A DNA stretch of 63,927 nt, filler included, from Olpidium bornovanus S191 (taxonomy: Eukaryota; Fungi; Olpidiomycota), in assembly GCA_017911155.1 (NCBI GenBank). It is 30 parts of 30 records of this genome, joined end to end, with 100 filler letters (N's around TTAATTAATTAA, not from the genome) between each part and the next. Parts side by side here need not be neighbours in the genome. Positions count along the whole stretch, not along the records: positions 1 to 2,558 come from JAEFCI010007951.1; 29 more parts are not named here. One strand, 5' to 3'. Both the position numbers and the translations under genes were made by a program. The notes under the pieces were generated by a model that had not been told where the DNA came from, made no database searches, and worked only from the letters and a program-made list of their open reading frames with translations. Shown in pieces: positions 1-63,927 of the stretch. Within the stretch, counting starts at the first letter, position 1. Each line of letters starts with the position of its first letter.

Positions 1-787
1 CTATGCTTCGATGCAAGCAACGATATATTCAATCCCCGCGTAAAAAAAGTGCCGTCCAGTACTCTCCGGGACTTTCACCTCGGAGTGTGACGTGAACAGC
101 GGCGGGCAGTTCCTTCCATGCCATTTTGTGCAGGTCGTATCTCTAGAACCGGGGGCCGATTTTGAGGGGATATGCCAATGTGCCAACACTGCCGGTCATG
201 GCTGGCAAACCCGATACATGGCAAGGAACGACTGTCACCGGGGTCAACGTGGCGCTGGTAAGAAGCAGGTGGCATCCCGGGAAGAGTTTGGACGTCCTGC
301 TGGGATTGAAGCCAAAAGTTTTCCTGGCAAGGGCCCCCTAACTGCGCAAGCCAAACGGGAAGGTGCTTTTTTCGTCTGCAGCGGTACTTCAGGATTTGAT
401 GACGGCATGGAATCCTGTGTCCTGCCCGGCTGATAATTCCTGTCGTCACCGTGGATGTTGTCTTGATCCGACATGGAAAAAGACGGTACGCCTTTAACGG
501 CCACGGGGATTAGCCAGTGAGACGCAGAGGCGGTCCCCGGAGCCAGCATTAATGTGACGAAAGCGGCGGACTGGCGGCCCCTAGAGTGGAGCCCGACTTC
601 CGTACATGCGTGCAATCAGGAAACGGTCGCTTCGGGAACCGGGGTTCCTCGACCGCGCTCTCGGTCATGGGAAAAGGGCGGGGACGGGGGGCGTTCCCTG
701 GCGCCTTTTGTGCGCTGCGAATCACAGAAATCTCGAACGGCCGGAGCAACCCAGACCGCAGGCCCCGTGAGCCGACAAAGCAAACGG

Positions 788-2558
788 ATGGAAGCCGAAC
801 GTCAGACGCCGCCGGCGACCGCGCCAAACTCGCTGTGCGCCGTCTCGTCCTCCTCCTCTCCCGCGGTTCCTGAACCAAGCCAGTTGCGCGTCAGCCCATG
901 GTCCGGTTTCCACAAGAAGCCCCTCGGTGTGCGCCGTAAGCAGCTAGCGGCGGCGTTTCCCCATCTGTTCCTCCCGCCGCGGCACGGCCTGCAACCAACG
1001 CCGCCGCGGACTGCGGAATTTGCGAACCCGAGGTCCGTGAGGGGAAATGCCACCGAAACAGCCCGCCAGAGGCACGATCGTCCGGACAGTGCGTTTTTCC
1101 CGCGAAACGCGACGAAAGAACGGCACACACCGACGCGCCTCGTCCTCCGCGTTTACCTCACAGTTGCCAGGTGCGACAGGCCGGCGGCGGCGTTAAATGC
1201 CAGAGCGGACGCCACGAACCTGTTGCCGTAGCCGGGGAACCCGGAAATGCCCAGCTGAACGACGACGATTTCCCGATCCGAGGGCTGGACATCCGAATCG
1301 CAGATATCATGGTGGAGAACTGCATTGGGTGCGTCGTTCCGGCCACCCGACGACCTTTGTGACGCCGGACGCCCTTTGGGAAACCGTCCCGAGTTTATTC
1401 CTTTGGTGCGAACGATTTATTCTGACGCGTTTTGTCCGGTTTGCCCGTCGAAAAAAGGACCGTTGGTTTACCGGTCGGGTTGGCGCTGAATTTTGTCATC
1501 AACGGGAAAGCAAGGATCATCCCTATGGCCATTGAAGAGCCGTCAGTGGTTGCTGCTGTTTCGGGTGCAGCGAAGACGATCTGCGGCGGGGTCAATGACG
1601 GGCAGGGCTTCCGCGCCGTCGCGAAGGAACGCAACCTCGCCACCGCCCAGGTTCTTCTGCTTGATCTGGACGGGTCCGCGATAGCAAGGGCCTTGGATAA
1701 GGTGGGGACGCCGATGCGTTCCTTGGATCGGACCCGGTGGCGATCGACTATATTGCAGGCACCGTCCTGATGGCCTCCGATCGACATTCGGCCCACTTGT
1801 CAGTTAAAGGAAAGCTCGGACGAGGTTATCCGACGGGCTAACGCACTCATCCCAAGCATGGTGGCACGCGGGGGCGGGGTCACGGACATCGAAGTGCGCC
1901 GCGTACAGCGTCCGCTCCGAAGGGAAGGGTCGCGACTGTTGGCGAAGCGTGCGGCGGCGCCGGACGAAGCGAGGGTTGAGTGGCTCGTGGTGCACTTGCA
2001 CGTCGACGTGTGCGAAGCGATGGGCGCAAACTGCGTGACCGCCGTCGCGGAAGGCATTGCGCCGCTTCTGTGCTCGCTAACAGGCGCAAGAGCTGGACCG
2101 AGGATCGTGTCGAACTTGAGCACCGAGAGGATGACGAAAGTAGGGAAAGACCAAGAAATTATAGGTGTGGGGGAAGGCGACCGAGGAGCCCTTCTGCCAG
2201 ATACATCAAAGGCCACTCGCTCCTTTTTTTTTCTTTGTTTCTTTTCTTTTTTCGGCCCCCCGACGCCCCTTCTTGGCGGCTTCCAGTTTTTGACATCGAC
2301 CAGGCGTCCTTCCGCCTCCCCGTGCCGATGCTAGCCTACAAGTCGATCCCGGGCCCTGAAATTGCCCGGAGGATCATCGAAGCGTATGAATGGGCAGAAT
2401 TTGACCCGTTCCGCGCCGCGACGCACAACAAGGGGGTCATGAACGGCGTGGAGGCCGTGGCCGTCGCCACCGGGCAGGACTGGAGGGCGATCTCTGCCGC
2501 GGCCCACGCGTGGGCCTCCCTGAACGACCACCGCGGCGACAGGGGTGGCGGCGAGGGC
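788..2558 (+). CDS. mvaA: Class II (prokaryote-type) HMG-CoA reductase, spliced, 3' truncated by gap
   Basis: Exons encode WSGFHKKPL, IADIMVENCIG, LPVGLALNFVINGKARIIPMAIEEPSVVAAVSGAAK, VDVCEAMGANCV, RIVSNL and DPFRAATHNKGVMNGVEAVAVATGQDWRA, all class II HMGR motifs. They are separated by GT-AG introns (about 1330-1458, 1701-1803, 2141-2303). Start ATG at 788 is a best guess. Confidence 0.92.
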
Positions 2559-2658
2559 NNNNNNNNNNNNNNNNNNNNNNNNNNNNNNNNNNNNNNNNNN
2601 NNTTAATTAATTAANNNNNNNNNNNNNNNNNNNNNNNNNNNNNNNNNNNNNNNNNNNN
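2559..2658. other. Artificial contig spacer N44-TTAATTAATTAA-N44 (first of 29)
   Basis: The same 100-bp structure recurs at about 4345, 5653, 9277, 12835, 14166, 16442, 19001, 22075, 23675, 25920, 28881, 30723, 31956, 33576, 35413, 36999, 39933, 41163, 42511, 46606, 48137, 51261, 53620, 55725, 57908, 59308, 61435 and 62816. The 12-mer gives stops in all six frames. Confidence 0.98.
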
Positions 2659-2857
2659 CCATGGGTGCACTGCATTACACTAATTGATGACGCCGTTTCC
2701 GAAATCGTCCCCTTCGGTAAACTCAGAGTTGCCCTCACGCAGCCGGAAGAGCTCGACGGTAAGCGGCGGTATGCACCCGTCAGTAATCACCTGATATCGG
2801 GAGGTTAACAGCAACGCCTGTTTTCCAGGGTACACCAGCAGCGAACTCGGCACAGTA

Positions 2858-4323
2858 TTGCTTGCCGTAATACGACATTATCCCGAAAACATCCTGGACG
2901 CCCACTTCCGCCGCGAGGCGGGCCGCGCTTTCAAAACGGGTGGGAACCGTCGCCTGGTCAGAGGCGGGCGCGGATACGAGGCGAATGTGAAGCTGGGGAT
3001 GGGTCTGCAGACGTGCGGTGGGTGGTTGGTGATTCGCGTTTACGTGCTTTGTGCAAAACTGGTAATGTGGACCTGAACCTGACACATTCGCCCGATACGC
3101 CCGATTCTTTCGCTTTTACCCAGAAATTTGGAACGCGATCATGGAGCATTTCGCGCAGCTTTCCGAGCACAGCGTCGAAGTTCTGGAGCATGTTTCCGAG
3201 GGTCTGACACTGGCGCTCACGCCTCATCCGGATGTCAGGATCGGCACGGACCCAGACATGGAACCGAGAACAGCTCTTCAGTGTGTGCGGTGGGGCGATA
3301 GAGCCCTGACGCCGACGGAGGCAATCGACCTGGTGGATCGAGTGACGGCGTCCAAGCCGACAGACAGCTGTCTTCACTTGGTGGAAGGGGTCTGTTGGTG
3401 GAGGGCGGTGTTTTCTTAGAGCGTTTTGAAAAGCGAATGCGGCAACGCGGATTGGTCGGCCCGTGACCACTTTTGACAGGAAACAACGTTGCATTAATTT
3501 GCAGCTGTTGCTGGCTCCGGATCGCATGGTCCTCGAAGCTTTGCTTCGCAATCGTCGGGGCGGACAGGGGTCGCCGGACGCCGTCCAGAGCTCCGGGCTG
3601 CTTGTAGATGTCGCCAATGCCATAGTAAAGACGGTGTGCTCACTACCTGGCGGCGCAGGGATTCGGACGCTCCTCGAAGCCGTAGTTGACACCGAAATAG
3701 CTGACGTTGGTAAGAACTAAGCGATTGCTCCCTTGCCGAAGCGCAGGTTGATCCCCCCCCCCGCCGTTGAAGTCCGCCAAATCCGCTGACTCACCGTCAT
3801 TTTAGGTCAGCGGATTGACGTTCTGTTTCGCAACGACAGTCTGCGATCCAAGATTCTGACCTCGGCCCTCCTTCGGCAACCGTCGTCGAAGAGATGGCTG
3901 CGGCGAGTGTTGGGTCCACCTCTGGAGACCTTGATCAGGGCGCCGCCGAACACGTTCGAGGTTGACGACACGACGGCGGAAACGAAGAATGGCGGGAAAC
4001 GCCGAACCCACGTCCGCCGGGCCTCCGCAGAGAAAAATCTGCTGGCCCTTCTCGACGCCGTGATCGAATGCCTCGAATTTGCCTTTGCTGGTCGGGGCCC
4101 CCAGTCGCCCCGCTCCGTGCGCGCCGTCTGCAGCCTGGTGAAGGAGAGAACAGACAAGGCATTTCCCGGGTTGGGCGATCAAGCGCTCGTGACTGTCTTC
4201 GTTGTTCGCGGGATTGCTGCGGGCATGATCACCCCCTACTCGTCAGGACTTTTGCGTGGTACCATAAATTTGTTGGAAAAGTTTCGACCGCGTTCCGACG
4301 TTGTAGGCGGTACAGGGTCTTGA
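2858..4323 (+). CDS. RasGAP-domain protein, partial, spliced
   Basis: LLEAVVDTEIADV, then intron 3710-3807, then QRIDVLFRNDSLRSKILTS (arginine-finger FRxNS-like), WLRRVLGPPLETLI, FEVD, NLLALLDAVIECL, PRSVRAVCSLVKERTDKAFP and VFVVRGIAAGMITP. This follows the RasGAP domain layout. Upstream exons are uncertain. Confidence 0.75.
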
Positions 4324-4444
4324 CGCCAGCAATTGCTCAGGTCCNNNNNNNNNNNNNNNNNNNNNNNNNNNNNNNNNNNNNNNNNNNNTTAATTAATTAA
4401 NNNNNNNNNNNNNNNNNNNNNNNNNNNNNNNNNNNNNNNNNNNN

Positions 4445-5430
4445 CATGCCGCTGCGGGAGATGCAGGACTTTCTCATCGAATGTTCCCGGGTCGACCCTT
4501 CGTGTGTGGTGCGGCGAGTGAGTCAAAACGGGGCAACAAAAAAACAAATAATAACAGCGCTTGTCCTCGTCCGGATTCTTCCCCGGCCCCGGCCCTTTTA
4601 GACACACGGGAGTTTTTTTTTTCTTTTTTTACGCGTGTTTCGTGACTGTGTTTTCCCCTCGACTTTTTCGTGCAGGTCGCGCTGGAGGGTTTGATCAGCA
4701 TATGCGCCCGCGACGAAAAGTTTGATCCGGGGTCGTACGGCGCGTGCACGGTGATGCTTAAGGATGAAGATGACGGAAACAGGATGAAAGCTTTGGAGCT
4801 GCTCGGGGGCGTGTTTCTCGCGCGTTTTGCACTGCCGTGCTACGGCGGTCCAAACCCCGCCGTCACCTCCTCCGAGCTGGTGAATGACCCCCATCCTCCA
4901 CATACACACGCACCCTCTCCGCGCGCGGTAGTCTCCTGAACTCCAAGTTCCCCAGGGCCATCGTCCGCCCATCGCCGTCATCGCTCGCCTCCATGTGGCT
5001 CTCCGAGGACGCCTTCCTGAGGTTCTGCGAAGCGGTGACCGACCTCAGCCCCGCCGTGCGGGAGGCCGCGTGCGGACGCCTCGCCGGCTTCGCCGGCTTC
5101 TCCGTTCTCAAGGAGGACTTGGTGCTGCAGACCCTGCTGAAGACGCCGTCGGCCGCCACGGGGGCCGGCGCCGCCGTCCAGATTTCGCACGCCGCTCAAG
5201 GCGCGCTCACCCACGGCCTGGAGGACGAGGTGCAGGGGGTGCGGATGGCTACCATAGGTGGGATGGTTTTTTTTTCCGTGGGCTTGACGGGGAGAAAGGC
5301 GATCCCCGCAGAATAAGCTCTCGCGTCTGACAGAAAAAAAAAATAAAAACGAAAAAAAAGACGCTATATGCGCCTTGTGCAGGGGGTCCGAGCGGTTCAG
5401 GGACAATGCGCGCAACATGCTTTGGTCGTC
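4445..5430 (+). CDS. INTS4: Integrator complex subunit 4 homolog (HEAT repeats), internal fragment
   Basis: DPSCVVRR/VALEGL, EDAFLRFCEAVTDLSPAVREAACGRL, LVLQTLLK and GALTHGLEDEVQGVRMATI/DAICAL are colinear with INTS4 motifs (DDAFGKICHMVSD, QTLDKK, GAFVHGLEDEMYEVRIAAV). Confidence 0.85.
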
Positions 5431-6778
5431 GCGACGCCCGGTTATTCTAGACACGGGATGTGAAAAGGAGACGGTTGGCAAGTCCGAAAAGGTGCGGCGC
5501 GAACAGGTCATTAAATCAATCCCGGCCGCCACCTTCCTTTCCCGCACACTCTTCCTGCCGCTGCAGGGCCGGCAAATCTCTTTTGTGGCAACGGGCCCCG
5601 CGCAGACGCACACGTTCCCGAAGAAAGGAGAGGAAAAAAAACTCACTGGCGANNNNNNNNNNNNNNNNNNNNNNNNNNNNNNNNNNNNNNNNNNNNTTAA
5701 TTAATTAANNNNNNNNNNNNNNNNNNNNNNNNNNNNNNNNNNNNNNNNNNNNACACGCCTAACCTGCTTACTGCTTCTCACCGCGGCGCAAATTTACCGG
5801 CGATAATGCTGCCGGCATTCCCTCGGTCGTCCCTTGATTGCATTGGTGTGTGTCTGCCGCAGGGAAGTACATGTTATGGGCGGGCGGGGCGGAAAAGGGG
5901 GCGGGGCGCAAACTAGCTGCGGATGTCAGAAACATCTCGCAGAAAAAAACTTATCTAACATATCAACATCACCATCTTGATGGTGGCCAGCGAAGCAGAT
6001 CTTAGAAATAGTTACCTCAATCGACAACCACCCCCGGCCCTTCCCCCGGTCTCCGCCCCACCGGATCTGTCCACTAGGCTCACAAAGTTTCGCGAGATGG
6101 TAAGGCATTGGGCGCCATTTGATCTGACCCGGCCGTCGGCAACAACGACAACGCCGTGGATAGAGGCCGCATTTAGATGAACCCGAAGCACCGTCGTCGC
6201 TCACTGCGTCACAACTACTTCTCACGACCGTTTGACGGCAGTTTGCGACGCTGAATTTGACATATCCCCCCCCCCCCCCCACCCCCCAATTTCCGGCACA
6301 CACGCGCGTCGGAAAACCCTCCGCCAGCGTCGCCGCCTTTAAACCCCACGTATCGCTGCCGGTGCTCCGCGTTCGGTCGTCAAACTTTGGTCTTGTGCCT
6401 GTCATCTAGAGTGTCCGCGGGCGTCGGCCGCGCGCCTTTGCTCTCTGGCTGTTGTGTTCTCTGGTGGGGGGGGGCGGTGGTTATCCCGGAAAGAAAAAAA
6501 AAATTGATTGTGTCCGATTACCCGGCCCCCCCCCTCCCCCCCAATCCCCCCCTCCGCGGCCGCCGAACACTCTTCCAGACACCCCCGGCACGAGTTCCCC
6601 GTTGCCGTCGCCTTCCCACGCGGCCGGACTCGCTCCCCCGCGCCGCGTTGCCACGCCGAGCCCCGCCAAGTCGCGGTTGCGCGGCGCTCTCCCACCCCGG
6701 GCGCCGCCCCGTTACTGCTCCGCTCCGCTTACGACAGCCGGTCTCCGTTGTTCTCTTCAAAAGGATATCACCGTCAAG

Positions 6779-7779
6779 ATGTTGGGCGACGGCGTGAGTG
6801 CTTGCGCCGGCCCTCCGCAGGTGGGCGACTGAGCCCGCCGATCTAACGCGGCTTCTCCGCCGCGCCCCTTCGCCACCTCCCCCCATCTCCACTACCCCAT
6901 TCTCCACAGGTTTTGTTCTTGGTGTCTGTGGTCATATCAGCTTTGCTACTTTTCGGGACGGTATTTTTCGTCATCATGCTGAGCGACCTGGAGAGCGACT
7001 ACATCAACCCGATAGACTTATGCAATAAGCTGAACCAGGTGGACATTGGAGACGATGAGCCCGGCGCAGGCCTGGATAATACCCGGCGGAGGACTTGCTG
7101 GAGGCGTTGCACCACTGACTTCTCTTCGTGCGGGATCGCGCCGCACCAAAGTGGATATCTGACGCGGCTCCCCGGAAAACGTCGTTGGCTTTTAGTTTGT
7201 CGTACCAGAGATGGGTGTCCACGGGTTCCTCTTTGTCCTCTTGCTTGTGAACGGAAGCTGGTTTGCCGTTTTGCTTACCCTGCCGCTTCTAGCGTACAAC
7301 GTCGACAAGTAAGGGCTGCCGGATTCATGCCTGGTTTTTGCTGGCGCCGAGATGGCCCGCAGAAAAGGAGTTCCGAAGTGGTCTGTGTTGTTAGTTGCTA
7401 ACTCTCAAAATATTTTCGCGGTGGTCCACCGTCTGCTCGTGCAAGGATTCGGAGTAACCGACACGTCTACGATGCGACAGAAATTTTCCGCACGCTGCCA
7501 CAACACAAGAAAGAATCTTTCATAAAACGTGAGTTTGGCCCTGGCGGACTCGGCTAGCCGTCGGGCGCCGTAGCACCGCGAGACCCTGGCTTACGTTTGT
7601 ATTCCAACTTTCCGCAGTTGGATTTTATCTTCTGTTGTTCTTTTTCTCGTTGTACCGGTAAGTACGCGGACGAAAACAGGCACGCGTTTTTTCCGTTCGC
7701 CGCAAAGTGGGAGCTTATTGAAATTTCGCTCTTTTTTTTCTCGTTAAGAATGGTCTCTGGTCTGCTGGCGGTCAGTTGA
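6779..7779 (+). CDS. ERV14: Cornichon/Erv14 ER cargo receptor, apparently complete, about 6 exons
   Basis: MLGDG / VLFLVSVVISALLLFGTVFFVIMLSDLESDYINPIDLCNKLNQ / FVVPEMGVHGFLF...LPLLAYNVDK / HVYDATEIFRTLPQHKKESFIK / GFYLLLFFFSLYR / MVSGLLAVS*. Contains the DLESDYINPI and DATEIF signatures. Confidence 0.93.
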
Positions 7780-8744
7780 ATGCAATATCACAGGAAATTC
7801 GAAAAAAAAGATTTGACGGTTTGGGAACTGTTCGAAGCTTACCCGTTGGCCTTTGCTGGATGCCGGTTCGGGGATGCGTCAGTTGCGCATATCGAGGCAC
7901 GTTTCGTTATTACTTCGACGCTCTGATCCGCATTGAAACCGCGGTGTTTTGCTCGGGAAACGTTTTTGTTGCGGCCGCCAATTCCTTCCGGCGTAATGTG
8001 GGGCGTGCGGGCACGCGCCGCACTTCCGCAACCATCCATTGCCACCCTCTTTAACCAATAATCAGCCGTATGCAATCGATACCTCGCAAGAAGCAGATGG
8101 GATATCCCAAAAAAATCTACGTAGTAGAAATGCTGAAAGTCTTCAAAAGTGCAAATTGTCGAGGACTTGGCAGAGCAGAAAACAGTCTAAAACTTGCACC
8201 ACCGTCATGTATCTGTTGGATGGTAGAGCGCAGCGAATCCAGGCCCCATAACGGCGAGGCCGACTAACGACGGCGAGGCAGAGCAAAGCAGCTATATAGA
8301 ATTTGCGAAAATGATCAAGTTCCGTGTGTGCGCGGAGCGATTCGAAATGGTCCAACGAAATCTTGCCTTCCATGTTGCTGCGACTTCTCGTTTATGCTTC
8401 CCTGAATTTCCTTTTGTTTGATTCGTTCATAGCTGGCGGTTCGAGGGAGGCAGAAGTTCTGCGGGCTGGGGGGCCTGTTCCTTGGGGAAGTCCGCGTCCG
8501 GGTGCCACCTCGAGCCCTCATCGGTTTTTTTTCTTGCGGCGGCGGCGGTGAAGAGGGAGACGACGGAACCGTTGACAGAAACGGCGGACAAAAAGAGAAA
8601 CCGGCTTGCCCGGTGTTCTTTTTTGTAATGTTTTTTTTGTCACAATGAGACGGCCAATGCGTCTATCGTGCGGCCGTGGGAAAGGGTGTCTTGCCGTACC
8701 GCGCGCGGAGCGTCGCTTTAGGATCTTTTTCTACCCTCCCAAAT

Positions 8745-9276
8745 GAAACACAAAAACCAAAAAAAGGATGCAAATACATTTAGTCTAGGTTCAAATCATA
8801 ATATAAATAATATTAGGTTACACATATCTATAGTGATTAGTTTAGTGATTGCAAATCTATCTATCCACTATAAATTAGTTTAGTGCAAATACAATGCATT
8901 TAGCTACGATACGATTACATTTAGTAAGTGTAAATCTTACACCTGAGGTATAGAGCATCAGAGAGAATCTTGTGCGTTCAACTATTATAATGGTATATTA
9001 TTAAATACTATAGCTATTGGTTTATATATATTGACTTCTATAGTAGCTAAATATTAAATATTATTAATGTGTAGGCTATTATTTATATATACTGTAATAG
9101 TATCACATATACCACTCACTAAAGATGAGGTATTAAATTATAGCTGATAACTAATTACATGTAATTATACTACAAATAATTATTTAATAATCTATTAATT
9201 TATATAATACCATTAATCCTGTATTATAATTATTAGTGCAATACTAATAACTTAACTTAAAATAAATGCAGTATTC
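8745..9276. other. Strongly AT-rich, TpA-rich non-coding island
   Basis: Abrupt switch from GC-rich flank to sequence dominated by TA, TAG and TAA words with very few CG. No ORF is listed here in the six-frame track. Confidence 0.8.
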
Positions 9277-9376
9277 NNNNNNNNNNNNNNNNNNNNNNNN
9301 NNNNNNNNNNNNNNNNNNNNTTAATTAATTAANNNNNNNNNNNNNNNNNNNNNNNNNNNNNNNNNNNNNNNNNNNN

Positions 9377-12300
9377 GCATGCCCAGGCGCCGGCCTCTCC
9401 CGCTCTTCGGCGGAGGCCGCGGCGCGGTTTTGTACGACCATATTCCAATGTCCGCCGCCGTCTCCTGCCGCCGCATCGCCAGCTGCGCCTGGCGAGGGTT
9501 GTACTGACGGAAAGAAAAAATAAAAAAAGAAAAAACGTCTTGGAGGACGTGTTCTTTGCGTGCTCTTCCCGGGAATCGGCAATCAGTTAGAACACCGGGG
9601 ACTCACAATCGGACGCGGTCGACGAGCATCGTTTCGCACTGCGGAACTGCAACACGCGGCAGAATCCAAGGGGGCAAAGTGAAAATGAAACACGGAACGA
9701 AACGCATTTTGCGCGCGTCGGCCGGGGATCGATTTCGCGAACGGCTTTTTTTTGCCGCACAAATAAAAAACCACTCACAACTCGTTGAAGCGCACGCCTT
9801 CCCTGGGCATCGCGCGCACGGGAACACGCGGCTAGACAACATTCGCGCGAGATAAAAACCGCTCGTTCGCAATTACAACTTTCTTATTTTTTATTTGTTC
9901 GTAACGTCTCGGTCCGGTCAAAACAAAAAAAAAACACGAAAACAAAGGCTGAAACTGGATATGGAGGCGCGAGGCCCTCTGTTTCTCACCGTCGTGTCCG
10001 CAATGTCCGGGGTGCCGAAATTTGGAAATTTCTGAAATTCGCCGCCGAAAATCATCTTTCGCAGGAAAACGGGCTTCACTTCGCGCTCCGCCCTTATGTC
10101 TTGCAAAGCGGGACGGAATATAAAAAGACAGTAAGGAACGAAGCGGTGAGTTGGTTGCGCCGCGTAATCACAGATTGCTTTGGTCGGAGAAATTGTGGCA
10201 AAAAACGATTGCTTTCGGTTGTTCCCTTCCCCTCTTCCCCCCCCCCGAATAAGACGCGCGACGGGGGGGGGCGGGGAAAGTTCCGGGCAGGGTCGTTTTG
10301 GGGCACCTTTCGCAATCTTGAAGTGCTCCGAAGGGATGAAATGCAAGACTTCCCCTTCCCTGTGCGATCCTTGGCGGAGATATTCGGGTATTTCCTCTTC
10401 AACGTATTCCCAGTCGTCCGCGTCTTCCGCCTCTTTTCCGTTTTTTGCAAATTCCCCGCGGGGTTATTTATATAACCCATAATTAGAACTTCCGAAAATC
10501 CGTGTAATATCCCTGGCCTGCCCGCCAATATTGTTAGAATCATATCCTTTGGCACCGGGGTGCACTCACGGCTTGTTCCAATTCCCCCGGTGATCACGTC
10601 CGGCAGCCCGCGGCTTCCTCTGGAGGCGACGTCGCGGGCCTCGGCGGTGCCGACCCACCGCTGGGCGCCGGAAACTGGCGCGGAAGAAGAGGCGTCGAAG
10701 GCGTGGTAGTCCCGGGCGTTGAGGACGACGGCCGTCTTGGCGGCGTACTGCGGGTCAACAGGGCGGTACCCGACGTCCCGCATGTACCCGTTGACGTTGC
10801 CGCCCTGCCGGATGAGGTTGAACAGCAGGTCCGCCCGGTTTTTGGCCGCGACCGCGCTCAGCAGGTCTTCCGGCCGGAACTGGCTGTTCAGCAGCAGCCG
10901 CAGGAACTGCCGCGGCTGCACGTCGTGCCGCGCCATGTTTTCCCGGAGCTGCGCGCGGTCGATGTCCTTGTGCTGGTCCAGGAGCGTGTCTATGAACGAA
11001 GGAAGAATCGCGCCGTGGGCCAACAATTGGCGCAGCTCCTCGAGAGTGACTTCTGCACGTTTCCGTAAACATCACGCAAAAAATAAAAAAGGAAGTAGGG
11101 CCGAGAGCCGGATATTGGTACGTCGGGTTCAGAACCTCCAAAATTCTGGCGGGTCACGAGGGTCTGACGGGCTCACTGGTCGTCTCCGGTCTCTCGGCGA
11201 AGGAGACCGCCGGTTTCTCCGCGGCCGCTTTAGTCTCCGGCAGTTCTTCCTTTTTTCCCGCTTCGCCCGCCGCCATTGTCGCCGCCTGCTGGGACTGGAA
11301 TCGCGTGTGACACGAACTCCGTGTGAACGTTTTTTTTTTTTTACGCCCCTGGCAGCGCCGAAACACCCGACGAGGAAAAAAGGCGACCGGGGGGGAGGGG
11401 GGGGCGGGGGGGGGCGAACCCTTTGGCTCGCGACGGCTTTCTCGTAAGCCTCTTCGATCCGCTGCAGATCCTCGTCGGCCTTCTCCCTCCTGCAAGCCAG
11501 GGGGGTTTGCGAAAATGTTGTCGCGTCAGTAACGAGACGCGCGTAAGACCCTGCTCCCCGTTGATGAAACGCTAAAGCGCGCGCGTGCCCACGTGCCAAT
11601 AGTCCGGAACGTCGTCTTCCTTCGTGTGCGCCTCGATGTCGAGGATCTGCCAAAGCGCGGGAGCCGCGTCAGCCGTAATCCAACGGTAGCGGGGGAGGAG
11701 GAGGAGGAGGAGGGGGACTGCCAGGCCCTGCGTCTGCGGTCAATATTCCTTTTTCATTCCCTTTTTTTTTGGTCGTTATGAAATCGTTTTACTCACCAAG
11801 AGGCGGTTCGCGCAGCAGCAGAAAAGCTCGTTGGAGTTGCTCAGCCGGAGGTGCGTGACCGCGGACGGCATGTTGATCTGAAACAGGAGATTCCCCAGCC
11901 GCGTCGACCAGATGCGGCACGTGCAATCCATGGACCCGGTCACGACCATGCTTATTTTACGCGAAGACCGTTTTTTTTTTCGCCCCGAAAAATGCGTCGC
12001 GGAGAAAGTTTCAAGGATCAACCGCCTGTTTTTTTTTGTTACGCCGACCGGCGCAAAAGCGGCGGCAGACTTTGTTCGTACTCTGACTCTCTCGTGAAGC
12101 CGCAGCAAAAGACAGGGGCTTCGTGCCTCAACGTGTGCCGCAGATCCGCGTGGTACGGCTCTTGAACGTCGACCTGTGATCGACAAACATTTGACCAAAC
12201 GTTCGGGGTTGCGCTTTTTTTTTTCTCCCGCCTGATTATCGTGAGGCCAATTTATTGAAACTACACCCGCAACACGGGGCTCACCTCGCCCAACATCACC

Positions 12301-12735
12301 TCCCGGGCCGTCTTGCATCGTTCTTCGTCGTCGATGACGGTGTTGACGACACTGATCTGCCCTTCAAGACGGCTTTGGGTCGCCGAAATAGCCTACGGAC
12401 TTAAACTGGGGCTGTTGAATATCCCGCAAAACCCGCCAGCATCCTTTTTGCCTGACCTGCCCACAGGGTCACCGGAACGACAAAACGAGGGGCGGGTTTC
12501 CAAGAAAAAAAAAAAAAAAAAGAAAAAAAAGGTCCCCCGCCCACCCCACCTGTTTTCGCAACGCCACCTCGGGCGTCTGGCGAGCGTAAGACCACACGTT
12601 CCAGAGTTTCGCGGTGAAGTCCAGGCTGGTCGTGCATAGCAGCCGCATGTTGCGAGAAATCGAGCACGACAAAATGCCTCCGGTGTGGTGCATGTGTGCG
12701 CTGGCGTGCGGTTCCGCTTTCTTCCCGTCCCTGAA
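9377..12735 (-). CDS. Multi-exon WD40-repeat protein with a downstream ankyrin-like segment, partial
   Basis: WD40 blades HTGGILSCSIS..LLCTTSLDFTAKLWNV and VVTGSMDCTCRIW. Downstream exon ELRQLLAHGA...LLFNLIRQGGNVNG resembles ankyrin-repeat ends. Downstream exon boundaries are uncertain. Confidence 0.6.
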
Positions 12736-14266
12736 GTGAGAGGCGCAAAAACCCGGGCGGAGGCACCAAATCGCAAAAATCATGCCGGTTCAATAAATAA
12801 TTCGTGGCCGCCTCCTTTTTCCTACCCCACCTCCNNNNNNNNNNNNNNNNNNNNNNNNNNNNNNNNNNNNNNNNNNNNTTAATTAATTAANNNNNNNNNN
12901 NNNNNNNNNNNNNNNNNNNNNNNNNNNNNNNNNNAACCGAACGTGCGGATCAAACCGACCGAGTCTAAGGAAACTACGTCAACAATGGGACACAGTTACG
13001 GAAAGCTCGTCCGAAAAATCACGACATTCGGGTAGGAGCCGCCGTCGGCACAGCGCCCGCGCCTGTTCGCGCTCGCTTAAGCGGCGCTGCGCCTCGCGGC
13101 TGAAGTGGCAGAGGTGCCGACGGAGCGAAGGAGACGGGTAAGCGGCGACGAGCGCGCAGCTGATCGGGCAGATGCAGCACGCTCGGCCGGCACGGCAATT
13201 CACGCGGACCTCGCGGAACACGCAAAGCGCTCGCGCCCAAACTACCGGCAGACATCGCGAGACCGCCATGGTGTCTGTGGTCAGAGCATTTCCGCGCACA
13301 GCGAGCCCACCACTCTCAATCAGAGGTTGAAAGGGCGGCAGAGCCGCTGACAGGCATCGAAAGGGTCGTCGTGGAGCTGAATGGAGCGGCGCGCTGCGCG
13401 ACGACGACGAGCGATGGTAACAGGGCACATTGTTTGACAGCCGACCACCCCGAAACGAAATTAGCAAGCGCGGTGTCGACGGAAGGAGGGGGACGCACAC
13501 TGCTGCCGCAACGATGGATGCGAGCGCGGGCCGGTCGAACCGTGACTTAACCCCCGGCAGAGACGAGCACGGCTTTGAGAACCGCAAAAGTCAACGGCAC
13601 AACTGACGACTCAACGCCGGTCAGCGCACACACCGACTCCAGCAAACGGCGAGGAAACAGCGTGCCAGTGCTGTCAAAGTTTACAAAGATTAGTTCACGC
13701 GCATGCAGGATTGAGGACGAGCGAGATCGAACACGCTGATGGGAACGGTGCACGAGGCCCTACACCGCCAGACATAGCTTTTGTAATAAAATCGCTCGCA
13801 AGCCATATGTAAACATCAAACAACCGAGCACTACGAGTCCTACGATACGCATACGGGGCTCAGGATCTTCCACTCATGGCAAAACTAACATGGTAGAGCT
13901 CGCGTTGTTAAGTGTAAGTGCTGCGGCTGCCGTGGCGTGAACGTGTCCGGCCTCACAGCGGCGACCGCCACCCCCTCGGGCTCGCTGAGATTGGCTCCAA
14001 TTCGCCGAGCGGGCCGTTTATTCGTTCCGGGAACCAGGGCAAATCATGCTTAAGGCCCGTATAAGATCGTTCGTCCAAACCATCGTGGCGGACAACAGGT
14101 ATTTCCATAACTACCGGATGGCGGACAAGCGCATTGGAATCCGGCCGCACAGCAGGCGTCCAGGCNNNNNNNNNNNNNNNNNNNNNNNNNNNNNNNNNNN
14201 NNNNNNNNNTTAATTAATTAANNNNNNNNNNNNNNNNNNNNNNNNNNNNNNNNNNNNNNNNNNNNA

Positions 14267-15708
14267 CCCTGGAAATTGCGCAGCCAACGTTGTCATCAGG
14301 CCCGGCCCGGACGTGCCAGTGTCCCTGGCCGAGGTGTCGTCGGGAGGCGACGGGAATTTCGTTTTCAACAGCTACGCCGCCTACACTTTCCTGCTGAACG
14401 CCACCGTTCCGCCCGTCAACGACATGATGCCGGCGATGAAAGCGCTCGCGGACTTCCCGGCCGCCACGGCCACTGCGGAGCAGGTCGGCGCCTTGAAGCA
14501 GTTCATTGACTACGACATGGTGTATAAGACGGGGTCGGTCGAGTACCTCGCTGCTCATTGGGATTGCGCGTGGGAGAGCGCGAGCAACTACTTCCTCGCG
14601 TCCAGTACGTGTTCGTCGTGCTGTCCTCCGCATAGTGGTAGAAGGCGGCATTGCTGACGCCCCGCCCCCCCCCCCACCCCCGGACTTTTCTGCCAGTAAA
14701 CAAGGTGTGGTTCCCCATGTCGTCCGACTTCGGTGAGACACGCCTTTGCCGGCACGTTCCTCCGGTACGGGAAAACACGCGAAAAGAGGGGTGGGCCAAC
14801 GATCTCATCCGTCCGTCCGCGTCCCCGTCCCTCCAAAAAAACCTTTCGCGCAGACCAGACGTTCGGCCTGTTTTTGGAGCTGACGAACGGCTCGATGAAC
14901 GCGACGCTGGAAGGCTGGGCCCACGGGTCGCAGCGGATCGGGACTGGCGAGCGCCCGCTGTTCGACAAACCGCTGGCGAACCCGCAGATGCGCGTCGAGT
15001 TCCTAAACGTCCTCAAGGCCATCGTCCAGGGCGTCTTCCACGAGCTGGGCGTGCGCTCCAGGCTGCAGTCGCTGCACGATTTCCTCCGCGCCGACTTCGC
15101 CGACGACGCGAACACCGCGCTGAACCCCATCATCTCCACGGGGAAGAACTTCAACTGGACCGTCGAACACTTCGACGTCAGCTGGGACCAGGGCGCGATG
15201 GCGGCTAACCTGCCGTAAGCGTTTTTTTCCCCCCCGTGCCTATTCTGTTTTTTTTTTTTTTCTTTTCCTTTTTATCCCCTCGCGCTTTCCTCGGCCGAGC
15301 CGAAGTCCGCCTTACACTTGCGGCCTCGTGTTCCTTTTTTTATTTATTCTTTTTTTTTTTTTTTTTTATTTATTTTTTTTCGACGCTCCGCGCAGGTGCG
15401 ACGGCTGGGACTGCCGGTACGGCATCGTCTCCTACATTACCGAGAAGAGCGCGGCGGTGGCCGCCATGTACGGCTTCGCGTTCGAGAACACCTACGTCCC
15501 GCCGAAAGACGGCGAGTGGTACGGGGGCCAGAAGGCGGCGTTGGGCGCGCCCGCCGCCGCCGCCGCCGGAGGCTCCGGCCCGCTGGGAGGAGTGACGTCA
15601 AACGCCCCGACGGCGGCCGCCGCCGCCGCCGCCGCCGCCGCCGCTCGCGTGCCGCGGATCCTGCCCGTCGCCGCCGTCATCGCCGCCGCGGGCTCCGCGG
15701 TCTTCTGA
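14267..15708 (+). CDS. cotH: CotH kinase-family protein, C-terminal part with Ala-rich stalk and GPI-like signal
   Basis: FIDYDMVYKTGSVEYLAAHWDCAWESASNYFL, KVWFPMSSDF/DQTFG, RPLFDKPL, FNWTVEHF and YGIVSYITEK match Mucoromycota-type CotH. Ends in an Ala-rich spacer and hydrophobic tail ILPVAAVIAAAGSAVF*. Confidence 0.82.
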
Positions 15709-16640
15709 ACCCCGTCTCCCTCCTTTTTTTTTTTTTTTTTTTTTTTTTTCCCCGGGGCGACGCAGATCCGAACCATCTGAGCGTGCCCGCCGACGACGCG
15801 CTTTCGGACTCGAGCCGCGACTCATTTTCTCAAACGGTCGTTCCCCGTGCGCCCGGTCGCGGGGCGCCCGCGGGGAAAACAAAAATTCTCCGCGCTCAAC
15901 CCCCCGCCCTCTTCACACGCACGCTCCCCACTTTCCCGCCATTCCGAAAAGTTTCCACGTCGCAAACGTACGAATTTTCCTCCGAATAACCCGTCTCCTA
16001 CCCACCCAATTCCCCTCCCCCAACAAACTCCCCCTTTCTCCACGCCAGAAAATCCGCACCGCCCATGTCACCCGTCTTTTCTTTGTCTGTCATTTACCCA
16101 GGAATCCCCGTTCACTCCCACACGCTGACAACGTGCACCGCACGCTCAGCCCAACCCCGCCCTACGACTCATTGTCCAGGAACCATCCCGTCCCCCGACA
16201 CGTCGCTACAAGGACTGTCTCGGGGACTTGGCCATTTTTGCCCCTCTCTGCACGATCATTCTGTTTGTTAGAGCAACGTCCGAAATCCTTCGGGGATTCA
16301 TCCTCTGCAGCACCCCGTGCCGCACACCAGGCGCAAAAGCGCGGGTTCTTCCGGTGCTGGTGCGCGATGTTCCGCGATTATTGCTTAAACGACCTTTGAA
16401 TCAACAAAAAAAAATGGACCCCGGCTCGTCAGGCGTGCATGNNNNNNNNNNNNNNNNNNNNNNNNNNNNNNNNNNNNNNNNNNNNTTAATTAATTAANNN
16501 NNNNNNNNNNNNNNNNNNNNNNNNNNNNNNNNNNNNNNNNNCATGTATGCCGCCATATTTTTTTTGGTGATTTCCAAGCTTTCCGGTTGTTTTACGCTTG
16601 GAGGAAAGATGAACTCTATTTTTGCCAACTCTGCTGCAGC

Positions 16641-17124
16641 CAACTACGTCGAGCTCATAAACAGCGATGTATCGCCGGACAAACAGGGGCCTGTTGATTT
16701 GCCGTCAGCGGCCGCCTCTGCCACAGCTCCCGAGCGCAACCAGGAACACGCCGAGCACCTGGCCCCGCCGGCAGCAGGCCCAGCCCTCACAGCGACGGCC
16801 GCGTACGACTACACCGCTGACGAGGACAACGAACTGACCTTCCGGGAGGGCGACCTCATTGTCAACGTGCGCATGACCACCGAGGACTGGTGGGAGGGCG
16901 AGACGCGAGACGGTCGAAGCGGCCTGTTTCCTGGTGGGTGTCTTTACTTTGTTTGTGGGATCTAGGGAACGCAGCATGTATTTTCTTTTGAGGAGGGAAT
17001 CGAAAGACGCAATTGATTGGGTTTGGAAGGCGAGAACGGAGCGATTGAAACTGACCCGTGTTCCGCGCGTGTTGTCGTTTGTCAACTGCCGCGCGCAGCC
17101 AATTACGTCGAGCTCAATAAGTGA
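16641..17124 (+). CDS. C-terminal tandem SH3 domains (Abp1/drebrin-like candidate)
   Basis: End of one SH3 (ANYVELI), a linker, then ATAAYDYTADEDNELTFREGDLIVNVRMTTEDWWEGETRDGRSGLFP, intron, ANYVELNK* (last exon about 17099-17124). Confidence 0.8.
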
Positions 17125-18111
17125 CGCGTACGAGCGTTTACCGCGACTGCTCTCGATGTGCGTTTCCAGCAATATTGAAAGACAGGCAAGCTCAACCAAA
17201 AGCCCCTTATCATTCTATTTTCGTTAAACCTGTGAATGGTTTTTTTAAATAGATTCAATATCGAGCTATTTTGTGCTTGCACATGCAGATTCAAACTGGT
17301 GTATTTTCCACATGCAGATTCAAAATGGTTTCTTTTTCCCTTCCAACTTCTGAAATGTCGTTTGTGTTTCCGAAAACGTCAATGTAATATCGAAACAGGT
17401 TCTTGCATTGATCGGCGCGTTGGCTTCCCGGTGTCCGTTCGCGATCTCCAGCCACCGGCAAGGTGGGCGGGAAATCACGAATCTTTCTCCCCGCAAGTGG
17501 CCAGCATTATTAACCCAGCAGTCTTCGTGATCCAGATGTATGAGGTGTATGGGCCGGTGCATAACCTGGGCGGAGGAGCGAAGAATGAGTTCCAGCGCTT
17601 TCAGCGAGATCCAGGTGCAGCAGCGCACCCTGCACAGACGCGCCTTTCGTTCGCAGCAGCCTGGACACCAACCAACCCCCTTCATTTTGTCCGCGTGCCT
17701 TCGGCTGGTGAATACTTCAGGGAGCAGGTTTGTACCTTTTGCACTCCGGGAAGAGAATGACAGCCAAGACCGTCGTCTGCTAGCATCTCCCCGCAGGGTA
17801 AACCTAAGCTTGCAGGTGAAGTCGGGCATTTATTCAATACTAGGGATGATGTCTATGAGCGTTATACAGTGCTCAACTTTCCGTTGATGTTACGCAGGTT
17901 GGACAGCAGTTTTGATGGCGGATACGGCACTTTAATGGTGGAGCTCGCCAAAAGGATTGAACGAAAGGAACGGGGAACGGGGCCGGTTCACGCCGTGCGG
18001 CCGTCTCAGCGTCCCTTTTCAGCAGAGCGGAGGAGGGGGAGGGGGCTTTAAGGGGTGGGGGGGAGGGGGGGGGAGGGAAGGGCTTAAGGGGAGGGGGAGA
18101 ACAGTGCGGCA

Positions 18112-18888
18112 GTGCCCCCCCCCCCGGCCCCGGGGCAAACGGGGCCCCCCCTGCCCGCATTTTCGCCCTCTTCGCCCGCCGGAGTTGCCTCCGCTGCACC
18201 CGTCCCGGCTGCAATCTCGCCGCTGTTCTCTCCTAGTCCCCCCGGAGCGTCCTCGCCCTGTTGTGCCGGCCTGCGGGACCCTCTGCCCTTGCTCTCTGCT
18301 CCCCGGTCCCCGTTGAACAAGGAGGAAACAAGGCTCCCTACGCTTGCCCTATTCAGCTCGCGCGGACGAAGGGGACTTGGTATGGCCGGCCAGAGGTAAG
18401 CTGAAAACGACGCGGAAACGACACGACAAGGCGCGCGGAACGCCCCCAGCCGTGTGTGGCATGCGGGGAGGGAGACGCGGTGCTGCGCCGTGCCTTACTT
18501 TGTTTCGGCCGTGCCCGCAGTATCTCGCGTGTATCTTGACGTGCTCTCCCCTCTCCCCCTCCCCCCCCCTCCTCCCCTTTTTTTTCCGTCCAACGCCCCG
18601 ATCCAGCGGTGCGCAGAGCGAGTCAGCTCTCAGCGTCGAACCTTTTCATGTTGGGTCCCACCTGTCGAGCGTGTGGCAGACGGTAAAGCGCGTTGCGAAG
18701 GACTCCCCGTCGGATTTTGAAGAAGCCAAGTGCTAATCCGTGTCTTCGATCTGATCACGCGTGACACGCGGTATTTTTTCAGTCCAAAGTGTTCGTTGAA
18801 CGCGAACTGGGCGAAATCACGAAACAGTATTTCTGGATGACTGAGGATGAAATCCGGACCGGCCTGGACCTTCTGGACGGATCGGAGG
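18112..18888 (+). CDS. Hypothetical protein, N-terminal exons
   Basis: Exon-like blocks bounded by AG/GT: ALSVEPFHVGSHLSSVWQTVKRVAKDSPSDFEEAK and SKVFVERELGEITKQYFWMTEDEIRTGLDLLDGSE. No family recognised. Confidence 0.35.
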
Positions 18889-19100
18889 TATGCTGACCGG
18901 CTCTGCAGTTTTAACGAACCAGACCCGCAGGGTAGTCTCATGCGCGTAACTTGCCCCAAAAAGTCGTTGTTCGCGCTGAAGGTTCGCCAACACAGGTGGG
19001 NNNNNNNNNNNNNNNNNNNNNNNNNNNNNNNNNNNNNNNNNNNNTTAATTAATTAANNNNNNNNNNNNNNNNNNNNNNNNNNNNNNNNNNNNNNNNNNNN

Positions 19101-21669
19101 AAGAAGCAGATTGCTTGGGCGACGTATATCGGCCTTTCCACTCTTCTCTTTCCACTGCCGATGGGAGAGGAGCCCATAGCGAACTACGTTCGCTGCTTGA
19201 ACACTCATCTTCCGACCATGGGTTACACGCAAGTTTGGATCAGGGTTCCCCTGCTCCCAGCCGAGCAATCAACGAGGGCCGTGCAGCAGGGGCAAACGCC
19301 TTATCATTTTGACAAGCGCGCCGAGAACGCTTCCTGGGAGCGTTGGAACTTTGCGCGGCTTATGTGCGAGCACTCCGCAAAGCTTCGCGTCGGTAAGAAC
19401 AGTGCGCTTTACGCCCTCGGGTTCGACGGCGTTTTCAAGTGCGGTGTTGCCGGAACTAAGGCTGACCATGGCCTCCCCCGTATAGCACTGGAAATCACGA
19501 GGGATCTGCCGGCACCCGCAATTATTGATCGATGGTTTGCCGAACCGCTCGCTGCCGCACTGGTTCCAACCGACATTTTTGACATGGATAAACGCGGCTA
19601 CCCGTTACTGAGCAGGAGGCATCAGTCTGTCATCAAGCGATTGATACAAGTACGTGGTACTTCGATGAGGTTGTTTGCCGGGGAAATTTAAACATTGCCT
19701 GTCTGGTTGTTGAGCGCAGTTTGTGGCGTCGCCCTCGAATTAGCACGGGTGCCAGGTCGTGATCGCCTGCTCGGACGGCGATTCGCCGCTCCCGACGCAC
19801 CCGTTCGGGCCCTCCTGCTATGCAGATTACATCCGGCGCCTCGCCGGTACCCTCCCGCCTCCCTCCGTGGTCGAGACGTTCGCAACGGGCTACCAAGACT
19901 ACCTACAAGCCCCGTTGCAGCCGCTGGCGGATAACTTGGAGGCCGCGACGTACGCGACGTTTGAAAAGGACCCTGTCAAGTACGAGCGGTACGAGGAGGC
20001 CGTGCGGCGCGCGCTGCTAGACCGCGTCTGCGAGTCCGACGCGCTGGCCGGCAAGGTCACAACCGTTATGGTCGTCGGTGCCGGGGCGAAGGGCCCCCTG
20101 GTTAACTGCTGCATCCGCGCAAGCGCGAAATCCGGAAGAAAAATCAAGGTGCACGCTTTGGAAAAGAACCCCAATTCGCTGGTGACGTACGTGTACGAGG
20201 CCTATGGTGCGCCGCAGCTTTCTTTGTTTGTTTGTGTTTTTTCCCTTCGTTTGCCAGGGCGTATATGCCGCCTTTTTTCCTGCGGAATACGGCTGTCGCG
20301 CATGCCTCAAACCGGCGTATGCGTTGCTCAGTCTTCAGCAGATGAAAGAGGACGTCTGGTTTGATCAGGTGTCTATCGTCCATGCCGACATGAGGTCCTG
20401 GGAGGCGCCGGAGAAGGTACGGTCGTCCGCAATTCGTTACCTTTTGTCGCCCGTCGCCCGGGGCTGGTGTTTACGGAGAAGTTCCCGTCCAGGCCGACGT
20501 CCTCGTCAGCGAGCTGTTGGGCTCCCTCGGCGACAACGAGTTGAGTCCCGAATGCTTAGACGGTGCGCAGAAGTTCCTCAAAGGTAAATATAAAAAAGCC
20601 GCAATTTCTGACCGAGGGTCCGTTACCGCCGAACCGAGTGGCCGATTTTTGATTTTTCCGCATTCCCGAACCCAACCCGGCCCGTCGCGGGTTCCAAAGA
20701 CGACGGCATATGCATCCCCGCTTCCTACACCGCCTACATCGCCCCGCTCTCCTCCGCCAAGCTGTACAGCGAGGCGGCGGCTTACAAGAACCAGCTCCAC
20801 CTGGAGACGCCTTACGTCGTCATGTTCAAAAACGTTGACCACGTCGCCGAGCCCCAGAGGTGTTGGGCCTTCCACCACCCAAACTGGGTCGAGGTCGGGG
20901 ACCGACCTCCTCCAGGTAAAGCTCCTCCCGCCTGCTCGTTCCGATTGCGATGTCGGATAAACAGCGTAGCCTGGTCACGGTAATCAGTTCCCTCATCAAA
21001 CGAATCATTTTTCAGACAATTTGCACAACACGAGGTACTGCCACCTCACGTTCTCCTCGGCCCACGGCGCGATGCTTCACGGCCTGGCCGGGTATTTTGA
21101 ATCTGTGCTCTACCAAGACGTGATGTTGAGTACGTACGCTCCCCGTTTTTTTTTACCCTAAATCGTTGCGCAATCTCGGTTTCGAGAACGTTAGGGCCGG
21201 TTGTTTCCCCTTTCCCCACCCCGCCCTTTTGAAAATTCTGTTTCCGTCGGTCTAAGAACGGTTTTGTTTTTTCGTCCCATTTAGGCACGCTGCCGAGCAC
21301 GCACTCGCCGGGAATGTTCAGCTGGTTCCCGCTGTTTTTCCCACTGAAGGCACGTCCGGGCCAGGTTGCGCGGGCTATCCGCACGAGGCGCCCTTTTCTT
21401 TTTTTTATTTTTTTTTTAATTTTTGCTTTCGGGTTCGCGGGGGGAATGCTGATTATTTCTTCCCGACGGATTTTTCTTTTCCTCCTGCGCAGAACCCGCT
21501 GCACGTACCCGCCGAGAGCACGGTCGACGTCCACCTCTGGCGGCTGACGGACGCCAGGAAGGTCTGGTACGAGTGGTCGGCGGCCGTGTCTCGCCCCGAG
21601 GACGGGACGTTCCTGTCCGCTTGCGGGATCAGCAACGCGGGCGGGCGGTCTTCTTGGATCGGCTTGTGA
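19101..21669 (+). CDS. PRMT5: Type II protein arginine methyltransferase PRMT5/Skb1/Hsl7, 5' truncated
   Basis: [79 protein letters not shown] and VWYEW; stop at 21667-21669. Confidence 0.96.
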
Positions 21670-22174
21670 AAACGGCGGGAAGGTTTTTGAGCCGAGGCTC
21701 TTTTCTCCCCCCCTCTCTCTCTCACACACGCTCGTCCTCGAGTGGGTGTCACTCACCCCCTCACCCACCCAGCACGGTGTCCATAATCGTGTATCTCGGA
21801 TCCTCCGCGGATTTTCACGCCCTTATTGTTTCGGGCGAAAAAACAACCCCTTGACCTACAGGGGCCCGCCTCTCTTTTTTTTGAGAAAAAGGGAGAGAGA
21901 AGGGAGGGGGAAAGGGGGGGTGAATGTTGAAACGCAGCCTGAAACACAGCCTGAGCCCACCGGGTTTCACCCCCTGAAACCACCTGTACAAAACCGGGCA
22001 GAAAAGCGGAATAGAGAAGCTCTTCGGAGCTGCCTTCGACCCCGAATCAACAGTGAGAGGGGAGGAAGAGCATGNNNNNNNNNNNNNNNNNNNNNNNNNN
22101 NNNNNNNNNNNNNNNNNNTTAATTAATTAANNNNNNNNNNNNNNNNNNNNNNNNNNNNNNNNNNNNNNNNNNNN

Positions 22175-23442
22175 CATGTCGTCCTTAAAGCCGATATCAA
22201 GCATCTGGTCGCATTCGTCCAGGGTCAAAAAGCGGAGATTTCGCAGCTTCAACGAACCGCGTTCGAGATGGTCGGTGATGCGGCCAGGCGTCCCGACAAT
22301 AATGTCAACGCCGTTCCGCAAGGCGGTATCTGCCGGAAAAAAACAATGAATGAAAGTAGACGAGTCAGCCGCGGAAAAGGGCAACAAGGCGTTGGAACCA
22401 AACCAAAGCGGCACGAGAAAGCAAAAACTAACACTGCGCTTGGTAGGGAGTACCGCCGTAGAAGCACTCGACCTGCAAAACGGAAGTCAGGGTCTGGAAC
22501 TCTTCCGCCACTTGCTTCGCCAACTCCCGCGTCGGCGCTGCAAATAGGAGCGAGAGGGGAAAAGGATCGATCGGGCCACGCAATAGGAGAAGACGTGAGC
22601 ACAAACATGAACACCAGAGCCGCACCTGCGGTCAATCCGGTAAATCGGGCCCGGATATAATTATTTTTACCAAGGACGAGGACCCTGGGGCCGTTCCTCG
22701 GGATTTTCGGACTTCCTTCGGCGAGGAGCCTTTCGATCATGGGCAAAGCGAAAGCCAGCGTCTTTCCCGTGCCGGTGCGCGCGCGGCCGACGAGGTCCTT
22801 GCCGTCGAAGATCGGGTTGAACGTCTTGGCCTGGATCGGAAACAACGAGGACACCCCGCGGTCCTGCAGCTTCTTGACGGTCGGGGCGCTGATGCGGTAC
22901 GACGTGACGAGGAGCTCCGAGTCCTCCACGGGCGTCTCGTCCTGCACGCCCGCCATGGAGACCGGCGCAGGGCCGGCGGACCCGGCGGGTTTGGCGGCAT
23001 CCTCGCTTCCGGCAGGCTCGCCCTCGGTTTTCCGCTTTTTGCGCTTCGGGGGTTCTCCAGCCTCGTCGGCGGCGGCGGCGGCGGCGGCGGGGCGGCCGTC
23101 CGACACGGGGGCGCTCTCCTCGGCGGACCTCTTCTTCTTCTTTTCCTTTCTCTTCTTCTCCTTCCCGGTCCCCTCGGCCTTTTCGGGCTCCCCGGCGACG
23201 CCGTCCTTCGCGCCGCCGCGGCGCTTCTCTTTCTTCCGACGGCCCGCCTCCGCCTCCGCCTCCTCCTTCGACGGCGACGACGAAGGCGGCGGTGGCGGGC
23301 CGTCCGCCGCGGCGGTCGCGGCGTCCCGTTTCTTCGACTTCTTTCCCGCGCCGGCGGCCGCGTTCTTGGACTTGTCCCTCTTTGGCGGCTTCTCCGGCGA
23401 CGCGCCGGCGGCCGCGGCGGCTTCGAGCTTCCTGCTGGGCAT
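22175..23442 (-). CDS. DDX21: DEAD-box RNA helicase, DDX21/DDX50-like, N-terminal half
   Basis: Lys-rich N-terminus; [56 protein letters not shown] and [14 protein letters not shown]. Confidence 0.9.
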
Positions 23443-23774
23443 GGCGGGAGGGGAAGCGGTGGGAATCGGGGGAGGGAGGGGCGCAAGCAAGGCGTCCAAA
23501 AAAAAGCCGGCTCGCGGCGGCCGAGGGCAGGGGGGATCGGGGCGGGCGGAAGAGGGGAAGGAGCGGCGAAGGTTTTTCTTTCTTGTTCGCCCGTCTATTT
23601 TTTTTTTTGTTTGTTTTGTTTGTTTTGTTTGTTTGGTTTGTTTAGTTTGTTTGGTGCGGGTGCCGCCCTGCCGCNNNNNNNNNNNNNNNNNNNNNNNNNN
23701 NNNNNNNNNNNNNNNNNNTTAATTAATTAANNNNNNNNNNNNNNNNNNNNNNNNNNNNNNNNNNNNNNNNNNNN

Positions 23775-23819
<45 letters not shown>

Positions 23820-23990
23820 CCAAACAACACAACCCCCCCCCCAAACCCCCCCCCCCCTTCCCTCTTCCGTTCCTCCTTTTCCCGCCCCGTATAGAAGGAC
23901 AACAAACACACACACACACACACACACACGCCGCGAAAAGAGGACGAGGACGAGGACGACGAGGAGCTCGGCGGCGGCGGCGGCGGCGGC
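23775..23990. repeat. Low-complexity block: poly-A, poly-C, (CA)n, GAC/GGC triplets
   Basis: Directly visible simple repeats at the contig start. Confidence 0.85.
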
Positions 23991-24785
23991 AGCCACACAA
24001 CCCGCGCACCCCCATCCCAAAGAGAGAGGCGGCACGCCGCACACACCCTCTCCCCCAAAGCGCACCCCCGAACCTCGCGCTCCGCCCGCGCGCTGCGGGG
24101 AGCGCACGCGCGGAAGAAGCGCCTTTCCCGGCGGCATCCAGTACCGCCAGAGGCAGAGACAGAGACAGAGACAGAGAGGGAGAGGCGTCGGGCCTGGTTC
24201 ACCGAGGGCAGAGTACTGCTCGGAGCGAAACCGTTTTGGTGCGTAACGGACAAAGCGCTGCTGCAAACAGTGCGCCGCCTCTCGCCCACCCCCCCCCCCC
24301 CCCCTCCCCCTTTTTCCGCTCCCCACCGGCCGCGTTTCCCGCGTGTCCGGACGCTTGCCGTTCCCGCGCACCCCGCAGGCAGCCCTGGCAGAACGCGCTC
24401 CCGGGCGCAGGTACCCGCGGGCGGCCGGAACGACCTTCCTCGCGTGGGAGGGGAGAAAGGGGGAGGCGCCGACTGCGTATTCGGGAACGAACGCCGTCAA
24501 ATCCCGCGGTTCTTCCAGAGAAGCTTCCTCACAATCTTCGTTATGTGTCCTATCCCCCTTCTGCCGCGTGCTGGGAACACAGGCTGTTTCCTGTTTCACA
24601 GGCACTGCAAGAGAGTCTGACCGAGTCCAGTCGGCGCACCACGAGGGTTGGTTGCGATAAGAGGGTGCGTGCTCCGGTCGAAACTGCCTGCCTTTCGCCG
24701 ACGCCCGACTAACATGGCCCGTTTGTCTGCGCGACTGATACAGCCCGCCTACCTGCAGACAGATTTGTTCTATTTTGACCGGCAA

Positions 24786-49116: not shown

Positions 49117-50541
49117 TCATCTTCGTTCCAGGATCTCCTTGAGCGAGTTCTGCGAGTCCTTGATGTTCCGGTCGAGGTATTCCTGCGTCTTCGCGAGCGC
49201 TTTGATCTCAGAGGCGTCCGCTTCCGCTCGCGCCTGGAGCTCCTTCTGCAGCGCGCTCTTATCGTGCTGGATGAACCTGCCCCGGGTGCGAAAAAAAGAG
49301 GTGCGGCCGAGAATTGGGGGCAGTCCATCCACCCCACGGCCGGAGCGCGGGACCGAGTCAGTTTCGCCTCTCCCCCTCTCCCTCTCCCTCTCCCTCTCCC
49401 TCTCCCATACACGTCTTCTGGGGCCCATAAAAAAAAAACAAATCTCGAGCCGCATTGGCCTCTCATTTTCCTCCAACCCCCCCCCCCCCCCCCCAACCCC
49501 CCCCCCCCCCCCCCCCCCCCGCCCCCACCCCCCCCCCCCCCCCCATCCCCGCGCCTCCAGGCAAAATTTCCGCCGCCCGGCGCGCAATACCCCTCCACTA
49601 CTTTTTCTCCTTCCCGATTATCGACAGGCCGGGCGGGGGAAACTGGAAGCAAAGGCGCGATTTTGGGGCGCGCTTGCGGCGGGCGCGCGGATCCCTCTCC
49701 GCGTCGGAGCTGGCGGGGTTGGGGAGGGAGGGGGAGGTGCCAAAAAAAACGCACATTTTGCCGCAAGGCTTGTACGTCCTCACGCCGTCGTCCAAGGCGG
49801 ACAGCTCCTTCACTGTCAGCTCCGCCAGGCGCCGGTCCCGCTCGCTCGCCTGGACCTTGGCTCTGACCGCCGCCAGTTGCCGCGAGTGCTCGGCGATCCT
49901 GTTCTGGACCTCGACGAAGACCTGAAATGATTATTTTTTTTTTCGTTTTGTGGCGGTTGTTTGAGGGTGAGGGCAAATTCCGGGCGGAAAAAAAAAATAA
50001 AATAAGTTAAAATAAAAAGCGAGCGGGGAAACAGCCGGCAGCTAAAAATCAGCGTGCGTGACTAAAAGATTTCCCTCCCCCCCTCCCGCTCGCTCCCAGT
50101 TCCTGTCGCCGGGGGACCTCGCTCTCTCTCTCCCTTGCGTTTTGTCCGTTCCCAGTTCAATGGAAAGACTCTCCAGGGCGAGAATGCGCCTGAACTTCCG
50201 CGCGGACCACTTCCGCCTATCTCTTCTCTCCCTCTTCCCCGTCGCCACAAACCTCGGACGCCCCCGGGGCCGCGCGGGTAAGCGGTGTACACCGATAAGG
50301 CCTGTCACAGTTGCAGGGTCCGGCCGCGTGCTGCCGTCCGCCGGACGCCAGGCGTTTCCGTCACCGCCTCCGCCCTCCTCCTGCCAATTACGGGCCGGAG
50401 CTAACCCCTCCGAACCCCTTCCCCCCGCCCCCCTGCCCGCCTCATTTCCTCCTCCTCCTGCTTTTCGCGCATGTTCACGGGGTCCCTGACGCGCCGGCGC
50501 GCGCGCACCTTCTTGAGAGCTTCGTCCGGGAGGGCGGACAT
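49117..50541 (-). CDS. PFDN1: Prefoldin subunit 1, complete, 3 exons
   Basis: MSALPDEALKK / VFVEVQNRIAEHSRQL...ELSALDDGVRTYKPCGKM / FIQHDK..LAKTQEYLDRNIKDSQNSLKEILERR*. Confidence 0.92.
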
Positions 50542-51360
50542 GGCGCGGGGTAACGGAGCGGCCGATTGGGGGAAGGCGGGAGAGAGGGAAAGATGGGGCG
50601 TCGCAGTGGAGTTTGGACCCAAGGGGGAAGGCCGCGGGGTGGGGGAACTTGGGGGGTCCCTGGAAATAATGCGGAAAATCACAAAAGTTGTTCGCCCGGG
50701 AACAGCATGGAGCAAAAGCCGGCTTCGCGGCAGACCCGAACCGCCGAATTGAGGACAATCAAAACGCTAATTCTCACCAGGAGGAGGAAAAAAAAAAATG
50801 CGTTATCTTTTTTTATTTTTTCCCGGACGCCCTATGGTGCCGTCGACTTAGAACCAACATTCGTTTCAATATCTCCCCCCAAAAATTTTATTTTTCCGCT
50901 TTTCTTGGCCCTCCTGGAGGTTCCCCAAAGCGCCAGAAAGCCTCCTTTTCCTCTTGAACACTTCCACTTGACCAAAAAAAAAAAAACAATTTCAACAATT
51001 CAATTACTTTTTTTTTTCCTGTCCTTGTTTTCCTACCCTCTGCCGCAACGTAGAAGTCCCGGAGACCGCTCCAAAAAGCCTTTGACACCTGTTTCCTTGT
51101 CCTTAAACTCCCCAGCAGTTTTCCCTCTGAAAAAGAAAACCCCCCCAGTTGCAATTCAACATGCCGCGCCCTTCAAAAACAAAGACAGCTCGGCGGGCCA
51201 ACATGCAAAAGGCACGCCTGCAGAAGGTTACAGACAAACAACAACAAGTAGAGGACACACNNNNNNNNNNNNNNNNNNNNNNNNNNNNNNNNNNNNNNNN
51301 NNNNTTAATTAATTAANNNNNNNNNNNNNNNNNNNNNNNNNNNNNNNNNNNNNNNNNNNN

Positions 51361-53095
51361 CATGCCCAGCGCAACCAGTTCGCGGTTCGGGGAGACCGGG
51401 TAATTATGCGCCGCGGCGTAGTGCTTTGCGATGACGACCGACTCCACGAAGCCAATGACGGCAATGAGCGCAGCAGAGCCCATCAGCTTCTGGATGTGCG
51501 CGAACGGCGGCATCGCCGGTGCCTTGGGCCAGGGGAACCTCCCGGACCCCGTGTCTCCCAGGATCTCGAGGCCGTACGTGTGCCAGCAAAGCGCGCCGGA
51601 GAGGCCGGAGGAGACGATGACCGCGACGAGCATCTCGGGGACGAGCAGAATGGCGGGGTGCAGTTTTGCAAGCAATTTTTTGATGTGGGTTGCGGAGATC
51701 AGGAACGCGATCGTGCCGAAGGAGACGGCCGACGTCAAGGCATGGGCGCTCCCGGCGCTCTCGACCACGAAAGCGGCTTTCGCCAGCGGCGAGGCGCCGT
51801 GTGACGGCTTGTTCGGCAGGCGGTCTAGACCGAGGCAGGGTATCGTCTGCTCTATCACGATGACGCACGCAACCGCGCAGATGAACCCGCGGAGGAGGGC
51901 GCGCGACAAAACGGAATCGAGGAAGCCCAGACGCATCAGCCCCAGGACCAGCAGAAACATCCCAACGAACGCCCCGAGGATGGACGCATACACGGCAGGG
52001 TCGGCCGCCACGACGTTCTCGTTGATCCCGACCGGAGTGTTCTCTAATTGCTGAGATACCGCGGCGCCGACGAGCATAGAGATAAGAGCGTCGGCACCAA
52101 CAGATAGTTGCCTGGCGTAGAGTTCCCAACGGCCGCGTACCGTCAGAACGGACCAACTCCGCCGAACAAGGGCCCGGCACAACACGGAAAGCGGTACGCA
52201 CCTCGACGTTCCCAACACGGCGTACACTATGCCCGGAACAAAAGCGCAGTAGAGTCCGTACACGGGATCCAGCTTCACCAGCGACGAAGCGTACGATAGC
52301 GATTGCGGGATAATCAAGCAAGCCACCGTCACGCCGGCGACGACGTCGTGCGCTAGGCACTGGGCAGAATAAGACGGGAGCCAGCCGAGAATGGGGATGT
52401 AATACGTCGCTCGTTTGCGGAGGGCAGACAGCGTTTCGGCGCCCTGCGGCTCGAGGAATGGAGGATCATGGCCCAGCACTGGCCGGGCGGCAAGCGAGGG
52501 AGGAAGGGGGGCGGGTCGGTGTGGGCGGTTCGCGAAATTAGCACGACACGCACACTAACACCACAAGTAAAAGCGGGGTCGCGAGGGTCGTCGGTCGGAG
52601 GGGGGGAATGACAGTCTTCCACGGGGATGCTGGTCGCGCCGACGGGGCGCCCCCTCGCAAGAGGAGTGGTTATCTCCCTCTTTCGACCCACCGCGAGGCC
52701 TCGCGATCACGGTGCGGCCCAACGTCCAGTTTGAAACACGTACAGGGAGTATCCTCCGTAAGGGCGCTCGCCGCGGCCTCCGCGAGGGGATACGAACACA
52801 TCCCGGGATACGGCCGCGGTCGCAAGGCAGCGGACGGCAGGGGAGGGGGCCGGTCCGCGGGCGCGGAATCCGCGCAAGCTGCCGCCTCGGCCGCGTCCCG
52901 ACGGCGGGACGAAGACGTGTCGGCGACGAGGCGTCCGCTCTGGACGGCGCCGGTCGGCGCGGGGCACTCGTCCACCGTTCCCGCGGCGGCTGCGGAGCTG
53001 CTGCCGGCGGTGCTTCTGGTGTTGGTGCCGGAGCTCCAGTCGTGGTCCCGGCAGCTGGCGCGGTCGCCGCGCATCTGGCGGCTGGGGTCGTCCAA
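51361..53095 (-). CDS. SulP/SLC26 anion (sulfate) transporter, N-terminal part
   Basis: YYIPILGWLPSY, DVVAGVTVACLIIPQSLSYA, PVYGLY, LGTSR/QLSVG, RLGFLDSVLSRALLRGFI, GFVESVVIAK and NRELVALG. Start uncertain. Confidence 0.92.
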
Positions 53096-53539
53096 TCTGC
53101 CTGGCTCTCGAGCGGGGAAGGGGGCGCGTGGCGGAAGGGGAGGAGAAGAGCAGAGGTTAGGAGGAGGAAGAAGAGGGACGGAGGAGGAGGAGGAACGCGG
53201 GAAAATGCCACCCAGTTATGCGCAGCGCCGCAGCGCGGGATGCTCTCTTTTGCCGGAAATAAGAGAAGTCCTCCGTCCCCCCCTCCCCACAACCGTGCGA
53301 ATTTGCCCCCGCCTCTCACGATAAAGCCGGCCGCGCGCCGCCACCTGCGCGGCTGTCCAAGCGGCAGCTTTCTGTTCCGCGGCGAACCTTTCTGTTTCCG
53401 GCAGCCGCCGGGGCGCGCGCCGGGGAAAGAGGAGAGCGAGAGAAAGAGCTTTTGGGCAGAGGAGCCGAGATCGGGAAAGCCCGGCCTGTTTCCGCACGCG
53501 GATCGCAAGCTGTTCCCCACTTTTTTGCCTCCTTTTTTT

Positions 53540-53619
<80 letters not shown>

Positions 53620-53795
53620 NNNNNNNNNNNNNNNNNNNNNNNNNNNNNNNNNNNNNNNNNNNNTTAATTAATTAANNNNNNNNNNNNNNNNNNNNNNNNN
53701 NNNNNNNNNNNNNNNNNNNCATGAAAACAGGAGAGACCGCCAAGGGGCGGGGGAGAAAATGTGGGGGGGGAAAGGTTTACGATAACCGCTTTTTT

Positions 53796-55223
53796 TCATT
53801 CGTCGTGCTGCTGGTGCTGCTGCGCATTGCTCTGCAGCTGGCGTATCGAAAGCCGGAGAAGTTCGACCTCCCTCCTGAGCTCTTCCATTTCCGACTGCCT
53901 GGCCTCCGACTCCGCTCTGCTCTTTGCCCCTCCGTTGGGCGCGACCGTTTTCGCGACTGCCGCGGAGCGATCTCCGCCGGCAGCGTGGCTGTGATCGCCG
54001 AACTGCTTCCCGCGGACCCTGCACAGGGCGCAATCGCCCGGCGGCCGGGGCGCACGGTCGGCGCCGGAAGAGGGCACGGCCGGGAGGGGCCGGTTCGGCG
54101 GGAGGTGAAGGCCCACCTGGCGCTTGTTCGGCCAGCAAGGGGCCACCGCTCTGGAAGAATGCGCGGCGCACGCGCCCGAGCGAGGCGCGTGGAAAGCGTC
54201 CGGGGAGGTCTGGCCGGCGAAGAAAGTCGGCACGGGGGCGCAGGGGTTCCTCGTGAGGGTCGCGTAGCGCGTGCTGAGGTGGAAGCTGTTCTGCTGGAGG
54301 GCCTTTTTTTTCCGAGATTTTTTTTTTTTTTTTTTTTTTTTGTTCGCGCGATTTACCGAAAACGCCCCGCAGCGGACGACGCACGCGGGAATCGAAACGC
54401 TCGAACATCAGGCACGATTACCGAATTAGGGGGGAAGGGGGGGGGGGCGAAACAAGCGTTTCTCGTACCGTGTTCGTGCAAACGACGTCGTCAACGACCT
54501 TCATCTTTTGAACCATAAGCATCAGCCGATCGTGGCTCGGGAGATTGCGCAAAATGATTTTCATCTCCGGCGTGAGATTCATGCTTGTCTGCTCGCGCGG
54601 CGGCGCGGGACGAGTCAGCACCGGTAGATTTCTAACCGGGGCTGCCGACTCGGAAGAATGGAACGAGGGGAGCGCACCATGTACTGCTCGAACCGGTCCC
54701 AATCATAACGCCGTCGTGGCGGCTCGTCGACGGCGCCGGGCTTTTCCCTGCTCATCTTTCCTCCCTGGTTTTCCTGCCGCCCGCTGGCCTTCAACGAACT
54801 GCGGACGCTGTTGATGATGATGTCCACGATCTTCGCCATCTTTTCCTTGTTCCTCAAGCGGACTTCCTCGTCCACATCCGGTTCGCCCCCGGTCCGACGC
54901 CGCGCGCCCCGGCCGGGACCGGTCCGCCGGTTCGACAGCTCGCCCGCCGCCGACCTGCACTTCATCCATTGGCGCGCGACGGCGATCCTTCTCGTCAACT
55001 GGCCGGCGGACCCGGGGACCCGGGGTTCTCGGCTCCTCGGGCGGACGTCGGGCGGCGCGCCGGCGGAGAAAGCCGCGGGAGAGGACGGGGACGACGAGGC
55101 CGCCGCCCCTCTTTTGCCGAAGGAGAGAAATCGCCGGAAACGGGCGCCGCGCCCGACGTCCGTGCCGTAGGCGTACGCCTGCGCCGACGGCGAACCGATC
55201 CGGCGGAACGGGGGGATTCCCAT
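53796..55223 (-). CDS. Hypothetical multi-exon protein ending in a short coiled coil
   Basis: Exon-like blocks EKMAKIVDIIINSVRSSL..YDWDRFEQY, LTPEMKIILRNLPSHDRLMLMVQK and EMEELRREVELLRLSIRQLQ. No family recognised. Confidence 0.45.
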
Positions 55224-55836
55224 TGCGGTCTACTTCACGCGGGTCCGCACGGGGCGAGGATGCCGTGGAAGCGGAGCACCATTGACCGCACAGGCGGCTG
55301 TTTGGGGGGGGGGGGGGGGGGGGGGGGGCGGGGGGGGGGGGGGGGGGGGGGGGAGGCGTGCTGGCAGTTTGTCAGCCCCGCGGGTGCGCCCGGCTGATTT
55401 ATTTTTTTTTAATTTTATTTTATTTTTGTTTAAATTTTCCTCTCCCTCGGCTGCGGACAGAGTTGCAGCCCAGAAGGGTAGCGAAGAGCCTCCTCTGAAT
55501 ATGGTTGAGAAATCCTCTGAGGTCGCCCCAACCCTCCCAACGCGTCTTCCCATTTTCTTTTTTTTTTTTTTTTTTTTGTTGCTCCCTTCTCTTCGATGTC
55601 GTTCGGTCGGCCTTCTTCAGCGCGTCGCCCAAAAATGGCGCCCGGAATTGGCGAGGTAATTCGTTTGCCCGGCGTCCTTATACGGCTCTTCGGCGTCGTT
55701 CCATGCACTGCGATCAATGTGCGAANNNNNNNNNNNNNNNNNNNNNNNNNNNNNNNNNNNNNNNNNNNNTTAATTAATTAANNNNNNNNNNNNNNNNNNN
55801 NNNNNNNNNNNNNNNNNNNNNNNNNCTTTTTTTTCG

Positions 55837-55874
<38 letters not shown>

Positions 55875-56099
55875 CATTGCCGGTCCAGCTTGGCAGAAGT
55901 GACGGCGCAAACCTCGTCAGCAAAAAAAAAAAAGAAAAAGAAAAAGAAAAAAAAAGTTCACCGAAGCTCTGGTTTATAACATATGTACATTCTGTGAGTG
56001 TGCGTGTTGCGCGCGTGTGTGCGGGGTTGGCCGGGGCGAGTAAAAGGGATATTTGGCAAAGCGCCTACAAAAAAGCCCCCCCTTCTACACCCTGCCGTT

Positions 56100-57305
56100 C
56101 TAGGTGCGGACACACTCCACCGGGGGAAACTGCACGAACAGGCTCCCGGACTTGAAATGCGCGTCGAAGCCTTCGACCAGGTGGTGGTACGCCGGCGCAG
56201 CGCGCAGCGGCGGCTCTCCGAAGGAGGAAGACGGGGTGTGCGACGACGTACGCCACGGGCCGGCGGCGAGGCCGTACGTGCCGTCCCCCGGGCGGCACGC
56301 CGCCGGCGCGAAGTGCGGTCGGGCCGGATGCGGCGGCGGCGGCGGCGGCGGCGGCGGGGAGCGGGGGGCGGGGGCGGCGAGCGGCGCGAGCGGCGGGCAG
56401 GAAACGGGCATGGCGGCGGCGAGCGGCGGTTCTTGCTGCATCCAACCCGTCGGGTATAGGGCCCGCGGCTGCTGCGGCGGGGGCCAGTGGGCCTGGAAAC
56501 AGCCGGTAATTGGCCCCGACAGGCTCTGCAGGCGCGCGGCGGCGGCGGCGGCGCCTCCGGCCTGGAGCGCCGCGCCGTCCGCAGGCCGGCCGGCCCGCGC
56601 GGACGGGACGAGGAAGAAGTCCGACAGCGCGGCGAACTGGTCGGGGAAGTCGGCGGCGGCGGGCGAGCACGGCGGGAAGTCCACCGCGTTCCCCGGGAGC
56701 ATCATTGACGCGTCCGGTGCCGCGTCCGGCCGCTGTTGTTGGCGGCGCGGCGCGGCGAGGTGGCGGTGAAGCACGTGGGCCGACAGGGTGGTCTTCCGGC
56801 AGAACCTGGAGACCCATCACGATTATAATTGCATTTAGTAAACGACAAAAATGGTTTGTCAGATGGATATTTGCGCCCCCTTCCCTCCCAAAAAAATAAA
56901 CTACGCGAGGGTAAAAAAAAACGCGTAAAATCAGCAAAATTATCCAAAATAAAAACGACAGGTGTCAAAACGTTTTGTACGCGGGGTGGTGGGGGGGGGG
57001 AAGGGGGGGCGACTACAGAAAAAGCACCGAGTTCTTCTCCACACACGCGCACACACACACCCGGGTGGAGAGAGGGAGGAGAGGGGGGGGGGGGGCCAAA
57101 TTTTCCCCGCTCTTTTCTTCACCCACGTTTTCGAGCATCCGTCGTACGTACACGCGTAGGGCCTCTCCCCGGTGTGCACCCGACAGTGCCTGACGAGCGA
57201 CGACGAGTCGCTGAACGCGCTCTCGCACCCGGCAAACTGGCAGCGGTACGGACGCTCGCCCGTGTGCGACCTGATGTGGATTGTGAGGGCGGATTGCTTG
57301 AGTGG
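56100..57305 (-). CDS. C2H2 zinc-finger transcription factor, partial
   Basis: [55 protein letters not shown], intron, [15 protein letters not shown], followed by a Pro/Ala-rich tail. Confidence 0.9.
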
Positions 57306-58007
57306 GGGAGTGGGGGGTAAAGGGGGGAGTGGTTGCCGAGGCAACCGGTTAATCGCCGACTGCGGGCGTCGGGGGAAGGGGCGGGGAGAGGGAGGGGGAG
57401 GGGATTTGGAGGCCTGTTGCGCAAATGATTTTTCTTCCGGAGGCGATGGCACAACCCCCTCCCTCCCCTCCCTCTTTCCCTCCCCTCCCTCTTTCCCTCC
57501 CCTCCCTCCTTCCCTCCCTCCCCCCGACGGGGCACAACCCCCCCGACCACTTACGCCCCGACACTCCCCGCACAGCACAACTTCCGCCAATTCGGGGAGA
57601 CTATTTCTTTCTCCCTTTCTCTCTTTTTCTTTCTCTCTCCGCTGCCACCGCGGGCGCGTAAAATTTTAATTTCTCCCCTTTTCCACACCCCCCAACCGCC
57701 TCTCCCACGGGGCCCTGCTCCTCCTCTCCCGCCAAACTCACCGTTCTTCTTCCCCGCCCCTCAACCACCTTTTCCCCCCCCCCCCCCCCCCTTCCCCCTT
57801 CCACCCGCTCCCCGTGCACTGGCCCCGGTTCCTCTCCGGCGCCGACCCAGCGGAAAGGATAAACCGGGCCTCCTCCATTCTCCCCTCCCTCCTGCCCGCC
57901 CCGGGCCNNNNNNNNNNNNNNNNNNNNNNNNNNNNNNNNNNNNNNNNNNNNTTAATTAATTAANNNNNNNNNNNNNNNNNNNNNNNNNNNNNNNNNNNNN
58001 NNNNNNN

Positions 58008-59197
58008 CCTGCGCCCCCTGTTTGGCGATGTCCAACGCGACGAATGGGGGATCCTTCGAAGGGCAAGGGGGAAACGTACTGTAGCCGTCCCTGTTGATGT
58101 CGTAAAGCTTGAAGGATACTGTGGACAGGGAGGAGGTGGGGAGGAGGGGTCAGGTAACGGGAAAAAAAAGAGAAAAAAAAACAAATCGCGGGCCTGAAAA
58201 CGTCAACCTTCCCCACTTCCCCCCCCCCCGGCTCCCCGGGGCCGGCCTCGGACTACGCACGCTCCAGCTTCTCTTCGGGCGTCCCCTTTATAAAAACCGA
58301 CAGCCCGTCGATAAACTCGCGAAAGTCGATGGTGTGGTCGCCGTTCACGTCGAACGCGTCGAACAGGCGCTCCAGAAAGACGTTCCCGGCGCTCCAGCAC
58401 TGAACGAAATTCGCGATGGTCCTCGAAAACTGAGATCTGGTTATGCTGTTTATTTTGTTCGAACCGGCGGGGGAAGGGGGGGGGGAAAAGGGAAAAAAAA
58501 ATTTCCACGCGGGGCGGGGCGGATGCGGACGGTGTGAATCGCCAGAGGGCCTGGACTGAACGCTGGGAAAAGAGTGGGGGAAAACGGGGATGCCGCCACG
58601 GGGCCCAGGGAGGTTGCGTGCCCGCCCCGGCGATCGAACGGGAACGCAGGGTCCCCCCCCCCTTCTTCCGCACCTGTAGTTGTGGTCGCCGATAGCCTCG
58701 AACTGCTCCCGGAGTCGGTTTACTTCCTCTTCCGTGACTTCTTCGATTCAACAACGGTAACGGAAGGCCGTCAGCCCGCGCGGAGAGTGAGGCCGACCGG
58801 GCGATCGAACGGGGTTCCTTCTCCCTCCCCCTCCTCCACCCCCCATTCTCCTCTCTCCCCCTTCGTCTCTCTCTCTCTCTTCTCTCTCCACAACCCTCCA
58901 CCGCAAACTCCCTTCCGTTTCGACCCTCCTCCCTCTTTTCTTTCTTTACGGTTCGCAGGCGAAGTCGGGAAACGGGGGGTGAGAGAGGGTGCGACGACGC
59001 CACCGACAATGCGATTTCCGGGCGAGCTCCGCGTTCTCCCCGGCGACGTTCCCGCCGCCGGTGGAGGCGATCGACCTGCAGTCGGAGGGCACGTGCGGCG
59101 GCGGCGGCGAGCCGCCCTCCTCCGGGGCGAGGCAGCGGGACGACGCAGACCGCTTGACGTGCTGCTCATCGCTACTCTTGGACTTCCCGCTGCCCAT
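58008..59197 (-). CDS. EF-hand calcium sensor of the NCS/calaxin/CnB-like family with a predicted N-myristoylation site, 3' truncated
   Basis: MGSGKS start; TEEEVNRLREQF; RLFDAFDVNGDHTIDFREFIDGLSVFIKGTPEEKLE; SFKLYDINRDGY. Confidence 0.85.
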
Positions 59198-59209
59198 TTT
59201 TTTTTTCCC

Positions 59210-59251
<42 letters not shown>

Positions 59252-59407
59252 CCCTTTTCCCCGGGGTTTGCGTCTTGTTCCCCAACGGCGCCCCGGGCCC
59301 AACAGAGNNNNNNNNNNNNNNNNNNNNNNNNNNNNNNNNNNNNNNNNNNNNTTAATTAATTAANNNNNNNNNNNNNNNNNNNNNNNNNNNNNNNNNNNNN
59401 NNNNNNN

Positions 59408-61432
59408 CATGAACTGGACGTTCTGTGGGGAACTGTACTCTTCCTGGAAGCGCCACGTGAGCAGCTTTTCGTCCTCTGCGACGACGCTTTTGACGTTGAT
59501 GTCAAAGGTTCCGGAATTGCGGAGCTCCAGGACTTTGTACTTCGGCTTGGTCTGGTTCACGAAGGCAAAGTCGATGATGTTGGAGGTGACGACGCTCGGC
59601 GTGTCGATCTCCAGTCTCTGCTTGACCCGCAGGGGCTCGGCGAGATTGCTGGTGAACCTGGAGAAACCGGCGGAACCCGTGACGGGAATCGCCCGCGTAA
59701 GGCCGCCGTGGACGACGGAGAGGATGGTGTTCACCGACCCCGTGACCGCGGGCGCGTACACGACCTCGACCGTCGCGGTCGACAATGGCGGGACGAGCGC
59801 GATCGCCGACGGGCGGACCAAGAGATCGGGCGGCGAGGCGACCAGAACGCCGGCGGCGGTGTTCTGGGTGTTCGTGATCTGGAGGCGGGCGGAGGCCTTT
59901 TGCCCGAGGGGGACGTCGCCGAAGGAGACCGCCTCCGGACTGACGCTGATGTCCGTGGTCCCGCTGGTGCCGGTGAACGTGAATTTTTCCATGTCGTACC
60001 GGGTCTGCTCGTCCGCCGTGCGGGCCCAACTCATCACCAGGTTGCAAGAGGAGGTGCCCGTGAACGTGGACTGGTACACGACGTCCAGGAGGCACCATTC
60101 CCACGGCTTCAGAGACACGTGCGCCGACGGCTGCAAGCTGAACGGACATCGTTCCAGGTCCGCGGCCCCTCCTCTGGAAGGGGGCCCGCCGGTCGAGGTG
60201 CCCGGCTTGGACTTTCCTGACGTCACCATGTCGATTTTGCCGACCCATTCCGCCGACGTCGGGCCGCGATTCCGGAGGATGAACTGGCGTGAAACTTTTT
60301 CCATGACCTTGCAGGGCGGAAACGTGAACGCTCTCGACCCTTTGCGGATGTCCAGGTTTACTTGCGGCCCGAGCTGCGCGTGCAGCGAGCACGAAATGAG
60401 CACTTTGCTCTCATCCGCGCCGAAAATGCTAAGGGTCCCTAATATCCCGTAGTTGGTAAACTCGGCCCCCATCGGGCTCTGGACTCCATTTGGATGCAGG
60501 TAAACATCGATCGGCAATTCTGCCCGCGGAGGCACTCGGCCGTCCAAGGGAACGCTGGTCGCAAACGGAAACGACATGCAGAGGTGGTACTCCTGCTCCA
60601 CGTTCGAGGTGTTGGCGAGGACGACCTCCTCGAAAGTGTTCTCGTCGTCCAAGTCTCCGGACAAGAAGAGGCTGCTGCGGCTCAGAGCAAAAAATGACGC
60701 TAGGGGCATTAAGACAGGCTCTTCGACCGCAGCCATGTCAGCCGCAACAGATGATGGTTGTGTCGACGGGTTGAACAGAAACTTCCGCAGGGTCGGGTAC
60801 ATCAACGTGTTTTCCGTTACAGCAGAAGTGATACACACGCCGCAGAGATAATGGGTGGCTATGTGCCATTTCCGGGGCTTGACCGTTTGTATGGTCATGG
60901 GCACGCGGTAGTATCCGGGTGTCCTGCAGCTGAAAGTGACTTCGATCACAACCGTCAGCTTCATACCCAGGATGACGACAACACCAATGATATCCATGCT
61001 CTCGTGAGGTTTCGACTCGATTGTCAACCCGGTCGTCCGCTTGTTGGCGGTGTCAGGATCCAAGACGCGAATGGCGAACGGCGAGCTCTTGGGGATAGTA
61101 ACCATCACGTGGCTGGTAGTGTTCGTGTAGTTCATGATCGGGATCTGCAACGAAATAGTCTTGCCGGTGTAGACGGGGAGAAAGAAGACGTCTTCGCGGA
61201 TTGGAACCGTCACCGTCGTCTGGCATTGTGCCACGACGTCAACGGAGCACAACGGGGCGTCCGGCGCCTGAACTGTGAGCTTTTCCGTGCGGTAGCCGGG
61301 GTAGCTCGGCACGAAGCACACGGGGATTTTCTTGTCCTCCAGCGGTTTCAGGCTCGCGGGTTCGCCGTAGTTCACCAGCAGTTCGTTTGTGGACGTCGTG
61401 AACAGCAGGGGCAGCGTCCGGAGCGGATCCAT
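59408..61432 (-). CDS. Large ASH (Hydin/CFAP-type Ig-like) repeat protein, internal single exon
   Basis: At least 675 open codons with repeated ASH-like starts: FPPCKVMEKVSRQFILRNRG, SPEAVSFGDVPLGQKASARLQITN and IDFAFVNQTKPKYKVLELRNSG. Confidence 0.75.
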
Positions 61433-61659
61433 GCNNNNNNNNNNNNNNNNNNNNNNNNNNNNNNNNNNNNNNNNNNNNTTAATTAATTAANNNNNNNNNN
61501 NNNNNNNNNNNNNNNNNNNNNNNNNNNNNNNNNNCATGCCATAAATGCGTTATATATAAATATATAAAGGCACTAACTTGCATTGCATACCTCACAATTG
61601 CAATTGGGGTTTTAATGCTGTTTAATATTGCATTAAATTTTTGATTATTATTTGTGAGT

Positions 61660-61840
61660 TGTGCTGTGGCGCGGCCTTAGAACCGCCCGTCACGGAAGGC
61701 AGGTGGCGGGCGAAGGGCGGCGGGCAAAGGAGGAAGGCGGCGGCGGGATCGAGGGCAGAACGGCCCCCGAACCCGGGGGCCAACCAATAGAATAGTCCCC
61801 CCTCGAAGCCCCCCAATCGAAGAGCGTTCCCCCTTTTTCC
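61660..61840 (+). repeat. Dispersed GC-rich repeat, copy 2
   Basis: High similarity to 28551-28755, with fewer internal tandem units. Confidence 0.88.
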
Positions 61841-62410
61841 CCTGCCCCCCCCCCCAGCGCCACACGCGGGAACCCCCGCCAACCATAACCCCCCTCAGAC
61901 GGCACCCGCACCCCCACAGCACGAGAGCTCGGAGCCCCGCGTGGTAACCACACGGGAAGAGACAGGACGCACCGCGTCGACCGACGCGACGTCAAAGGAC
62001 GGCTTTGCCGCCGACCTGCCCTCCGCTCGACGTCGACGGGCATAAATAGCGTCCCTTCCGCTCCGTAGCTCGAGACCGAACTTCCATAGAACCGCCTTGG
62101 CTTGCCTCTTCGCTACTTTGGGTACTTTACCTTGAGAGTAATATCTCTCCAACCAGAATACAAACGCTTCTTTACCGCTTAACCAAGGACTTTACCGCGA
62201 GTTTTGAGCTTGACCCGACTCTCCACAGTACATGAGTGACACTGGCACGTACCCCTTCTCAATACTCCGATAAATTCATTTATGTTTCCCCTTTGTTTTT
62301 GCTTACATTTCCAGTAACCCGGTTTGAACCGGGTTAATTTTTTTCCAAAACAAAAGCAAACCAAAACCAAAACAAACTCGGCTTCTTCCTTACCGGTGAC
62401 AGGTGATGGT

Positions 62411-62815
62411 GGGGAGAGGCTTCTGTTGAATTCGGGCCTTGTCGTGAGTGCGTGCGCACCCGAACCGAGAATCGGCACCAAATGGCATTTTGTTGCCACC
62501 AGGTGACTCCGCCGGAACGCTAATAACCCCCTGACCGAAACCTGGCACGGGGCACGCACTCCTCGGGGGGGTTGTCTGGATACCCCTGAGGAACGCACGG
62601 AAGGGCTACCAGGTAACCAAAGAAGGAAAGGCACAACGTGGCGAAAAGAAGCCGGGAAAACAACGGGGAAAACCAAAACAAAGCGCCCTCTCGCCATAAC
62701 ACCGAGCGGGAGTCCCACAAGGTGGTCGGGCCTCGGGTATAAAAGGCGGAGCTTCCTCGCCCCGGAACTTTTTTTCCCAACCCTCCTCCGTCCTCTCCTA
62801 CATTAGAGTAGACGC
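62411..62815 (+). mobile_element. Candidate polypurine tract plus LTR start
   Basis: ggggagagg followed within 4 nt by TGTTGA; TATA-like gtataaaagg near 62737 followed by a pyrimidine-rich stretch. No second LTR copy is visible. Confidence 0.3.
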
Positions 62816-62986
62816 NNNNNNNNNNNNNNNNNNNNNNNNNNNNNNNNNNNNNNNNNNNNTTAATTAATTAANNNNNNNNNNNNNNNNNNNNNNNNNNNNN
62901 NNNNNNNNNNNNNNNAAGAGAGATCCAGACGCGTCGTTTTCACGCGTTACCGGTCGTGTCCAAAAAAAACCAGCCGGTTTTTCCAT

Positions 62987-63772
62987 ATGCCGCCGCGCGC
63001 CGCCGCCGCCCTGCCCGTCCCCCTCCCGCGGCGCCGTCTTCCCTGCCGTTTCGTCCGCCGCCGCCGCGCCCCGCTCGGGCCGCCGCCGCCGCCGCCGCCG
63101 CCGCTGCGGCGGAGCTGCTGCTGCTGCCTCGCCCCGCCCGGCGCCCGACGCCGCGGCGGCGGGCCGCCCGCGGTTCCGACGCCGGAAGCGCCCCCGGCGG
63201 CGGCCTCCGCCCCGGCCGACCGCCGCCCCGACGGCGCCGACGACGACGACGTCTCGCTTCTCCTGGTCGGGACGCCGCCCTGCGCCGTAAAGGGGCCCGT
63301 CCGGCCGGCCCCCCCGGTGGATGGCGCCGTCTCGTCGGCGAAGAAAGGCGGTGCGTGGTGGTGGTCGTCGTCCCCAGTGGCCGGCTTCCCTTATGGTTCC
63401 GGCGCGCGGCGCGCGCTACCCTGTCTACAGGGAGGCCTAGGAAGCGTATCTCCTTTTTTTATTTTTATTTTTATTTCTTTTTATTTTTTTATTTTTTATT
63501 TTATTTTATTTTATTTTTTTTTTTTTTACTTTTTCTCTTTCTTTTGCCCGCGCCGGCCGCCTTGCTCAGATCTTGCGGACGCGGCCAGCTGGAACGACCG
63601 GCCCCTCGGGCGCCGCTACCGCGAACCGTATTTCTCCACCCGAGACGTCGCGGGGGTGCGGAGGCCGCTTTCGCGTTCGCAGATCGACGGCATCGTCGAC
63701 GACTTCTTCGAGAGCGCCGAGGCGGCGTTGCAAGAGCCCTTTCCGGGGTTTCTGCCGACCGGGCAAGCGTAG
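62987..63772 (+). CDS. Hypothetical protein, probably 2 exons
   Basis: Arg/Pro-rich leader, a poly-T intron (about 63447-63567) and a terminal exon DLADAASWNDRPLGRRYREPYFSTRD..IDGIVDDFFESAEAAL. Confidence 0.4.
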   Translation: MPPRAAAALPVPLPRRRLPCRFVRRRRAPLGPPPPPPPPLRRSCCCCLAPPGARRRGGGPPAVPTPEAPPAAASAPADRRPDGADDDDVSLLLVGTPPCAVKGPVRPAPPVDGAVSSAKKGGAWWWSSSPVAGFPYGSGARRALPCLQGGLGSVSPFFIFIFISFYFFIFYFILFYFFFFYFFSFFCPRRPPCSDLADAASWNDRPLGRRYREPYFSTRDVAGVRRPLSRSQIDGIVDDFFESAEAALQEPFPGFLPTGQA

Positions 63773-63860
63773 ACGGGAACCTGCCCGCACTTCCGGCCGT
63801 CACGCTTCGAGGGAGCCGTGGTCGCCCGTCGGCCCGTCCCGTCCCCCAGCAACCGCCCCC

Positions 63861-63918
<58 letters not shown>

Positions 63919-63927
63919 CCCCCCCGC

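Follow-up and report, generated by a model that had tools for sequence, protein, structure and literature searches.

The 5' part of an expressed class II HMG-CoA reductase gene in Olpidium bornovanus, a further ortholog of a known, uncharacterised eukaryotic family

The window analysed here is a stretch of 63,927 nucleotides from the genome of Olpidium bornovanus S191, and its positions 1-2558, from record JAEFCI010007951.1, carry the 5' part of a gene for HMG-CoA reductase (HMGR). Positions 788-2558 of the plus strand encode, in five exons, a soluble class II enzyme up to residue 415. The gene is a further ortholog of a known, uncharacterised eukaryotic family and not a new transfer. Taking all lines of evidence together, we consider it very probable that this is the 5' part of an expressed class II HMGR gene that has passed down vertically since at least the time of the ancestor shared by fungi and holozoans, with a single earlier prokaryotic origin.

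Class II enzymes in eukaryotes have been described before. Conaco et al. (2016; PMC4784904) reported that demosponges carry a class II HMGR besides the class I enzyme, that both classes occur in Capsaspora, and that some fungi have class II genes, and they proposed a transfer into the opisthokont ancestor. The results presented here agree with theirs and widen the range to Amoebozoa. Recent reviews still describe class II HMGR as confined to bacteria and archaea, which indicates that the eukaryotic family is little known, and a literature search found no biochemical study of it.

The reading frame that opens at the ATG at position 788 can be traced, by translation of the open stretches, only when four segments are skipped. 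Once these introns are removed, the frame is continuous over 245 + 165 + 244 + 336 + 255 = 1245 nt, or 415 codons (Table 1). The same ATG is the first in a 2228-nt transcript contig that starts at about position 699, 89 nt upstream. The G+C content of the piece spanning positions 1-2558 ranges from 52 to 68%. In the translation, the motifs follow one another in the order WSGFHKK...AFPHLF; DDDFPIRGLDIRIADIMVENCIG; TVGLPVGLALNF...EEPSVVAA; ANALIPSMVARGGG...EAMGAN; and ASFRLP...HNKG...GQDWRA. The N-terminus consists of 81 residues and a linker rich in Ser, Pro and Gly, and Pfam gave no match on exons 1 and 2. Neither the translation nor the Pfam search of the gene part at 788-2558 revealed a hydrophobic N-terminal, membrane or sterol-sensing domain, in line with an initial sequence-only reading of this DNA. 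Rfam gave no match within the window. The piece ends about 170 residues short of the end of the HMGR domain, and the catalytic His (GHMxLH) and the C-terminal flap lie beyond position 2558.

Table 1. Parts of the class II HMGR gene, with positions counted along the window.
Feature	Position	Strand	Description
5' untranslated region	699..787	+	Contigs X1 rec1 and X2 rec10 start at 700 and 699; no ATG in 699-788
Exon 1	788..1032	+	Start codon, motif WSGFHKK...AFPHLF, beginning of the variable linker; ends in phase 2; joint 1032/1164
Intron 1	1033..1163	+	131 nt, GT..AG, phase 2, within the variable linker; skipped in X1 and X2 contigs
Exon 2	1164..1328	+	Linker, then DDDFPIRGLDIRIADIMVENCI(G)
Intron 2	1329..1457	+	129 nt, GT..AG, phase 2; splits the Gly codon of ENCIG (1328/1458)
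Exon 3	1458..1701	+	HMG-CoA-binding region, EEPSVVAA (catalytic Glu); aligned to 9v7y and 6dio
Intron 3	1702..1803	+	102 nt, GT..AG, phase 0; skipped in X1 and X2 contigs
Exon 4	1804..2139	+	Cofactor helix ANALIPSMVARGGG, variable loop of about 18-19 residues, EAMGAN nucleotide-binding motif
Intron 4	2140..2303	+	164 nt, GT..AG, phase 0, pyrimidine-rich tract
Exon 5, cut by the piece end	2304..2558	+	ASFRLP, HNKG (catalytic Lys), GQDWRA (catalytic Asp)

To follow the gene at the transcript level, we used a search of public sequencing runs, in which the stretch or part of it was found in 20 runs from 10 studies. Six of these runs, all of one organism, contain at least half of the words of the stretch, a share that is expected of spliced RNA. 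Assembled contigs from two runs belonging to two studies, X1 and X2, skip exactly four GT..AG introns in the coding part of the piece. More specifically, a single X2 contig of 2228 nt and depth 31 (rec10) contains all four joints and extends 893 nt past the end of the piece. Run X1 additionally yielded unspliced contigs over intron 1 (1003-1191) and intron 3, as expected of RNA that includes some precursor. That X1 and X2 are RNA runs is only a guess by the search tool, although the spliced contigs in themselves point to cDNA. The introns are real and spliced, which identifies an expressed eukaryotic nuclear gene and not bacterial contamination, as the sequence-only reading had argued from the introns it saw.

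A contaminating bacterial sequence in the assembly, or a dead and unexpressed relic, would fit the bacterial type of the protein, and the raw RNA runs X21 and X24, which carry the same species label, yielded no reads at all, a result that amounts to no test. Against this stand the four spliced introns, a frame that is intact over five exons only after splicing, transcript contigs from two studies, and the conservation of the catalytic residues. We regard contamination or decay as extremely improbable.

The class of the enzyme was assessed with the exon translations as separate queries; all searches, as well as the rows of the tree described below, used single exons. Exons 3, 4 and 5 each match Pfam PF00368 (E 1.8e-15, 1.4e-11 and 6.1e-17) and the class II model TIGR00532 of NCBIfam (E 5.5e-12, 1.5e-15 and 5.5e-17), and together they cover profile positions 74-307 of 395 in the latter. 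These E values are single-exon matches, while the cutoff of TIGR00532, 259.95 bits, applies to whole proteins. In the search of solved structures, all good matches are class II enzymes (6dio, 1qax, 5wpj, 3qae, 6p7k, 9v7y and 7m3h), with the lowest E value, 4.3e-20, for exon 5 against 6dio. The sole class I chain in that search, 8ecg, reached E 0.59, and the sole class I model listed, TIGR00920, matched one exon at E 0.067. Judged by its sequence, the enzyme is class II and not class I. All five class II motifs named in the sequence-only reading (ENCIG, EEPSVVAA, EAMGAN, HNKG and GQDWRA) are present in the frames that it implied, and the profile and structure matches bear out the class assignment that was drawn from them. 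Furthermore, the Glu of EEPS, the Lys of HNKG and the Asp of GQDW align with the catalytic residues of the bacterial enzymes 6dio and 1qax, and the corresponding motifs (EEPS, HNKG, G[NQ]DWRA) are conserved in 111-113 of 114 family members.

An exhaustive protein search with exon 4 yielded 531 matches with E values of up to 0.001, and many of the top-ranking proteins are 750-1340 residues long. The best matches come from the early-diverging fungi Endogone, Chytridiales, Fimicolochytrium, Entophlyctis, Polyrhizophydium, Allomyces and Sorochytrium. This picture was broadened by a word search in which the Endogone protein served as query and 120 of 6391 matches were listed: among the matches listed are Jimgerdemannia, Funneliformis, Gigaspora, Paraglomus, Entrophospora and dozens of Mortierellomycota, together with many chytrids including both Batrachochytrium species, Neocallimastix, Anaeromyces, Catenaria, Blastocladiella, Gonapodya and Caulochytrium. 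The non-fungal organisms among the matches listed are Capsaspora, Corallochytrium, Sphaerothecum, Parvularia and Arcella, and Nolandella, Copromyxa and Paraphysoderma were added by look-up. As a whole, the relatives span Endogonales, Glomeromycota, Mortierellomycota, chytrids, Neocallimastigomycota, Blastocladiomycota, unicellular holozoans, a nucleariid and Amoebozoa, with orthologs in over 100 species of eukaryotes from many phyla. No relative turned up when metagenomes were scanned with exon 5, and an exact look-up of the 158-residue genomic ORF at 1858-2331 matched no record.

Among the matches listed, the nearest proteins are those of Endogone, Funneliformis, Gigaspora, Entophlyctis, Sorochytrium, Allomyces, Mortierella, Neocallimastix, Batrachochytrium, Capsaspora, Corallochytrium, Parvularia and Arcella, and identity to the best relatives listed amounts to 50-70% per exon and about 58-60% overall, values too low for any of them to be the protein of this organism itself. 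The likeness extends to the N-terminus, where residues 36-63 of exon 1 are 50-64% identical to their homologues. The family consensus in this region, WSGFYKKAL.ERQNQL.LAFP.LF followed by a variable linker, is one to which exon 1 conforms.

For the phylogeny, 35 named eukaryotic and 15 prokaryotic proteins, the latter including Dolosigranulum, a myxobacterium, Teredinibacter and a Poseidoniaceae archaeon, were cut back to their HMGR domains and combined with exons 3, 4 and 5 as separate rows. Eight rows were omitted from the final tree, one for its very long branch and seven because they are unnamed metagenomic fragments of 380-445 residues and unknown origin; these seven had fallen inside the eukaryotic clade in the first tree, and at least one has a eukaryotic cluster mate of 999 residues. 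In the maximum-likelihood tree, eukaryotes and prokaryotes lie on opposite sides of a branch of length 0.76 that has 100/100 support. All three exons lie on the eukaryotic side in this tree and in the quick trees. The eukaryotic part branches roughly into Amoebozoa, then Holozoa, then fungi with the nucleariid. Exons 3-5 fall among the fungi and the nucleariid, with neighbours (Endogonales, Parvularia, Gonapodya) that are weakly supported and mutually inconsistent.

A second line of evidence on the age of the gene comes from its introns. Annotated proteins of eight relatives (Endogone, Funneliformis, Lobosporangium, Batrachochytrium, Neocallimastix, Catenaria, Allomyces and Capsaspora) were placed back on their genomic loci and brought into a common alignment with the exons of the gene. 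Intron 2, in phase 2 at the Gly of ENCIG, occupies the same column and phase in all eight relatives; intron 3 (phase 0) does so in six of the eight, Capsaspora included, and intron 4 (phase 0, before ASFR) in five. Two of the four introns of the gene are thus in common with Capsaspora. Intron 1 has no clear counterpart among the eight relatives, and the linker in which it lies is poorly alignable. Another intron, in phase 0 at LAM/I, is common to six relatives at a location that corresponds to beyond the piece end, and from the alignment it is predicted for this gene too. The same intron columns and phases in fungi and in a holozoan indicate that the gene bore introns before the split of these two lineages.

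These data bear directly on the possibility that the gene was acquired recently, or in this lineage only, from bacteria, and represents an unusual, newly domesticated enzyme. The prokaryotic type of the family and the reviews that limit class II to bacteria and archaea speak for such a transfer. It is, however, hard to reconcile with orthologs in so many eukaryotic phyla, with a single eukaryotic clade set apart from the prokaryotes at full support, and with three intron positions that recur in distant fungi, two of which Capsaspora has as well. We consider a recent transfer very improbable. Contamination, a pseudogene and a recent transfer were all rejected on the grounds of splicing, the intact frame, the eukaryotic clade and the shared introns. 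The favoured reading is vertical descent of the class II gene, reaching back at least as far as the ancestor that fungi and holozoans share, and the family would go back to a single origin from prokaryotic class II enzymes much earlier than that ancestor. The sequence-only reading had pictured an old, horizontally acquired and domesticated enzyme. An old origin is consistent with the data, and the rarity that this picture implied gave way to widespread orthologs. That reading had also said that the gene would not be novel if its orthologs proved widespread and vertically inherited across early-diverging fungi, and this is what we find.

Cofactor preference in class II enzymes is reflected in the cofactor helix, where the motif (H/Y)xSxxxR goes with NADPH and Dx(V/L)xxxL with NADH (Miller and Kung, cited in PMC13370337). 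The helix of this gene reads I-P-S-M-V-A-R. It has Ser at position 3 and Arg at position 7, position 1, where the NADPH motif calls for His or Tyr, is Ile, and there is no Asp as in the NADH motif. Across the family, position 1 is Cys or Val and position 3 is Asn or Ser, and all 98 members examined have Met at position 4 and Arg at position 7. Since the helix retains Ser and Arg as in the NADPH motif and is missing the Asp of the NADH motif, a preference for NADPH, or dual cofactor use, may be expected with slightly better than even confidence. The helix had earlier been likened to the NADPH-preferring type, a comparison that holds for Ser, Arg and the missing Asp and fails at position 1.

Two further features had been singled out as special, and neither is particular to this gene. 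EAMGAN is present in five of 98 family members and in the bacterial Dolosigranulum enzyme. The loop after DIEVRRV, for which an insertion of about 25 residues had been claimed, is longer than in bacterial enzymes by about 18-19 residues: query residues 35-54 face two residues of 1qax, and 107 residues face 88 positions of the TIGR00532 profile. In the alignment, the length of this loop varies across all eukaryotic relatives.

Reduction of HMG-CoA with two hydride transfers is established for the bacterial class II enzymes. By homology, the Olpidium enzyme is predicted to convert HMG-CoA to mevalonate via mevaldyl-CoA and mevaldehyde, in two hydride transfers that consume two NAD(P)H, and it would probably be built on dimers, as are the solved class II enzymes. 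It may thereby act next to a class I enzyme as a statin-insensitive supplier of mevalonate that is cytosolic and independent of membranes. Alternatively, the enzyme might run in the degradative direction, using NAD+ to oxidise mevalonate to HMG-CoA, as the Pseudomonas mevalonii enzyme does, and feeding HMG-CoA lyase rather than isoprenoid synthesis. Both TIGR00532 and many database names label the family 'degradative', the reaction can run both ways, and there may seem to be little need for a second biosynthetic HMGR. This label, however, is inherited from one characterised bacterial enzyme, and a helix that retains Ser and Arg of the NADPH motif and lacks Dx(V/L)xxxL is at odds with an NAD+-dependent role. 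We therefore hold the degradative direction to be distinctly unlikely and retain the biosynthetic one as the preferred prediction.

Many relatives of the gene are considerably longer than the HMGR domain. A conserved C-terminal extension of about 300-500 residues is found in 70 of 126 family proteins, each of at least 650 residues, and Pfam gave no match on it. One exon covers both the end of the HMGR domain and the extension in Batrachochytrium, Capsaspora, Neocallimastix and Allomyces, and single open frames in transcriptome assemblies of amoebae include the extension as well. The shared exon and the single transcript frames indicate that the fusion is real.

The extension of the Arcella protein was modelled with AlphaFold2 from an alignment of 44 sequences (pLDDT 89.5, pTM 0.89). 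With this model, the best Foldseek matches are class I terpene synthases and trans-prenyltransferases, except for the N-prenyltransferase 9m1w, all with weak E values. An exhaustive structural search gave Z-scores from 18.2 down to 13.6 over 231-283 residues, and its 50 best entries consist of class I terpene synthases and trans-prenyltransferases plus one N-prenyltransferase of the same fold. With Z values of up to 18, the model suggests that the extension folds as a class I terpene synthase. The extension is without a DDxxD motif, and its conserved polar residues are R92, N94, K100, K102, S105, N109, Q202, R231, Q233, D241, E266, E268, H273, D274, R280, D281, N288 and Y349. A fold search of the ESM Atlas with the model of the extension returned only TM-scores of at most 0.30, and a feature search of the same resource gave scores below 0.9, which serve as leads only. 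A literature search for a fusion of HMGR with a terpene synthase found no paper.

Among the aligned family members, the extension is absent from those of Endogone, Funneliformis (Glomeromycota), Mortierella alpina (Mortierellomycota) and Catenaria. It is probably absent from the Olpidium gene as well, as the transcript contig leaves at most about 297 codons and the HMGR domain needs about 170; the protein would then be a short form like those of Endogone and the Glomeromycota. A more far-reaching reading, which we put forward tentatively and regard as rather unlikely, is that the family was ancestrally a two-domain, so far undescribed architecture in which a class II HMGR and a class I terpene-synthase or prenyltransferase-fold domain without DDxxD share one exon. 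Were the Olpidium gene to have that domain downstream of position 2558, or its short form to act together with a copy encoded elsewhere, the enzyme could be an HMGR that senses isoprenoid diphosphates or makes isoprenoids, and it might then be the main statin-insensitive source of mevalonate in early-diverging fungi.

Taken by itself, the Olpidium gene carries little weight, being one more ortholog in a family that has annotated members in over 100 genomes of eukaryotes and has been in print since 2016. The family as a whole contradicts the claim of the reviews that class II HMGR occurs only in bacteria and archaea, and the shared introns make it older than the divergence of fungi and holozoans. 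What it does beside class I HMGR, which cofactor it uses and how it responds to statins are questions that bear on antifungals against chytrids such as Batrachochytrium and on isoprenoid engineering. The terpene-synthase-fold domain predicted in most members would constitute a putative connection from the first committed step in mevalonate synthesis to the products of that pathway.

Among known systems, the class I HMGRs, such as fungal Hmg1 and Hmg2 and human HMGCR, share the reaction and PF00368 with the Olpidium enzyme, which differs from them in being without a membrane or sterol-sensing domain. The enzymes of Pseudomonas mevalonii (1qax) and of the Delftia/Burkholderia type (6dio) likewise have no membrane domain, and their fold-defining motifs and catalytic Glu, Lys and Asp align with the gene residue for residue. 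Unlike these, the gene has introns, an additional motif and linker at the N-terminus, and a loop that is longer by 18-19 residues; 1qax and 6dio are NADH-specific with an Asp in the cofactor helix, in contrast to IPSMVAR here. With the NADPH-preferring enzymes of Streptococcus pneumoniae (5wpj), Enterococcus faecalis and Staphylococcus aureus (YPSIVKR), the gene has Ser 3 and Arg 7 in common, and the Dolosigranulum enzyme with YPSIVKR has EAMGAN as well. Position 1 is His or Tyr in the NADPH-type bacterial enzymes, Cys in most of the eukaryotic family and Ile in this gene, and position 3 is mostly Asn in the eukaryotic family, unlike the Ser of the NADPH-preferring bacterial HMGRs, which fall outside the eukaryotic clade in the tree. 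The class II HMGR of Capsaspora lies in the same clade as the gene, with the same N-terminal and catalytic motifs, two intron positions in common and about 52% identity, and at 1050 residues it includes the C-terminal domain with the predicted terpene-synthase fold.

The genomic piece that carries the Olpidium HMGR gene was compared with contigs assembled from X1 and X2, sequencing runs of two studies presumed to be RNA. The first 116 bases of the window form the end of a 901-nt X2 transcript contig with a depth of 108, more than three times that of the X2 contig covering the HMGR gene. Upstream of the piece lies an adjoining neighbour gene that is expressed more strongly than the HMGR gene. 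An additional GT..AG joint, found in X2 contigs at a depth of 2-3, is located 5' of the HMGR transcript start, and could reflect either a minor transcript from upstream or a 5' isoform of greater length. Furthermore, four positions of the window read differently in the contigs of both runs, with identical changes in each, and the sequenced RNA therefore derives from a strain or allele slightly unlike the assembly.

Among the relatives of the HMGR gene, six of eight share a phase 0 intron between LAM and I. The corresponding fifth intron of the Olpidium gene is predicted and should lie about 110-150 codons 3' of position 2558, past the part of the gene held in the window.

Within the family, P0243, an 877-residue protein annotated in a locust assembly (record label Schistocerca gregaria), clusters with Amoebozoa (Arcella, Nolandella, Copromyxa; support 100/99), which suggests an amoebozoan contaminant, or a transfer, in that assembly. 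Seven proteins from metagenomes or Logan, 380-445 residues long (P0143, P0051, P0128, P0142, P0075, P0086 and P0107), are placed within the eukaryotic clade. They resemble pieces of eukaryotic genes that were annotated as prokaryotic ORFs, and are not to be taken for bacterial sisters of the family.

Sites and regions in the window and in relatives
Feature	Coordinates	Remark
End of 901-nt contig	window 1-116	X2
Extra joint	window 230-469	skips ~257-361
Contig difference	window 869	C>T; X1 and X2
Contig difference	window 928	T>C; X1 and X2
Contig difference	window 1203	G>A; X1 and X2
Contig difference	window 1235	G>A; X1 and X2
C-terminal domain, Capsaspora	L002:3600-5794	example locus in relative
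C-terminal domain, Batrachochytrium	L003:3500-5272	example locus in relative
C-terminal domain, protein level	P0251:434-792	alignment A2; model m75da75495ae1

A conserved C-terminal domain is present in 70 of the 126 long eukaryotic class II HMGRs, all of them relatives, and a single exon holds both the end of the HMGR domain and the C-terminal domain in Batrachochytrium, Capsaspora, Neocallimastix and Allomyces. A Pfam search with this domain gave no match, a literature search on it found no paper, and the DDxxD motif is absent from it. The structure model of the domain is confident (pLDDT 89.5) and shows the alpha fold of class I terpene synthases/prenyltransferases, with Z-scores of 18.2-13.6 against the PDB, where the 50 best entries are all terpene synthases or prenyltransferases of this same fold.
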